Origin: an uncultured Parachlamydiaceae bacterium
Lineage (GTDB): Bacteria > Chlamydiota > Chlamydiia > Chlamydiales > Parachlamydiaceae
Length of the DNA: 64,000 bases
Direction of reading: 5' to 3'
Assembly: GCA_963742415.1 (NCBI GenBank)
Contig: CAVULX010000003.1
Location: forward strand, 96,001-160,000
Below, piece after piece: positions 1 through 64,000 of this stretch (the stretch's first letter is position 1; the number at the start of each line of letters is the position of its first letter). The notes below the pieces were generated by a model. The model saw nothing but the letters and a program-made list of their open reading frames with translations, did not search any database and was not told the origin of the DNA. Both the position numbers and the translations under genes were made by a program.

Positions 1-647
1 GTTTTTAGCTCTGTAGAGGGCCTTAAGAGATATTTCTTCTGTACTTCCTGAATGGAACTAAAAAAGTCTGTGCCAGCCACCCCACCTTCATTGATGTCGA
101 TCGACCTTACCATTAACCGTAAAAATAGATAATCCATGGTCACCGGCGACATCAGTGTCGGTTGTGAAGTGAAGGCAAAAAGCGTCGATTGTTCCCCGCT
201 TAGGCGCCGGATCGTTTGATCCGCTATGTCTTTAGCGGTATCAAGCCTCGATGTTTGATTATATGTATCTGTCACTGACATCGATGCAGAGGCGTCGATA
301 AGAAAAATGACATTGTGAAAGCGGCGCTTCAACTTAACTTCGACGTTTTTGACTTGAGGTTTTTTCTTCTGACCTTGCTTTTCTTCTGGATAATGCGCAT
401 TTCCTTGAGGCCCCATCAATGCAGCCACACACAAAAGCCAAACCATCGACAGCATCCCCACTTTGCTCCAATAAATCACATGGGGGCGCTCAACTAAGAT
501 GCGCTGTAAAACTTTCGGATCGCCCCATAAATGCAAAGCAGTGTTGCGATACATAAATAGCGACCATGCAAGCCACAACGGGATAAAAACGAGGAAAAAG
601 GCAAATGCAGCTTGAGGCGAGATATAAGTGAGGTCTTGCGGAATCAT
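1..647 (-). CDS. BatB-like von Willebrand factor A domain membrane protein (partial, runs off window start)
   Basis: Manual translation from ATG 647 (ATGA overlap with upstream stop): MIPQDLTYISPQAAFAFFLVFIPLWLAW..., two hydrophobic segments, then VIFLIDASASM (MIDAS DxSxS). Confidence 0.85.
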   Translation of the reverse strand, partial: MIPQDLTYISPQAAFAFFLVFIPLWLAWSLFMYRNTALHLWGDPKVLQRILVERPHVIYWSKVGMLSMVWLLCVAALMGPQGNAHYPEEKQGQKKKPQVKNVEVKLKRRFHNVIFLIDASASMSVTDTYNQTSRLDTAKDIADQTIRRLSGEQSTLFAFTSQPTLMSPVTMDYLFLRLMVRSIDINEGGVAGTDFFSSIQEVQKKYLLRPSTELK

Positions 648-1780
648 GGCACCCTCTTCATCAATGTGGCATTGAGGAGAGCAGCAGCTAGCAGCAAAAT
701 TAATGCGGCTCCAATAAAATAGGGATATAAATAGATTTGCCTATAAAGACGGGGCAAGTTCTCTTTCGAAACAGCTTGCTGCAACTGTTTTAAGAGCTCT
801 TCTTGTTGAGAAAAAGAGGTTTTTTCTAAATGGTCGATTTGATCGTAAATTTGATCCAAGCTGACTCCTCCAGTCACTAAATAAAAGTCCCCTCCTGTCA
901 ATTTCGCAGCTTCTTGCATCTGGCGGCGGTGCGGTGCGAATTCGGGTGTCGCTATCTGCGGTTCGACATTGATAATATAAAGTCGGATATTTTGTTGTTT
1001 CGCATATTCAGCTGCGTCGGGAATATTCATACTGCGCAAACGATTCCCTTTGTCCAAAGGATTAGACTCTTGAACCCCATCCGTCACTAAAATCATAATA
1101 GCGCTTTTGAGATTATAAGCAGGTTCCCCCTCCTCAATTAAGTCCATCGCATAATGCCTTGTAGCCGAAATTAAATTTGCCGTCTTATAAATCGCATAGC
1201 CAATCGATGTGCCCTCTTGATCTTTAGCTTTTTGAATCGAAAAGTTTTTCAGCACTTCCAAAAGAGACCGGTGATCAAGAGTAAGCGGAGCTAACACCTG
1301 GGCGCCGCGTGAAAACCCAATGATCCCAATCATGTCATTAGGCCGTTCTTTGATAAAGTCTGTCGTGACAAGTTTCAAAAGGTCAATTTTCGGAATGTGG
1401 CGGTGGTTCCCATTGGGTAGGACAGCATCGATCCGCTCAGCCATCGAACCCGATTGATCCAGGATTAAATAAATGGCGATCCCTTCCACAGGTTCAGGGC
1501 TAAGATTTTGAAGATTTTCAGGCGATTTTGGCAAAAAGAAATGGGGGTTGATGAAAGCAATCCATAAACAAGCCAAAGCGGTGTATTCGAGTGTTTTTGG
1601 AAGTCGAGAAAAATTTTGACGCCAGCTCGAAGGGGCAGCCAAAAGGGGGTCGAGATTTGAAAACTTGAATTTAGGAGTAAGAAAGCGTTGAGACCAAAGG
1701 TAGAGAAAATACCCCCCAACAAGGATTATTAGTCCGAAATAGAAGGCCTTTCCATCTATCGCAAAAGATATATCACCCAT
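644..1780 (-). CDS. BatA-like vWA domain membrane protein
   Basis: N-terminal TM segments, LILDQSGSM MIDAS, APLTLD, GTSIG, ILVTDG, C-terminal TM. Confidence 0.9.
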   Translation of the reverse strand: MGDISFAIDGKAFYFGLIILVGGYFLYLWSQRFLTPKFKFSNLDPLLAAPSSWRQNFSRLPKTLEYTALACLWIAFINPHFFLPKSPENLQNLSPEPVEGIAIYLILDQSGSMAERIDAVLPNGNHRHIPKIDLLKLVTTDFIKERPNDMIGIIGFSRGAQVLAPLTLDHRSLLEVLKNFSIQKAKDQEGTSIGYAIYKTANLISATRHYAMDLIEEGEPAYNLKSAIMILVTDGVQESNPLDKGNRLRSMNIPDAAEYAKQQNIRLYIINVEPQIATPEFAPHRRQMQEAAKLTGGDFYLVTGGVSLDQIYDQIDHLEKTSFSQQEELLKQLQQAVSKENLPRLYRQIYLYPYFIGAALILLLAAALLNATLMKRVP

Positions 1781-1803
1781 TTTTGACTCTATTCAATAGA
1801 GGT

Positions 1804-2619
1804 CTACTCCACTCCAAAAATATTTAAAAGCCGATCCAGGTCATCGAGATTATAATAATCGATCGTAATCTTTCCCCTTTTACCTCGACCTTGGATAGTA
1901 ACCCTAGTTCCCAACTTCCGTTGAATTTTTTCTGCGAGCTGTTCTAGAAAAAAGTCTCTATTCGTATAAACCAAAGACTGCTTTTTTGCCTTTTCAGCAA
2001 TCCTCAAAGCCGCTTCCTCGGTCTCCCTTACTGTTAAATCATCCCTCAGAACCAGCTGATGCAAAAGATTTTGCTTTTCAAAACCTTCTAGGGAAAGGAT
2101 CGCCTTCGCATGCCCCATCGTGATGAGGTCAGCAGAGACACTATCTTGAATGTTTTTGGGCAATCCAAGCAAACGCAAATAGTTTGCGACGGTCGATCGC
2201 TTTTTCCCAATTCTAAGGGCCAATTCTTCTTGCTGAAAACCAAATTGCTCTATCAAGCTGCGAAGGGCCTTAGCAATTTCAATCGGATTAAGATCGACCC
2301 GTTGAATATTTTCAATCAAAGCGGCTTGGGCCGAAACGGGGTTTGATGTACGGCGGACCAAAACAGATATTTTGTCTAAACCCGCCAATTGCGCAGCTCG
2401 GAAACGTCTTTCTCCTGAGACGAGCTCATAATTGCCGTTCCCTTCAAGCGGGCGAACGACAGGGGGATGAATCAATCCAACAGCTCGGATCGATTGAGCC
2501 AATTCTTCCAATTCTTCGGCTGAAAAGCGGCGTCTGGGCTGGTAGGGATTGACAACGATGCTATTTAAAGGAATTTCTAATAATTCTTCGTTTGCTACAG
2601 CGGTGAGAGTTGCAGTCAT
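1804..2619 (-). CDS. parB: ParB/Spo0J chromosome partitioning protein
   Basis: NPYQPRRRF, LVSGERRFRA, ALIENIQRVDL, HTH RSTVANYLRLL; start moved to ATG 2619 (MTATL). Confidence 0.95.
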   Translation of the reverse strand: MTATLTAVANEELLEIPLNSIVVNPYQPRRRFSAEELEELAQSIRAVGLIHPPVVRPLEGNGNYELVSGERRFRAAQLAGLDKISVLVRRTSNPVSAQAALIENIQRVDLNPIEIAKALRSLIEQFGFQQEELALRIGKKRSTVANYLRLLGLPKNIQDSVSADLITMGHAKAILSLEGFEKQNLLHQLVLRDDLTVRETEEAALRIAEKAKKQSLVYTNRDFFLEQLAEKIQRKLGTRVTIQGRGKRGKITIDYYNLDDLDRLLNIFGVE

Positions 2620-2697
2620 ATTTTTCTTTACAGAAATTTTATTTCCTTTATGATTAATTTCTATTCCATTTTTTGTCATTAATTTAAAAGCAGAGAC

Positions 2698-3498
2698 ATG
2701 AATAAAAAACAACCGCAACCGCCCCAAGCCGAATCCTTTCAATGGCACGAAGCACTCGGGGAAAGTAGGGGAATCCAATGGCTATCAGACCATGGAAAAA
2801 ACCTTCTTTGGATATTGCTTGCAGGTTTCTTGACCTTTCTTCTCATCTATAGGCTCACAGGGGGAAGTAAAAATGGGGTCGAGCAAGACTATTTTAAAGC
2901 AGAAAATGACTTTGCCTCTATCCGTAAAGCAAAAGATTCAAAATCTCAACTTGAAGAGCTAAACAAATTCACAGCCCTTTTAATGAAAAGACCTGAGCTC
3001 CAATCCAAATATGATGGAATGGTTGCCCAACTCCTCTTGGATGAAGGGGATCTAAAGCAAGGGGAATTTTTTGCTGAACGGACCCTTTCGCGTGTATCAA
3101 AGAATCATTTGCCTTTATATGTCGACTACGCCAAAACCTCTTTGGTCATCTCCAATGGAAAGTATGAAGAAGCTTTGACCCAGGCGGAAGCTTTAAAAAA
3201 AGAGATGATCTCCCAAAATGAAAACCCTGATAAGACAAAAGAATTTGGGGATGTTTTATATCTCTTTAACTTATTACGGATTGCGATGCTTCATCAACAT
3301 TTGAACCGCAACGCAGAAGAGTTGAACGCATGGGAAGAGTTCAAGAAAGCCCCTGTGCAAAGTAGTGAGCACGCCTATGTGGTTAATCCTGAAGTGTTTG
3401 AGAATTTTGCCAAACACCTACAAGAAGGAAAAGCCTCAATCTTTAATTATATTGAAGCCAGAGAAAAAGCATTAAAGTTATCAAGTTCAAGACAATAA
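2698..3498 (+). CDS. membrane-anchored helical (TPR-like) hypothetical protein
   Basis: 266-aa ORF, single TM (LLWILLAGFLTFLLIY) then helical-repeat-like sequence. Confidence 0.75.
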   Translation: MNKKQPQPPQAESFQWHEALGESRGIQWLSDHGKNLLWILLAGFLTFLLIYRLTGGSKNGVEQDYFKAENDFASIRKAKDSKSQLEELNKFTALLMKRPELQSKYDGMVAQLLLDEGDLKQGEFFAERTLSRVSKNHLPLYVDYAKTSLVISNGKYEEALTQAEALKKEMISQNENPDKTKEFGDVLYLFNLLRIAMLHQHLNRNAEELNAWEEFKKAPVQSSEHAYVVNPEVFENFAKHLQEGKASIFNYIEAREKALKLSSSRQ

Positions 3499-3762
3499 AC
3501 TTGCAACTTTTTTAAAGAATTTGTTACACATCACATTAAGTGATATTATGCCCAAAACCAGTGGGACGCCGGAGCACAAAAGGAGGTGACACAAGTCAGT
3601 GGCAAGCTCGAAACCACGATCTTTGGGTTTTTGGAAAAATGAGTCAGAAATAGAACTCGCCACAGTAGGACGTTAAGTTGGCTGTGCGAGATTAAAAATT
3701 AAGAGGGGAACAACTGTTCTCTCGAAGCTGCCCTTGAAATATAAGGCAGATGGAGATTAAAC

Positions 3763-3936
3763 GTGAGTCCGAAGCAAAGCTCACTCGCGTTTGATGAGTT
3801 CAATGAACAAAACCACGGACATGAGCATGAAGTGCGTTTTGAACCAGAATTGAATCTACTTGTCAATACGCGACTTATCGGTGGCTCTTCATCGCAAATC
3901 ATTGAGATTTCAGGAAGAGTGACAGTTTCTTTCTAA
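3763..3936 (+). CDS. putative 57-aa small protein (MSPKQSSLAFDEFNEQNHGHEHEVRFEPEL...GRVTVSF)
   Basis: GTG start with GGAG at 3752-3755; stop followed by a terminator hairpin; below ORF-track cutoff. Confidence 0.4.
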   Translation: MSPKQSSLAFDEFNEQNHGHEHEVRFEPELNLLVNTRLIGGSSSQIIEISGRVTVSF

Positions 3937-3958
3937 TACAGAAAGGAAAACAAATCTT

Positions 3959-3995
3959 AAGGCGGCTAAAGCTCTTCAGCTTCAGCCGCCTTTCT
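3959..3995. terminator. probable intrinsic terminator, possibly bidirectional
   Basis: AAGGCGGCT...AGCCGCCTT stem between the small ORF and the convergent HEPN gene. Confidence 0.65.
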
Positions 3996-4038
3996 AATTT
4001 GGAAGCATGAAAAGTGTACAAATTAATTTTTTGGATTT

Positions 4039-4488
4039 TTAAGACATTAAATTTGGATGAAATTCATTAAGCCAATTAATAACATCTTTCTTAAATTCAA
4101 TGACTTCATTCAAAAGTTCTTTAAGATCAGATTCAGAAATTTCACCAACTCTATCATAGTCGGTAACGTTTCTTTTGGCTCGGCATGCATCAAAATAGTT
4201 TGACCTTTGCCTTTGGTTTTTATCCATAAAGTCTGGAAAAGATAAAATGGTTATCCAATGATGCCCTCCAATACTAGACTTAACGCGATACCCAGCTGCA
4301 TGCATAACTATTGTTGCAAGTTGGAGGGCTGCATTATATGCAGTAGCAAATCTTCTGTCAGTAGAAAGCTGTTTAATTTTCGCGTCTTTTAAATCACGAT
4401 CAACAAGTTTAAATAAATTTAATATTTCAATTTTACTTGTTGAATGTTGTTGTAAACGACCTTCACTTATCCATTTTTTTAAACTCAC
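4039..4488 (-). CDS. HEPN-domain protein, putative toxin of HEPN/MNT pair
   Basis: FATAYNAALQLA, GYRV, GHH, RAKRNVTDY (Rx4Y-type HEPN motif); probable GTG start at 4488 overlapping the MNT gene. Confidence 0.8.
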   Translation of the reverse strand: MSLKKWISEGRLQQHSTSKIEILNLFKLVDRDLKDAKIKQLSTDRRFATAYNAALQLATIVMHAAGYRVKSSIGGHHWITILSFPDFMDKNQRQRSNYFDACRAKRNVTDYDRVGEISESDLKELLNEVIEFKKDVINWLNEFHPNLMS

Positions 4489-5056
4489 TTTCTTCTCCAA
4501 CTAACCAGATTTTAGGACTGTGCAAAATTTCTTTTACAAATGGATTTTTATTTTTTACTTTTTTGTTAAATTCTTTTTCAGAATATACTGTAGGATTTAT
4601 TTCTCTTCCTAATTTTCTTCGAGATTCGCTTAAAATATTTGCTATATCGCGTATTCCTAGATCACCGATTATAAATAGGTCAATATCACTGTTCGATGAT
4701 TCTTTTCCACTTGCCATAGAACCGTAAATAAACCCGAATGTAATTTTCTTTTTTATTGGCTTCAAATCTTCTTTTAACAAATCACCAAAAAGAACTGTTT
4801 TAAATAAAGCATGTTTTATGTCTTGAAATGCTGGGTGTTTCTGGTTTGCTTTATAATAAGAGCGATTTCCTGATTTAGTTTTTTCGATTAATCCCGTCTC
4901 TTCAAGACGTTTTAACGCTCTCTGGACTTGTATTAACGCATGTCTTGTGAATTCGACAATATTCGACTGATAAAACACCTCGTCTGGATGAGTCAAAAAA
5001 ATAGACATAACATCCACGAAAGACCGGTTAGGAAACAATTTGATAAAATGATTCAT
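4463..5056 (-). CDS. wHTH + minimal nucleotidyltransferase (MNT) antitoxin
   Basis: N-terminal winged HTH (VQRALKRLEETGLI...GNRSYY); YGSMASGKESSNSDIDLFIIG Pol-beta NTase motif. Confidence 0.88.
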   Translation of the reverse strand: MNHFIKLFPNRSFVDVMSIFLTHPDEVFYQSNIVEFTRHALIQVQRALKRLEETGLIEKTKSGNRSYYKANQKHPAFQDIKHALFKTVLFGDLLKEDLKPIKKKITFGFIYGSMASGKESSNSDIDLFIIGDLGIRDIANILSESRRKLGREINPTVYSEKEFNKKVKNKNPFVKEILHSPKIWLVGEESEFKKMDK

Positions 5057-5058
5057 AG

Positions 5059-5096
5059 CACAACAATTTTTAGTCGATTAACTACATTTTGTTGTG
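5059..5096. promoter_or_regulatory. inverted repeat upstream of MNT gene, candidate autoregulatory operator
   Basis: CACAACAA...TTGTTGTG arms enclosing TAGT..ACTA, 2 bp from the start codon. Confidence 0.4.
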
Positions 5097-5148
5097 AAAA
5101 TATCACTTATTTATTTTTGTGTAAAGTACGAACCTCTTAATAAAAAGT

Positions 5149-5178
5149 TTGACCGAATGTGAGTTTTGGAGATATGCT
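5149..5178 (+). promoter_or_regulatory. sigma66-type promoter of aroB operon
   Basis: TTGACC-N18-TATGCT. Confidence 0.4.
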
Positions 5179-5203
5179 ACCGCTATTTATCATGTGATTT
5201 GTT

Positions 5204-6292
5204 ATGCGAATCTCTATTCCCAAGTTCCGCTGTGATATTGTTCTTACAGATAAAGACTTGAGCAGCTTAAGTGAATTCTTTGCCAAAAACCGAGAAGCTT
5301 ATTCAAGCTGCGCCATTGTTTCAAACGAAGATGCCTATGCCCGCTACGGGCAACAAATTTTGCAAATTGTGCAAGCGCAACATTTTCCTATTCATCCTAT
5401 TTTACTGCCTAGAGGGGAAAATGCAAAAACACTAGAGGCCGTTTCCCAGTGTTGGAACGAAATGCACGGAAAAGGGTTGGATCGGAAATCGATTATCATC
5501 GCTTTGGGCGGAGGATCGATCACCGATGCTGCAGGCTTTGCCGCTGCTTGTTATATGCGGGGAATCGATTCTATCAACATCCCCACGACCTTACTGGGAA
5601 TGGTCGATGCCGCCATCGGGGGCAAAACGGGGATCAACATCCCTTCAGGAAAAAATTTGGTCGGCGCTTTTCACCATCCCCGCCTCATTCTCATTGCACC
5701 CCATTACTTGGAAAGCTTGCCTGAAAGGGAATTCCGCTCGGGCCTCGCCGAAGTGATCAAGGCAGGGATCATTTGGGATGCCGATTTGGTCGACTTCTTA
5801 GAGCACTTTTTGCCTAGTGTCCTAGCAAAAGATGGGGAAAAAATTAAAACGATTCTCGCACGCGCTTGCAAGATTAAAGTGGAGATCATCCGGATGGATG
5901 AAAAGGAAAAAAGTCTCCGTTCCATCCTCAATTATGGTCACACTTTTGGCCACGCCATCGAAGCCTTAACTCATTACACCGAATATACCCATGGGGAAGC
6001 TGTTGCCATAGGGATGAGTTGCGCTGCCTTCACCGGACTCGAGCTGGGATTAACAGACAGTGACTTTGTTCGGCGGCAAGACGCTTTATGTCAAAAGGCC
6101 GGTTTGCCTACCCAACTGCCAAAAAATATCGACCTAGATGCTTTAATTCTTCAGATGTTGCGCGACAAAAAGAATATTGGTGGAAAAATCCACTTGCTTG
6201 TTCCTCGCAAAATAGGCAAAGTAGACAAGATTTGCGATGTTGAAACCACCATCATCCACCGAGCCTTATCAAAAAAATCATCTGAAAATTAG
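5204..6292 (+). CDS. aroB: 3-dehydroquinate synthase
   Basis: GGGSITDAAGF, PTTLLGMVDAAIGGKTG, KNLVGAFHHP, LNYGHTFGHAIE, HGEAVAIG. Confidence 0.97.
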   Translation: MRISIPKFRCDIVLTDKDLSSLSEFFAKNREAYSSCAIVSNEDAYARYGQQILQIVQAQHFPIHPILLPRGENAKTLEAVSQCWNEMHGKGLDRKSIIIALGGGSITDAAGFAAACYMRGIDSINIPTTLLGMVDAAIGGKTGINIPSGKNLVGAFHHPRLILIAPHYLESLPEREFRSGLAEVIKAGIIWDADLVDFLEHFLPSVLAKDGEKIKTILARACKIKVEIIRMDEKEKSLRSILNYGHTFGHAIEALTHYTEYTHGEAVAIGMSCAAFTGLELGLTDSDFVRRQDALCQKAGLPTQLPKNIDLDALILQMLRDKKNIGGKIHLLVPRKIGKVDKICDVETTIIHRALSKKSSEN

Positions 6293-6305
6293 GATTGATA
6301 GAACA

Positions 6306-7430
6306 TTGGAAGAATTGGAAGCCTTGGCTGCCTTGTGCGCCATGCCCCATCTGGGGCCTGTAAAAATTCGATTGCTCTTAAAGCGCTTTGGCAGTGCTTG
6401 TCAAGCCATTCAGGCTGAACCTCTTGAAATAGCAGAGCTCCCGGGTTTTAATCCTAAGATAATGAGTGGATGGAAAACCGGGTTGCATCAAGAGGCGTGG
6501 CAACGTGATTTGGAGCTTGCCCACAAGCTAGGTGTCCATCTCATCCCCTTTAATAGCCCAGAGTATCCTAAAGGGTTATTGGAACTCCCTGACCACCCTG
6601 TTCTGCTTTACGTCATGGGAAGCCTCACCCCCCAAGATCGGTCGAGCATTGCCATCGTAGGGACAAGACATCCAAGCATCTATGGCCTTGAGATGGCGGA
6701 AAAAATAGGCCATGATTTAGCCGCTCGACAAATGACCGTTGTGAGCGGACTTGCGCGTGGAATCGACACGGCAGCTCACAAAGGAGCCCTCTCTGCCGGA
6801 AGGACCCTAGCAGTCATCGGTTCAGGATTAGCTAATGTGTACCCTCAAGAAAATTGGGAGTTAGCTAAAGCCATTGCAAAAAATGGGGCATTGATTAGTG
6901 AGTTTCCGATGGCGACACCTCCCGACCGCCTCAACTTTCCTCAACGAAATCGGATTGTTAGCGGAATGACCTTGGGGACATTATTAATTGAAGCCCCTTT
7001 GAAAAGCGGAGCCATGATCACGATGGATCGGGGTAAAACTCAAGGACGCCCCTTGTTTGCCTTGCCCGGGAGGGCCGATGGAGAAAATTTCCAGGGAAAT
7101 CATGATCTAATCAAACGGGGGCACGCACAACTCGTTGAAAATGCGCAAGACATTTTAACCCATTATCAAGACTTATTTGCCTTGCCATCAAAGTCTTATG
7201 TAGTGCATAATAATGTTTTTTTAGAAAAAGAGGAAGAGGAATTTCTAAAGATGCTTCCTGTAGAAGAAACTTCTATTGAGGAATTAGAGCAACGCACAAA
7301 ACTTCCTATCAGAAAAATACATGTTTTGTTAATGAGTTTAATTATAAAGCGGATCATCAAAGAATACCCCGGTAAAGTATATAAGAAGATGACACGGGAA
7401 TGTAAGGAGAATCCATGGGCAAATCGTTAA
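6306..7430 (+). CDS. dprA: DNA-processing protein DprA (Smf)
   Basis: AIVGTR, VSGLARGIDTAAH, NFPQRNRIVSG, SGAMIT; probable TTG start 6306; precedes topA. Confidence 0.95.
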   Translation: MEELEALAALCAMPHLGPVKIRLLLKRFGSACQAIQAEPLEIAELPGFNPKIMSGWKTGLHQEAWQRDLELAHKLGVHLIPFNSPEYPKGLLELPDHPVLLYVMGSLTPQDRSSIAIVGTRHPSIYGLEMAEKIGHDLAARQMTVVSGLARGIDTAAHKGALSAGRTLAVIGSGLANVYPQENWELAKAIAKNGALISEFPMATPPDRLNFPQRNRIVSGMTLGTLLIEAPLKSGAMITMDRGKTQGRPLFALPGRADGENFQGNHDLIKRGHAQLVENAQDILTHYQDLFALPSKSYVVHNNVFLEKEEEEFLKMLPVEETSIEELEQRTKLPIRKIHVLLMSLIIKRIIKEYPGKVYKKMTRECKENPWANR

Positions 7431-9988
7431 TTATTGTCGAGTCCCCTGCCAAAATCAAGACTCTCAAAAAGTTTTTAGGTCCAAATTTTGTGTTTGAATC
7501 TTCGATGGGGCACATCCGTGATTTGCCAGAAAGGGAATTTGGAATTGATATCGAACATGATTTTGAGCCTAAGTATACATTATTGGCCGACAAAACGGAA
7601 ACCGTTAATCGGCTGAAGAAAGCGGCAAAAGAATGTGACACGGTCTATCTCTCCCCCGACCCCGACCGCGAAGGGGAAGCTATTGCCTGGCACATCTCAC
7701 AAATTCTGCCGAAAACGACAAATATCAAGCGTGTTTCTTTCAATTCGATTACAAAAGATGCTGTCGTCAGAGCCTTAAAAGATCCGAGAGATATCGATCA
7801 AGCTTTGGTCAATGCCCAACAAGCGCGCCGCCTGCTCGATCGGATCGTCGGTTACAAAATTTCTCCAATCCTCAACCGAAGGATCCAACGGGGAAAAGAA
7901 AGAGGGGTCTCTGCAGGACGCGTCCAATCGGTCGCTTTAAAGCTTGTCGTTGACCGGGAAAAAGAGATCGAAGCTTTTAAACCCGTAGAATATTGGAATT
8001 TAGGAGCCATATTAAAAACCGAAGAGGGGGAAAAGGCCTTTCGAGCTAATCTCTATTCTGTAGATGAAAAGAAGGTAGAAAAAGAACCATCCCCGGAAAA
8101 GATGTTTATTTGATCAGCAATAAGGCTGCCGCCGATATCGTGCTCGCCAAAATGAAAGGTCAGCCGTTTAAGGTGGAAAATGTTGAAAGAAAAGAAAAGC
8201 GGCGCAATCCTGTCCCCCCTTTTATCACATCGACCTTGCAGCAAGAAGCCAGCCGCCATTATGGCTTCTCTTCTTCCAAAACCATGAGTATTGCCCAAAG
8301 CCTTTATGAAGGTATCGACTTGGAAAATGAAGGGGCAGAAGGGTTGATCACCTACATGCGTACCGACTCGGTCCGTTTAGCGCCGGAAGCTATCGATGAA
8401 GCTCGAAGCTATATTCGGGATACTTTCGGGGAGATTTACTTGCCGCCCCAGCCCAAGGTTTATACATCCCAAAAAAGCGCCCAAGATGCCCACGAAGCCA
8501 TTCGCCCAACAAACTTGCAACATCCCCCTGAAAAGATTCAATCCTACCTTTCTAAAGAGCAATTTTTACTTTATCAACTGATTTGGAGACGTTTCTTAGC
8601 TTCGCAAATGGTCCCTGCCATCTACGATACGATCAGTGCCGATATTTCAGCTGGCCCCGATGTGCTCCTTCGAGCGACAGGATCAATCATCAAGTTTCCC
8701 GGCTTTTTGGCCGTCTACGAAGAAAAAGTGGATGAAGAAGCGGGGACGATGAAGGAAAAATGCTTCCTCCTTTAGTGAAGGGCAAATGTTAAACCTGATA
8801 GAATTGACATCCGACCAAGCCTTTACGAGACCGCCTCCCCGTTATACCGAAGCCTCTTTAGTGAAAGAGCTTGAAAAATCGGGCATTGGACGCCCTTCCA
8901 CATATGCCGCCATCATGAATAAAATCCAAAGCCGAGACTACACCGTCAAAGAAAGCGGCCGTTTGAAGCCTACGGAGCTGGGGTGTGTCATTGCAGCTCT
9001 TTTGGAAAATAATTTTCATCAAATCATGAATATTGGTTTTACAGCTTCCATGGAAGATGATTTGGAGCTGATCGCCGAAAACAAAAAAGACTGGAAAACG
9101 ATCATCCGGGAATTTTGGAAAGATTTTAGCCCTACGTTGGAAACCGCCGAAAAAGAAGCCTTTGTACCTAAAGTGATGACCGATATCGATTGCCCTATAT
9201 GCGGTTCCAAACTCCAAAAAGTATGGTTTAAATCAAAATATTTTTATGGATGTTCCCGCTATCCTGAATGCACTTATTCCGCCCCCATAGAAGAACTCTC
9301 CTTTAATAAAGAGGACTATGCGGCAGACTTTGATTGGAATCAAAAGTGCCCCGTTTGCGGGAGCGACATGAAGGTGCGCCATGGACAATTCGGCGCTTTT
9401 TTAGGATGTACAAACTATCCTAATTGCAAAGGGATCGTCAATATTCCTAAAAAAGGGGAAGTCGTCATCGCTCCGGAAGATATGCCCGCATGCCCGGCAA
9501 ACCATTGCCCCGGGCAAATGGTCGCGAGAAAATCCCGCTTTGGGAAAACATTTTATTCCTGTTCCACATTTCCTGAATGTGATGTGATTGTGAATAACTT
9601 GGATGATTTGACTGAAAAGTATCCCGATCATCCCCGGACACCTTATGTTAAAAAAGATAAAAAAGGGCGTGGCAAAACTGCTGAAGCTGCAAAAAAAACA
9701 CCCTCTAAAGCTAAAGCAATTAAACAAGAAAAACCAAAGAAGTCCCGCGCCATGCCGCCGGTGTCTTTAAGCCCCGCCTTGGCTGACTTAGTCGGCAGCC
9801 AAGAGATGGCTCGTGGAGAAGTGATAAAAAAAGTATGGGACTATATAAAAGAACATCAGCTTCAAGACCCAAAAAATAAGAGGTTGATCCGCCCCGATCA
9901 AAAGCTTTCCTCTGTATTTGGAAGCTCAGACCCTATTGATATGATGAAAATGACGGCTGTTCTCGCCAAGCAGATGAAAAAAATCTAG
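7415..9988 (+). CDS. topA: DNA topoisomerase I with zinc ribbons and C-terminal SWIB domain; frame broken by three apparent 1-nt deletions (~8085, ~8742, ~8773)
   Basis: IVESPAK, DPDREGEAI, SAGRVQS, GLITYMRTDS, GIGRPSTY, C4 zinc fingers, SWIB (KKVWDYIKEHQLQDPKNKR) spread over ORFs 7415-8113, 8110-8775, 8786-9988. Confidence 0.92.
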
Positions 9989-9992
9989 CACA

Positions 9993-10083
9993 AATTAGAT
10001 GGACGAAGGGGGCAAAGCGGGCGCAGCGGACATGTGAAAGGGATGTCCGCTGCGCCCGCTTTGCCCCCTTCGTCCATCTAATT
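9993..10083. repeat. perfect 41-bp inverted repeat, 9-nt loop, GC-rich with 9-mer periodicity
   Basis: AATTAGATGGACGAAGGGGGCAAAGCGGGCGCAGCGGACAT (9993-10033) and exact reverse complement (10043-10083). Confidence 0.95.
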
Positions 10084-10185
10084 CCCTATTTTAAACGGAA
10101 TAGGAGCATGTTTTTTTTAATTCGCAGAAGATCTATAAAAATTTTTGGATTGAAAAAAAAATAATGATCTTTTAAATAATACCGC

Positions 10186-11118
10186 ATGTTTAAACATGCG
10201 TTAACACATTTTTTGATTAAAAGTTTTATTTGTTTGTTCGTGGTACCCTTGAATGCCTATCCTTCCTGGTGCCAAGCAGAACAAGCATCCAAAACTCAAG
10301 TTAAAACGCAAAATGGATTGCCGCTCTATTACTGGCAGCAGGATAAATTTGTAAATTTTGGAGATTATATATCTCTTAAAGTTGTTGAAAGGATTGTAGG
10401 GGAGCCTGTGCGCATTTACAAGTTCTATCCTTTTGAAGCAGGACGAAAACTCCTCGCTATCGGCTCTCTTTTATATTTTGCTCGCAACCATGATGTTCTT
10501 TGGGGGTGTGGATGCAATGCCAAATATCTAAGCAGGGAGGATTATAAATTTACACAATTAGACATAAGAGCGTTGAGAGGCCCCCTTACGCGCGAATTTT
10601 TAAAAGATAAATTTAATATTGACGCTCCCGAAATTTATGGGGATCCGGCTTTGCTTATACCGTACTTATTTCCTGAGTTTAAAAGAAAAAAAAAGCCAAA
10701 GTATGACTACATTGTAATCCCCCACTACAAAGAACAATCTTTATTTCCCAAACAACAAAATAACCATGCCGTTTATCCAACGGAACCTTGGGCTATAGTC
10801 ATTCAAAAGATTGTAAACAGCGCTTTTGTCATTTCCAGTTCATTGCATGGAATCGTCGTGGCAGAAGCGTACGGGATTCCAGCAAGAATGCTGAGAGTCA
10901 CCGAGGATGAACCTCTTTTCAAGTATCAGGACTATTACTATGGAACTAACCGATATGATTTTCAGTATGCAACATCTGTTGAAGAAGCTCTTCAAATGGG
11001 GGGAGAAAAGCCTTTTGAATGTGATCTCGAAAGATTATACAAAGCTTTTCCCTTTGAATGTTGGCCCCATGCAAAATTTCCAAATATACGATTTCCAAAG
11101 AAAGAAACGGCAGCCTAA
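10186..11118 (+). CDS. polysaccharide pyruvyl transferase family protein with signal peptide
   Basis: NFGD, AIGS, ALRGPLTR, GDPALL, IPHY, ISSSLHGIVVAEAYGIP motifs. Confidence 0.88.
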   Translation: MFKHALTHFLIKSFICLFVVPLNAYPSWCQAEQASKTQVKTQNGLPLYYWQQDKFVNFGDYISLKVVERIVGEPVRIYKFYPFEAGRKLLAIGSLLYFARNHDVLWGCGCNAKYLSREDYKFTQLDIRALRGPLTREFLKDKFNIDAPEIYGDPALLIPYLFPEFKRKKKPKYDYIVIPHYKEQSLFPKQQNNHAVYPTEPWAIVIQKIVNSAFVISSSLHGIVVAEAYGIPARMLRVTEDEPLFKYQDYYYGTNRYDFQYATSVEEALQMGGEKPFECDLERLYKAFPFECWPHAKFPNIRFPKKETAA

Positions 11119-12172
11119 CGTTATCTTTCTATTTTTCTTTATCTGGATCTTCACTCCAGCACATTTGAAGGGGGTAATAGATCTAAATTCTTTTGAACAA
11201 AATTTCATATTAGAGCAAAAAAAAATTGAAATCCCTCAATATCCCGACGCGTTCAATCCTTCGATCATCCGCTGGCAAGAAAAATTATTATTGTCGTTTA
11301 GAATTCGAGACCCCCACACTAAATCTACAGATGCCATCGGTTTTATTTGGCTTGACGACCATTTTGAGCCTCTGGAGGAACCGTTGAGACTCCAGATTGT
11401 AAATCAGAAGCCCAGAAATAGTTCCTGGCCGCAAGATCCCCGCCTTATTTTGATCAAAGGCAACCCTTATATTGTGTACAGCGACCTTAAGAAAGGGGGA
11501 AAAGAAAGGGAACGGAGAGTTTACATTGCTAAATTGCGATATGACGATCACTCCTTTTCCATCCATGCGCCAGTAGAGATGTCCCATTTCGTTGGGGAAG
11601 GGGCTTGTCTACAGGAAAAAAATTGGGTCCCTTTTGATAATAATGGCAGCTTGCTTTTGGCTTACAGTTTGCATCCTCATCGGATATTCAAACCTATTTT
11701 AGATACAGGAAGGTGTGAAATCCATTCTGAATCTGCCAGTAAAATCAAGTGGGATTGGGGAACTTTAAGAGGGGGTACGCCTGCGTTGAAAGATGGGGAT
11801 GAATATGTCGCTATTTTTCATTCCTCCAAACATCTGACTACAGTGCAATCCAAAGGGGACAAAATGCAACACTATTTTATGGGAGGGTACAGGTTTTTAA
11901 GCCATCCCCCTTTTTCCATTACAAAAATGTCACCCCACCCGATTGTCGGAAGCAAATTCTATGATGGCCCCTCCTATCAGACATGGCAACCTCTCCGTGT
12001 CGTCTATCCTGGAGGCATTCTCATAGATCCTGACTACTTATGGATTGTGTATGGAAAGCAAGATCATGAAATATGGATGGCCAAGTTAGATAAAAAAGCT
12101 TTTTACGATAGCCTTGTACCTGTTGAACCTTTGCAAGCGCAATTCAGTAAACCTCATTTAAATTTAAAATAA
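11069..12172 (+). CDS. five-bladed beta-propeller glycoside hydrolase/transferase-like protein (GH130/Bmt-like), paralog 1
   Basis: FNPSI, QDPRL, EKNWVPF, LRGGTPA, VVYPGG, YGKQD; start placed at ATG 11069 before a hydrophobic segment. Confidence 0.7.
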   Translation: MQNFQIYDFQRKKRQPNVIFLFFFIWIFTPAHLKGVIDLNSFEQNFILEQKKIEIPQYPDAFNPSIIRWQEKLLLSFRIRDPHTKSTDAIGFIWLDDHFEPLEEPLRLQIVNQKPRNSSWPQDPRLILIKGNPYIVYSDLKKGGKERERRVYIAKLRYDDHSFSIHAPVEMSHFVGEGACLQEKNWVPFDNNGSLLLAYSLHPHRIFKPILDTGRCEIHSESASKIKWDWGTLRGGTPALKDGDEYVAIFHSSKHLTTVQSKGDKMQHYFMGGYRFLSHPPFSITKMSPHPIVGSKFYDGPSYQTWQPLRVVYPGGILIDPDYLWIVYGKQDHEIWMAKLDKKAFYDSLVPVEPLQAQFSKPHLNLK

Positions 12173-12185
12173 TTATAGGACATTT

Positions 12186-13319
12186 ATGCAAAATAAAAGC
12201 CAAAATTTGATATTAACCCTCTTGGATACGCTAAGCATCTGTTTTCTGACGTTTTTTATTGCCTATTTTTCAAACTCATATGCTATAGAAGAATTGAAAG
12301 AGACAGCTCAAGATCTTATTATAGAAACCAAGCGGATTAAAATTCCGGGTTATCCTACAGCATTCAACCCCTCTGTTATAAGATGGAAAGGCTCTCTCCT
12401 CTTAAGTTTTCGTGAAATCCCTTATCCTCCGTTGCCTTTTAATTCACGGCTAGGCTTAGTATGGCTGGATGAGGATTTCAACCCGAAAAGCCCTCCCCAG
12501 ATTCTTGAGACGCAATCAAAGTATCCTTTTGTTCCTTCCAGAGTGGACGACGCCCGGCTGGTTATCGTTGGAGACCGCCTCTATTTGGTATATAGTGATA
12601 ACCAAGATACAATCATCAGCAGGGGTGGGTTCAGGCTATATGTTGCGGAAGTATTGCTCACAGAGGGGATTTTTTCTTTGCATAACACGGAACGGCTCTC
12701 CATTTTTGAAGAGGAATCTAAGCAAGTGCGGCAAAAGAATTGGGTCCCTTTTGATTATCAAGGCAACTTACTGCTAGCCTACAGTTTGCAGCCCCATGTT
12801 ATTTTTCATCCTTTATTAATGGAGACAGAGACATGTGAGACAGTTGTTTCTACGATATCGAAATTGGATTGGAATTGGGGGGAACTTCGAGGGGGTACTC
12901 CGGCTATTTTAGAGAATGGCGAGTACCTTTCCTTCTTCCATTCAGGGGTCAACATACAATCGATCTATTCAAATGGGAAGGTTATTTTACATTATTTCAC
13001 GGGGGCTTATACATTTCAAAAAGACCCTCCTTTTGCCATCACCAAAATAAGCCCTCAACCTATCATTGAAAAGGGGTTTTATAGCCCACCCCATTATAAG
13101 CCTTATTGGAAATCAGTCAGGGTGGTATTTCCTTGCGGCATCCTTTGCGAGGAGGAATACATTTGGGTTACCTATGGCCGGCAAGATCATGAATCTTGGG
13201 TGGCCAAGTTCGATAAAAAGAAACTGTTGTCAAGTTTGGTGGATGTCAAATCTATTGAAACCATTTGCCCTTTCGATGAGTCAAGCCTAAATTTTGAAAT
13301 AAAAACAAAGGAATTTTAA
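12186..13319 (+). CDS. beta-propeller glycoside hydrolase/transferase-like protein, paralog 2
   Basis: FNPSV, DDARL, QKNWVPF, LRGGTPA, VVFPCG, YGRQD; N-terminal signal. Confidence 0.72.
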   Translation: MQNKSQNLILTLLDTLSICFLTFFIAYFSNSYAIEELKETAQDLIIETKRIKIPGYPTAFNPSVIRWKGSLLLSFREIPYPPLPFNSRLGLVWLDEDFNPKSPPQILETQSKYPFVPSRVDDARLVIVGDRLYLVYSDNQDTIISRGGFRLYVAEVLLTEGIFSLHNTERLSIFEEESKQVRQKNWVPFDYQGNLLLAYSLQPHVIFHPLLMETETCETVVSTISKLDWNWGELRGGTPAILENGEYLSFFHSGVNIQSIYSNGKVILHYFTGAYTFQKDPPFAITKISPQPIIEKGFYSPPHYKPYWKSVRVVFPCGILCEEEYIWVTYGRQDHESWVAKFDKKKLLSSLVDVKSIETICPFDESSLNFEIKTKEF

Positions 13320-13320
13320 A

Positions 13321-14376
13321 GTGAACATTCATTCTTGGATAAGATTATATTTTATTTTTTTCTGCTATTTTGCAGAAGCCTCCCTCGACTTAACAGTAAT
13401 GGCCCAAGATTTTGTTCTGGAAACTAAAAAGATTGAAATCCCTGGAGTCCCCTATGCTTTCAATCCTTCCATCATCTCGTGGGATCATAACCGTTTTTTG
13501 ATGAGCTTTAGAGCTATTTCAGAAGAGGATCAAAAAACCTTAAAATTGCCTTGTTCAGGCATTTCACAAATCGGCCTGGTTTGGTTGGACGAGCATCTTT
13601 CACCCATGGGCGACCCTATTTACGTCACAACAGATCCGATGATTTGCCGGACGATTGACGACGTTAGGTTAGTCAAATGCCATAATAATTTGTATCTTGT
13701 GTCCAGCGGAAACTTGGATCCAGAAGGGCGCGATGAAAATTTTAAGATGTTTGTTGCAGAGATTGATGTCGGGGAAAAAGCATTTGCCGTCAAAAGGGTG
13801 GAATGGCTGAATCATTATGAAGGGGAGGAAGAAAAAAGGAGAGAAAAAAATTGGGTCCCTTTTGATTACCGCGGAAATCTTTTATTAGCCTATAGTATTA
13901 ATCCTCACTTTATTCTATATCCTGAGTTATTAGGAACTGAAAGTTGTTTGACTATTTCGAAAACGAATGCCCAGATAGATTGGGAATGGGGAGAACTTCG
14001 TGGAGGTACGCCTGCGCTCCTTTTGGATGAAGGGCGTTATCTAGCCTTTTTCCACTCCACAATAGATATCGCTACTTACCATTCTCAAAACCAAGTGATG
14101 CCTCATTATTTCATAGGCGCTTACACATTTTCCAGCGAACCCCCTTTTGAAATTACCCACATCAGCCCCTCGCCAATAGTAGCGAAAACATTTTATAATG
14201 GCCCCGTCTACGACCCTTATTGGAAACCTGTGAGGGTGGTGTTTCCTTGCGGATTTTATTTTGAAAAAGATTACATTTGGATCGTCTATGGAAGGCAAGA
14301 TCACGAAATATGGATAGCCAAGCTGGATCGGAAATCTCTGCTTGAAAGCCTTGTTCCTGTTATCACATCTTGGTAA
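13321..14376 (+). CDS. beta-propeller glycoside hydrolase/transferase-like protein, paralog 3
   Basis: FNPSI, DDVRL, EKNWVPF, LRGGTPA, VVFPCG, YGRQD; N-terminal signal. Confidence 0.72.
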   Translation: MNIHSWIRLYFIFFCYFAEASLDLTVMAQDFVLETKKIEIPGVPYAFNPSIISWDHNRFLMSFRAISEEDQKTLKLPCSGISQIGLVWLDEHLSPMGDPIYVTTDPMICRTIDDVRLVKCHNNLYLVSSGNLDPEGRDENFKMFVAEIDVGEKAFAVKRVEWLNHYEGEEEKRREKNWVPFDYRGNLLLAYSINPHFILYPELLGTESCLTISKTNAQIDWEWGELRGGTPALLLDEGRYLAFFHSTIDIATYHSQNQVMPHYFIGAYTFSSEPPFEITHISPSPIVAKTFYNGPVYDPYWKPVRVVFPCGFYFEKDYIWIVYGRQDHEIWIAKLDRKSLLESLVPVITSW

Positions 14377-14396
14377 CCTGAACTTTGGAGATAAGT

Positions 14397-17300
14397 TTAA
14401 ATTTTTTCCTCATAAGGGCGTTCGGGGATAGCTTCAATGAACAAGTCTTCCACAATTGAGCCGGAATAAGTTTGCTTTCCCCTTTGTTTATGAATTTCTT
14501 CGAAAGCATCTTGTATTTTTTCTGCATCGATCTCTTTGAGCCATTTACAAAGGACGCCCTTTTCTGCTATCACATCAACAGTTCCATCCAAGATCTTCAA
14601 CTGCCCAATCAGAAGATTGAAATCATCATTATTTCGCAGGTTTGCTTGGGCGATGGGATAACCTGCTTGGATCGTTCGGCTATGCACATCCCACAGAACA
14701 ACTTTCACCTCTTTTTCTTTCCAATATATGGGATTAGGAGTTAATTTTTTGCGCCACATGACGGAATCACGTACTGAGAGTGGGCCAACGTATAGAATTT
14801 TGATCCCCTCTTCTGTTTCCATAAAGTGGACGAGAACTTCGTGCAAGCCAAACTGATGCTTGCTCCCGATCTCTGATGCTGTTTCAAGCAAGGAATACTT
14901 TTTTCGTACAACAAAGTTGTTGGAAAGCCATAGCCGCTGATCGAAGTAGGGAGCTATGACCTGCAGGGTTTGTGATCCTGCAGATTCAAGTAAAGAACGC
15001 ACTGTATAAAAGGGGCAGGTCTTTTGTTTTTTCATGCCCAGGAATGGCAATGTCCAACTCGACAGGATGACATTTTCTACTTCTGGCGTACTAAATATAA
15101 GCCAATTTACAGAGGTCTCGTCTTCTATTTTAGGCCAATCAATTTCTTGATAATGAAAACGGGAGCGGGATTGGCACTGTTGAGACTCTTGTTGGTTTTG
15201 CAGCTCTTGCTGACTTTCGTTTTGGCTTTCTTCTTGCCTTTCATGCTCTTTTGTCTGCTCCACGTTAGTTTCAATGGTTTGTGTGATTTCAAGCACATCC
15301 AGAGGGGCTATTTCTAGCTTTCCCTCTTTACTTTGTTTCGACGCCACCACTTGCTCAGTCAACACCGGATAAGCAAGTTCTTTAAGATTTTTCTTAACTT
15401 GTTTTTTTTCTCTTTCTTTGAAAGATCGACTGTTGTTGATAAGCGCAAGCGCTTGTTTTTTTGTTGCTTTCAAGACTTTCTTAGGATCAACCGTTACCCT
15501 CAATAAACCAAAAATTTTAGAGGGATCATCCTCATTATTTGTGATAAAGATATCCTTAAATTCTTTCCATACATTGCTCCACTTGCTGAATTGCTCTGAG
15601 GGCGTCATCATGATTTTATGATAAATGGCTTTTTTAGAAGTTGTGAAAATCTTTTTTCCTGTCGCAGGGTAATTTTCCTCTTCCCCTATTGCGGCTTCAT
15701 TGCGAACGGCGTAATTCAATATTTCATGAAGTGTAGGTGTACGGAGGTTTTTATCATCCGGATCATACCCTAAAATCATCCGCTGAACATCTTTTGTAAG
15801 GCAAAGATGGATGTTTTGAACGGGCATCTTTAATATCAAATCTTCGATCTGCTTCAACTTTTGTTGTTTTTTTAAATCTCGGATGCGGAAAAGTTCTTGC
15901 ACCAACCGGAACAAGGGATGATCGGGTCCGACCGTTTCCAAGCCATCTCCCGATTGTTTAATATCAGAGCCAAAGCCGTGCCGTTGATCGTAATAAGTGA
16001 GGCATTTCTTAGGTTCTTTCTCCAATGTAGCAGCAAGCCGAGGTTCAGTTTCGTTCTTTACGAAACAGTAAAGCTGCTCATCATCTTTGTAAAATTTAAT
16101 ACCCTCGATATCAGGCCTATATCGGTTGCAATGATCCATCATTGCTTTAGCCACCTCTTCGTTTTGTTTCCCTGTGAAAAGAGCACCCCCGTCAATGATG
16201 GCGGAGAATTTTGATCCAGCTTTGAAATAAGTCTTCAAAATCTCTTTCAAAATCAGCGTAGGTTCATTTGATTTGAGAATATGAATTCTATCTTGAGAAC
16301 ATTTTTGATGAATAATATGAAGCAATTCTCCCATTGTAGTCGGATCCAGAATCATTTTTATTCCGTCGGGATAAGTTCCGTCGTTATAAGGGGTCCCTGT
16401 ACAGGAGATCTGATGGAACATCATGGCAAAATCATGAGATGTCACTTGGATGCTTTGGGTCCAATAGCGAATTTCATTTTTGATACAATGCCTTACATAC
16501 AGAAGGCATGCATCGAGATTTTTTCTCAAAGCATCAAAGGTTGAAAAGTAAAACGGATTGCTCGATCGTGGGGTTGTAGAAAAAAGTAAAGATTCAACGA
16601 GATCATCTTTAAATTTTCTGTAAATAAACGTCTGATCATAGAGAATTTTCTTAGCCTCCATCTCTTTTCGTGCGCTTTTTGCCATGGCTGCTAAAAATTT
16701 CTCGAATTGGTCTTCATTGAGTCCGTTAGCAAAAAGCATCAGCATAGTCTTCATTAATGTTTCATAAGGACTTTGGATGGAATTTTGTTCAACAACGTGG
16801 CTGTTTCCATCACTGGGACGAGCAAATTCCCCATTTCCTTTTTGGGAAGCCATATAATGGACGCTTGCAATGTTTTTAAAGTTCATGGGAAACAATACGT
16901 TTAGCATCCCTTTCACAATTGAAATCTGTTGATATAAGAGAAGATCGCTTGTTATCCACAAGGGAATCTCTTCCGATAGGTCACAGACAAATTCGATAAA
17001 TTCAGCCCGCGCCTGTTTATTTTTTTTAATTTTAAAACGGAGGTCCTTGCTCAGGATTTCAGCAATACGGGGTTTGATGACTTTCTCATACCGCTCTTTA
17101 TCGATTGTATAGAGCTTGTTGTTTTGCATGGGCCCGCATAATTCTGGATCCCTTATCATCACACGAGCAACAGCCTCCATGATGATATAAAAATCATTGT
17201 CGATAGTTTTTGAAGATCCGATCGTAAAATTCAATTGATGGCGAAAACGGTAGATCTCATGAGCTTCATCAATGACAGCGATCCCTTTGGTATACATCAA

Positions 17301-20300
17301 GCTGAGAGCCTTATGGAGGAGAATTAAACAACGTTTCTCTTCATAATTTTTGCCTTTGTCTTTGAAAAAGTAATCAAAAAGACGTGCGTCTAAGAGCGCT
17401 CGCAACGTTTGGGGATCCTCCTTTGTAAGTTGAAGGACTTCCCTTTCCTCTTTAGCATTTGTCATTAAACCTAAGAGGGCTTCTAGATTACCTCTATAAA
17501 GGGTGTTCTCTCTTTTGAAAGAGAGAACGTGGGAAGCTTTATTGTATATAGAACGCAACTGTATTGAAAATTTAGATTGATTATCCCCTGCTAACTGTTT
17601 TGGAGATATGATCATTACAAGATTGTTGCCATCGAGTTTATTCACCGCAATAGCCGGAATGACATAATGGGTCTTTCCCACTCCTGGCTGTGCCTCAAAA
17701 GCAACATCCTTTCTGATCTCTGATAAAATCATTTCCCCTTTTTTTACTTGTTGCTCCCAGAGCATATGTCCCGAACCTGCCTGAAAACGGAGGTTTCTTC
17801 TGAGCACGTCTTGATTGTGGCTATCCAAATTAATAGCTGGGCGAATTTTTAACTCAATGGCTAACTGCTCCACTTTTTCCCAATATTCGGAAGAATGTAC
17901 ATTGGAAGATGCTTTTGAAATTTCATCCATGATTTTGAGAAGTCTTTCCACTTGTTGCAACCGGGAAGTTTTATGGTCAATCCTGGCAATGGCAAGTTCA
18001 AGCTTAGGAATGATGAGATTAGATAATCCTGTATCCTCCACTAAAAGTCCCAATGAATTATTTTCAACCAAGGTAACAAGGTCTAAAAAACCGATCGAAG
18101 CTGTTCCTGACAGAAATCCAAACTTTGTAGTATTGAAAATCCCCAGCAACTTCGATTTCTCTTCCTCAACATGTTGGGAAAAAATAGAATAAAAACTTTG
18201 CAAGCGGATGTAGATATCGATAAGGGCTTTGGTGTCCTTCAAAATGTAATAGGTTGGATTTGGATCTGCTTTCTGGTAAAAAGCCTTGATGCTGTCGTTA
18301 ACACGTTTAATGCGATCTTTAACAACTGGACTATCAGAGGGTCTTTCTTGAAACAACTTAACTTCCACTTCAGGCTGATTCAGTCCCTCTTCTATCGAGT
18401 CCAATTCTTTTTCCAGTTCTGTTAATTCTAGGGCATCTGACTCTTTATCAGATTGGAGATCGCTTTCCTGGTTTAAAACTCCCTTTTCTTCTTTGAACGC
18501 TAGATTGAATAACTGATCTAGAAAGGTATTCACAATCTGATCATCCGTCTTCAACGATGAAAAACTAACCGAAAGGCGGACAATTTGATCTCTTGCTCTA
18601 GCATTTACTGTTTCAATTTTCGTTTTCTGTGTGTACGCATGATAGATTTTGCCGATCACGTGCATGGCGGGCACTGTAAAAATGGGCATCGGTAAGACTT
18701 GTCTCCAGCCTAAATTGCGATCCATCTTTTTAGCTAAGAAATATTTAGCAACACCAGCAACCGCATAGATATACAGGCTCGAACCCAATTCATGTGTGCG
18801 AGCGGCCGTGCACTCAGCCGCAGACAGCATTCCTGATGAAGCTTCACAAAAACTTTGGGTCACCTCGGCAGTTGCAGTGCCTGCTAAATAGACAGTCCCA
18901 TAGACGGCTCCGGCAGTAATCAGGACGTGCTTGGCCGCTCTGGCCACATCCCACCGTGTAATTTTATTCTTGATGAAATATCTTCCAATGCCTCCAACTT
19001 CATTCCTCAGGGATGTTCCTGCATCAAGCATTGGATCCCAAGCCATGTCTGTGACCGCCTTGGAACCCATTTCGGCAAATTGAGAGGTAGGTGCGTAGGA
19101 AAAAAACTGAGGAGGCATCAGTTGGTCTCTGATGGCAGCCAACACCCGATCGGTCCCTATTGCATGAAAAAGATACTTGTATAAAGGATCCACAAATTCC
19201 GACAAAAAATAGGTTTCAAACATACGTGCATTCAACTCTTCGAAAAATTTCCCCCATCGTGGATGCCGTTTGTCAAATTCGGCCTTGTCGGCCCCCGTAT
19301 CCGTAGACATATGAGCGACGATCAAATCATGGGTATCGGGAAAAGCTGTTGGATAGAGTATGATCGCTTCTAGATAAAGCATTAGGACTTGGGTTTGCCT
19401 ATCCCATCCCCCTTTTTTCAAAGTCAACAAACGGATTAAGTCTTCCTGTGTCGGAATAAAATGCTCGGGATACTCCTCTTGTTTGAAAGGAAAATCTCCC
19501 CGAGCCAAAGCATAATGAGCCGAGAAGTTTTTTTTGAACTCCAAAGCTGTCAACGTTTGAGGGTTCATGTTAGGGGAGGGTTCAATCCAAGGATCCATCT
19601 CCCTATAAAATCTTCGTAATCGAAGGGCTTTTAAATCAAACCAACGTTGATCCCGAAATCGGCTGAACGTTTCGATAATAGCACCTAAAACGCCCCCCTT
19701 GTTGTTCCATAAAGTCGCGGTGTAACGAACAGGCTTGCCTTCACATAACGCAGGGATGCCCGAAGGAGCAGAAATAGCCCTTGAAGCTAATTGTACCAGA
19801 GAGGAGATCATGGTATCTTGGATGCCCGCGTTTTCTTTTAACTGCCGGTACCTTTGGCTTAATCCGGGAGTAATACACATGGCTTCGATGATTGTATCCC
19901 AACCGATTTCTTCGACAAAATCTAACACTTTTTTCGGCAACTTGAGCTTATCTCGAAAAACCACACCGAGATGGCGATAAACACATTTAAATAAAAAGAA
20001 CTCTTGATTGGTTGTTAAAGGCTGTCTTGGATCAGGGGCGTTAATGTGGGAATTCAAGTCCCATAAGGCTGTTGCGGCCACTAAAATAAATTGCGCAGTT
20101 TCAGAGCCAAATTTGAAGGGGTTTTGTTCCCCATCTTTTTCATGCACTGCTGATGAAGAATCTGGAAACAAGTGATGGTTTTGTTCAAGCGCAGAAAATA
20201 AACGGCGGCGAAGATATCCAATTCCCTCGATTTCTATGGGAACCAAAGCCAAAAGGGAGATCGTGTTCCAAAGGTAGGATGGCACTTTTTGACTTCTATA

Positions 20301-23300
20301 AATCCTCTCCAATTCTTTGCAAATCTCTTCCGCAGCTTGTTTTTTTCCTTGGATGATATAAAATAATAAAAGGTGTCCCAATTTTTCAGGATCCCCACTT
20401 CCCAAACGGGAACCTCCTGAGTGACCTTCATAGATATCTAATTCTACATAACCTGAGATGGCTAGATTTTCATTGAGGGCAGCGAGCTGATCCTGAACAA
20501 AGCGTTCTGCTGGACCGGTAAGAAATAAAAAGCGGGTAAAAATGCTATGAATGTATTGCTTTTGAGAAAGGAGAACTTTTTTCTTTCCCGCGCCATTTTC
20601 CAAGATAAGGTACGAAGTCATTCCTTTCAGAGCCGAATGTTCCTGACATTTTGCAATGTGAAAGTCAGAAAATTCCTTAGATTTTCCGATAATTTCCCCT
20701 TTTCTGCTCTTATAAAAATTAAAATTTAGATTTTGCTCTTTAAGACAAAGATGGGAAATATATGGATCCCCGGGATAGGCTTTGGCGACGATTTTTTTAG
20801 CGGGACAAAATCGTGTCAAAGGCTTAATTTGAGAAAGAATCAGATCTGTAGGAACAATGACAGGATCCTTTGCCGCTGATGAGGAATTGCTTTCTGCAGT
20901 TGGCAAGTCGATCAATTCTTCCGGATGCTCAGGATTATAAGTTAAAATGGTGAAGTTATTTAAATTACCTTTGCTTTGAATAAGTAACTTTTTTACAGGT
21001 TGCTCTGTTTTTTCTACCCAAAATAAGATATTTTTAAGTAAATGTGTATTCAATTGTGCTTTTAGGTTTTTTATTAAGTTTGATTTAAAGTTCAAAAATA
21101 TTTCCTCGTTACCCGCGGAAATATATTCATATACTACCCCTTCTATAACCTCTCTAAGCACTATTATTTTTTCATTCCCAGACAAGACGACTTCTGCCTC
21201 AAACCGCCCATCTTTTGTGCGGAATAATCGGTCATTGATGATTTTCAGAGAGGATTCATTGATTCCAAGGATTGTTTTAATCTGACTCTTGATGTTCTCC
21301 CATTCCTCAGGTGAGAGACAGATTTTTTTTCCGTTAGATGAATTGGTAAGTTTTATGGATCCGTCTTCAAAGTCCACCAAAACCCCATTTTTCTCAAATT
21401 TCCAATCACCTGCCTGACTCCAATCTATTTGCCCCTCCCCTTCAAATGCGATTCCACGCTTTTTTACTAGATCGTCTAGAATTTCATTTCTTCTGGTTTG
21501 ATCTTTCAAATCGTTCTCAATGATAGGCAGCCATCGTGAAAAAGCCTCCATAAAGTTGGGGATCAAGCGTTGATATTCATCTTTTTCTTCACTTGAAAAA
21601 GCCGCACCATCAAACCACGCATCTAAAAAAATTGAGAGGGTTTTTTGTTTTTCCTCTTCCTGATTGGCTTCCCCAGGAAAACCTAAACTGATGGCATGCA
21701 TAGCTTGAAGGCGTTTTTTGTGCCTCCATGTTACATTGCCTGTAGGGATTTTTTCTAAATAGTCTGTAAAGTCAGGAAAGTAGGCTTTACTTTCAGGATG
21801 ATAGAAACAGCAAAAGCGCTTAATGCGAATTCCTAAATCTATAGACCACAAAAATTTTTCTATATATTTTTGCTCTATAAGCTCATTGAACAGCTCTCCA
21901 AACATTTGGACAGATTGCGGGGATTTCAAGATCTGTTGTTTTAAAGCACCGGGTGCAAAAAAAATGGAATCGAGCCAAATGCGAAAATCGATTTCTTGTA
22001 CATATTTACATATACCCTCTTCTTTAATGAAATTGATATAATGGAGGATACGTTCAGAGATTTCTTTACCTCCAGTCTCTAAAGCATCCCATAAGCGACT
22101 TTTTGGTTTCTCTAAAACAGCGGCTTCTTCCCTGCAATGTTCAGGAAACATTAAATCGGGAGATTCACTCCAGGTCCAAATAATTTTTTGAGATTTAAAC
22201 CCGTTAAGCCATGGAAATTTAGTAAGATGTGTCAACATGGAATAGTCATTCTCGTTGTAGGAAATCTTCCATACGGCTTTTGGCTTTCGCATTGAGCAGT
22301 TTTTTGGATACTCAGGAGGGGGCAAATCTTTTGGGTTTATAAGCTTAGGTTCGGTTTCTTCTCGCAACAATAAAGTGCCAATTGATTGACAGAGCAAAGT
22401 TTGCAATTTCAAAAGGGTAAACGCGCGGGGCAAGAGGGGATTTTTCCTAGTAAACACGAGGGATTCCTGAAAGAGCACCAACATTTTTTGATGTTCTGTC
22501 AATGTTTCGGTAAAGCCTAAATCTTTTAATCGGGCAGAAGTTTTGGGATCTGCAGCTAGTACTTTAAGATACTCTCTTTCTCCCTTTGAGATTCTTTTAA
22601 GCTTTCCTTGGTTAAAATCATCGATGATAGAAGGAACCGGAGGAGGTTTGCCTATATCCAAAGGGTCTTCCCAAATTTTGCTAGAAAAATCCCTGAAGGC
22701 ATCGATGAACTGATAACCTTGTTCATAATAAAATAATCGATTCTTTTGTTTAGAAAAAAATTCTTTCATTTCATATTTCTGTTCTAAAACAAAATCGGGG
22801 AGAAGGTAAAGGTTTAAGCCCTCCAGCCTTTCCAAAAGCTCAGGATCTTCGATGACAAGCCCTTTCGCTGCATAAAAAGTCCGTAAACCAGCTGCATATA
22901 TTTGCTGCTCCTTGATGTGTGCATCTGGGCACTTTCTAGCTAAACAAAGCAAAATGGCTTGAATCTGGTACATCGCCACTATGAATGGTACATTTTTATT
23001 TAAAGTGTTCAGCTCTTCTGATTTCTCTTTCTTTGTTTTTTCACCATTCGTTTGCTGTGTGTTTCCTAATTCTTCTTGTGCCATTTGTTTTTTTAATGTT
23101 TCTGCTCTAGCGTCAATAGACTTATAAATCATCAAATCCAATGAGAGATCAGTAAGCAGATCCATAAACTCTAAAGGATCTTCTACCCTATCCCACATGG
23201 AATCGCCATCGAGTGAAGGGGGATCAAGGGATAAAATCTGTTTAACTAAATAAGCCTCTCTTTTTGCACCCAGTTGGATGGTTTGGTTGGTTAACCAACC

Positions 23301-26219
23301 CCGGATCCTTTTTTTTAGTTCTTTAGACGAGATATTTGAGGAAAGCCTTGGAATATGTTTCATGGGCAGCTTGGAGGAGGTCGTCGAAGATACGGAAGGA
23401 AGTTTAAAATAATGGGGTCTAAACAGGGGAATCCCGTCATTTATAGCCGAAGCATTTTCACTTGAAAATCCTGGAGCAAGGGGAATCGGCGTTTGCAATG
23501 TGAAGGAAACTTCCTTGCTTGTTTTGATCTTATCGATCTCTCCTTTTATCTCTGTTCCTAAGCGGGTCGCATCTTGTTTGAAATTATTTCCAAAATTTAA
23601 ATTCCATATGAGCTGAACCATCATTTTAGCTAATCGTAATGAAACAGCGATTAAGACATTCCGCAGCCAAGACATAACTGAAGGGGGCAAAACATAAGGC
23701 AAGATGGAGATGATCAGAGGTAAATCCAACAAATTCCATATTCCTCCATGGTATACTCCCAGGCCTAATAGAATCACATTCGTGAGCTTCCTGGCAATTT
23801 GCCAATAAATCAATAAGTGTGATCCAAAAAATTTGCCCTCAAATTCACTTTTGGAAGTCTTATTTTGACTTTTGACTTTTGTGGTTTTTTCGGGGATCAG
23901 ATCTTTATAACCATTCAATAGGTCCTTGAAATACTGTCCGATTTCATCTCCAAAAGCCCAAGAAACAAAATCTACCTTTCCTTCAAAAAATTCGGAAGAG
24001 ACTCCTATCAAATCGAACAGGGTTCTGACAGCTTGTTGGGGCCGACCTTCAGCAAAAATATCTCTTGGATTAATTTTTACCTCTATGGTTTTTTCAAGAT
24101 CCGCATAAAGAAAATTTTGTACTGCTTGTTCCAATTCTTTAAGAGTTGCTTCAATGCGTGAAATTCGCATTGAATTTTCTGCCGCTGTTTTTAGAAATTT
24201 TAATTCCTTTTTTATTTCACCCACTGCATTTTGAATCAATCGACAAACTTTCATGTCCGGAATGACAAAGGATTGATTTTCACCGGTCAAATAGGGCTGA
24301 CAGAAGTTTAAAAGTCCTTCAAGGTGCATTTCAAAGACAGGGTGTTTACGTGGTGTAGCAGGGCAAAACAACATTGTCTGCATCATGCGCCAGCTAGAAG
24401 CGGGAAATCTATCGCCGATTTCTGCATCTTCTGCCACACTATTAGGGGCCAAATTTCCTTTCAACATTTCAATAGGTCCTGAATAAATGTCATGCGAATT
24501 GCAAGTCGTTTCAGAATTGCAATAAGGTTCCAAATGGCGAGTAAGCATGGCGTATATAAAATCGGTATTTACCCTTTCTGGATCGATATCTTTTAAACGA
24601 AGAACACAATATGGAAGCCCCGTTTTATAATTCTGCGGGTGATGGGCTAAAGAAGTCCCCAAAGAGTAAATGGCAGTGGAGAAAGTCCCGTCTTCATCTT
24701 TTCCAAATTCAATCCATAAAGGACCTGAAAGCAATAACCAATCTAAACCAGCCAATTCGATCACAGCCCCTGGCACAATGTTTTGAACTTTCTGCAAATG
24801 CTCTGAAAACTGCTTTTGTATTTCACTTTGCTTGGTTTCAATTTGATGATGAATAAAAAGTGTCAATTGTTTTTCAATCTTCGCCAAGATCTCTTCCCTT
24901 TGATCCTGGTCAAAAAGATCCGGCCCGTTTTCGGCTATCCATCGTAAAGTTGATTTCAGCTGGGGTTGGCTTATAAAATGGGAAACATTCCCGAGAACCC
25001 CATCTTGCAAAACATGTTCCAAATATGACTCAAATACGTCTGGAAGACATTTTACTAAATTTGAAGAATTTCCCCTCTCGGGATCAGCAAACAAATAGCC
25101 AAACAACATTTTTGCCATTGAATGATCATCCGAATTCCCTTCAGGAACCTGTGTTGAAGCTGCGCCAAATAGAAACTCGGCATCCGATTCTCGATCATTT
25201 TCAATAGAATCCCCCCCTGCCTCTTCGGAGGGCGTTGCTGATGTCTCTTTTTCTTCCGCCCTCATCCCCTTGCGAAGCGTGCCGAAAAATTGGGTGATCA
25301 TCTCATCAGCTAACTTTTGAGCATCCGGTATTTTTCCCTCAGCCAAACACTCTTTGATAGGTTCAGGCAAAATTTTAGTTGAACTTTCAGGAAGTTGGTT
25401 TAGTTTTAAAAAAATCGATTGCAACGTGGGCCGTAGATTTCCATAACTAAAGAAAAAGATCTTTTTCTCACTTCGCGCTAATTGGTGGATAGCTTGAACA
25501 AGCTGGGTACTTCTATTGCGCATTTTATCCATCCGCTCAGTAAGGGGCAAAGAAACCCCTGAAGGGATAACTTCTTCGATCAACTGACGATCGAGTGTCA
25601 AGGCTTCTCGAAGAAGCCTTATTTTTTCCTGAAAGAAAGGAACCCCATATTCAGGATGTTCTGCCAAAAATCTCTCGAGGTACCTTAATCCTACTTTGAT
25701 GTCTTTCCCATCGTTAAGGCTAAACAAGGATTGCAATATCCCAGCATTAACCTCTTTCCGTTCTTCTGCGGAGATGGAACGGAGAAGGGAAAGGCGGGCG
25801 ATGTTTTCCTTTTCCTCACGAATGCTGTTCTGCCGAGTAGTCTCAAATTCTTGAACTTCAGGCGAACGGGTAAAAGATCCATTTTGCAAGGAAGCCGAAG
25901 CAAGGGGCTTTTTTTTGAGGCTTTCTTTATAAAATTCTACGATTCGAAATCCATAGTTTCTAAGAGAGGCTGTATTCTCTGCCGCCAATGTAGCAACAGC
26001 CCGCGCAAATAGGGATTGAACCTCAAGGTCATAGGCTGTTTTTTTCCAAGGCAATTGGATCCATGAGATCAAATGCCCCTTCCATGAGTCCCTTAGATAA
26101 ACAGTATCTTTTTGAAAAGGGGAAGGAATAAAAAGGGTATTTAATTGCGAAGAGATAGAAGAATCTTTAACGTTTAAGTGCAGCAAATCGAGAAGCTGCT
26201 TGGCTTTAATTGGATTCAT
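14397..26219 (-). CDS. giant 3940-aa protein with C-terminal DUF3638-like SF2-type P-loop module; putative secreted effector
   Basis: Uninterrupted 11.8-kb ORF; AQPGVGKT (Walker A), IDEAHE, CTGTP, IIDGGALF, YYDQRHGFGSDIKQ, Q/E-rich tract; internal hydrophobic segments. Confidence 0.8.
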   Translation of the reverse strand: MNPIKAKQLLDLLHLNVKDSSISSQLNTLFIPSPFQKDTVYLRDSWKGHLISWIQLPWKKTAYDLEVQSLFARAVATLAAENTASLRNYGFRIVEFYKESLKKKPLASASLQNGSFTRSPEVQEFETTRQNSIREEKENIARLSLLRSISAEERKEVNAGILQSLFSLNDGKDIKVGLRYLERFLAEHPEYGVPFFQEKIRLLREALTLDRQLIEEVIPSGVSLPLTERMDKMRNRSTQLVQAIHQLARSEKKIFFFSYGNLRPTLQSIFLKLNQLPESSTKILPEPIKECLAEGKIPDAQKLADEMITQFFGTLRKGMRAEEKETSATPSEEAGGDSIENDRESDAEFLFGAASTQVPEGNSDDHSMAKMLFGYLFADPERGNSSNLVKCLPDVFESYLEHVLQDGVLGNVSHFISQPQLKSTLRWIAENGPDLFDQDQREEILAKIEKQLTLFIHHQIETKQSEIQKQFSEHLQKVQNIVPGAVIELAGLDWLLLSGPLWIEFGKDEDGTFSTAIYSLGTSLAHHPQNYKTGLPYCVLRLKDIDPERVNTDFIYAMLTRHLEPYCNSETTCNSHDIYSGPIEMLKGNLAPNSVAEDAEIGDRFPASSWRMMQTMLFCPATPRKHPVFEMHLEGLLNFCQPYLTGENQSFVIPDMKVCRLIQNAVGEIKKELKFLKTAAENSMRISRIEATLKELEQAVQNFLYADLEKTIEVKINPRDIFAEGRPQQAVRTLFDLIGVSSEFFEGKVDFVSWAFGDEIGQYFKDLLNGYKDLIPEKTTKVKSQNKTSKSEFEGKFFGSHLLIYWQIARKLTNVILLGLGVYHGGIWNLLDLPLIISILPYVLPPSVMSWLRNVLIAVSLRLAKMMVQLIWNLNFGNNFKQDATRLGTEIKGEIDKIKTSKEVSFTLQTPIPLAPGFSSENASAINDGIPLFRPHYFKLPSVSSTTSSKLPMKHIPRLSSNISSKELKKRIRGWLTNQTIQLGAKREAYLVKQILSLDPPSLDGDSMWDRVEDPLEFMDLLTDLSLDLMIYKSIDARAETLKKQMAQEELGNTQQTNGEKTKKEKSEELNTLNKNVPFIVAMYQIQAILLCLARKCPDAHIKEQQIYAAGLRTFYAAKGLVIEDPELLERLEGLNLYLLPDFVLEQKYEMKEFFSKQKNRLFYYEQGYQFIDAFRDFSSKIWEDPLDIGKPPPVPSIIDDFNQGKLKRISKGEREYLKVLAADPKTSARLKDLGFTETLTEHQKMLVLFQESLVFTRKNPLLPRAFTLLKLQTLLCQSIGTLLLREETEPKLINPKDLPPPEYPKNCSMRKPKAVWKISYNENDYSMLTHLTKFPWLNGFKSQKIIWTWSESPDLMFPEHCREEAAVLEKPKSRLWDALETGGKEISERILHYINFIKEEGICKYVQEIDFRIWLDSIFFAPGALKQQILKSPQSVQMFGELFNELIEQKYIEKFLWSIDLGIRIKRFCCFYHPESKAYFPDFTDYLEKIPTGNVTWRHKKRLQAMHAISLGFPGEANQEEEKQKTLSIFLDAWFDGAAFSSEEKDEYQRLIPNFMEAFSRWLPIIENDLKDQTRRNEILDDLVKKRGIAFEGEGQIDWSQAGDWKFEKNGVLVDFEDGSIKLTNSSNGKKICLSPEEWENIKSQIKTILGINESSLKIINDRLFRTKDGRFEAEVVLSGNEKIIVLREVIEGVVYEYISAGNEEIFLNFKSNLIKNLKAQLNTHLLKNILFWVEKTEQPVKKLLIQSKGNLNNFTILTYNPEHPEELIDLPTAESNSSSAAKDPVIVPTDLILSQIKPLTRFCPAKKIVAKAYPGDPYISHLCLKEQNLNFNFYKSRKGEIIGKSKEFSDFHIAKCQEHSALKGMTSYLILENGAGKKKVLLSQKQYIHSIFTRFLFLTGPAERFVQDQLAALNENLAISGYVELDIYEGHSGGSRLGSGDPEKLGHLLLFYIIQGKKQAAEEICKELERIYRSQKVPSYLWNTISLLALVPIEIEGIGYLRRRLFSALEQNHHLFPDSSSAVHEKDGEQNPFKFGSETAQFILVAATALWDLNSHINAPDPRQPLTTNQEFFLFKCVYRHLGVVFRDKLKLPKKVLDFVEEIGWDTIIEAMCITPGLSQRYRQLKENAGIQDTMISSLVQLASRAISAPSGIPALCEGKPVRYTATLWNNKGGVLGAIIETFSRFRDQRWFDLKALRLRRFYREMDPWIEPSPNMNPQTLTALEFKKNFSAHYALARGDFPFKQEEYPEHFIPTQEDLIRLLTLKKGGWDRQTQVLMLYLEAIILYPTAFPDTHDLIVAHMSTDTGADKAEFDKRHPRWGKFFEELNARMFETYFLSEFVDPLYKYLFHAIGTDRVLAAIRDQLMPPQFFSYAPTSQFAEMGSKAVTDMAWDPMLDAGTSLRNEVGGIGRYFIKNKITRWDVARAAKHVLITAGAVYGTVYLAGTATAEVTQSFCEASSGMLSAAECTAARTHELGSSLYIYAVAGVAKYFLAKKMDRNLGWRQVLPMPIFTVPAMHVIGKIYHAYTQKTKIETVNARARDQIVRLSVSFSSLKTDDQIVNTFLDQLFNLAFKEEKGVLNQESDLQSDKESDALELTELEKELDSIEEGLNQPEVEVKLFQERPSDSPVVKDRIKRVNDSIKAFYQKADPNPTYYILKDTKALIDIYIRLQSFYSIFSQHVEEEKSKLLGIFNTTKFGFLSGTASIGFLDLVTLVENNSLGLLVEDTGLSNLIIPKLELAIARIDHKTSRLQQVERLLKIMDEISKASSNVHSSEYWEKVEQLAIELKIRPAINLDSHNQDVLRRNLRFQAGSGHMLWEQQVKKGEMILSEIRKDVAFEAQPGVGKTHYVIPAIAVNKLDGNNLVMIISPKQLAGDNQSKFSIQLRSIYNKASHVLSFKRENTLYRGNLEALLGLMTNAKEEREVLQLTKEDPQTLRALLDARLFDYFFKDKGKNYEEKRCLILLHKALSLMYTKGIAVIDEAHEIYRFRHQLNFTIGSSKTIDNDFYIIMEAVARVMIRDPELCGPMQNNKLYTIDKERYEKVIKPRIAEILSKDLRFKIKKNKQARAEFIEFVCDLSEEIPLWITSDLLLYQQISIVKGMLNVLFPMNFKNIASVHYMASQKGNGEFARPSDGNSHVVEQNSIQSPYETLMKTMLMLFANGLNEDQFEKFLAAMAKSARKEMEAKKILYDQTFIYRKFKDDLVESLLFSTTPRSSNPFYFSTFDALRKNLDACLLYVRHCIKNEIRYWTQSIQVTSHDFAMMFHQISCTGTPYNDGTYPDGIKMILDPTTMGELLHIIHQKCSQDRIHILKSNEPTLILKEILKTYFKAGSKFSAIIDGGALFTGKQNEEVAKAMMDHCNRYRPDIEGIKFYKDDEQLYCFVKNETEPRLAATLEKEPKKCLTYYDQRHGFGSDIKQSGDGLETVGPDHPLFRLVQELFRIRDLKKQQKLKQIEDLILKMPVQNIHLCLTKDVQRMILGYDPDDKNLRTPTLHEILNYAVRNEAAIGEEENYPATGKKIFTTSKKAIYHKIMMTPSEQFSKWSNVWKEFKDIFITNNEDDPSKIFGLLRVTVDPKKVLKATKKQALALINNSRSFKEREKKQVKKNLKELAYPVLTEQVVASKQSKEGKLEIAPLDVLEITQTIETNVEQTKEHERQEESQNESQQELQNQQESQQCQSRSRFHYQEIDWPKIEDETSVNWLIFSTPEVENVILSSWTLPFLGMKKQKTCPFYTVRSLLESAGSQTLQVIAPYFDQRLWLSNNFVVRKKYSLLETASEIGSKHQFGLHEVLVHFMETEEGIKILYVGPLSVRDSVMWRKKLTPNPIYWKEKEVKVVLWDVHSRTIQAGYPIAQANLRNNDDFNLLIGQLKILDGTVDVIAEKGVLCKWLKEIDAEKIQDAFEEIHKQRGKQTYSGSIVEDLFIEAIPERPYEEKI

Positions 26220-26247
26220 AAAATTAAATTAGTATTAATTACCGATA

Positions 26248-26276
26248 ATTTTAATAAAATATTACAAAAATTTCAA
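26248..26276 (-). promoter_or_regulatory. sigma66-type promoter of the giant ORF
   Basis: TTGAAA-N17-TAAAAT on minus strand, 28 nt upstream of ATG. Confidence 0.55.
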
Positions 26277-26329
26277 TGTTATTATTATAAAATAATTTAT
26301 TTAAAGATATTACATCTAGATGCTGTATA

Positions 26330-26455
26330 AAAAAAACAGGATAAGCAAGATCGCCTTCGGCGGCAGGATAAGCAGGATAACCAGTAGGAGAAAGTCCCTG
26401 AGGGTTATCCTGCTTATCCTGCCGCCGAAGGCGATCTTGCTTATCCTGTTTTTTT
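26330..26455. repeat. perfect 53-bp inverted repeat, family A copy 1
   Basis: A7-CAGGATAAGCAAGATCGCCTTCGGCGGCAGGATAAGCAGGATAACC (26330-26382), 20-nt loop, exact complement (26403-26455). Confidence 0.95.
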
Positions 26456-26479
26456 GAAACTTTGTGCTCTGACTTAATC

Positions 26480-26950
26480 TCAGCCTCTAAAATGGCTTCT
26501 CAACATCCAGGCAATCTTTTCGTGATAGCGCAAACGCTCAATTAACAAATCAGCGCTCCCCTCATCTTTCAATTGCTGGAATTCTGGAATCCAAGGACGA
26601 ATCGTATTGGCTATTTGGACATGATCCTCAATCAACTGCTGAAGCATTTCATTTCCCGTTAATTCACTCTCAGGTTCTTCCAAGGCTGTAATTTCGAGAA
26701 ATTGTTTTAAAGTTGCAGGTGCTTTTTCGTTCAAAGCACGTATCCTTTCGGCTATGACATCAACTGTTTCAGCCAAGGCATGGTATTGATCATCCAACAT
26801 TTCATGTAAGGAAAAAAATCTTTCGTCGACAATATTCCAATGAAAATTTTGAGTTTTTACGTAGAGCACATATGTATCAGCCAAGAGGCGGGAAAGCTGC
26901 TTGCTAATTTTTTGGCAAGCATTTGGATTTAATTGAATAGTCGCACTCAT
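26480..26950 (-). CDS. dps: Dps DNA protection/ferritin-like protein
   Basis: LYVKTQNFHWNI, FFSLHEML, DVIAERIRAL, EKIAWML. Confidence 0.95.
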   Translation of the reverse strand: MSATIQLNPNACQKISKQLSRLLADTYVLYVKTQNFHWNIVDERFFSLHEMLDDQYHALAETVDVIAERIRALNEKAPATLKQFLEITALEEPESELTGNEMLQQLIEDHVQIANTIRPWIPEFQQLKDEGSADLLIERLRYHEKIAWMLRSHFRG

Positions 26951-26984
26951 ACGGCCTCCTCTAATTTAGGCATCAATAAAAGTA

Positions 26985-27524
26985 TTAATTTAGTTTAGGC
27001 GCCTCAGGAAAATCAACTTTAGTATCGATAATAATGTTAAAATAGTTAGTAAACATATTGAGGACGATCACCATGATAATCTCCACAATTTCACTGTCCG
27101 TGACCCCAGCACTCTTTAGATTTTTCACATCTTGATCTGTCACTTTCCCTTTGCTATCAACCACTTGCTTTGTAAACTTCAAAATGGCGCTCGTTTTGGG
27201 ATCTTCAGATTCCCCTTTGCGGGCATGGAGAATCTCATCAGGCTTAATACCCAATGATCCTCCAATGAATGTGTGAGCGGATAAACAGTACTGGCACTGA
27301 TTAGCCTGCCCTACCGTTAAAGCAATTTTTTCCCTCACCTGCGGCCTTATACTCGTTTTATCAACCGCCTTCGAAAGATTAAGATATCCTTCCAAAACCG
27401 CTGGCGAATGTCCCATTGTTTGAAAAATGTTGGGAACTCTCCCCATCTGTTTTTGAATGATCTCCAGCAATTCCTTAGCTTTGCTTCCTGCTTTTTCAGG
27501 TGCGATAGGTGCAACGCGAGTCAT
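26985..27524 (-). CDS. AhpD/carboxymuconolactone decarboxylase family peroxidase-related protein
   Basis: REKIALTVGQANQCQYCLSAH (ExxxxxVxxxNxCxYCxxxH). Confidence 0.9.
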   Translation of the reverse strand: MTRVAPIAPEKAGSKAKELLEIIQKQMGRVPNIFQTMGHSPAVLEGYLNLSKAVDKTSIRPQVREKIALTVGQANQCQYCLSAHTFIGGSLGIKPDEILHARKGESEDPKTSAILKFTKQVVDSKGKVTDQDVKNLKSAGVTDSEIVEIIMVIVLNMFTNYFNIIIDTKVDFPEAPKLN

Positions 27525-27664
27525 AATTCCCCCCCTTTTTACATAATCAACATTTAGCCAAAATCCCTTGGCAATGCAAGCTTTTCCATCATATTGTTGC
27601 TAATTTTTTTTTGAATCCTTACATTCACAATCAGTAGTTAAACGTCAGAGCCAGGAGCGGGGCA

Positions 27665-28909
27665 ATGGTAAAAAAATTGTTATCCATCGGTTATTATCTC
27701 ACCATCTTTATTTATTTTTATGTCAGCCCACTTCCAGCAAGCGATAAAATAGTTGCTCAAAACGGAGAAACATCCCCCAGTAACGAAACACAAAAAGAAT
27801 ATCATCGCCTAATCTTTGATAAAATTGAAAACGCAATCTTTATAAAAAGTTATGGTGAGTATCTCCAAAACCTCAAAATAGAGCTGCAAACACGTCAAAA
27901 GAAACCAGAACAGGAGGTTCCGGCATTCCAAGTCGCTATTTTAGGAAATAGCACCAATGACATCACCTCAGATGGAATTAATGAAAAAGTGCTCGTCATG
28001 CTCCTGCAATCTATCAGCAAACACAACCCCCAAGCGGTCTTTTTTACAGGTAATTTAATTCATGGATTAAAAGCGGCAGAAAAAAACAATAAAAATATCA
28101 TCGAAATGCCCGTTGAAAAAACACTCACAGGAGAGATCATCGAAAAAGATAGGGGGGTCTATGACAAAGAGTGGTTTGAGCAACAACTGGATCATTTTAC
28201 CGAAATTTTAAACAAAAATCTGGAGCCTTCGATCCCATTCTATCCAGTTCCAGGCGCGTACGAAACATTAGGAGCAGATTCCTTAGAGCTCTTTAAAAAC
28301 CATTTTAAGCTTGAAAATGTGGAAATCTTTGATTCACAACAACTCGCTTATACCGTTGTCATTGAAAATGCCCTATTTGTCCTTTTATCCACTGATTATT
28401 TGAATGAAAAAACTCGTCATGTCGAGCCGGGTCTCCTTCCCCCACTACTGACTTGGTTGCAAACCACAGTGAGCAAAATGAACGGTTCATACTTTTACAA
28501 ATTTGCTTTAGGCTCCAGTGCCGCTTTTTCCACGAAGAACTCTTTCGGAATTTTCGACGGATTGGACAAAGACCCAAAAACAAGGGATCAATTCTGGCGG
28601 TTTTTACGCGACCATCAATTTTGGGCTTATATTTGCAGTGGTGAAGTTCTATTCGACAGATCTTTTACCCATGGAATGTGGCAAATCATTACCGGCGGAG
28701 CCGGCGCGGCGCGCAACTTTCGTGGTGTCAAGTCCACGGCCTTTCACCATTATCTTCTATTGACAATTCCAAAAGAAAAAGGGGGAAAGGTCATCATCGA
28801 AGTCTACGATTTAGCGGGAAAAGCTGTAGATCAAGCCACGATTGTGCAAGGAAAGCACCCCTCGTTCGAACACAATTTTCGGATTTCTTTTAGCACACTA
28901 GAACCTTAG
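27665..28909 (+). CDS. exported calcineurin-like metallophosphoesterase-fold protein with degenerate active site
   Basis: Signal/TM; motif-positioned ILGNS, FFTGNL, VPGAYE, ICSGEVLFDR, QIITGGAGA. Confidence 0.6.
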   Translation: MVKKLLSIGYYLTIFIYFYVSPLPASDKIVAQNGETSPSNETQKEYHRLIFDKIENAIFIKSYGEYLQNLKIELQTRQKKPEQEVPAFQVAILGNSTNDITSDGINEKVLVMLLQSISKHNPQAVFFTGNLIHGLKAAEKNNKNIIEMPVEKTLTGEIIEKDRGVYDKEWFEQQLDHFTEILNKNLEPSIPFYPVPGAYETLGADSLELFKNHFKLENVEIFDSQQLAYTVVIENALFVLLSTDYLNEKTRHVEPGLLPPLLTWLQTTVSKMNGSYFYKFALGSSAAFSTKNSFGIFDGLDKDPKTRDQFWRFLRDHQFWAYICSGEVLFDRSFTHGMWQIITGGAGAARNFRGVKSTAFHHYLLLTIPKEKGGKVIIEVYDLAGKAVDQATIVQGKHPSFEHNFRISFSTLEP

Positions 28910-28925
28910 TGTGCATCGACATGGT

Positions 28926-28970
28926 CGAAGCGGACTTGGACTTTGCCGTTCGTCCATTAAGTCCGCTTCG
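28926..28970. repeat. imperfect palindrome between convergent genes, related to the 9993 element
   Basis: CGAAGCGGACTT...AAGTCCGCTTCG with inner GGAC/GTCC pair. Confidence 0.7.
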
Positions 28971-28991
28971 TTCATGATGTTAGTCCAATTT

Positions 28992-29300
28992 TTATCTAAA
29001 GAATCCTAAAGAAAATCCTGTGTAAACAGCAGGGCGAGAAGGATATACATATGTTCTTGGAGCTGGCTGAACATAGACTCTTTCCCGAACTGGATAGGGA
29101 TAATATCCATAAGGATTCACATAAACACGCTCTTCCACGTATGTTGGATATTGTTGCTCAACGACATATCCTGGAGTACTGATAAGGGGTCCAAAGTTCA
29201 AGGAAAAGTGGGTGTGGTGTTTGGCTTCCAAAGACAATTTAGGGCCTACAACAAAAAAAGCGGTTAATAACAAAACTGAACATAAAATTGATAGTTTCAT
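28992..29300 (-). CDS. small secreted Pro/Tyr/Val-rich hypothetical protein
   Basis: GGAGG RBS, signal peptide, repeated ERVYV, C-terminal FSLGFFR. Confidence 0.75.
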   Translation of the reverse strand: MKLSILCSVLLLTAFFVVGPKLSLEAKHHTHFSLNFGPLISTPGYVVEQQYPTYVEERVYVNPYGYYPYPVRERVYVQPAPRTYVYPSRPAVYTGFSLGFFR

Positions 29301-29468
29301 AAAACCTCCATGGTTTATTTATTAACTCATCAACAATTTTACTTAATTAAATATTTTTATGGAATATAAAATAAAAATTTTACAATATAAAGTACCGTTG
29401 CCTAAATAACCACTTAGATTACTAAAAATTACTTTAAATCGTCTTCCAAAGTTTTATTTAAGAAGCTC

Positions 29469-29497
29469 TTGATTATATGGAAAATTCGTGGTAAAAT
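29469..29497 (+). promoter_or_regulatory. sigma66-type promoter of Xre-RES operon
   Basis: TTGATT-N17-TAAAAT with TG extension. Confidence 0.55.
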
Positions 29498-29509
29498 GAA
29501 GGAAAAAGC

Positions 29510-29923
29510 ATGGTTAAAGGAAGTTTTTTCATGAGCGCATTAAGTCATGATATTTTTTCGAACATACCAAAAAAGGATTATCTTTCCCTTCTTGATAAAG
29601 GAGATTCTCCTCGTGCTTCCAAGGTTATTGAATTCGTCGAATTTAAAAAAGATGATATTGCAAAAGCTACTGGGGTTCCTTTCAGTTCTGTTCGTTATGA
29701 CGAACGGATGCCTCAAATCCTTAAAGATAGATTGAGAGAATGGGCGAATTTATTTAATTTGGTTGCTCAGTTTTTTGAAGGGGATGCTACAAAAACGGCT
29801 CTTTGGTTTAAGACCCCAAATCCAATGCTTGGTAACATTTCTCCTCGCGATATGATACGCTTCGGCCGTTATCAAAAACTTCTTAAATTTATTGTCAATG
29901 CAATCTCTGAAAACCAAAATTAG
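29510..29923 (+). CDS. Xre/MbcA/ParS-type antitoxin (DUF2384-like C-terminus)
   Basis: HTH (DIAKATGVPFSSVRY); FFEGDATKTALWFKTPNPMLGNISPRDMI. Confidence 0.85.
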   Translation: MVKGSFFMSALSHDIFSNIPKKDYLSLLDKGDSPRASKVIEFVEFKKDDIAKATGVPFSSVRYDERMPQILKDRLREWANLFNLVAQFFEGDATKTALWFKTPNPMLGNISPRDMIRFGRYQKLLKFIVNAISENQN

Positions 29924-29935
29924 CATCCTTTCAAC

Positions 29936-30634
29936 ATGCATTCAAAATCTCCATTTTTTTTGCTCGATTCTTTTTCTGCACAAGATCTTGATATATGGGA
30001 AGCTCAAAAAGACAAAATTCTTAGATATCATTGGGATCTCTACAATGACTTTGCTTACCAAAGACATAAAATAGCTGACCAATTACGCATGGCCCTTCTG
30101 GAAGCTACCATCAGGCCTTACGAATTTAAGGGATGGCAAAGACAAGTGAGTCTTTCAGCTTTAGAATTAGCCTTAATAAAAAAGGATTCTATTAGCATTG
30201 TTTCTGTAAATGGAAAATTGGAATCAATTATCGATTTGCAAAACCCTAGCAAACTAAAACCATTTCTAAATCTGATTAAAAAATTTTCTATCTCAGAAGG
30301 AATTATTCAAATGGCAAAAAACATTGGTATAGAACGTCCCTCAAAAATTAAAAGCCTTAAATCTTTAATCGATACACTTTTGGAACCTTACTGACGAGCG
30401 TGGTGTATTCAATTCGATATTCCTGCCAATTGTCAAATTTTTGGTCAATTGGTGGCAAATGCAGGAATAGAAGGAATCCTATATCCATCCAAATTCACAG
30501 GGAAGAAGTGCTTAGCAATCTATCCTCAGAACTTTGATTCGGAATCCTTTATTACTATAGAAGGGGGTTTTCCAGAAGGTATAGTTTCAAGACTAGATTC
30601 AAATACTTGGCCATCGATAAAAGCGTCATTTTGA
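29936..30634 (+). pseudogene. RES-domain toxin pseudogene
   Basis: In-frame TGA at 30392-30394 (EPY*RAWCIQFDIPANCQIFGQLVANAGIEGILYPS); RES C-terminal GILYPS...CLAIYP present, central GRF/LY segment absent. Confidence 0.75.
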
Positions 30635-30804
30635 ATCAATTGTCTTTTTGGTCCACTAGTGTTCCAGTACACGGCGCGATTTCTCAATATCAACCACTAT
30701 AAATCAACATCTTTTCTCTATAAAAAATCTCTACGACAAAAAATTAAAATAAAAATTTGACTCATATTAAACAAATCAAGATGATAGGGTTTTAAAGGTA
30801 TGGT

Positions 30805-31371
30805 ATGTTTTCATCAAAAACGTTGCTTTTATCTTTGCTTCTATTTTCTAGTTGCAGCCTCATGCGTACGATCCAAGAAAGCACAAACGCAATTGAGCGG
30901 AATAAAGAGGTGATTGAAGCAACAACTGGTGTAATATGGAATAATTATGATGCCGTCCAAGCTAGCACGCGCGTAATTGAATCAAACAAAAATGCCGTGG
31001 CAGATAGCACCCACGTCATTCAAAACAACATGAATTTAATTGCCCAAAGCAATCACGCCATCGCCGATAACGAAGCTTTGGTGTCTAAAAGCAATGAAGC
31101 CATTGCGGAGAATTTCTCTTTAATCAACAAAGCTAATCAAGCCATAGCGAATAATGGCACTGTGGTTGCTCATAGTACCGATCTAATCCAAAAAAATGGG
31201 GAGGCCGTTGAACAAGCCACCCTCATGCTCACTAAACTTAAGCCCGACAGTGGAGTAGCAGCTCTTGGGCTGGCCATCCTTTTATTGCTTATCTTCGCCC
31301 CTTCAATTTTGATGGTGATCTTTATGTGGAAGATCCATGCCGGCTTAAAAGAACTGAATCGAAAAAAATAA
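30805..31371 (+). CDS. lipoprotein with Asn-rich heptad coiled coil and C-terminal TM helix
   Basis: LLLFSSC lipobox-like signal; repeated IxxNxxxI/VxxS units; hydrophobic tail followed by KELNRKK. Confidence 0.75.
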   Translation: MFSSKTLLLSLLLFSSCSLMRTIQESTNAIERNKEVIEATTGVIWNNYDAVQASTRVIESNKNAVADSTHVIQNNMNLIAQSNHAIADNEALVSKSNEAIAENFSLINKANQAIANNGTVVAHSTDLIQKNGEAVEQATLMLTKLKPDSGVAALGLAILLLLIFAPSILMVIFMWKIHAGLKELNRKK

Positions 31372-31373
31372 TT

Positions 31374-32528
31374 TCAAAGATTTATTCTTTTTAGGATTTC
31401 TTTTGCCGTTTTGGTTGAACCGGATAGATCTATATTAAGGGTAGGATAAGGAGCTTCTAGCGCAGCCTTTATAGCATCAGAAAGCTTAATGGGATGGAGT
31501 TCACCCCTTTCTAAAATTTTTATAGCCCCCCTTTCAGCTAGCTTTTTTACCCGCAAAACATGTTCGACATGGGCATAGGGATAAATGAGCGCGCGGGTTT
31601 GTGTGCTGATAGCCTCTATCACGGTGGATCCCCCTAAGCTAACAGATAGCATGCTTTCCTCTAATAAAGAGGAAAAATCCGTACGAAACTGTTCGAGGGT
31701 GCAATTTTTCAGGTTCAGGGCAGTTATCGTTTCTTTGATGTCCGCTAAAACTACCGGCAATGTTTTGGGACCTAGAACAAGCCTAAACTGCCAATCTGGC
31801 AAAAAAAATGCCGCAAGAGTAACGGCAAAAGGCAATTCCCCTCCATAAGCTCCCCCTCCATTGCTGACAATGATTTGCTTTTTCCTCTCTTTTTTCAAAT
31901 TGAACATCTGCGAGGGGTCTGTCACATAACCTGTATAGACTATTTTATTGGCAATCGAAGGGGCGAGGGAAAATGAATCATCCAAGCGAGTGATGGAGGG
32001 ATCTGCATGGACAAAAACACAGTCAAAGAGGGTGTTGACTTTTTCGACCACATATTTTTCCTCCTCCAAATCTTTCCTCCCTGCAATGTCTCGCGCAGAA
32101 CAAACAATAAGGCAATGGGGTTGTTTTTTCTTCACTTCGCGGATGATCAGCTCGATCTCTTTTTCAAACATCCATTTGGAGAAAGGGTAGAGTTCGATGA
32201 TGACAAAATCATATTCTTGCTTGTCAAGGAGCGTTAATATATATCTTTTTCGTTCTTCAAATACTTCGTATAAAGACTTTTTTCCTTCGGGATCCACAAT
32301 TTGGGGGGGAACCGTCCACTCTTGGATCCATAAGGGGGGTAAATGATGCAGATAAAATCTGGGAAGGGATAGAGATGTGATGAGCTTTGGCGATCCTAAT
32401 AAAAAGTCGACATCGAAAGATTGGACGAGGCTTTTACAGATATTGAAACTACGAACTAGCTGACCTACCCCCAGGAGAGGTTGACTATAAAAAAGGCCTC
32501 TATTTGAATGGTAATTTTCAGCCTGCAT
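31374..32528 (-). CDS. GT-B glycosyltransferase (GT28 C-terminal-like)
   Basis: LLGVGQLVRS, IELYPF, YTGYV, IVSNGGGAYG, SVSLGG. Confidence 0.8.
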   Translation of the reverse strand: MQAENYHSNRGLFYSQPLLGVGQLVRSFNICKSLVQSFDVDFLLGSPKLITSLSLPRFYLHHLPPLWIQEWTVPPQIVDPEGKKSLYEVFEERKRYILTLLDKQEYDFVIIELYPFSKWMFEKEIELIIREVKKKQPHCLIVCSARDIAGRKDLEEEKYVVEKVNTLFDCVFVHADPSITRLDDSFSLAPSIANKIVYTGYVTDPSQMFNLKKERKKQIIVSNGGGAYGGELPFAVTLAAFFLPDWQFRLVLGPKTLPVVLADIKETITALNLKNCTLEQFRTDFSSLLEESMLSVSLGGSTVIEAISTQTRALIYPYAHVEHVLRVKKLAERGAIKILERGELHPIKLSDAIKAALEAPYPTLNIDLSGSTKTAKEILKRINL

Positions 32529-32597
32529 GTTTTGGAATATGATGAAAAATCAATAAAAATTCAATAGCCAGTAAAAGTATTTAAAGCATTGTTGAAT

Positions 32598-32684
32598 CGG
32601 AAGAGGAGGGATTCGAACCCCCGTTACCATCGCTGGTAAATCTGTTTTCGAAACAGACGCATTCGGCCACTCTGCCACTCTTCC
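32598..32684 (-). tRNA. tRNA-Ser(CGA)
   Basis: GGAAGAG acceptor stem, anticodon arm TCTGT-TTCGAAA-ACAGA, long variable arm, GGTTCGAATCC; CCA not encoded. Confidence 0.95.
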
Positions 32685-32821
32685 ATGTAGAATATAGAGA
32701 GGCAATTCTATAGGGAAAAACCCTAATTTTTCCACAAAATTCGTTGATTTTCACTTTGCGTTAACAATAAAAAATATTCTACTAATGCGATCTCATTTCT
32801 CAAAACTGCTGTCTCCTGTGC

Positions 32822-34162
32822 TTATCCAGCCTTAAGTTGGATGGCTTTACAGGAGAATGCATCAAACATTTCTGAAAACTCATTCATTTCTAGATCTGAC
32901 TCTACAGCCTTAGGATCTTTTCTACTGATGGAACAGTCTAGCCAATAATTTACTTCTTTCCATTTTTTTGTCGCGGCATGAAAATGTTCACCTTTACCCA
33001 AGAGCTGAGCAACTGCATTGGTGGGTGGAATATAAAAAACACACCTATTTAACATTTCAAAAGGAACAGTTATGACAAATGCTTTTGAGTTTTCCTTTAG
33101 CATGTAATAAAAAGCAGTTGCACCAGGATCATAAACACAACCTGCATAAAGTCCGGTTCCATAGGATAGACGATGACTTTCATTCTCGTTTTTGGTGCAG
33201 AAGATACTGTCGTCACCTGATGCTCCTCTATATAGAAGAAAAGAAGTCTTAGCAACTTCACTACATTCTACAGCTAAAGCATTCAATAAAATTTGGGCAT
33301 CAGACTGACTTCTGATTCCCATAAACCAACTAGCTTCAGGACTTAAATTCAATGTTAAACTTTCACCATTTCCATCATTAAAAAATTGTTTATACACATC
33401 TGCGCTTGTATCGTAAAATTCGTGTAAATAGTTTATTTCATTTATTACTTTCTGTTGTAGTTCAAGAAATGTAAATCCTTCAGGTGTTGGTTTAAGCGTT
33501 TTAACAATGGCATTATTTAGTCTATAAGAATAATTTCTTATACATTCGTCTTGGTTGTCTCTTATACATTCGCCTTGGTTGTTGCGTTCATCTGTAAAAC
33601 ATTTAAGATGCCAACACTTGCGCGCTGCTGTGATGTATTTAATTTCTTCTTCTTTCTCTGGATATTTATTAATTGTTTTTTGTGCACTTTTGAAAGCAAA
33701 ATCGCACCTGTTTCCTTCTCGAATATCTTCGTTAATACATTTTCTAATAAAAATAAGTTCGTATAGAATACGAGGTATGAAACCAATTTCCAAATTTTGA
33801 TTAATCGTTTTTACTTTATCACGCATGAGATGAAACCTATTATTTGCTGTGTCGAAAATGTTTTCATTTGAAGAAGCAGAATTGACTATTCTTGGCAGGG
33901 AATACCTGTCAAAAATTTGATAAACGGTTTCATAAGTATCTTTTGAAACTTTTGATCCCGTTAAGTCAAATACATAATATTCACCATAACCTATAGTGAT
34001 CGTGCCTTTAGGGATGGAAACTTGTTTATCTAAAAAATTTATTAAATAATGTTGACTAGTGTCTATAGGGGTACTCAACAATGAAAATGTGGGAATAAAA
34101 GAAAATACTAAGATAACAATCAAATTAGATAAAATCATAAACAATGAATTTTTATATAACAT
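32822..34162 (-). CDS. exported hypothetical protein
   Basis: 446-aa ORF with N-terminal hydrophobic segment; AT-rich. Confidence 0.75.
   Translation of the reverse strand: MLYKNSLFMILSNLIVILVFSFIPTFSLLSTPIDTSQHYLINFLDKQVSIPKGTITIGYGEYYVFDLTGSKVSKDTYETVYQIFDRYSLPRIVNSASSNENIFDTANNRFHLMRDKVKTINQNLEIGFIPRILYELIFIRKCINEDIREGNRCDFAFKSAQKTINKYPEKEEEIKYITAARKCWHLKCFTDERNNQGECIRDNQDECIRNYSYRLNNAIVKTLKPTPEGFTFLELQQKVINEINYLHEFYDTSADVYKQFFNDGNGESLTLNLSPEASWFMGIRSQSDAQILLNALAVECSEVAKTSFLLYRGASGDDSIFCTKNENESHRLSYGTGLYAGCVYDPGATAFYYMLKENSKAFVITVPFEMLNRCVFYIPPTNAVAQLLGKGEHFHAATKKWKEVNYWLDCSISRKDPKAVESDLEMNEFSEMFDAFSCKAIQLKAG
33536..33582. repeat. 24-nt-period in-frame tandem duplication
   Basis: TCTTATACATTCG(T/C)CTTGGTTGT twice; encodes NQGECIRD/NQDECIRN. 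Confidence 0.85.
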
Positions 34163-34239
34163 TTTAAATCATTTATTTAATGATATAGTATATTTTTTTA
34201 TCGAAAATTTCAATACAAATAATTTTCTGCTCTTTTAAT

Positions 34240-34384
34240 ATTAAGTTGAGTAAAAGTAAGTTACTAAAATTTATCTGCTAGTTGTCGATTAACAACAAAT
34301 TGTTGTGCTGTAAATTTGCTTGTGATATTGTCCAGTGAAGTCACCCTGTAAAGAACATCTGATAGCAGAATCGTTTATATTCAT
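34240..34384 (-). pseudogene. decayed immunity-gene remnant
   Basis: ATG overlaps the orphan toxin stop (TAATG); MNINDSAIRCSLQ resembles SAIRCALE of the 38236 paralog; frameshifted afterwards; 3' limit approximate. Confidence 0.55.
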
Positions 34385-34518
34385 TACCAAATCTCCGATT
34401 TTGGATGAGCAGGAATAATATGTGCTCCATCCTTTGAATAATGAATTTTGCCTTTTGTCGTCGGGAGATTCAGCGGATTGGTTTTGTCTTTCCAAATTCC
34501 AATATGTTCTCCGCATTC
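34384..34518 (-). pseudogene. orphan Ntox50-like toxin C-terminal fragment
   Basis: Manual translation ECGEHIGIWKDKTNPLNLPTTKGKIHYSKDGAHIIPAHPKSEIW* aligns with the toxin tip DFGEFIGYYVNQQNPGVKLPTTKGTIRYSKKGAHIIPSHPEGK*. Confidence 0.85.
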
Positions 34519-34634
34519 AAGTAACTTAATAGAAACATTCGTTGCAGCACTTTCAGTTTCATGATTAATTGTTAAATGAGGGATAAAGTAGTTATAGACT
34601 TTCGAACCTTCATAACAGTCCTCAGATTTAAAAT

Positions 34635-35318
34635 TTACGAGGACCTAAACGCGCGTGTTGTTATTTTTTTCAAACGCCAAAAATTCTGTATACTCTCTAT
34701 TTGCAATCCTTCTTCCCAAGCAAATTGTTCAATAGCAATTCTTACTGTAGGCCAAGACCAATCATCCCCGCATAAAATGCCACTTTCTCGAACTAAAGGA
34801 TACCAAGCTTTAAGATCCTGAACTACAGCTTCTGTGGTATGCTCAGCATCGATGTATACTAAATCAGGCTTGACCTCTTTTAAATATTCTGCAGCCTCCA
34901 AACTCGTCATTCTGCAAGGAATGACGGTATGTTGAAATCCCCAATGGATCATATTTGAGCGGAAATGATCATATGCTTGATGCAACTGAGGTTGATAATG
35001 CACATTTCCTGGTTGTTGTGTGGAACTGCCAAACCAAGTGTCTACAGCATATAAAGTGCCTTGTTTCATCTGCAATAGCTCGGCAAAATGTTTAGTAGAT
35101 CCTCCCCCCATCCAACTCCCCACTTCTACTACAACCTGAATTTCATTCTCAGAAAATAGCTTTTCTATATAAGGAGCATTGCTGTAATAGCCAAAATCAA
35201 ATACCGGCAAAAGATAGGTATCGGCATAAGGATCTAGTTCTTGACACACACCACAGGCAAAACTGCACAAGTAAATCATATAACAACTTCCGATATAGCA
35301 AACTCGGTTCACCTGCAT
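34635..35318 (-). CDS. class I SAM methyltransferase (Methyltransf_24-like) with signal-like N-terminus
   Basis: VEVGSWMG, YAVDTW, DLVYIDAEH, GILCGDDW; start at ATG 35318. Confidence 0.85.
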   Translation of the reverse strand: MQVNRVCYIGSCYMIYLCSFACGVCQELDPYADTYLLPVFDFGYYSNAPYIEKLFSENEIQVVVEVGSWMGGGSTKHFAELLQMKQGTLYAVDTWFGSSTQQPGNVHYQPQLHQAYDHFRSNMIHWGFQHTVIPCRMTSLEAAEYLKEVKPDLVYIDAEHTTEAVVQDLKAWYPLVRESGILCGDDWSWPTVRIAIEQFAWEEGLQIESIQNFWRLKKITTRAFRSS

Positions 35319-36031
35319 TCTCCCTTTTCGATAACAGCGATTAAAAGTCCATTCCACCAATGCTCTCTTTCAATCGTATCGCTAAAAATCTCTTTGGCAA
35401 AATGCACGCGATATCCAAGTTCTTTAAAAGCCTCTCGTGTTCCATCTTGAACCTGTGACCAATTCCAATCATCAACCACGGCAACAAATACATCATCGAA
35501 CACGTCGTCAAAATAAGTAAAAGCCATTTTTTGGTCTAAGAACTCATGCCTGCCATCATAGAAATAAAAAGAAATGGGCATTTTAAACACATCCTGCTTC
35601 GAAATAGCAAAGCAATCCTGCTCATAAAACCGAAGAGGTGCATTGGGAATTTCTTTAGCACAGTTTCTTTGAAATTCTTGTTTAGGTCCTCCAAATTCAG
35701 ACCAATTGTCGATAGCAACTGCATCTGCTAGTTCTGTATTTTGATACAAGGCAGCAATTAATGTTGAGCCGTAGAAACACCCGACTTCCAAGTAACAACC
35801 ATTAGGCCACTTTGTAAGATAATATAGAAAATGCTTCACTTTATGGCCTGAATATCCTGGCAGGTCCAAGATTCTTTGAGGCAAATCAAAATTGCAGGTC
35901 TCCGCTTTTTCTAAACTATCTTTCACATGACAAACTAAAGCGTTTACCTTGGCTTGACGGACCTGTATAGCATCGTCTCTGGCATAAGCACTGCAGGCTC
36001 CTATCAAGAGTATTGCAATTACGCTGCGCAT
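35309..36031 (-). CDS. class I SAM methyltransferase (Methyltransf_24-like) with signal peptide
   Basis: YLEVGCFYGST, AIDNW, YFYDGRH, VVDDWNW; MRSVIAILLIGACSAYA signal. Confidence 0.85.
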   Translation of the reverse strand: MRSVIAILLIGACSAYARDDAIQVRQAKVNALVCHVKDSLEKAETCNFDLPQRILDLPGYSGHKVKHFLYYLTKWPNGCYLEVGCFYGSTLIAALYQNTELADAVAIDNWSEFGGPKQEFQRNCAKEIPNAPLRFYEQDCFAISKQDVFKMPISFYFYDGRHEFLDQKMAFTYFDDVFDDVFVAVVDDWNWSQVQDGTREAFKELGYRVHFAKEIFSDTIEREHWWNGLLIAVIEKGECR

Positions 36032-36075
36032 TGAAACTCCTTTTTATTACACCAACTTTTCAATATTTCAATAAT

Positions 36076-37011
36076 TTACAAAAATCCAGACCCTCGATTT
36101 TTTTTTTGTGTAGCACGAATTTTATCGAACCAGTAAGGAGCATATAGTTTTTCTAAAGCAAATTTTTTTCCTCGAAATTCTTCTAATTTGCTCTCAAGCA
36201 AATCCCTCGTTACCTCTTCCCAATCCTCAACAATCACGACAGGAAGCTCCTCATATAAAGGATTAAGAAAAGAGCTTTTAACAATAGGATAACAGTCCAT
36301 AAGCAATGCTTCCCAAGTTCGAAAGGTATCTACCCCAGCTCCTGGAGGGCAAACAACAAACTTCGAACGGCTCATATCATCCCAAAAATTTACCTGTCGA
36401 TCTCCGCCTTCTTCTATAGGAACAAACCAAAACGTAGTAAAGGACTGCTGTTTAAAATAGTTCCAACAAGGCTCTCTTTCTTTTTGATTAGAGCTCAGGC
36501 GAAAATTAGCGAACACGTAAATGATTTTTTCGATATCTCTAGCTTGCTCGACATAGTTTGAAAAGAGCTCTATATCTCCATGTGCATGGATTTTATTGCA
36601 AATCCCAATAGGAATGGGCAGAATTCTTTCTGTAGCTGGCCGATCTAGATGAAGAACAAACCAACATCCTATCTTTTCCGATTCTGCAAGACTCTCATAC
36701 ATTCCAGGAAGAGCGATATCCGAATCGAACTCACAATAAGGGGTTAAAAGCACTACAGGAAAGGCTATTCTTGACAAATACTCTCTTTCAAAGGCAGACA
36801 AATAATTATGCTCTACAAAAATAATATCCCCCAGTTGAACTTCTTCTGGCGGAAAATACTCTTCTGTAGAAAGATGCCAGTCCGCAAAAAACCGAAATGT
36901 ATCACCAGAAAGGTAAGGATAACTGGATTCTCTTTGAAGAGGGCTTCCTTCTGCCTGAACCGCTCCCGATAAAAGCACTATGCATAAAACAAACAATGCT
37001 TGGACAAACAT
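36076..37011 (-). CDS. exostosin/GT47-like glycosyltransferase with signal peptide
   Basis: PIPIG, SKFVVCPPGAGVDTFRTWEALLMDCYPIV, LYEELPVVIVEDW. Confidence 0.75.
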   Translation of the reverse strand: MFVQALFVLCIVLLSGAVQAEGSPLQRESSYPYLSGDTFRFFADWHLSTEEYFPPEEVQLGDIIFVEHNYLSAFEREYLSRIAFPVVLLTPYCEFDSDIALPGMYESLAESEKIGCWFVLHLDRPATERILPIPIGICNKIHAHGDIELFSNYVEQARDIEKIIYVFANFRLSSNQKEREPCWNYFKQQSFTTFWFVPIEEGGDRQVNFWDDMSRSKFVVCPPGAGVDTFRTWEALLMDCYPIVKSSFLNPLYEELPVVIVEDWEEVTRDLLESKLEEFRGKKFALEKLYAPYWFDKIRATQKKNRGSGFL

Positions 37012-37230
37012 ATGTGATATTAGACCATTTAGGCTAACTTTTTACGAATTTTATATAAGTAAAAAATTTATTGTCTAGTATTTTTCCACAGGAAAGTGGC
37101 TTGGCAGTATTTCTTCGGGTAACAGAGATTTCAACGGTAATCCAATTATAATAAACGAGGAAGTACAAAACTTTCATTGATTTTATGCACCAAATAATCT
37201 AAAATTAGAAAGAGGACAAAGGAAACTGAA

Positions 37231-37461
37231 ATGCCATTCAAGCCGCTACCGATTCCGATTTTCGAAAAATATATCAAAACCGCAGGGTGGCAATTGGAAA
37301 AAGGCAAAATCGATTGGAACCTATACAACCAAAACGGCGATTTCGTGTGTTCGATTATCATATCGCATGGCAAAAGAACAAAGTCCGAAATTACGGCGTA
37401 TAGCATTAACAAAACAAAAAAAGCATTTGAGGAAAGAGGATTACATGGCCTCCAAAGCTGA
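37231..37461 (+). CDS. HicA-like small basic protein (putative toxin)
   Basis: 76 aa with HicA-like pattern (AGWQLEKG...IISHG...EI..YSINK); overlaps downstream antitoxin-like gene. Confidence 0.5.
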   Translation: MPFKPLPIPIFEKYIKTAGWQLEKGKIDWNLYNQNGDFVCSIIISHGKRTKSEITAYSINKTKKAFEERGLHGLQS

Positions 37462-37852
37462 AATCAAAAAAGAAGTAAAGATTGCTTTATCAGAGATAGG
37501 GACGATCACCCCTTGGTTTGACAAAGAATTTAATGCATGGATTTATTCAAATCCATTGTACCCAGTCGAATGCGAAGGGAAAAGTTCTGAGGACGTAATA
37601 AAGAAATACCCTAAGTATTTAGAAGTTTTCATTGAACATCGTTTGAAAGGAAAGCTGGATGATCTCAATGAAAAGAAAACTAAGGGGAAGGGTGGAGCAC
37701 GCCCTGGGGCGGGTAGACCAAAAGGAAGCACCAAAGAACCAACAAAACAAATTCGTGTCCCTTTAGACATCGCTGCTTGGTTAAATCATCCTGGTATTGT
37801 AGAGCACATTAGGCAAATGATTAAAGCCTATCCAGTGTATTCACGCCAATAA
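37445..37852 (+). CDS. HicB-like antitoxin with C-terminal DNA-binding segment
   Basis: CEGKSSEDVI (HicB-like GxTxEE), GGARPGAGRPKG...TKQIRVP; GAGGA RBS before ATG 37445. Confidence 0.55.
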   Translation: MASKAEIKKEVKIALSEIGTITPWFDKEFNAWIYSNPLYPVECEGKSSEDVIKKYPKYLEVFIEHRLKGKLDDLNEKKTKGKGGARPGAGRPKGSTKEPTKQIRVPLDIAAWLNHPGIVEHIRQMIKAYPVYSRQ

Positions 37853-37952
37853 TCATAAGAGAGCTCGATAGCAAGCCATTCTAAAAAGTTGCTGAGCAAA
37901 AAGATTCGCTGTAGTCTACGAGGCTGCAATAAAGTCGCACATCGCTTCGTTA

Positions 37953-38236
37953 TTAGAATCTTTCGTATCTCTGAAAAACCCTTGATCCACATTGTGGAAT
38001 TGGTTGATTAAGCGACAATACCTCACGGATCACATGAACGGACAGACTAAAAAAATCGGACATAACCTCGGATGCTATTATTTCAGAAAGTTCGATTTCT
38101 TCTTCCGAAGGAGGTTTGTCATAATAAAAATAAAGTTCAACGGCTTTCTTTTATATCAGTATTTAAGCTCTTAAATTGGAGTAACACTACCTAAAAGAGC
38201 GACCTCTAGGGCACATCTTATTGCAGATATTGTTAT
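37953..38236 (-). pseudogene. second immunity-protein paralog, decayed
   Basis: Manual translation ITISAIRCALEVALLGSVTP/NLRA*..*KKAVELYFYYDKPPSEEEIELSEIIASEVMSDF...RVFQRYERF*, colinear with 38239-38526. Confidence 0.85.
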
Positions 38237-38238
38237 AG

Positions 38239-38526
38239 TTATTTTTCAAAACGAGAATATATTAAATAGCCCTCAAAAGTTATTTTTTCTGGGTATTTTA
38301 TTACAAAACGCTTACAAGATATTAAAAAAGGATCTGAGAAATCTGCTATCACTTCTGTTGCCGCATCCTCTGATAAGTCTATTTCTTCTTCCGAAGGCTC
38401 TTTATCGTAATAAAAATGTAAAGAAATGCCATGATCTTTTTCTTGTACAGATACTTTTCTAAGATTTGGAGTAACAACTCCCCATAAAGCTCGCATAGCA
38501 GATAAACGCAAACTTTCTATGTTCAT
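38239..38526 (-). CDS. cognate immunity protein of the Ntox50-like toxin
   Basis: 95 aa, 11 bp downstream of toxin with GAGGA RBS; RALWGVVTPNLRKV...FYYD...EVIADF. Confidence 0.8.
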   Translation of the reverse strand: MNIESLRLSAMRALWGVVTPNLRKVSVQEKDHGISLHFYYDKEPSEEEIDLSEDAATEVIADFSDPFLISCKRFVIKYPEKITFEGYLIYSRFEK

Positions 38527-38537
38527 GATATTCCTCT

Positions 38538-40643
38538 TTATTTTCCTTCAGGATGAGAAGGAATAATATGAGCCCCTTTTTTGCTATAACGAATGGTTCC
38601 TTTCGTTGTAGGCAATTTGACTCCTGGATTTTGTTGATTGACATAATAACCAATAAACTCGCCAAAATCTATTCTTTCTCGATAGTCTGGATTACCTGGT
38701 ATAGTACTATTAATCGGTTTGCCTTTTCCCGCAAAATTAGTCAGCAGAGCTTGTGGGTCAGAGTGCACGAACTCGCTTCTACCTAATTCAAAGTTATGCT
38801 TGCCAACTATATGTTTATTTTGTTTATCCCACTCAAGTTTAATATTTTTGAAAAAAGCTTCACGTTCAGTCTTATGTTTGAGTGCGGACGCTATGAATAC
38901 TTCTTTATTAGTTTCCGAAATCGTCATTGCTTCTAATATACATATCCGATTCGCATCTCTTAGCTTTTTAAAGGCCGCAATACTTTTAACAGCAGCTCCA
39001 CCTGCAAAAATGTCTACTCCATATCTACCGACAATATATCCGACCAAATGGCCTTTTTCAGATTCGCTTAATCGATCAAACTGATCGTATAGCCGCTGGA
39101 TCTCAATCGGATAGCTTTCAATTTCTTCAAGATCAACATTTTTACGAAATTCGTTAACGCAATTGCCGATATCATGACAGGCATTCACAAAATGAGTTGT
39201 TGAATCAATAGGATGCGTAGTAAACACCCACATAGAGGTGCATAACCCATATACAGAGCTGCAAAGAGACGGCACAAAGTCTTCTATAGCTTCCGCACAT
39301 CCTTCTTTGAGGCCTTTTAAAATTGATTCTTTAAAATTCCAAGAAGGTTTTAGTTTTGCTTTAAGAGCTCTATTATGATTTTTTGATGCTAAATAATCAT
39401 CAAGAGATTGTTTGGAATCTCCTATTTCAAAATAGGCCTGAGCCCGACTAAAATACGCACCGCGATTATTCGGATCGAGCCGAATAGCCTCTGATAATGA
39501 AGTTATGGCTTTGTCATAGCTTCCCAAATCCGCATAAAGTTCTCCTTCCTGTTGATACATATCTGTAGTCAATATTATTCGGTCTTTATAACGATCCGTA
39601 TTTGCCATACGCATTAGCCGATTCACATCCATTAAGGCATCTTCAATTTTACCTGAATGGAGCCGCAGCATTCCTCTTTCATAATAGATTTTAGGGTGTG
39701 GATGAGAACGAATACAGGAATTGTACTGGCTAGTAAACTGATCACGAATCGTTTCTAGTGTTGCATATATCCTGTCAATAGATTCTGGATTACCAGTTAA
39801 TGAATTTGCATCGATAAACTCGGCAATAGACAACAGCATTTGATGGTATTGAGAGTAGAAAAATGCATAGGTTGTCAGAGAACTTGCCACCCCATGGCTG
39901 TTGGGATAATACAAGTCTGTATAGATTTTGCCATGATAGTCAAATTCAATCTTCTTTGCCTGCCAATGCGGTGAAAGCTCGGGCGTAATTAAGCCTTCTT
40001 CAGCTAAGTCCTTCAAGAGTCCATAAACACGATTGTTGAGGTTTACGATATCTTGATTATATTTGGGCCAGTAGCATGTGCAATCATCATTTTCAGAGCA
40101 ATATTGCAAGTAGTGCTTAAAGAAATGAAGGTATTTATGATTCCACAGACGAAAATATCCCCCATTCCAGCATAAAGGTTCGCAGTGATCATTATCATGA
40201 AAACAATGAAAACAACGCTTGCCATTTCCTTGCCTACTCTGCTCATGCCCTTTTCTCAATTCGTTAAGAGCTTCAACGTCAGTAGGACCATCGCAACCCC
40301 TGTACAAATTAAATTTAACACCATTGCAATCGCAGCACTGGTAGCAGTCGGCAAAATAAACTTTCGGAATAATGTGGAGGTAGCTGGAAAAGGAATTAAT
40401 GTTCTCTGTGCTTTCAGCTTCCATCCATGTATGTTCTATTCCAATATTGTTCGAAAAATGTTCCTTGCACGTTGTTAGAAATGCATACCTGGAAAAGCAA
40501 TCCACATTTTCCTGGTTATCATCTTCATTAATGTGCTCATCATATTCCTCGTCTGCTGCTAAATGGCTTGCAAAAGCACAAAAAAATGCGAACAGAAGAA
40601 GAAAGTGTCTTGAGATATTGTTGTGAACCAAACGCTCTATCAT
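38538..40643 (-). CDS. polymorphic toxin: signal peptide, Cys-rich region, TPR repeats, pre-toxin linker, Ntox50-like predicted RNase tip
   Basis: LLLFAFFCAFASHLAA signal; YQQEGELYADLGSYDKAITSLSEAIRLDPNNRGAYFSRAQAY TPR; KQNKHI...GKG...ERIDFGEFIG...PTTKGTIRYSKKGAHIIP; start moved to ATG 40643. Confidence 0.82.
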   Translation of the reverse strand: MIERLVHNNISRHFLLLFAFFCAFASHLAADEEYDEHINEDDNQENVDCFSRYAFLTTCKEHFSNNIGIEHTWMEAESTENINSFSSYLHIIPKVYFADCYQCCDCNGVKFNLYRGCDGPTDVEALNELRKGHEQSRQGNGKRCFHCFHDNDHCEPLCWNGGYFRLWNHKYLHFFKHYLQYCSENDDCTCYWPKYNQDIVNLNNRVYGLLKDLAEEGLITPELSPHWQAKKIEFDYHGKIYTDLYYPNSHGVASSLTTYAFFYSQYHQMLLSIAEFIDANSLTGNPESIDRIYATLETIRDQFTSQYNSCIRSHPHPKIYYERGMLRLHSGKIEDALMDVNRLMRMANTDRYKDRIILTTDMYQQEGELYADLGSYDKAITSLSEAIRLDPNNRGAYFSRAQAYFEIGDSKQSLDDYLASKNHNRALKAKLKPSWNFKESILKGLKEGCAEAIEDFVPSLCSSVYGLCTSMWVFTTHPIDSTTHFVNACHDIGNCVNEFRKNVDLEEIESYPIEIQRLYDQFDRLSESEKGHLVGYIVGRYGVDIFAGGAAVKSIAAFKKLRDANRICILEAMTISETNKEVFIASALKHKTEREAFFKNIKLEWDKQNKHIVGKHNFELGRSEFVHSDPQALLTNFAGKGKPINSTIPGNPDYRERIDFGEFIGYYVNQQNPGVKLPTTKGTIRYSKKGAHIIPSHPEGK

Positions 40644-40776
40644 AAATACTGCTCGAAATTTGAAGTGAAAGAAGATGCTATACGAAATATTTCTCTCCGA
40701 CAAGCTAAATCGACAGGTAAGATGATTTTTAATATATTCCATGGTTCAAGCGAGTAAAAGCTCTGTATGAGGCAAT

Positions 40777-40908
40777 GTGGTAAATCCTAAAAATAAACCT
40801 GAGAACATCAAGTATTCTGTTAGTTCAGGAAACATATATGCTGATTTTGGATTCTCTAATCTAGAAGAAGCAAAAAATATGTTTTCTTTTTGCAACCTTA
40901 AATACTGA
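40777..40908 (+). pseudogene. truncated XRE/HigA-type antitoxin fragment
   Basis: Manual translation ...KYSVSSGNIYADFGFSNLEEAK (SSGNVFADLG-type N-terminus), HTH missing. Confidence 0.65.
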
Positions 40909-40994
40909 GCCTTCAAGGTATAAAAGAAGTGACCACTTGATGTATTTTTGATCGAATATCATTTGTATTCATGGCGAGTTCTTCTTCAGCCAAC

Positions 40995-41387
40995 TTAAAT
41001 TTCCTTCTTCTTTTTAACTCTTTTTGCCTTTGGACTTGGGATGGCACTTAGTTCAGCTTCGATCTCATGAATTGTTGGAAGTTGTCCCTTTAGCTTTTTA
41101 GGTAGAGTTGAAACGATTTTTGTCTCATATTCAGCTACTCCCATGGGCTTGTGAATGTCTCGAAGAGCATATTCTGCAATGAAATTGTCTTTACTTTTGC
41201 AAATCAAAATGCCAATAGTTGGGTTGTCCGTAGGATGCTTCATGAGATCATCAACAGCGGATAAATAAAAATTCATCTTACCGGCAAACTCAGGCTTAAA
41301 ATCAATCGCGTTGAGTTCAATCACAACAAAACATCTAAGTTTCAAATGATAAAACAGCAGGTCGATATAGAAGTCTTTGTTACCCAC
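40995..41387 (-). pseudogene. 5'-truncated YhcG/DUF1016 PD-(D/E)XK nuclease-like gene
   Basis: DFYIDLLFYHLKLRCFVVIEL, GKMNFYLSAVDD, DNPTIGILIC; N-terminal domain absent. Confidence 0.85.
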
Positions 41388-41450
41388 TTTTTTGAAATAT
41401 CTGACTTCTTATAGGCCGAATCACATAATCTTGATACATCACGTCTGTTC

Positions 41451-42104
41451 TTATTCTTTTGAAATTGTATTAGATAGATTTGCAATAATTCGTATAAACT
41501 TTTCATCTTCTGAGATGCTAATAATTTGAAATCCTGTTGATTCCAATTTCTGAGAAAGCGTTTCCGAAGTCCAATAACAAAAATAACGAGGTCTTTCTAA
41601 TTTTGCTGTTGTCCATTCTTCTCCTTCTCCCTTTTTTACAGAGAAGGCCAATATTCCGTTGTTATTCAATGCAGCATGGATTTTTTTAAAAGCTTTCTCT
41701 AATTCTTGAGGAGTAAAATGCAAAAAAACTGCATTTGCAAAAACCAGATCATATTGCATGCTAAAAGCATCCGTTAGAATATTAAATTGATGTGCTGGAT
41801 ATCCTTGCTCCTGCAAAAAAGCAACAAATGATGCCGTTGCATCCGTTCGCTCTACATTAAATCCACAGGATTCGATGTATTTGGCGTCTCTACCAAAACC
41901 GGAACCAATCTCAATGATACGAGCATCTGATGGCAAGAACGTTAGAGTATGATCCATCCAGTCTTTAAAATTACCGCTTACATTTGCAACTGTACCAGTG
42001 ATATATTCCTGAATGCCTAGCTCATACGACCGAAGCGTTAATTCATTAGACGTGAGGTTCTCCACTTGTTCATAATGTAATTGAATGGGTGTTTCTTGAG
42101 TCAT
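41451..42104 (-). CDS. class I SAM-dependent methyltransferase
   Basis: IIEIGSGFGRD, YDLVFANAVFLH, GILAFS. Confidence 0.9.
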   Translation of the reverse strand: MTQETPIQLHYEQVENLTSNELTLRSYELGIQEYITGTVANVSGNFKDWMDHTLTFLPSDARIIEIGSGFGRDAKYIESCGFNVERTDATASFVAFLQEQGYPAHQFNILTDAFSMQYDLVFANAVFLHFTPQELEKAFKKIHAALNNNGILAFSVKKGEGEEWTTAKLERPRYFCYWTSETLSQKLESTGFQIISISEDEKFIRIIANLSNTISKE

Positions 42105-42314
42105 AGGTGGCTCTCCTTTTCCAAATAGCTGACAGGGAGTAGAATTGTATCAAATTTACCTTCGTGGCAATGCGTTCAATATAATCGCTGTCCGATTACA
42201 TTTGAAAGCAGATTACACGTCTTGGTCTTCTATTGCTTGATTTCTAGATGAAGAGCGAAACAAAATAAACACGTTTCAACGCGGTTCAGGAACAGCTTAT
42301 AAAATGAAAAAGCT

Positions 42315-42344
42315 GGAGACATTGCCATTTCTGAAAATGTCTCC
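42315..42344 (-). terminator. hairpin downstream of tRNA-Phe
   Basis: GGAGACATT...AATGTCTCC stem followed by T-rich tract on minus strand. Confidence 0.55.
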
Positions 42345-42351
42345 GGTGATG

Positions 42352-42424
<73 letters not shown>

Positions 42425-42582
42425 AAGTAAAGAAAGCAAAGATAAGCGAAATAAGGTTTTCCTGCAATTGTTTATTTCGCTTTTAACCTGAACTTTGGGT
42501 TTTTATTGACCTAGATAAAGAAATGGGAAAACGAAAAGCATGCACATATACTTGCAAGCTTTAACTCAGAATTATGATTCGA

Positions 42583-44667
42583 TTACTTTTCATTATTGCC
42601 AACGGGACCAAGGACCTTTTTAGCATAGGCGTTTTCCCGGGCTTGAGGATGAAGCATAATCATATCTTTGACAATATTGACAGCTTCAGCCATTTGCATC
42701 TCATCGATCTGAAGATTTTTACTCTGGACTGAGGAAGCTCCTATTTCGTTTTTGTCTGCATCCTCAGAAGAGCCTTTTCCATTAAGGGAATTTAAAAAAG
42801 ACTGATATTTTTTGTTGTTTGCAAGACGGGTAGCACTGTTTTGCTTCAGTTGCGGGAGAAGGGAGATCCAATCATTGATCTTATGCTGGATGGTCGGAAT
42901 ATAGTAACGCAGATACCAAGCTTTAAGCCCCGCATCCACATCGCTTAAGTCATCTTTATATTCCGGCGGAATTTTATCTGGTTGGACGGTATATTCTAAA
43001 TATTTTTCCCCAATGTGTTCGGAGTTGTAAGGACCTGGAACAAGGATATCGGATTTAACCCCACCCAACTGAGGAGTTTTACCCGATACAGTATAATAGG
43101 TTCCAATAGTGACTTTAAAATAGCTCGAGGCTGTGTCATCAGTGACAGTTTGGCTTTGAATTGTTCCTTTTCCATAGGTTTGTTCATCCCCTACAATCAC
43201 TGCCACGCCATAGTCTTGCAAGGCTTGGGCGACAATTTCCGCCGCTGAAGCCGTAGCTTTTGAGGTCAGCACAACAAGAGGTCCGTTATAGGCCATTTTG
43301 CCATCCATATCCCGATAAAAATGCTCTTGTCCATTGGAATATTTGGATATGACCACGACCCCATTCGTAATGAAAAGACCTGCCACTTTGACAGCTTGAG
43401 TGAGGAATCCACCGCTGTTTTCACGAAGGTCTAAGATCAGCCCTTTTAAATGCCCTTTCTGTGAAAGCTCTTTGATTGCTTTTCTAACATCATTTTCGCT
43501 AGTCACCCCATTTTCCCCTTGGTAAAAAGAATGGAGAGTGATTTTACCGATGATACCGTCGCCAAACTTTTCATAGCTTGTGTCGACCCGATCTTCATTC
43601 ACAGCAATCGGAGCGCGGGTTAAATTGACATCAATTCTCTTACCGGCGCCCCCATTCCCTAGATTTTGCTCCCTTCCCAGAATTAAAGTAACACTTGTTC
43701 CTTTTTTGCCTCGGAGAAACTCCATCACCCTGTCTAACGGCAAATCCTTAATGTTTGTTCCGTTGACCTCTAAAATCCGATCGCCTGCTTGAACTTCTTT
43801 GCTTTTATCTGCAGGCCCCCCTTCAATCACTTTTTCGATGACGACATAGCCGTCAGGATTTTGTTTGAGAACAACACCGATCCCTTCAAATTCCTTTTCC
43901 AAACGGACCTTCATATCGTAAGCTTCGGCATTGTTATAAAATGTTGTGTGTGCATCCAAACTGCTTGTCAAGGCCTTTAATATATGAAAGACAAACATGT
44001 TTTCTTTCTTATCTGGACTGAAGGGCTTGCCATCTTCATTCGTAAAAAGGTAGTTATCTTCTTGGCCTTCGAGGTAATGGTCGTAAATCTCTAAGGTTTT
44101 GTCTTGATTTTGCATGATCTTGGCTTGGCCGAATTGCTGCTTTTCAGCATTGATAAAGGCTATGAAACGTTGTTTGATCTGTTGTTTCAAGTCATCCAAA
44201 TTTGTAGCAAAAGGGATTTTCAGATCGGGATCCAACTCACTCTCGTTATATTTCGAATCTGAATTTTGATTAAACAAAGCGGTTTTATCTTGCATCACTT
44301 CCTTTCTCAATTGCCGCCCGCGCAAGATCGCTTTTTGGATTGTTTGATTCAATTGTTGGTATAAGGTAAAGTCGTTTTCCTTGTACTCGTTTAAAATCAA
44401 TCCCATTTCTTCTTTGTTAAGATCAAGAAAAGGTCGCGCTTCTTTATCAAGCAAATACATCCGAAAGGGATCGAATTGATCGATATAAACGCTGAAAGAA
44501 TGCTTAAGGATCGTTTCACTCATTTCTTTTTGGCTGACATGCTGCTGAAATATTTGCTGCATGACTTTGTTGACATCGGAGGGTTTAAGAAGCTCTGTTT
44601 CAACCGCAGATAAGGTAAAAGAAATAAGGAAAAAATAGATCAAAAATATCAGTTTGTACTTCTTCAT
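42583..44667 (-). CDS. tsp: tail-specific (C-terminal processing) protease, S41 family with PDZ domain
   Basis: Signal peptide, LDAHT, EGIGVVL PDZ, LDLRENSGG, ASAAEIVAQALQDY, TYGKGTIQ. Confidence 0.92.
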   Translation of the reverse strand: MKKYKLIFLIYFFLISFTLSAVETELLKPSDVNKVMQQIFQQHVSQKEMSETILKHSFSVYIDQFDPFRMYLLDKEARPFLDLNKEEMGLILNEYKENDFTLYQQLNQTIQKAILRGRQLRKEVMQDKTALFNQNSDSKYNESELDPDLKIPFATNLDDLKQQIKQRFIAFINAEKQQFGQAKIMQNQDKTLEIYDHYLEGQEDNYLFTNEDGKPFSPDKKENMFVFHILKALTSSLDAHTTFYNNAEAYDMKVRLEKEFEGIGVVLKQNPDGYVVIEKVIEGGPADKSKEVQAGDRILEVNGTNIKDLPLDRVMEFLRGKKGTSVTLILGREQNLGNGGAGKRIDVNLTRAPIAVNEDRVDTSYEKFGDGIIGKITLHSFYQGENGVTSENDVRKAIKELSQKGHLKGLILDLRENSGGFLTQAVKVAGLFITNGVVVISKYSNGQEHFYRDMDGKMAYNGPLVVLTSKATASAAEIVAQALQDYGVAVIVGDEQTYGKGTIQSQTVTDDTASSYFKVTIGTYYTVSGKTPQLGGVKSDILVPGPYNSEHIGEKYLEYTVQPDKIPPEYKDDLSDVDAGLKAWYLRYYIPTIQHKINDWISLLPQLKQNSATRLANNKKYQSFLNSLNGKGSSEDADKNEIGASSVQSKNLQIDEMQMAEAVNIVKDMIMLHPQARENAYAKKVLGPVGNNEK

Positions 44668-44876
44668 GATTTAAAAAATCTCTCCCAAACGGCATTTTCT
44701 CATAAAACTATTATAATCAATTTTTTAAAATATAACAATGGCTATATCTTTTATAGGAAAATCTTGACCAAAAAGGTCAAAGATAAGGAGAAAAGGAGAA
44801 GTTTATCAGGTCAATGGCCTGTTTAAAAAGCCTTAGCGATTAATGCCTAATTTTGCCTAATTTAATACGTCTCCGC

Positions 44877-45644
44877 CTAAATATCTTCTGGTTGACAAAG
44901 TTTGTATTCTTCGCTTTCCTCCCATGTAGCACTATCTAAAGTTGCTATTTCTTCTTCAAGTTTTTTTATTTTGCTTATATTATCATTGATTGCAGCAATA
45001 AGCGGCCTCGTATCCCAATCCAAGTTTCTTTTCGTTATTCCAGAAGCAGATTTCTTTTCTAATATTTCATCTATGCCGAAATCAGGAAGCAGATCTCTAA
45101 CCTCTTTTTGTTGAGCAGGCTCTAGCGAATTAAATTTATTTTTTATACCCATTATAATTGCATTTCTTATTTCATCAATTTGCGTGTTTTTGTCCTTAAT
45201 ACTGTCCACCTTTTTGTTTCTCCAAGCCTTCTCAGCCAAACTCTCGGCAATAAGTGTAATATCATTATAATTTTTATTATCACGACAGAATCGAACAACT
45301 TTTGGAGCAAATTCAGCTAGATCCACTGTTTGGTATGTGCCATGGCTACCGAAATATTTTCTATTATATTTGTCAACTATTTTATAATTATCTCCTATTT
45401 TTTATTCTAAATCTTCAAGTGTCTCTTTCGCAGTATTATGAACTTTATTCGAGTTATCTCCATTAGATAAAAGATCGGAAATAAAAAGATATATTCTTTT
45501 TATTAAATTATAGCGTGTAGAGTAAATTACATCTTCCATACCTTTCTTATCAACATATTGAGTTCCTTTGTAATTTACCAAATTCGATATACTTTCACAT
45601 GAGGTTAATACATTAGAGTTAACGTTGACGCTGCCAGTAAACAT
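44877..45644 (-). pseudogene. AT-rich orphan gene interrupted by one in-frame TAA
   Basis: ORFs 45402-45656 and 44877-45326 share a frame; the gap reads open (LEDLE*KIGDNYKIVDKYNRKYFGSHGTYQTVDLAE); GGAGGA RBS before ATG 45644. Confidence 0.7.
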
Positions 45645-45794
45645 ATAATCCTCCAATTAATTTATTAATAAATAATATTAACATTATTATATTAATAAAA
45701 AAAATTTTAGTCAAAATTGTTGAAAAATGTCCTTATACCCTTCTATTTATCTTTTATTTGCTTTGTAATCCTCTGGAGTTTACCCTGAAAAGCT

Positions 45795-46505
45795 ATGAAG
45801 AAAAATGAATCCTCTGCCATTTTGCTTTCCAATTTTGAAGGTCCATTGGAGTTTCTGCTCTATCTTGTTCAAAAAAACGAAATAGACATATATGAAGTAT
45901 TCCTCCAAGAGATTACAGCTCAATATCAACAAAAATTTGGCTCCAGTGTTTCGGTTGACATTAATTCCGGAGCTGAATTTGTCAGTTCCACAGCTTTTTT
46001 GCTTTGGTTGAAAAGTAAAACACTCCTTCCTAAGCATGAGCAATCAGAAGCTTTAGAGGATATAGAGCCAGACCCACATTTCGAGATCATTCATCAGCTC
46101 ATGGATTACTGTAAGTTTAAACAAGCAGCCAAAGATTTGTCCCAGCTAGAATTAAAGCAAAGCCTCTATTATCCAAGGGGGCAGGAGGCTTCACCGGAAG
46201 TAAAAAAACCTTTGGGAATAGAACATATTTCCCTGGAAGATTTAGCCTCCCTGTTTCAACAGGTGATCTCCAAAGCCTCTCCGGAACCCAAAAAAATCTC
46301 CGGTGAAACATGGCAGGTGAGTGATAAAATTATTGCTATTCAGAACCTATTTGAGCATCAACAAAAAATCCCTTTTGAGTTATTATTTAATGAAACAATG
46401 TCCCGTGAAGAGCTAATTGCAACATTTCTAGCCGTATTGGAATTGATGAAAGAGGGATTTTTAAAAGCCAGGAAAGAATCGAATGTGGTGGTATTTGTTC
46501 GATGA
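45795..46505 (+). CDS. scpA: segregation and condensation protein A
   Basis: FEGPLEFLLYLV, LKSKTLLP, TFLAVLELMK. Confidence 0.93.
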   Translation: MKKNESSAILLSNFEGPLEFLLYLVQKNEIDIYEVFLQEITAQYQQKFGSSVSVDINSGAEFVSSTAFLLWLKSKTLLPKHEQSEALEDIEPDPHFEIIHQLMDYCKFKQAAKDLSQLELKQSLYYPRGQEASPEVKKPLGIEHISLEDLASLFQQVISKASPEPKKISGETWQVSDKIIAIQNLFEHQQKIPFELLFNETMSREELIATFLAVLELMKEGFLKARKESNVVVFVR

Positions 46506-47152
46506 CAAAAGAAATTAATCTTATTGAAACAGAAATTGAGAAAGCGGAAGCAACAGATCTTTCCCCTTCTTTGCCCCGTTTTTTAGAAAAAGCCAAACAA
46601 GACGAGAAGCAAAATCAACAAGAACCCCAGATCCGTTTTCAAGTTAAGCGGATGATCGAAGCGTTGCTCTTCGCTAGCAATGAACCTTTACCTTTCAATA
46701 AAATCCGGGAGATCTCAGATACTTTTTATCCCCTTCCTCCCCGCTTATTAAGGCAAATCATCGAAGACTTGCAGCAAGATTATCTCGTCCAACAAAGAGC
46801 CTTTCGCCTGGAAGAGATCGCCCTGGGTTTCGTGCTACGGTCTTGCGAGGAATACAGTCCTTATATTGACCTGCTTTACCGCAACAAACGCACGGAAAAA
46901 CTCTCCTCAGCCGCTGCGGAAGTGTTGGCCATTATCGCCTACAAACAACCGATCACAAAGCCTCAAATTGAAGCGATCCGAGGCGTGGATTCTTCAGGAA
47001 CCATTCAGAATTTATTGGAGAGGCAATTAATTGAACCTTTAGGAAAGCTGGAAGCTCCAGGAAGACCCACTCTGTACGGAATCACCAACAGCTTTTTAAA
47101 GCATTTTGGCTTAAAAGATCTGACGGAACTTCCAAAATTCATTTCCATTTAA
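46502..47152 (+). CDS. scpB: segregation and condensation protein B
   Basis: IEALLFA, LAIIAYKQPIT, IRGVDS, PGRPTLYG, FLKHFGL. Confidence 0.95.
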   Translation: MTKEINLIETEIEKAEATDLSPSLPRFLEKAKQDEKQNQQEPQIRFQVKRMIEALLFASNEPLPFNKIREISDTFYPLPPRLLRQIIEDLQQDYLVQQRAFRLEEIALGFVLRSCEEYSPYIDLLYRNKRTEKLSSAAAEVLAIIAYKQPITKPQIEAIRGVDSSGTIQNLLERQLIEPLGKLEAPGRPTLYGITNSFLKHFGLKDLTELPKFISI

Positions 47153-47153
47153 A

Positions 47154-48155
47154 TCAAATTTTAGAAACCATTTTCCGTTTAGAAAAAAAGCGGCGGGCGG
47201 AAACGGAAAACATGGCTAGGAGATAGATCGACGTGATCACACAGACGACAAGGCCTCCGGTGGAAAGCGCGATCCCGTAAACCGAGAGGTAGTGGCGAGC
47301 TAAAGCGACCCCTATAATTGAGGCTAAGCAGCCTAAAAGCATCGATAAAAATAAAAGATGCTTCAAATTGTGTGTGAGCAACCGCGCTGTCAAAGGGGGC
47401 CCCGTCATAAATGACAATACCATCAATACCCCGACCGCTCTAAAAGCCCCGATAGAGGTAGCTGAAACCTGCATCATCAAAAGGTAATTAAAGAAAATAG
47501 GGGAAAATCCCAAGGCTTTTGCCAAAGCTGGATCGAATGTCGTGATTTTGAATTCTTTGAAAAAAACGAAAAATAGGATGAAATTAAGCCCTAATATGAG
47601 GAACACAAGACGGCAATCCTCCGGTTGCAACGCATCGACATTTCCCATGACCACTTCAGTCCCTATATGAGCATTGCGGGTTAACAGGGTAACTAAAACA
47701 ATGCCTAAAGCAAATAACGAAGTGAAGACTAAGCCTGTGCTCGCATCCTCCTGCAATCGGGCCACTTTTGTTAGAAATTCTGTCAAAAAAGTCGTGGCTA
47801 ATCCCGTGATCAAAGCAGCGATTAACATCGCTTGGATATTAATTCCGGAATGCCCTTCAACACCAGCCAAGGCTGAGCCGTGGGTGATAAGGTAGGCAAT
47901 AACGATTCCAAGGAGGATTGTATGGGACAGGGAGTTGGCCAGCATCGTCATTTTGCGCAAGATTAAAAAGGTGCCCACGAGTGCGGAAGAACACGCAACC
48001 CCCACTAAGACTAAAATTTGCACTTCATCAGAAACCAGATTTGCAAATTCCAAACTGCCCGTCATGTATCCCCATATCCTTTGCAGCAATATCCAGATCA
48101 CCCCCCAAAAAGGCTGGCCATTATAGGGGTTGTAGTAGTGCTGTGAATCCATCAT
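47154..48155 (-). CDS. ytgD: metal (Fe/Mn/Zn) ABC transporter permease YtgD/TroD
   Basis: ABC-3 permease: GTFLILRKMTMLANSLSH, FDPALA, AFRAVG. Confidence 0.88.
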   Translation of the reverse strand: MMDSQHYYNPYNGQPFWGVIWILLQRIWGYMTGSLEFANLVSDEVQILVLVGVACSSALVGTFLILRKMTMLANSLSHTILLGIVIAYLITHGSALAGVEGHSGINIQAMLIAALITGLATTFLTEFLTKVARLQEDASTGLVFTSLFALGIVLVTLLTRNAHIGTEVVMGNVDALQPEDCRLVFLILGLNFILFFVFFKEFKITTFDPALAKALGFSPIFFNYLLMMQVSATSIGAFRAVGVLMVLSFMTGPPLTARLLTHNLKHLLFLSMLLGCLASIIGVALARHYLSVYGIALSTGGLVVCVITSIYLLAMFSVSARRFFSKRKMVSKI

Positions 48156-48165
48156 CTTTCCTTTT

Positions 48166-49509
48166 TTACACCTGCATGGGGGGGATAGGTTGATGGTGGG
48201 GGTCTAACTTGGGATCTTTCAAAAGCAGCGTCAACTCCCTCTCTAGTTCGGGAGTAATAATATGTTCCATTTCTTCAGCGCTCCGATGGACCCTTTCAGC
48301 TCCCACTCCAAGATAATCGGCTAAATAAACCTCCCAGAGCCGATGCAATCTCACGATTTTTGCTGCCCATATTTCCCCTTCTTTGGTGAGACGGTATAGG
48401 CGAATTCCGGTTTCTTCTATCCATCCTTGACGAGATAATTTCATTAAAATGAATTTGAGATGATATTTATTTATGGCTTGATATTTCCTGATCTCCTCAA
48501 AATGGATCTCCTCTTCAGGGCCATTGCGCCATAGAGATTTCAAAATATTCTCGCTCAAGCATTGACTCCTAAAACGGACAATCCGATAGATTCTCCACAC
48601 CATCCCCCTTTCCGGCGCTAAAGCAAGCGATAAAAGGCAGAAGAAGGAGGCCACAAGCACAATCGCCGGACCTGTAGGGAGGGCTAGGCGGATACCGGGA
48701 TACTTCAAAGCTAAATAACGGGTCGCTTCAACCGAAAAATAGTTGCCTAAAAAGCCGCTCAAAAGCCCAAATAGGGCTGCCCATAAAAACATGACGTAGA
48801 GCTTATTAGTAAACTGCCTAGCCGCAGCTGCAGGGGCGATCAACATGGCAGACATTAAGACAACCCCGACTGAACGGATGCCGATGACAACAGCTAAAAC
48901 GATAAGAATAAAAACAAGAGTATTGATCGAACGGATCTTTATTCCTAGGGAACGGGCATAATCTTGATCAAAAGTCATCACTTGCAATTCTTTATAAAAC
49001 AGAAGCACCACCGCGAGCACAAAGAGGGATAAAAGAGCATAAATGACGATATGGATGTCGGTCATCGTCGCTGCTTGGCCGTAAAGGTAAATTTGGATTT
49101 TACGGTAGAGCGAAGTATAAATGAACTGCACCTGGCTTGCTAAGGTGAGGCCTATGCCAAAGAAGCAAGAAAGGACAAGGCATAGGGCAGAATCGTTTCT
49201 CACGCGATATTTTTGCACCAGAAATTGGATCGTCCATAACCCCGCCATAGAACTCAAAAAAGCACCTGTCATAATAAACAGCGCGATGATGGCATCGCCC
49301 GAATCTTCAAAATTCAGTCCCCCCGCAACAATGACCCCGAGAATTACACCGGGATAAGCGGAATGGGAGAGCGACTCACCTAATAAAGATTGTTTGCGCA
49401 AAAAAACGATGACACCGACGAGGGCGGCAGTCAAACACATGAGCATTGATCCAATAGTCGGAGCCCTCAGTACGGCATCTGTAAAATAAGAAAAAGGGGA
49501 ACCGATCAT
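48166..49509 (-). CDS. ytgC: metal ABC permease fused to DtxR-family repressor (YtgC-YtgR)
   Basis: ABC-3 permease (SLLGESLSH) plus C-terminal LTKEG...RLHRLWEVYL...AEEMEH...DPHHQPIP; start at ATG 49509. Confidence 0.9.
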   Translation of the reverse strand: MIGSPFSYFTDAVLRAPTIGSMLMCLTAALVGVIVFLRKQSLLGESLSHSAYPGVILGVIVAGGLNFEDSGDAIIALFIMTGAFLSSMAGLWTIQFLVQKYRVRNDSALCLVLSCFFGIGLTLASQVQFIYTSLYRKIQIYLYGQAATMTDIHIVIYALLSLFVLAVVLLFYKELQVMTFDQDYARSLGIKIRSINTLVFILIVLAVVIGIRSVGVVLMSAMLIAPAAAARQFTNKLYVMFLWAALFGLLSGFLGNYFSVEATRYLALKYPGIRLALPTGPAIVLVASFFCLLSLALAPERGMVWRIYRIVRFRSQCLSENILKSLWRNGPEEEIHFEEIRKYQAINKYHLKFILMKLSRQGWIEETGIRLYRLTKEGEIWAAKIVRLHRLWEVYLADYLGVGAERVHRSAEEMEHIITPELERELTLLLKDPKLDPHHQPIPPMQV

Positions 49510-49510
49510 C

Positions 49511-50293
49511 TCATAGCAACCCTGTTGTTTTGTGCTGCGACAATTTAAGCGCTTCATCGAAGAGCGCATAGCTTTTCCCAAAAGCAATATTTAATGTTTC
49601 GGGATTAAAAATTTGATGGACATTGCCATAGCCCACAAGCCGCATATTCAACAAAATGACCCAGTCAAAGTATTTTTCCACTGTATTAAGATCATGATGC
49701 ACCACAAAGATCGTTTTTCCCTCTTTTTTGAGCTGCCGCAAGACATTCATAATCGTTGTTTCGGTCGCTAAATCTATCCCCGCAAACGGTTCATCCATAA
49801 AATAGATCTCTGCTTCTTGAAGAAGAGCCCGAGCGAGAAAAACCCTTTGCTGCTGCCCCCCCGAAAGCTGACTAATTTGCCTTTGAGCATAGGCTCCCAT
49901 TCCCATTATCTCCAAATAGTGGTCGACAGCAGCCCTATCGGCTCTGCGAGGCCAATGGAAAAGGCCCAACTTGCCATACCGCCCCATCAAGGTCAAATCG
50001 CTTACGGTGATGGGAAAATCCCAATCGACCGATTCCCGCTGGGGAATATAGCCGATCCTGCCCCTGACCTCTTTCAGGGGCAAACCGAAAAATTCCACCT
50101 TACCCGATATCGGCTTGACCAGTCCCAAAACGGTTTTTATGAAAGTGCTCTTCCCGGCTCCATTTGGGCCGATGATCCCGACAAGTTTCCCGCGCGGAAT
50201 CTCGAGGGAAATATCCCACAAAACGGGGGTTTTATCGTAATTAACGCTCAATTGATGGACTTGAAGGGCAGGCGTATGATCTGGATGTTTCAT
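49511..50293 (-). CDS. ytgB: metal ABC transporter ATP-binding protein YtgB/TroB
   Basis: GPNGAGKST, LSGGQQQR, MDEPF, VHHDL. Confidence 0.93.
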   Translation of the reverse strand: MKHPDHTPALQVHQLSVNYDKTPVLWDISLEIPRGKLVGIIGPNGAGKSTFIKTVLGLVKPISGKVEFFGLPLKEVRGRIGYIPQRESVDWDFPITVSDLTLMGRYGKLGLFHWPRRADRAAVDHYLEIMGMGAYAQRQISQLSGGQQQRVFLARALLQEAEIYFMDEPFAGIDLATETTIMNVLRQLKKEGKTIFVVHHDLNTVEKYFDWVILLNMRLVGYGNVHQIFNPETLNIAFGKSYALFDEALKLSQHKTTGLL

Positions 50294-50306
50294 CGTTTCA
50301 CTGGGA

Positions 50307-51341
50307 TTAGGGATAATTATTCCATAGATAATGGGCTATGGTATTTGCATTGTGGGTCATCATTTTCATATAGGTGTCCCCATCGGATCCTGCCTTCCCC
50401 ATCGCATCGGCATATAAAAAGTCCCCGGCAATTTTGAGATTCAACCCTTTAGAAGTACCCGCTTCCACAATTTTCCGGATGGAGTCTTTACTTACATTAG
50501 ATTCTGGAAACAACATGTGAATTTGATGCATGCTTAAATAGTCGATGATAAATTGTATCTCAGCCACACTAAGCTGACTTTCCGGCGCTAACCCTTCAGG
50601 AGCCGCAAACCTTTTTTGCCAACTGTGGTCTTGGATCTCCTTATTCTCAGCCAAGTAAGATCTTGTAAAATAATTAAAAGCGTCATGGCTCGTGACCAAA
50701 TAACGTTGCTGTTCTGGAATTTCTTGCATCTTTGAACGGATTTCTTCATGAAGGTTTTCGAGGTCTTTTCCTAGCTTCGTCGCATTTTCATAGAAAAAGG
50801 CAGAATGGCTGGGATCCTTTTTTGCTAAGGCATCCGCGATATAAATAAGGGTGCGGCCCCACAACGAAACATCCATCCAAATATGGGGATCTAACTGCCC
50901 ATTATATGTAAGGATTAATTCTGGGTGCTCACGCTGCAATTGGTCCCCTAACCCGATGGCTTTGGAATTAGTTTCTAGATAGTGATGCAAACTGGGGCCA
51001 TGTTCTAAACCCAATCCATTATAAAAAATAATGTCGGCAAAGGCTAATTTTTCATCATCCCCTTTGACAAGTTGATAGGAATGGGGGTCCAGCTCCCCTT
51101 TAATAAGTGTAGTTGCATCGACATAATTTCCACCAATCCGCTTTATCATGTCATCAATCATGGCTATCGTGGATAGAACTTTTATCTTCCCATTCGGCTT
51201 CATCCACTCCTGACTTTTCTCTTGTACTCCACAAGAAACCGCACAAAAAAGAAAAACCAACATCAAAAGGAAGGTACGAAATTTGAACATCATCCCTATC
51301 CAATCTGTTTCCCTTTTTAGTCTAAAAAAATTGTTACGCAT
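50307..51341 (-). CDS. ytgA: metal ABC transporter substrate-binding lipoprotein YtgA/TroA
   Basis: AVSC lipobox, DPHSY, NGLGLE, DPHIW, SHDAFNYF; true start may be the MM 16 codons in. Confidence 0.92.
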   Translation of the reverse strand: MRNNFFRLKRETDWIGMMFKFRTFLLMLVFLFCAVSCGVQEKSQEWMKPNGKIKVLSTIAMIDDMIKRIGGNYVDATTLIKGELDPHSYQLVKGDDEKLAFADIIFYNGLGLEHGPSLHHYLETNSKAIGLGDQLQREHPELILTYNGQLDPHIWMDVSLWGRTLIYIADALAKKDPSHSAFFYENATKLGKDLENLHEEIRSKMQEIPEQQRYLVTSHDAFNYFTRSYLAENKEIQDHSWQKRFAAPEGLAPESQLSVAEIQFIIDYLSMHQIHMLFPESNVSKDSIRKIVEAGTSKGLNLKIAGDFLYADAMGKAGSDGDTYMKMMTHNANTIAHYLWNNYP

Positions 51342-51639
51342 TTTTCATCTTCCTCAAGGTGTCGAATATATAGATTCCGTTTGAGCATCCTGTTGTAAAT
51401 TGGATCCGTAATGCATACCTCCCAACATTAATAATGCGAATAGCCTTGACATTGGGATTAACATGCTTTTCATCAATCAATCGACGGCCCGTAAGTTCAT
51501 CGATACAATTAGCGCAAGGGCAGTTTTTTTGAAGTTCGCTCAACCTATGCTCAGATACTTCTCCATCATTCCATTCAATGACAAATGTAAAGTTGTCCTT
51601 TTGCATAATTTTTTTCAGCCAGATGGAAGAATTACTCAT
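51334..51639 (-). CDS. DUF971 (GBBH-like N-terminal) protein
   Basis: IEWNDG, CPCANC, VGRYALRIQF, GIY. Confidence 0.88.
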   Translation of the reverse strand: MSNSSIWLKKIMQKDNFTFVIEWNDGEVSEHRLSELQKNCPCANCIDELTGRRLIDEKHVNPNVKAIRIINVGRYALRIQFTTGCSNGIYIFDTLRKMKNA

Positions 51640-52502
51640 GAGCCCCCCATCTCTTTCCAGATTAATTCAAAAGAGGTCAGACATTCTTCCCTTTGGAGAG
51701 CAAGTCCGCTTACATGCTCAACAAGCTGTCCTGCAACGTCTAAAAATGCGCGGGCTGCTGGTAATTCAGTAGAATCTCCTGAAAAAATCGATTTCCCCAT
51801 ATCACTAAAACGGCATAATTCAGGATCAATGGGGATCGACCCCAAAAAAGGGACTCCACACTCTCTGGCCAAACGCTCCCCACCCCCTTTTCCAAAGATA
51901 TAAAGGGTTTCTTTCGATTGGGGATGGTCATAGTAACTCATATTTTCAACGACACCTATAATAGGAACTTGCACCTGATCAAACATATGGATCGCTTTCC
52001 TGACATCTAAAGTAGCCACAGCTTGAGGGGTTGTCACCATCAAAGCGCCTGTTAAATTCGTTTGCTGACTTAATGTTAATTGAACATCCCCAGTTCCCGG
52101 TGGAAAATCGATGAGGAGGTAATCCAGCTCCCCCCAATCAACATTCCGAATAAACTGAAAAATCAGGCCATTGGCAATGGGAGCTCGCACAACCGCCGCT
52201 TCATGTTCTTTCCGAAAATAAGCCATGGAAATCATTTTGATCCCTTTGGATAAAGCAGGAATAATCATCTCCCCTTTTTGGAGAGGCATTCTATCTTCCG
52301 GCAACATTTTACGCACAGAGGGCCCATAAATATCAGCATCCATCAACCCAACCTGATACCCTTTCTGCTTCAAAGCAAGCCCCAAATTAACAGCAACTGT
52401 GGACTTCCCCACTCCCCCTTTTCCTGCGGCAATAGCAATGACATGTTTAACTTTATTCAATGGATTATTTTTTTCGTTTTTCTGAATGATTTTAAGAGGC
52501 AT
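51636..52502 (-). CDS. mrp: Mrp/ApbC/NBP35 Fe-S cluster carrier ATPase
   Basis: GKGGVGKST, DADIYGPS, DFPPGTGD, VTTPQ, GVVENMS; start at ATG 52502. Confidence 0.92.
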   Translation of the reverse strand: MPLKIIQKNEKNNPLNKVKHVIAIAAGKGGVGKSTVAVNLGLALKQKGYQVGLMDADIYGPSVRKMLPEDRMPLQKGEMIIPALSKGIKMISMAYFRKEHEAAVVRAPIANGLIFQFIRNVDWGELDYLLIDFPPGTGDVQLTLSQQTNLTGALMVTTPQAVATLDVRKAIHMFDQVQVPIIGVVENMSYYDHPQSKETLYIFGKGGGERLARECGVPFLGSIPIDPELCRFSDMGKSIFSGDSTELPAARAFLDVAGQLVEHVSGLALQREECLTSFELIWKEMGGS

Positions 52503-52880
52503 AATGGACACAGAATTAAATTTGAATTCACCATGTTACAAATTGATAGTGGAATGATGCAAGTAAAAATTACAGATGATTACGATTACCCAACTATAAT
52601 TTCCCCCCTGATTGCCGAGATTTCAGATTATATATATAAAAAATCTTGCGATTTTAACTTGCATGAAAATCATAGAAATCTATAAATTTCCAATAATAAA
52701 GTAAGAACAATTGCAAGCTATAACGTAAATTTGCAATTGAAAAGAACTAAGTTTAGACTGCAGTAAGAGAATTATTCTCACTGAAACTAATCGCTGAATA
52801 GGCTACAAATAAAAGCACACTCAGCACAATTAACAACTTTAAATAACAGAAATCATATCAAAACAAAAGGATGGTCAACA

Positions 52881-53393
52881 ATGGCGCTTACTCAAGAGAA
52901 GCATGATACAAGGCAATTGGAATCTCTCATTAATCACGCTGTAAAAAAAATTGGTGGTAAAAAAGAAAATGATATTTGTCGTTATCTACCAATCAATACG
53001 GGTGGCTATATTCACCATTTTACTATGCGTAAAATGAAAACAGAAAGCCCTGAACAACTCCACGCCCTCATTTCAAAGTATATCCTCAACACCGATAAAC
53101 CTATAACAGTTCCCCCAAAACCAAGAGCCGCCCGCGGTTCAAGAAAACGGCGCGACCAATTGCTGTTTTCTAAGCACGATATCGAACAAATGCTCTCCCT
53201 CGCTCGTGCAGCAGGAAATAAAGATATGGTGCGCAAATTGACACCGCGAAAAGATCTCCGCACAATTAAACGGGAGTTAATCGCTTCCATCCGCCATGGC
53301 AAAGTGGACCAGGATTTGTGGCAATCTTATGTTGAAGCTATTGCTGCTCTAGCTGCAATCTCTACACCCAATGGCATACCTGCTTTTGCTTAA
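52881..53393 (+). CDS. ddbA: Chlamydiae-conserved basic protein, CT066/DdbA-like DNA-binding protein
   Basis: ICRYLP..GGYIHHFT, PRAARGSRKRR; position between ytgA and the translocase matches the chlamydial CT065-CT070 order (recalled, not searched). Confidence 0.6.
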   Translation: MALTQEKHDTRQLESLINHAVKKIGGKKENDICRYLPINTGGYIHHFTMRKMKTESPEQLHALISKYILNTDKPITVPPKPRAARGSRKRRDQLLFSKHDIEQMLSLARAAGNKDMVRKLTPRKDLRTIKRELIASIRHGKVDQDLWQSYVEAIAALAAISTPNGIPAFA

Positions 53394-53418
53394 ATTTAGG
53401 GTAAGATGAACTAACTTG

Positions 53419-53454
53419 AACCCTCGAGATAAAAAATCTCGAGGGTTTTTTTTT
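53419..53454 (+). terminator. intrinsic terminator
   Basis: AACCCTCGAGAT-loop-ATCTCGAGGGTT plus T-run. Confidence 0.9.
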
Positions 53455-53679
53455 GCTTGCCCGGGACGAAAGCAGGCTCAGTGGATATTCAATGAAACCC
53501 GTCCATCAGTCCACTTCGTCCACCCCCCTTTTTCCAATTAAAATCATTTGGCTTGCCTTTTTTAAGGATTCGTGTTAAACTCCTTTTTTAAGAATTTTTC
53601 TTATTTAAAAATCGAATCTTTTGAACTGCTGCATTCAAGCATCATAAGGTTCAAGAACAATATTTAGAGGATTAAAAAT

Positions 53680-55233
53680 ATGTCGCAAGAGATTAAACCT
53701 GAATTTAATACATTGCGAGCTTTCTTTTGGCCGGTGCATTCATACGAGCTTAAAAAGATTCTCCCAATGTTTATCATGTTTCTTTTAATTTCTTTTAATT
53801 ACACCATTCTGCGAGATACTAAGGATACACTCGTTGTCTCTTTTTCCGGAGCTGAAACGATCCCCTTCTTAAAGGTCTATGGTGTGGTTCCTTTCGCCGT
53901 GTTGTACATGCTTGTCTACGCAAAACTAAGCAACATTTTAAGCAAAGAAATGCTCTTTTACGCCGCTATCGCACCCTTTATCATCTTCTTCGCCCTCTTT
54001 GCATGGGTGCTTTATCCGAATAAAGAGCTTCTCCATCCTGTAGCTTCTGCAGATTACCTGAGATCTTTACTGCCAACCGGCTTGGCTGGCTTAGTCTCTT
54101 GCTATAGAGATTGGACCCTTTCCCTCTTCTATATATTGTCTGAATTGTGGGGAAGCGCCGTTCTCTCCCTCATGTTTTGGGGCTTTGCCAACGAAATCAT
54201 GCGTATTACTGAAGCCAAAAGGATCTACACACTTCTTGGCGTCGGCGCCAACATTGCACTTCTGATTTCAGGTAAAATCGTGAAGTATTTTTCCCTCGTC
54301 ACCAAAGGGCTGCCAGAAGAAATGGCATGGCAATATAGCTTAAATTATCTCATATCCCTTGTGATCATAGCCGCTCTTTGCATCATCGCCATCTACTGGT
54401 GGATGAATCGTCAAGTCCTTTCAGACCCACGCTACTACGAGCCCGCTGAAGAGAAAAAAGGGAAAAAATCAAAACCCAAAATGGGTCTCTTTGAAAGCTT
54501 CGCTTTCTTAGCAAAATCAAGATACATTCTTTTAATCACTATCTTGGTAATCTCATACGGGATTTGCATCAACCTGGTTGAGGTCACCTGGAAAAGCCAA
54601 CTCAAACTAGCCTACCCCAATAAAAACGACTACAACGCCTTTATGGGAGACTTTTCATTCACGACCGGAGGGATCACGATTTGCATGATGCTCTTCGGCG
54701 GATGGCTTCTCCGTAAACGTGGATGGGGTTTTGCCGCAATGATCACCCCGATCGTGTTGTTGGTTACAGGGTGCGGCTTCTTTGCCTTTATCCTGTTCCG
54801 TGAAAATTTACAGGGTGTTATCGGCGCTCTAGGCACCACTCCTCTCATCTTGGCTGTTTATTTTGGTATGGCGCAAAATATTATGAGCAAATCAACGAAA
54901 TACTCTTTATTTGATCCCACAAAAGAGATGACCTACATCCCCTTGGATCAAGAATCGAAAGTAAAAGGGAAAGCAGCCATCGACGTGGTCGGTGCACGAT
55001 TGGGTAAATCGGGAGGATCTTTCATCCAACAAGGCCTCTTATTGGCTTTCGGAAGCATCGCAGCTATTACCCCCTATGTGGCTATCGCCATGATCTTCGT
55101 TATCGGAGCCTGGTTGGTGGCTGTAAAAGCCTTGAACAAACGGTTCTTAGCTCTAACGGATAAAACAGCCCAACAACCCACAGCAGCACCGCTCAAAGCT
55201 TCAGTAAGCGCAACTGCCGGAACAGCAAGCTAA
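53680..55233 (+). CDS. tlcA: nucleotide transporter NTT/TLC family, likely ADP/ATP translocase Npt1
   Basis: FNYTILRDTKD, SELWG, FWGFAN, KYSLFDPTKEMTYIPLD, GKAAIDVVGARLGKSGG. Confidence 0.93.
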   Translation: MSQEIKPEFNTLRAFFWPVHSYELKKILPMFIMFLLISFNYTILRDTKDTLVVSFSGAETIPFLKVYGVVPFAVLYMLVYAKLSNILSKEMLFYAAIAPFIIFFALFAWVLYPNKELLHPVASADYLRSLLPTGLAGLVSCYRDWTLSLFYILSELWGSAVLSLMFWGFANEIMRITEAKRIYTLLGVGANIALLISGKIVKYFSLVTKGLPEEMAWQYSLNYLISLVIIAALCIIAIYWWMNRQVLSDPRYYEPAEEKKGKKSKPKMGLFESFAFLAKSRYILLITILVISYGICINLVEVTWKSQLKLAYPNKNDYNAFMGDFSFTTGGITICMMLFGGWLLRKRGWGFAAMITPIVLLVTGCGFFAFILFRENLQGVIGALGTTPLILAVYFGMAQNIMSKSTKYSLFDPTKEMTYIPLDQESKVKGKAAIDVVGARLGKSGGSFIQQGLLLAFGSIAAITPYVAIAMIFVIGAWLVAVKALNKRFLALTDKTAQQPTAAPLKASVSATAGTAS

Positions 55234-55261
55234 ATTCCATCAATGCGATCCAATCGAATGC

Positions 55262-55287
55262 AAAACCCGGGGCCTTCCCCGGGTTTT
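55262..55287 (+). terminator. intrinsic terminator
   Basis: AAAACCCGGGG-CCTT-CCCCGGGTTTT. Confidence 0.85.
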
Positions 55288-55382
55288 CTGCTTACTTGCA
55301 TTTTTCCTCTTTTCACTTTTTTTCTTGTCTGATATGCTGTTCCCTTATCTCACATAGCTTTTAAATAAGGACAACATCCGCT

Positions 55383-58300
55383 ATGCAAAAACAACAACGC
55401 TGGCAACTTTATGTGATTTTGGCTGTGATCATTTTGACCCTGTACAATATCATGCCAACCATTTTCTTTTATACAAAACCACTTAAACAGCCCATTGGCC
55501 AAGAACAGGCCCATGAAGTCGCCCTCTCCATTGTGGCGCGGGTTGACCAACTTGAAAACGATGCAAAAGAATGGTTAAAGGCATTTTGCAAACTTCTTGG
55601 CATTAAACCCTTGTCTGTTGAGCTCAAAGAAAAAGACCCCAGAATGATTGAAATCGCTTTCAATTCTTCTGCAGATGCCGAGTTATTTAAACGTTTCTTG
55701 CCAAAGGCCGGGGAATTAATCCCATTTGTTCCTTCCCAGTTGGAACTTGAGTCCTCTTCTAAAGACGACACCAGCAATAAGGCTGTAGTTATCCGCCAAA
55801 TCGGAGTACACTTAGATCCCGCGAATGTGGACAAGTTATTTACCTTTACGCCGAAACACAATGCCGACGGAGAGATCTCCCCCTTCTACCAGTCGCTGAT
55901 CAATGACCGGATCGCACAACTGGCCATCGCATTCGGCGGAACAAGGCCGACAGCTTCCCAAATGTTGGCATCCATCCAAAATCCCACAGACAGCCGTCTG
56001 GATGATATAATCATTTCTCTAGCTAAAGAAATCGTGGAGATTAATGACAACCTGGCTAAAGACAGCCCCATCACGAAACGGTATTTTGCATCCTTTGCTC
56101 AAAATCAACAGGAAGATAGCACGCAAGCGATCCAAAAATTTCTGACGCGCGCTGAAACTCTTAAAACCAAAATCGGAACACAGATCGATACCTTGCTCAA
56201 AAAACAAAAAGCCCTCAAAGACAAAGGGGAGTTTCTAGACTCAGAGCAGCAACAACTTCTCACTCTTTTGGAAAACCACCGCAGCGCCCTCGAAAATGGG
56301 ATTGCGATTATCCGGAAAAATTCAGCCGATTTTAAATCGATTCCCCCTTTAAATGAAGCCTCGGCAGCAGCTTTAATCAGCAAAAGCGGACAGTCAATTA
56401 AGGATAATAAGCAAATTATAAGCCTAGAAGGGCATAATCCCTTTATCCAAGCGCTGGTCGTCGACTGGAGCAACGATAAGATTTATCTACAGTTCTATAA
56501 AGACGTTCAAGAGATTCTTAAAAGCGAAAATACCACAGAAAATCAAGCCTTCCAAAAAGAAAAACTCAACCAGTTTATCATCAACGATATTGCCCGTGCT
56601 TCCCGGTTAACAGAGGAAAAACTAATTCCCGATGAAAACACCTATTCGGTAAATCTAAATAATCTCACGAATGCCACAGGATTCCTCTCCTTAAACCTAG
56701 GACCCTTAGCAGAAATTCAAAGCAACCAAATATTGGATCAACTTCTGATCCAATGGCTGCCCCAACACACCGACTTAGTTCGCGCGGTTTATCCTATCCA
56801 AGATTATAGAACTTATAAAGGATTAAAGCCCGAAGAACAAAAACTTGGTCTTGTGGTGTATGCTCCAGCAATGGAGGAGACACCGCCGCCTGCAGGGTTC
56901 AGAAATGGATCCCTGTATGTCATTGCGCGAGGCATGGATCCAATCATCAAAAAATTCCAGCAAACTCCTGAATCCACCGAAAGCCAAACATTTATACAAG
57001 ACATCAACCAACTCACCGCCTTGTTACAGCAGAGCGGCTTTATAGGATATCCAGGCTCTTCCTACGGGATAGCCCCCGAATTCAGTAAAGATTATATCTT
57101 TGAGCTCGATGATTATTACTCCAAGTTAATCAAAGCTACTCGGGAAGACTTTCATGCTCAAGGCAGCAAACGTTATGCCGTCCTCGATTTCACCGATGTC
57201 GAACAGCGCATTCTCGCCCTCAATAAAATCGACGACCAAATTCAAGAAGATCTGTTGAAATGGAAAGATGAATACCATGCCGCACAAGTAGATACGAACG
57301 TTACCAGCCGCTATCTCGTCCCCGCTCCCACAAAAAATGTTTTTTGGGAAAATTTCAAGCTAAGCTTCATTAAATATTTCCGCGGCGATGACCGCAAAAT
57401 TCTGAAATGGGGTCTCGACCTTTCCGGCGGTAAAACGGTCCGGATCGGATTGCGGGATCAAAATGGGAAGCCGGTCACAAATCCGGATGACTTGAACCAA
57501 GCTGTCAATGAGCTTTACACTCGAATCAATAAAATGGGGGTCTCCGAACGAACAATCCGGGTCGAAGGGGAAAATATCATTCTCGACTTCCCAGGTTCCC
57601 AAGACCTTTCCGCTACAGAGCTTATCAAAGCCTCCGCCATGTATTTCCACGTCGTCAACGAAAAGTTTAGCCCCCGCAACCCCATACTCAGAGAATCTGT
57701 CAATCAATTCTTACAGAATGTGTGGAATGAAGCGGTCGTCACCAATCGAAAAGATATTGATAGCATCAATGAAATTGCATGGAAACATCTGGGGGGAGAC
57801 AGTCAGGAAAAAACGGAATTTCCCCGTAGCGATTATGCCACCCTTTTATACGATCATGGCTTGCGCTTAGCCAATCCGAAAGACAAATCCATAAGCCACG
57901 ATTTCAACGATACCCTTTCCTCTATTGGCATGATGCGTGGAAACGATTTTTCTGATTGGAACCAACAAACCCATCCACTGGTCGTGATCTTCCACAATTA
58001 TGCTTTAGAAGGTTCCAACCTCACAAATATCCAAGTCGGATACGATCCAAGTGAAGGAAATATCTTGACATTCAGTGTCAAACGATCCTACGAAGGCTCC
58101 CAAGGAAAAGGGGGAAGCCCGCGCGATGATTTCTACACATGGACTTCCCAATTTTCTGAAGACAAAATTGCAGGGACGCCTAAAGAAGCCTATTCGCAAG
58201 GGCAAGGATGGCGCATGGCGGTGATCCTCAATGGTGTTATCGTGAGCCAGCCTGCTTTAAAAGCTGCTTTGCGTGACGGTGCTACCATTAGCGGACGGTT

Positions 58301-59948
58301 CTCGCAGAGGGAAATCAACCAATTAGCCGCCGACCTCAAAGCGGGTTCCCTCAGCTTTACGCCTCGCATTTTATCTGAAGAAAACGTCAGCCCAGAATTG
58401 GGACAGGAAGAGCGCACCAAAGGAATTATTGCTTCTCTTATAGCCCTCATCACCGTCGTGATAGCCATGGTCGGCTACTACCGATTTGCAGGGGTGGTCG
58501 CCTCTTGCGCCGTCATTTTCAACATCCTGATCATGTGGGGTGTCTTGCAAAATATCGACGCGGCGATCACATTGCCTGGCATTGCAGGTATCGTGCTCAC
58601 CATCGGTATGGCAGTCGATGCCAACGTGCTCGTGTTTGAGAGGTTTCGGGAAGAATTCAAGATATCGGGAAGGATCGCCTCAGCTATACAAGCCGGATAC
58701 CGCAAAGCCTTCAGCGCCATTGTGGATTCAAACATCACAACCATCATCGCTGCTTTAGTCTTGATCCAATTTGATTCGGGACCGATTAAAGGATTTGCTG
58801 TCACCCTGATCATCGGGATTATCTCATCGATGTTTACAGCTCTCTTTATGACCCGCTATTTCTTTGCAGGATGGGTTCAAAACCCCAAACATAAAACCCT
58901 TACAATGTCTCAATTTATCGGACAAACCCACTTTGACTTCTTAGCTCAGGCTAAAAAGGCGATCCTGATTTCTTTAGCTGTCATGGTAATCGGTTCTTTC
59001 TTGTTTGCAACGCAATATAAGACCATGTTTGGCATGGATTTCACGGGGGGATACTCTGTCAATGTGGAATTAGCAGAAAAGCCGGGCAACCCCAATTATC
59101 GATTAGAAACAGCTGAAGCTCTACTTTCCCACGGAGCCACAGCGAACGATTTTCAAATCCGGGAATTAAGCCATCCAAATCCATTGCGCATTCAGTTAGG
59201 GACGAGAATGGAAGAAAAAGGGCATCCTTTCTATCAGATGCCCGAATCTTTAACGGAAGGGAAGTTTACATATCCTTATCAGAGCAACCCTCGCATTGTA
59301 TGGGTCGTGAACGCCCTTAATGATGCGGGATTAACCGTTCAGAAATCTCAATTTGATCATTTGGACCAAAATTGGACAGTCATGAGCGGGCAATTCTCCG
59401 ACGCCATGCGCCACAACGCAGCCATCGGCCTTGCTATTGCATTGTTTAGCATCTTGGTGTATATTACTTTCCGATTTGAATTTAAATTTGCAGTGAGTGC
59501 CGTTGTAGGATTAATTCACGATGTCATCATCACGTTAGGGATTCTTGCTTTCTTCCATTGGCTAGGATTCCAGGTGCAGATTGACTTGCAAGTCGTAGGC
59601 GCTATCATGACGATCATCGGTTATTCATTGAATGATACCATTATTGTGTTTGACAGGATCAGGGAAGACATTAGAATTTTACGCAAAATGGACTTCCATT
59701 CAATTGTCAATCACGCCTTGAATGTCACATTAAGCCGTACCATCATGACATCAGGAACAACTTTATTGGTGCTCCTGTCCCTTGTGTTCTTGGGTGGTAA
59801 ATCTATCTTTGCTTTTTCCCTTGTCATGACAATTGGCGTTGTTGTAGGAACGTTGTCCTCCCTATTTATTGCAGCCCCTGTTCTCATGTTCCTCCACGAC
59901 AGAGAAGAGCGGCAGCAATCTGAACAGTACAATGCGGGCAAGCTATAA
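55383..59948 (+). CDS. secDF: fused protein translocase subunit SecD/SecF with large periplasmic insertion
   Basis: GLDLSGG, IGMAVDANVLVFER, DSNITT, GMDFTGG, GYSLNDTIIVFDRIRE. Confidence 0.95.
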   Translation: MQKQQRWQLYVILAVIILTLYNIMPTIFFYTKPLKQPIGQEQAHEVALSIVARVDQLENDAKEWLKAFCKLLGIKPLSVELKEKDPRMIEIAFNSSADAELFKRFLPKAGELIPFVPSQLELESSSKDDTSNKAVVIRQIGVHLDPANVDKLFTFTPKHNADGEISPFYQSLINDRIAQLAIAFGGTRPTASQMLASIQNPTDSRLDDIIISLAKEIVEINDNLAKDSPITKRYFASFAQNQQEDSTQAIQKFLTRAETLKTKIGTQIDTLLKKQKALKDKGEFLDSEQQQLLTLLENHRSALENGIAIIRKNSADFKSIPPLNEASAAALISKSGQSIKDNKQIISLEGHNPFIQALVVDWSNDKIYLQFYKDVQEILKSENTTENQAFQKEKLNQFIINDIARASRLTEEKLIPDENTYSVNLNNLTNATGFLSLNLGPLAEIQSNQILDQLLIQWLPQHTDLVRAVYPIQDYRTYKGLKPEEQKLGLVVYAPAMEETPPPAGFRNGSLYVIARGMDPIIKKFQQTPESTESQTFIQDINQLTALLQQSGFIGYPGSSYGIAPEFSKDYIFELDDYYSKLIKATREDFHAQGSKRYAVLDFTDVEQRILALNKIDDQIQEDLLKWKDEYHAAQVDTNVTSRYLVPAPTKNVFWENFKLSFIKYFRGDDRKILKWGLDLSGGKTVRIGLRDQNGKPVTNPDDLNQAVNELYTRINKMGVSERTIRVEGENIILDFPGSQDLSATELIKASAMYFHVVNEKFSPRNPILRESVNQFLQNVWNEAVVTNRKDIDSINEIAWKHLGGDSQEKTEFPRSDYATLLYDHGLRLANPKDKSISHDFNDTLSSIGMMRGNDFSDWNQQTHPLVVIFHNYALEGSNLTNIQVGYDPSEGNILTFSVKRSYEGSQGKGGSPRDDFYTWTSQFSEDKIAGTPKEAYSQGQGWRMAVILNGVIVSQPALKAALRDGATISGRFSQREINQLAADLKAGSLSFTPRILSEENVSPELGQEERTKGIIASLIALITVVIAMVGYYRFAGVVASCAVIFNILIMWGVLQNIDAAITLPGIAGIVLTIGMAVDANVLVFERFREEFKISGRIASAIQAGYRKAFSAIVDSNITTIIAALVLIQFDSGPIKGFAVTLIIGIISSMFTALFMTRYFFAGWVQNPKHKTLTMSQFIGQTHFDFLAQAKKAILISLAVMVIGSFLFATQYKTMFGMDFTGGYSVNVELAEKPGNPNYRLETAEALLSHGATANDFQIRELSHPNPLRIQLGTRMEEKGHPFYQMPESLTEGKFTYPYQSNPRIVWVVNALNDAGLTVQKSQFDHLDQNWTVMSGQFSDAMRHNAAIGLAIALFSILVYITFRFEFKFAVSAVVGLIHDVIITLGILAFFHWLGFQVQIDLQVVGAIMTIIGYSLNDTIIVFDRIREDIRILRKMDFHSIVNHALNVTLSRTIMTSGTTLLVLLSLVFLGGKSIFAFSLVMTIGVVVGTLSSLFIAAPVLMFLHDREERQQSEQYNAGKL

Positions 59949-59988
59949 TAAAACGTGTGTATGAGCCGTAGAGGCGCAGAGATTAACG

Positions 59989-60111
59989 AACAAAGAACAA
60001 GATAAGCAAGATCGCCTTCGGCAGCAGGGTAAGCAAGATAAAGAAACAAATAATTTTTTTATCTTGCTTACCCTGCTGCCGAAGGCGATCTTGCTTATCT
60101 TGTTCTTTGTT
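59989..60111. repeat. perfect 54-bp inverted repeat, family A copy 2
   Basis: AACAAAGAACAAGATAAGCAAGATCGCCTTCGGCAGCAGGGTAAGCAAGATAAA (59989-60042), 15-nt loop, exact complement (60058-60111). Confidence 0.95.
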
Positions 60112-60161
60112 TGATAATCTCTATGCTTCTGGTTAAATGTCTTTCACCCAGCATTTGGCAC

Positions 60162-60189
60162 TTGACTTTCATACATTTACGATTACAAT
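60162..60189 (+). promoter_or_regulatory. sigma66-type promoter of recJ
   Basis: TTGACT-N16-TACAAT. Confidence 0.5.
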
Positions 60190-60221
60190 AAAGGATACTA
60201 ATTGGATTTAGGAGTAATTTA

Positions 60222-61991
60222 ATGCTTCCTTGGCATTCTATGGAAGAACCACTATGGATGTACCCCCTCATAGATAATACGTTAAAAGAAGCTATTATCA
60301 AAGAATTCAAAATCCATCCTGTCATTGCACAAATTCTTGTCTCCCGCGGTTTCGCTTCCCTCGAAGAAATCCATAGCTACCTTTATGCAAAATTGCCCGA
60401 TCTTTGCGACCCCTTCTTGCTGGCTGAAATGCAAAAAGCTGTCGATCGAGTTTGCAAAGCCATCAACAATTATGAAAATATTTTAATTTATGGCGATAAT
60501 GATGTCGATGGAATGACAGGAACAGCCCTTCTGACAGAGTTTTTACAATATTTAGGAGCTAATGTCTTTTACTATGTTTCAAATCGGGGCCCCTTACGCC
60601 AAAGCTTAATTGTAGAAGCTCTTGAATACGCCCTAAAAAACCAATGTAAGCTGCTTATCACTGTCGATTGCGGCATCACCGCAGCAGGGGAAATTGCCAA
60701 AGTCGTCGAAAAAAATGTCGATGTCATCGTCACCGATCACCACGAGCCAACAGATAAAATCCCTCACTGCATTGCAACTCTAAATCCAAAACTGTTAAAT
60801 AACGCCTATCCAAATCGAGAATTAACAGGTGTCGGCGTCGCTTTCAAACTGGCCCATGGCATCACCAAACAATTGGTGATGGAAGGAAAAATCGCCCCGA
60901 AAAAAATCGATCTTAAGCGCTATCTCGATCTCGTCGCACTCGGGACTATCTCCGATATGGGAGCTCTCCTCGGTGAAAACCGAATTCTGGTCCGCTATGG
61001 CCTCAAACAACTCCGCAAAACAAAAAGAATCGGCTTGACGAAACTGGTCTCGATATCCGATCTGGACCTAAGCGACATTTCCACTTTTAATATCGCTTCA
61101 AAAATCGCCCCTCGCCTCAACAGCCTCGGAAGGATCGATGATCCCCAAAAAGGGGTCCAAGTCCTTCTCATCCGAAATGTTTTGACCGCCGAAAAAATGG
61201 CGCAAGAGTTGGACCTCAATAATATTGAACGGCAAAAAATTGAAAGGACCATGTCCTCTGACGTCGAATGTTCGATTCAAGGTTATCCGGAACTCCTCAG
61301 CCATAAAGCAATCATTATGCAATCCGACAAGTGGCATCCAGGGGTCATTGCTATTATTTCCACTAGGATTTCTAAGCATTATAATCGACCCACCGTCATG
61401 ATCGCGATTGATAACGGGATCGGCAAGGGGTCGCTCCGGTCCATTCCCGAATTTCCTCTGCTGCCTATCCTTAAAGATTGCTCCGATATTTTACTCAATT
61501 TTGGAGGGCATGATTTTGCCGCAGGCCTTACCATAAAAGAGCAAAATATTGAAGAATTCAAGAAAAGGTTTTTCAAAGCAGCTGACGAAAAACTGTCCGA
61601 TAATGATGTAATTAATAAACTTTATCTGGATAGCGAAGTCAAGTTTGATGATTTAACTTTTGACTTTATGGAGTCGATCCGGTTGTTGGAACCTTTCGGA
61701 AATGAAAATCCGCAACCTATCCTCTATTGCGATGCAAAACAAGCTTGGCCCCCTAAAGTTGTTGGGAAAACCCATCTTAAACTCTACCTCGAACAAGGGG
61801 ATAGAATTTTAGAAGGAGTGGCGTTCGGAAAGGCTGACTACAGTCCAATGCTCAGAAAAAAAGATATGACACTCCGAGTGGCATTTACCCCTCAGATCAA
61901 TGATTTCCAAGGTCAGAGCATTCAATTGCTGATTCGAGACTTCAAAATCTTAGAAACATCTCCAACCGCGCTTTCAACTCCCACTCGGTAA
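60222..61991 (+). CDS. recJ: single-stranded DNA exonuclease RecJ
   Basis: YGDNDVDG, TVDCG, TDHH, PRLNSLGR, GGHDFAAG, LEPFGNENP. Confidence 0.97.
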   Translation: MLPWHSMEEPLWMYPLIDNTLKEAIIKEFKIHPVIAQILVSRGFASLEEIHSYLYAKLPDLCDPFLLAEMQKAVDRVCKAINNYENILIYGDNDVDGMTGTALLTEFLQYLGANVFYYVSNRGPLRQSLIVEALEYALKNQCKLLITVDCGITAAGEIAKVVEKNVDVIVTDHHEPTDKIPHCIATLNPKLLNNAYPNRELTGVGVAFKLAHGITKQLVMEGKIAPKKIDLKRYLDLVALGTISDMGALLGENRILVRYGLKQLRKTKRIGLTKLVSISDLDLSDISTFNIASKIAPRLNSLGRIDDPQKGVQVLLIRNVLTAEKMAQELDLNNIERQKIERTMSSDVECSIQGYPELLSHKAIIMQSDKWHPGVIAIISTRISKHYNRPTVMIAIDNGIGKGSLRSIPEFPLLPILKDCSDILLNFGGHDFAAGLTIKEQNIEEFKKRFFKAADEKLSDNDVINKLYLDSEVKFDDLTFDFMESIRLLEPFGNENPQPILYCDAKQAWPPKVVGKTHLKLYLEQGDRILEGVAFGKADYSPMLRKKDMTLRVAFTPQINDFQGQSIQLLIRDFKILETSPTALSTPTR

Positions 61992-62100
61992 AAAAGCGTG
62001 CCCGCACCGATGCCCCTGCCCGAAATTTATTTTATAATCTCTATTCTTTAGACATTAATTTAAACAAATCGAACACGGACAGAGGCACGGGCACGTTTTT
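61991..62100. repeat. imperfect GTGCCC-type inverted repeat between convergent recJ and euo
   Basis: AAAAAGCGTGCCCG...CGGGCACGTTTTT with degenerate 6-mer (TGCCCG) units in both arms. Confidence 0.65.
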
Positions 62101-62120
62101 TCCGGGCTCGTGTCTATGAA

Positions 62121-62561
62121 TTAGCCAGCCTTTTGCTTATTAGAAGCCTTTTTCTTGATGTAATTTTCTTGATACTGCTTCACATCATTTTTGTGAATGA
62201 CCCACGCAGCCCCTTTACGCAGAGCTTTCAAATGCCCAACGCGGGTTGCATAGTAAATCTTTTGATTTGGCACTTTAAGCATATCAGCTACTTGACTTAC
62301 AGAAAAATACCCTTTGTTATTATCAAATAAAAGCTCGCCATTATAGAGAGACTTTGTACGGGAGTATTTTTGATTGCGATAAGCTTCTAGATCATCCAAA
62401 TGGATCGTCCAACGAGTTGTTTCCTTCCTCGCTTTCAACTTATTCAATTTAATTGCAACGTAGATAGCTTGCCTTGTCACCCTATTGATTTTAGCAGCTT
62501 CAGTTATCGAAACAACTTTACTTTCAAGCTGTCCCTTTTGGCTGTCCTTATTTTTAGACAT
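62121..62561 (-). CDS. euo: EUO developmental transcriptional repressor
   Basis: VSITEAAK..VTRQAIYVAIK, KYSRTKSLYNGELLFD, QKIYYATRVG, RKGAAWVI; two excisionase-like HTHs; next to recJ. Confidence 0.93.
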   Translation of the reverse strand: MSKNKDSQKGQLESKVVSITEAAKINRVTRQAIYVAIKLNKLKARKETTRWTIHLDDLEAYRNQKYSRTKSLYNGELLFDNNKGYFSVSQVADMLKVPNQKIYYATRVGHLKALRKGAAWVIHKNDVKQYQENYIKKKASNKQKAG

Positions 62562-62932
62562 ATAACCTCCTTGTAATTGTAATAATTTTGTTAAAATTTA
62601 TGTTTTTTGTTATATTTAACTTTAAATTTAATAAACCTAACTTTCAGTCAACAAATAGTTGACAAAACACTTTTATTTATTTTTTCGTTTTTCAGTCTTT
62701 TGAAACGTTTATTTTCTCATAAAAAAGAATTGAAATCAAGAGTTTCTTTACAAAATTTTTATCTTTTCTTCATCTGTTTTTGAACTTGCCCTGTATGCCC
62801 AAGCGAATTTACCCGTTTTATGCAGGATTTGAAATGGGGCTCCGAGTGGATTTTTTTGCACTGAATTTGAATAGCTAAAAACCAATCTGATCGCTATAAT
62901 TAAATTACTTATATTAAACTGGGATAACTTCT

Positions 62933-64000
62933 ATGTTTCATAAAATAATTTTTCTTTTGACGCTTCTTATTCTCCCTTGGTTAGCCGAATGTAAAGTACT
63001 TGAAATTACACCGCAACAAACGACGGCCAAATTGAATGAAATTATGAAAGCCCATGCGACATATAAGCATTTGGCACCAGAACTTGTTAAGCGCGCTTTG
63101 TTAAATTATCTAGAAGAGCTTGATCCCACAAAAAGTTATTTTATTGAGCCTGATATTCACCGTTGGCTTGAACCCACGCCGGAAGAACTAAATCAAATTT
63201 TAGATGACTATAAAAACAGCAACTTCCGAACTTTCACCGCGATTGATGAAGCGATGGTCCAGGCCATCCATCGGCGAAGGAAATTGGAAAAAACAATCGA
63301 TATGTCAAACCTGCCAAAAAAGGTGAACTCTAAAGAGTTTAAAAACATGAAATGGGTGGCGGATACACAGCAACTTTTGGAACGGATTACAAAAATCAAG
63401 GCCTTGCAAGCCGAAGCCTTTTCCAAGTTAAGTCCTGACTTAAGGGAAAAAGCAGGACAGCGGGTCGAAAAACGGCAGCTTAAAACAGAAGAGGATTTCT
63501 TAGATCAAAATGCCTTGCACAGGCAACAGTTAATGCTCACAGACGTCCTCAAAGCTACCGCTGCTGCCCTTGACACCCACACCGCCTATTTTACCCCCGA
63601 GGAAGCCACCCAATTTATGATCAATGTCCAGCAAAAGCTTTATGGCATAGGCGCACAACTCCGCGATGACATCAACGGCTTTACAGTCATAAAAATCATT
63701 GATGGCAGCCCAGCAGCCAATGGAAAACAGCTTAAAGTCAAAGACCGGATCATCGCCGTAAACGGGGAGCCTGTAGTCGGGATGGATATCGTCGATGCGG
63801 TCGAACTGATCCGAGGAGAAGCCAATACTCCTGTTGTGCTTACAGTGATTCGAGAAACGAATGAAGGGGATGAAAAAAAAGAGGATAAACTGGATGTCAC
63901 AATCCCGCGCGGGGAAGTCGTTTTGAAGGAAACGCGATATGAAAGTTCCGTCGAGCCGTTCGGAGATGGCGCTATTGCCTATCTTAGGCTATATTCTTTT
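62933..64000 (+). CDS. tsp: second tail-specific protease (S41, PDZ), partial at window end
   Basis: Manual translation MFHKIIFLLTLLILPW..., ELDPTKSYF, LDTHTAYF, YGIGAQLRDD, IAYLRLYSF. Confidence 0.9.
   Translation, partial: MFHKIIFLLTLLILPWLAECKVLEITPQQTTAKLNEIMKAHATYKHLAPELVKRALLNYLEELDPTKSYFIEPDIHRWLEPTPEELNQILDDYKNSNFRTFTAIDEAMVQAIHRRRKLEKTIDMSNLPKKVNSKEFKNMKWVADTQQLLERITKIKALQAEAFSKLSPDLREKAGQRVEKRQLKTEEDFLDQNALHRQQLMLTDVLKATAAALDTHTAYFTPEEATQFMINVQQKLYGIGAQLRDDINGFTVIKIIDGSPAANGKQLKVKDRIIAVNGEPVVGMDIVDAVELIRGEANTPVVLTVIRETNEGDEKKEDKLDVTIPRGEVVLKETRYESSVEPFGDGAIAYLRLYSF

Follow-up and report, generated by a model that had tools for sequence, protein, structure and literature searches.

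Does an obligate intracellular chlamydia carry polymorphic toxins of the kind traded between competing bacteria, and if it does, on what carrier and against whom? The question is raised by a two-gene locus of an uncultured Parachlamydiaceae bacterium, situated in a stretch of 64,000 nucleotides (contig CAVULX010000003.1, positions 96,001 to 160,000) that was analysed as a whole and is referred to here as the window; all coordinates are window positions. The larger gene (38538–40643, minus strand) encodes 701 amino acids plus a stop. The open reading frame list gives 38538–40742 (minus strand), or 734 aa counted from the first in-frame ATG at 40742; the Met at 40643 is the likely start because the aligned homologues begin at the same Met. 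Between the toxin stop codon (38538–38540) and the ATG of a 95-aa gene at 38526 (38239–38526, minus strand) lies an 11-nt gap, within which GAGGAA occurs. A first-pass annotation, made from the letters alone, had described both genes and their spacing, and they are indeed in the sequence; the parts that it had read into the larger protein, from a signal peptide-like N-terminus, an acidic stretch and a Cys/His-rich region to TPRs, a Gly-rich linker and a C-terminal motif, can all be located. The AF2 model of the 701-aa protein has a pLDDT of 83.4 and a pTM of 0.79. Promoter-like sites (8 vs 10.4 expected) and terminator-like sites (2 vs 2.5) do not exceed chance in a scan. Among sequencing runs, no RNA run was listed as a match, and just two DNA runs contained 6–9% of the words sampled. 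As laid out below, the 701-aa protein and its small neighbor are very probably a genuine member of a polymorphic toxin–immunity family, and the locus is probably, though less assuredly, a two-gene toxin–immunity module whose trunk is specific to Chlamydiota.

The carrier begins with what appears, by eye and by hydropathy, to be a Sec-type signal peptide (aa 1–29; 40557–40643, minus strand). Residues 10–32 have the top hydropathy of the whole protein (1.58), the AF2 model places a helix at residues 2–29, and AFA/S or HLA/A would provide the cleavage motif. A lipoprotein reading of this N-terminus was dropped by eye, AFFC being a poor lipobox. An acidic disordered stretch follows (aa 30–48; 40500–40556, minus strand), recognized from its sequence and from pLDDT values below 50 at residues 28–49, and leads into a Cys-rich N-domain (aa 49–190; 40074–40499, minus strand) delimited by alignment A7 and its Cys positions. 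This domain bears the motifs CYQCCDC (aa 100–106) and CFHCFHD (aa 144–150). Five Cys residues (C59, C100, C103, C188, and C190) do not vary among 30 long-form homologues, and two more, C106 and C154, hardly do; short-form relatives lack the domain in the alignment. Modelled alone, it reaches a pLDDT of only 65, and its best match in a fold search stands at Z 2.5, 12 chains in all reaching Z of at least 2. The next portion is a helical-repeat/TPR region (aa ~191–424; 39372–40073, minus strand), in which Pfam TPR_1, TPR_2, and TPR_11 match at aa ~316–420 (E 1e-10 to 1.5e-11), TPR structures align with model residues ~189–426 at Z 12–14, and an HPHPKIYYERG motif is found family-wide. Fold searches with the whole model returned TPR proteins and two Ntox50 structures, and nothing else.

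Between the repeats and the tip stands a pre-toxin linker domain (aa 425–575; 38919–39371, minus strand; alignments A1, A2, A6). It is all-helical, with two moderately hydrophobic segments by hydropathy (456–474 and 534–552) and a Gly-rich segment, GRYGVDIFAGGAAV, at about aa 538–551. Its C-terminal end is an invariant AN(R/K)xxxLEAM junction, containing N565 and E571; trunk conservation runs up to this point, and the tips differ beyond it. None of 17 linker members matched any Pfam family at E ≤ 10, MafB and pre-toxin families included, and PDB sequences offered no credible match, the best being Utp20 at E 0.008. In the Atlas, which is based on a protein language model, the linker's look-alikes are an unnamed Bacillota cluster (0.91), EndoU proteins (0.89), and MafB (0.83–0.86), a lead only. 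Judged from its sequence, the linker is a pre-toxin domain that has no name as yet and whose junction is sharply defined. The first-pass statement that none of the usual trunks is present holds across the whole protein, since a Pfam scan at E ≤ 1 returned only Ntox50, TPR families, and BTAD, and no RHS, CdiA, LXG, MuF, or MafB-N family; we infer that the chlamydial trunk may represent a distinct delivery class.

Homologues of the trunk, sought in Chlamydiae genomes, proved to be chlamydial. Across the phylum, the linker turned up in 156 of the 401 genomes sampled and in 95 of 212 genera, with at most 7 matches per genome; in one well-sampled chlamydial family, none of the 30 genomes searched gave a match. 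The search for loci used a 12-sequence alignment. Loci L024–L052 turned out to be generic TPR proteins and were left out of all counts, and multi-stretch TPR giants, which give no linker HMM match, were set aside as well, 24 of the 196 examined proteins having no linker. The trunk is split in five loci. Among the neighbors across 22 loci, the trunk and the immunity gene alone recur widely, the next ORF family occurring in 3 loci. Literature on Ntox50, on chlamydial polymorphic toxins, and on chlamydial interbacterial competition, covered in part at the level of titles and abstract openings, yielded no description of the trunk family; one homologue has already been named “polymorphic toxin type 50 domain-containing protein” by NCBI.

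The tip itself (aa 576–701 plus stop; 38538–38918, minus strand) ends in the motif KQNKH...PTTKGTIRYSKKGAHIIP, from which the first-pass annotation had proposed an Ntox50 RNase, and profile and fold alike bear the family assignment out. PF15542 matches the whole toxin with 78.4 bits (E 7e-22; profile positions 4–92 of 92) and the tip alone with 82.4 bits, each against a cut-off of 22.2. PDB sequence matches of the tip are 9v8i_B (E 4e-9) and 8hhj_B (E 1e-4). In the AF2 model the tip superposes on 9v8i_B, the YxiD-CTD, with a Z of 15.1 (97 aa at rmsd 2.6 and 40% identity; Foldseek TMt 0.75) and on 8hhj_B, the MafB2-CT, with a Z of 13.3 (rmsd 2.3 over 92 aa), and it displays the BECR / RNase A-like alpha+beta fold of solved Ntox50 members. 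All 46 homologues share K610, H611, H692, and P695. The active site deserves closer inspection. Its catalytic histidines are H447, H521, and H528 in YxiD, equivalent to H335, H402, and H409 in MafB2, and Ala substitution of the middle residue, MafB2 H402 or YxiD H521, revealed each to be essential (PMC9970974; PMC12700104). In the window tip, this middle position is occupied by R685, so that the three-His set is incomplete. Because R685 replaces the middle His, the tip is filed as an Ntox50 homologue, by sequence and modelled fold, with a non-canonical active site; its RNase activity is a prediction that has to accommodate an Arg at the position of an essential His. Across the 46 homologues this position holds His in 29, Arg in 12, Thr in 3, and Lys in 2, and because 12 of the 46 carry Arg, the residue is a maintained variant and no one-off lesion. 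Compared with a homologous locus, L003, whose tip also has Arg, the tip shows a dN/dS of 0.11 and the immunity gene one of 0.15 (dS ~0.75–0.8), and values of 0.07–0.15 indicate purifying selection on the trunk.

If the protein is a polymorphic toxin, its trunk ought to be found with other tips, as the first-pass annotation envisaged, and so it is: past the junction, trunk homologues carry either Ntox50 or a tip from one of at least six further classes. A shared trunk with unrelated tips, one of the marks by which polymorphic toxins are recognized (Zhang/Aravind 2012), is therefore found in this family. Of the 196 family proteins examined, 152 have the full junction followed by 60 aa or more of tip, and 121 of these 152 fit a strict Ntox50 pattern. 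The other 31, read by eye, comprise about 11 variant or truncated Ntox50 tips, 8 tips of class A, and 7 of class B, with rarer ones that are HNH (1), AHH-like (2), or weakly Ntox35-like (1). The HNH class also takes in the tip of locus L017, which matches LHH (PF14411) at 25.2 bits vs a cut-off of 23.3, and classes F and G were found in sampled loci. The Ntox35 match of one tip (P0055) stays under the cut-off, at 15 vs 23.6 bits. Classes A, B, and E match no Pfam or NCBIfam family. Class B has look-alikes in the Atlas among Ntox47, Tox-HNH-EHHH, and Ntox30 clusters (0.92–0.94), and an ORF downstream of a class B tip resembles SCO4402_fam below threshold (31.6 vs 50 bits); both are leads only. 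Ntox50 sits on 35 of 39 sampled tips, and tip swapping is therefore a minority state and the diversification modest.

The 95-aa gene provides the second half of the argument. Its product is acidic (pI 5.0, vs 9.7 for the tip), has no signal peptide, and is MafI2-like: the profile of its family (A4) matches 8hhj_A, the solved MafB2 immunity protein, over its full length at E 2.1e-5, and the immunity role that the first-pass annotation had assigned to the gene stands on this homology. Ten of 10 family members are without a Pfam match, and NCBIfam offered nothing credible. A model of the tip–immunity complex scores an ipSAE of 0.79 vs 0.32 for the best control, a score that may owe something to likeness with the solved 8hhj; 58 of 80 solved complexes attain the ipSAE mark used, as do 2 of 110 mismatched pairs. 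Agreement between the runs extends to at least 94% of contacts, with a pLDDT of 92 or more for the partner. Toxin residues 682–688 and 694–697 form the modelled interface, in which R685 itself touches the immunity protein. Homology to experimentally tested pairs and the model together support the prediction that the 95-aa protein binds the tip and protects the producer.

Pairing between tips and downstream genes was counted in 40 loci from 40 genomes. Because the best-scoring match per genome was taken, the sample favors sequences related to the linker of the window, and 5 of the 40 coincide with loci among L003–L012. At least one MafI2-like ORF lies within 2.5 kb downstream of 32 of 35 Ntox50 tips vs 0 of 4 other tips. 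Of the 3 Ntox50 genes that have no such neighbor, 2 are accompanied by another common ORF family and 1 by no candidate. For classes A, B, and F, too, the ORFs downstream of the tips form a homologous family particular to each class. The family thereby exhibits a tip-specific immunity gene directly downstream, another recognized property of polymorphic toxins (Zhang/Aravind 2012).

A third such property, orphan cassettes and immunity arrays (Zhang/Aravind 2012), is seen in the window as well as elsewhere. A broken second immunity copy, interrupted by an in-frame TAA and a frame change, occupies 37953–38245 (minus strand); tblastn detects it at 41% identity over aa 33–95, and the HMM at E 2.6e-15 (profile 33–96) and E 0.006 (profile 4–22). 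Farther along, an orphan 3′ fragment of an Ntox50 tip (34393–34548, minus strand; ~45 codons, profile 47–92) has no trunk upstream and retains the canonical His (IHYSKDGAHIIP). It scores 36.3 bits, above the cut-off, with 54% identity by tblastn and an HMM E of 2.5e-15. Four other loci contain up to 3–4 immunity paralogues or orphan tips, and fused immunity–tip–immunity ORFs occur in three. Two tRNA genes lie on either side of the window locus, the DNA is low in GC, and a truncated YhcG nuclease, a YhcG_C remnant, is nearby.

Comparison with characterized systems places the chlamydial module among several relatives without equating it to any of them. In the MafB2-CT/MafI2 pair of Neisseria meningitidis B16B6 (PDB 8hhj), tip and immunity protein are both homologous to the chlamydial pair. 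MafB2 and the chlamydial toxin both begin with a Sec signal peptide, the latter judged by eye and hydropathy, and in both pairs an acidic immunity protein lies over the RNA-binding face of a basic toxin, as reported for MafB2 (PMC9970974) and as modelled for the chlamydial complex. The trunks, in contrast, are unrelated: PF06255 (MafB-N/DUF1020) has no match in the protein (E ≤ 1) and matches 0 of 17 linkers (E ≤ 10). A search of the source genome, run without a positive control, gave no PF06255 match either, and no mafA-like gene was seen among the neighbors of the 22 loci, compared there as ORF families. MafB2 also differs at the active site, its middle catalytic His, H402, being Arg in the chlamydial tip. 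The closest solved tip is that of the YxiD-CTD/YxxD pair of Bacillus subtilis 6633 (PDB 9v8i), a metal-dependent tRNase and a member of PF15542 (PMC12700104). YxiD, however, has an LXG trunk delivered by the T7SS, which the chlamydial trunk lacks, and all three His, of which the window tip has two; YxxD, the immunity protein of this pair, adopts an Sm-like fold (PMC12700104), and the chlamydial immunity profile does not match YxxD.

Broader parallels exist with CdiA and Rhs toxins, which, like the chlamydial family, combine a conserved trunk, a sharp junction motif, and variable tips with a cognate immunity gene directly downstream and with orphan tip/immunity cassettes. Junction motifs of classical polymorphic toxins include VENN and PxxxxDPxGL. 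Differences lie in the carrier, as FHA, TPS, RHS, PAAR, and VgrG domains are absent from the chlamydial toxin in the Pfam scan, and no T5SS or T6SS genes are linked in the 22 loci. A homologous tip (60% identity) occurs on an RHS trunk in one protein (P0226). The same layout of signal peptide, repeats, and C-terminal toxin characterizes the TPR/Sel1 toxins of Sec/T2SS type, and Ntox50 in chlamydiae and TPRs among the repeats of such toxins had both been tabulated previously (Zhang et al., 2012, Biol Direct 7:18, PMC3482391). The text of that survey gives no immunity protein for Ntox50 and names no chlamydial trunk or pre-toxin domain, which its Additional file 1 may list; it also describes intracellular bacteria as mostly devoid of immunity proteins (Zhang et al., 2012, PMC3482391).

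From these comparisons a plausible course of events can be sketched. The 701-aa protein would be exported through Sec by means of its N-terminal signal peptide and would then leave the periplasm by a general route. The candidate route is the genome's own T2SS, represented by a secretin and a T2SSF cluster, since the module comes with no linked gene for a dedicated transporter. The Cys-rich N-domain, the TPRs, and the helical linker would carry the toxin, presumably binding the target cell and translocating the tip, and the AN..LEAM junction is, as the alignments show, the point at which one C-terminal tip is exchanged for another. Once in the target cytoplasm, the Ntox50 tip would kill by cleaving RNA. 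MafB2-CT is an RNase and YxiD-CT a tRNase by experiment (PMC9970974; PMC12700104). Homology and the complex model suggest that the acidic MafI2-like protein, remaining in the cytoplasm, would cover the basic active-site face and so shield the producer and its kin.

At whom, then, is the toxin aimed? The presence of the immunity gene does not fix the target, since a host-directed secreted RNase is also expected to have one, as barnase has barstar. Instead, it is the tip-specific immunity families, the multi-copy arrays, and the orphan cassettes that make the features of the family point to antagonism between chlamydiae in one host cell over a host effector, and we lean towards other bacteria as the target. 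An RNase released into the inclusion lumen or the amoeba cytosol, degrading host RNA for nutrients or host control while the small protein shields the producer barstar-like before export, would suit an obligate intracellular chlamydia with a Sec signal on the protein and a T2SS in the genome, and an immunity protein devoid of a signal peptide fits such cytoplasmic self-protection. TPR/Sel1/ankyrin toxin-like proteins of intracellular bacteria are moreover held mostly to act on the host, but the basis of that view is missing immunity genes (Zhang et al., 2012, PMC3482391), whereas here 32 of 35 are accompanied by one and 2 by another candidate family. Self-protection has no need of toxin-less immunity paralogues and orphan tips, which are typical of inter-strain conflict loci, and host targeting alone hardly accounts for tip and immunity being exchanged together. 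A host-directed effector is hence an unlikely reading of the locus.

Might the locus have no living target at all? The loss of a His essential in both MafB2 and YxiD (PMC9970974; PMC12700104) could have inactivated the RNase and left the locus to erode, and the broken immunity copy and orphan tip fragment in the window, the trunks split in L007, L015, L018, L021, and L054, the nearby YhcG_C remnant, and the low-GC setting between two tRNA genes would all be in keeping with decay. Yet the toxin and immunity ORFs are both intact, the tip and the immunity gene evolve at dN/dS of 0.11 and 0.15 relative to a locus that shares the Arg, 12 of 46 homologues have Arg as well, and R685 contacts the immunity protein in the complex model; a dead relic is accordingly improbable. 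More doubtful still, to the point of being very hard to credit, is a selfish addiction module, a TA-like pair that stabilizes a genomic island while its toxin stays undelivered. The tight two-gene unit with its 11-nt gap, the varied genomic contexts in which no other gene is widely common to the loci, and the low-GC site between two tRNA genes would agree with it, but an exported trunk of 570 aa that begins with a signal peptide, is conserved across 95 of 212 genera, and is held at dN/dS 0.07–0.15 would be purposeless in a cytoplasmic TA system, and the closest characterized relatives, MafB and the LXG protein YxiD, are delivered toxins.

Antagonism between chlamydiae thus remains the favored reading, and its consequences reach beyond the single locus. 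The family contributes an un-named pre-toxin domain, a MafI2-like immunity family for which Pfam has no model, and a natural His-to-Arg active-site variant of Ntox50 under purifying selection. A bolder and distinctly tentative proposal, to which we would give rather less than even credence, is that chlamydiae fight each other in shared host cells, by contact or at short range, through phylum-specific Sec-exported toxins that require no T5SS, T6SS, or T7SS. In this proposal the linker, with its two hydrophobic helices and AN..LEAM junction, would be a novel domain that by itself mediates translocation across the membrane and release of the toxin; the variable Cys-rich N-domain, perhaps disulfide-linked into the chlamydial outer-membrane complex, would bind a receptor or serve as a surface anchor; and the immunity arrays would be a record of past lineage encounters. 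Where polymorphic toxin systems occur, they are read as a sign that related bacteria compete, and intracellular bacteria, mostly without immunity genes, have been held not to fight conspecifics (Zhang et al., 2012, PMC3482391). With a trunk family in 156 of 401 genomes that has tip-matched immunity, arrays, and orphans, antagonism among chlamydiae within amoebae or other hosts becomes a testable idea.

The toxin gene of the window can be read from two starts on the minus strand: from its first ATG the ORF encodes 734 aa (38538..40742, -), and from the start at 40643 (-) proposed by the first-pass annotation it encodes 701 aa, the equivalent Met being the start in aligned homologues. The features listed in that annotation are all found in the sequence. 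The N-terminus is hydrophobic, its hydropathy at aa 10-32 being higher than anywhere else in the protein, and the model makes residues 2-29 a helix; there follow an acidic stretch (aa 30-48), the motifs CYQCCDC (aa 100-106) and CFHCFHD (aa 144-150), Pfam TPR matches at aa ~316-420, a Gly-rich segment, and a C-terminus of the form KQNKH...GAHIIP. Judged by eye and by hydropathy, the protein would be exported by Sec. AlphaFold2, run on the full-length protein with 46 homologues, gave a model with a pLDDT of 83.4 and a pTM of 0.79.

The Ntox50 identity suggested for the tip was borne out by Pfam, which places the domain (PF15542) at aa 606-695 with E 7e-22 and 78.4 bits (cut-off 22.2). By sequence it is also related to two solved structures: 9v8i_B (E 4e-9), the YxiD-CTD, reported to be a metal-dependent tRNase that requires H447, H521, H528, K446, and K524 (PMC12700104); and 8hhj_B (E 1e-4), the MafB2 toxin, whose MafB2-CT is reported to be an RNase with H335, H402, and H409 required for toxicity (PMC9970974). 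The modelled tip superposes on the former with Z 15.1 and rmsd 2.6 over 97 aa at 40% identity, and on the latter with Z 13.3 and rmsd 2.3 over 92 aa. Across 46 chlamydial Ntox50 tips, K610, H611, H692, and P695 are invariant, and the middle His position is occupied by H in 29, R in 12, T in three, and K in two. Because the window toxin carries R685 there, its tip, a clear Ntox50 homologue by sequence and predicted fold, has a non-canonical active site; RNase activity of the Arg variant is putative. P0226, an RHS-repeat protein (PF05593) of 714 aa, bears an Ntox50 tip 60% identical to that of the window over 82% of its length, so closely related tips occur on two trunk classes.

The trunk is conserved, chlamydial, and sharply delimited. 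A query of aa 1-590 returned 56 strong relatives, nearly all with a precomputed PF15542 match, and aa 1-571, searched exhaustively by HMMER, gave 241 cluster representatives at E ≤ 1e-30. Alignments remain conserved as far as an invariant junction, AN(R/K)xxxLEAM (N565, E571), and diverge beyond it. Every named record with a genuine trunk relative is a chlamydial MAG, from Parachlamydiaceae (75% identity), Rhabdochlamydia, Waddliaceae, and Chlamydiia; a few trunk-relative records bear a Verrucomicrobia label, one of which the genome search placed in the window's phylum. The 150 aa preceding the junction form a linker that is all-helical in the model, with two moderately hydrophobic segments; none of 17 members matches MafB-N or any pre-toxin family in Pfam at E ≤ 10, and PDB sequences offered no credible match. 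Used alone as a query, the linker found matches in 156 of 401 sampled genomes of the phylum and 95 of 212 genera, with up to seven in one genome; one family had no match in any of its 30 genomes searched. C59, C100, C103, C188, and C190 of the Cys-rich N-domain are invariant among 30 long-form relatives, and short-form relatives have no such domain. Modelled by itself and compared with known structures, the N-domain yielded no fold assignment. Conceivably, the N-domain serves in binding and the linker in translocation.

Several unrelated tips share this trunk, as the first-pass annotation had proposed to check. Among 196 family proteins, 172 have the linker, 163 a complete junction, and 152 a tip of at least 60 aa. 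A strict Ntox50 pattern fits 121 of these 152; by our own reading, about 11 of the other 31 are variant or truncated Ntox50 and the rest belong to other classes, namely A (HVMQxKHAWDK...NDAWVxTK, eight members), B (VRKILHxxGF...VRVMPGKPHS, seven), C (weakly Ntox35-like, one), D (HNH type, one, plus that of locus L017, which with 25.2 bits passes the Pfam LHH cut-off of 23.3), and E (AHH-like, two). Genome loci added two more, F and G. At five loci (L018:5545-7534, L054:6757-9012, L007, L015, and L021) the trunk ORF ends 10-25 codons past AN..LEAM and the Ntox50 tip occupies an ORF of its own; pseudogene formation, frameshift errors in sequencing, or a genuinely split form may account for this.

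The immunity ORF (38239..38526, -, 95 aa) starts 11 nt past the toxin stop codon and is preceded by GAGGAA. A Pfam scan of this protein and nine relatives matched no family, and a profile of the ten members matched the MafB2 immunity protein, 8hhj_A, along its full length (E 2.1e-5; profile positions 8-96 vs 9-101 of 108). Tip and immunity protein are thus homologous to an experimentally characterised RNase-immunity pair. The immunity protein is acidic (pI 5.0) and the tip basic (pI 9.7); hydropathy revealed no hydrophobic leader in the former. Their complex was modelled with an ipSAE of 0.79 vs 0.32 for the best control, at least 94% of contacts in agreement between runs, and a partner pLDDT of at least 92, and the interface on the tip covers residues 682-688 and 694-697, R685 included. 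Among solved complexes 58 of 80 attain the mark used, as do two of 110 mismatched pairs; since the homologous complex 8hhj is already solved, reaching it attests likeness, not binding of this copy.

Downstream gene families correspond to tip class. This was seen in 40 loci from 40 genomes, a sample biased towards the window's kind because the best hit per genome was taken, and five of them are the same places as loci L003-L012. At 39 of the loci the ORF was closed and its tip 80 aa or longer, and 35 of these tips were Ntox50. At least one MafI2-like ORF, and in some cases up to four, lies within 2.5 kb downstream of 32 of the 35 Ntox50 genes and of none of the four other tips. The ORFs that follow class A (187-193 aa), class B (122-126 aa), and class F tips (223 aa) are homologous within each class. 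Of the three Ntox50 genes with no MafI2-like neighbour, L065 and L086 (= L005) share another downstream ORF (233-246 aa, 34% identity, E 7e-40), possibly another family of Ntox50 immunity proteins.

Orphan cassettes and immunity arrays also exist in the family. Three tandem trunk genes carry two tip classes at L053, truncated toxin genes are followed by three and two immunity paralogues at L055, and orphan tips occur at L012 and L020. In fused Rhabdochlamydia ORFs of 258-283 aa (L004:8429-9205, L007:7199-8050, and L018:7537-8319), the C-terminal half of an Ntox50 tip is flanked on each side, in frame, by an immunity domain. In the window, a second immunity copy (38245 to 37953, -) is disrupted by a stop codon and a shift of frame, and about 4 kb beyond it lies an orphan tip fragment of 45 codons with the canonical His (34393-34548, -).

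The module sits in a stretch of ~9.8 kb with a GC content of 0.33-0.40 (32597-42424), between tRNA-Ser(cga) and tRNA-Phe(gaa), with the appearance of a variable island. Also present in it are two Methyltransf_24 ORFs, a class I methyltransferase, a sub-threshold GT47/RXYLT1-like ORF, and an N-truncated YhcG_C PDDEXK nuclease remnant (40995-41387; profile 55-157 of 157). Directly downstream of the orphan fragment, a 446-aa ORF with a hydrophobic N-terminus (32822-34162, -) matches no Pfam family at E ≤ 0.01. Two overlapping ORFs of 76 and 161 aa (37231-37852, +), between the broken immunity copy and the glycosyltransferase-like gene, resemble a small toxin-antitoxin pair in arrangement alone, neither having a Pfam family. 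Across 22 loci compared, the trunk and immunity gene alone recur widely; the next ORF family is common to three, and no transporter gene was seen linked to the module. Elsewhere on the same contig lies a secretin and T2SSF cluster, and the toxin would leave the cell via T2SS.

Purifying selection acts on tip and immunity gene. Against L003, the closest relative, whose middle position is likewise Arg, dN/dS is 0.11 for the tip, 0.15 for the immunity gene, 0.15 for the linker, 0.07 for the TPR region, and 0.08 for the N-domain. The corresponding dS is 0.74-0.80 for linker, tip, and immunity gene and 1.4-2.2 for N-domain and TPR region; the lower values could hint that the 3' cassette was exchanged more recently, weakly so because 1.4-2.2 is near saturation.

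Earlier work had already described the Ntox50 toxin domain, the pairing of MafB2 with MafI2, and, among polymorphic toxins, a Sec/T2SS class with TPR repeats. Ntox50 in chlamydiae stands in tables of 2012 (PMC3482391), and NCBI labels one homologue a "polymorphic toxin type 50 domain-containing protein." In the literature searched, apart from the 2012 survey's supplementary file, which may list these proteins, we found no description of the trunk family, its un-named linker domain, the junction, or the phylum-wide spread, nor of the chlamydial MafI2-like family or the tip-matched immunity genes and arrays. As for the presumed target, the host is a serious, if rather improbable, candidate: the toxin would be a host-directed RNase with a barstar-like self-protector. 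The argument made for host targeting in 2012 rested, in that survey, on the absence of immunity genes (PMC3482391). The extra immunity genes and orphan cassettes have the look of inter-strain conflict loci, and for this reason we lean, by a little, towards antagonism between chlamydiae.
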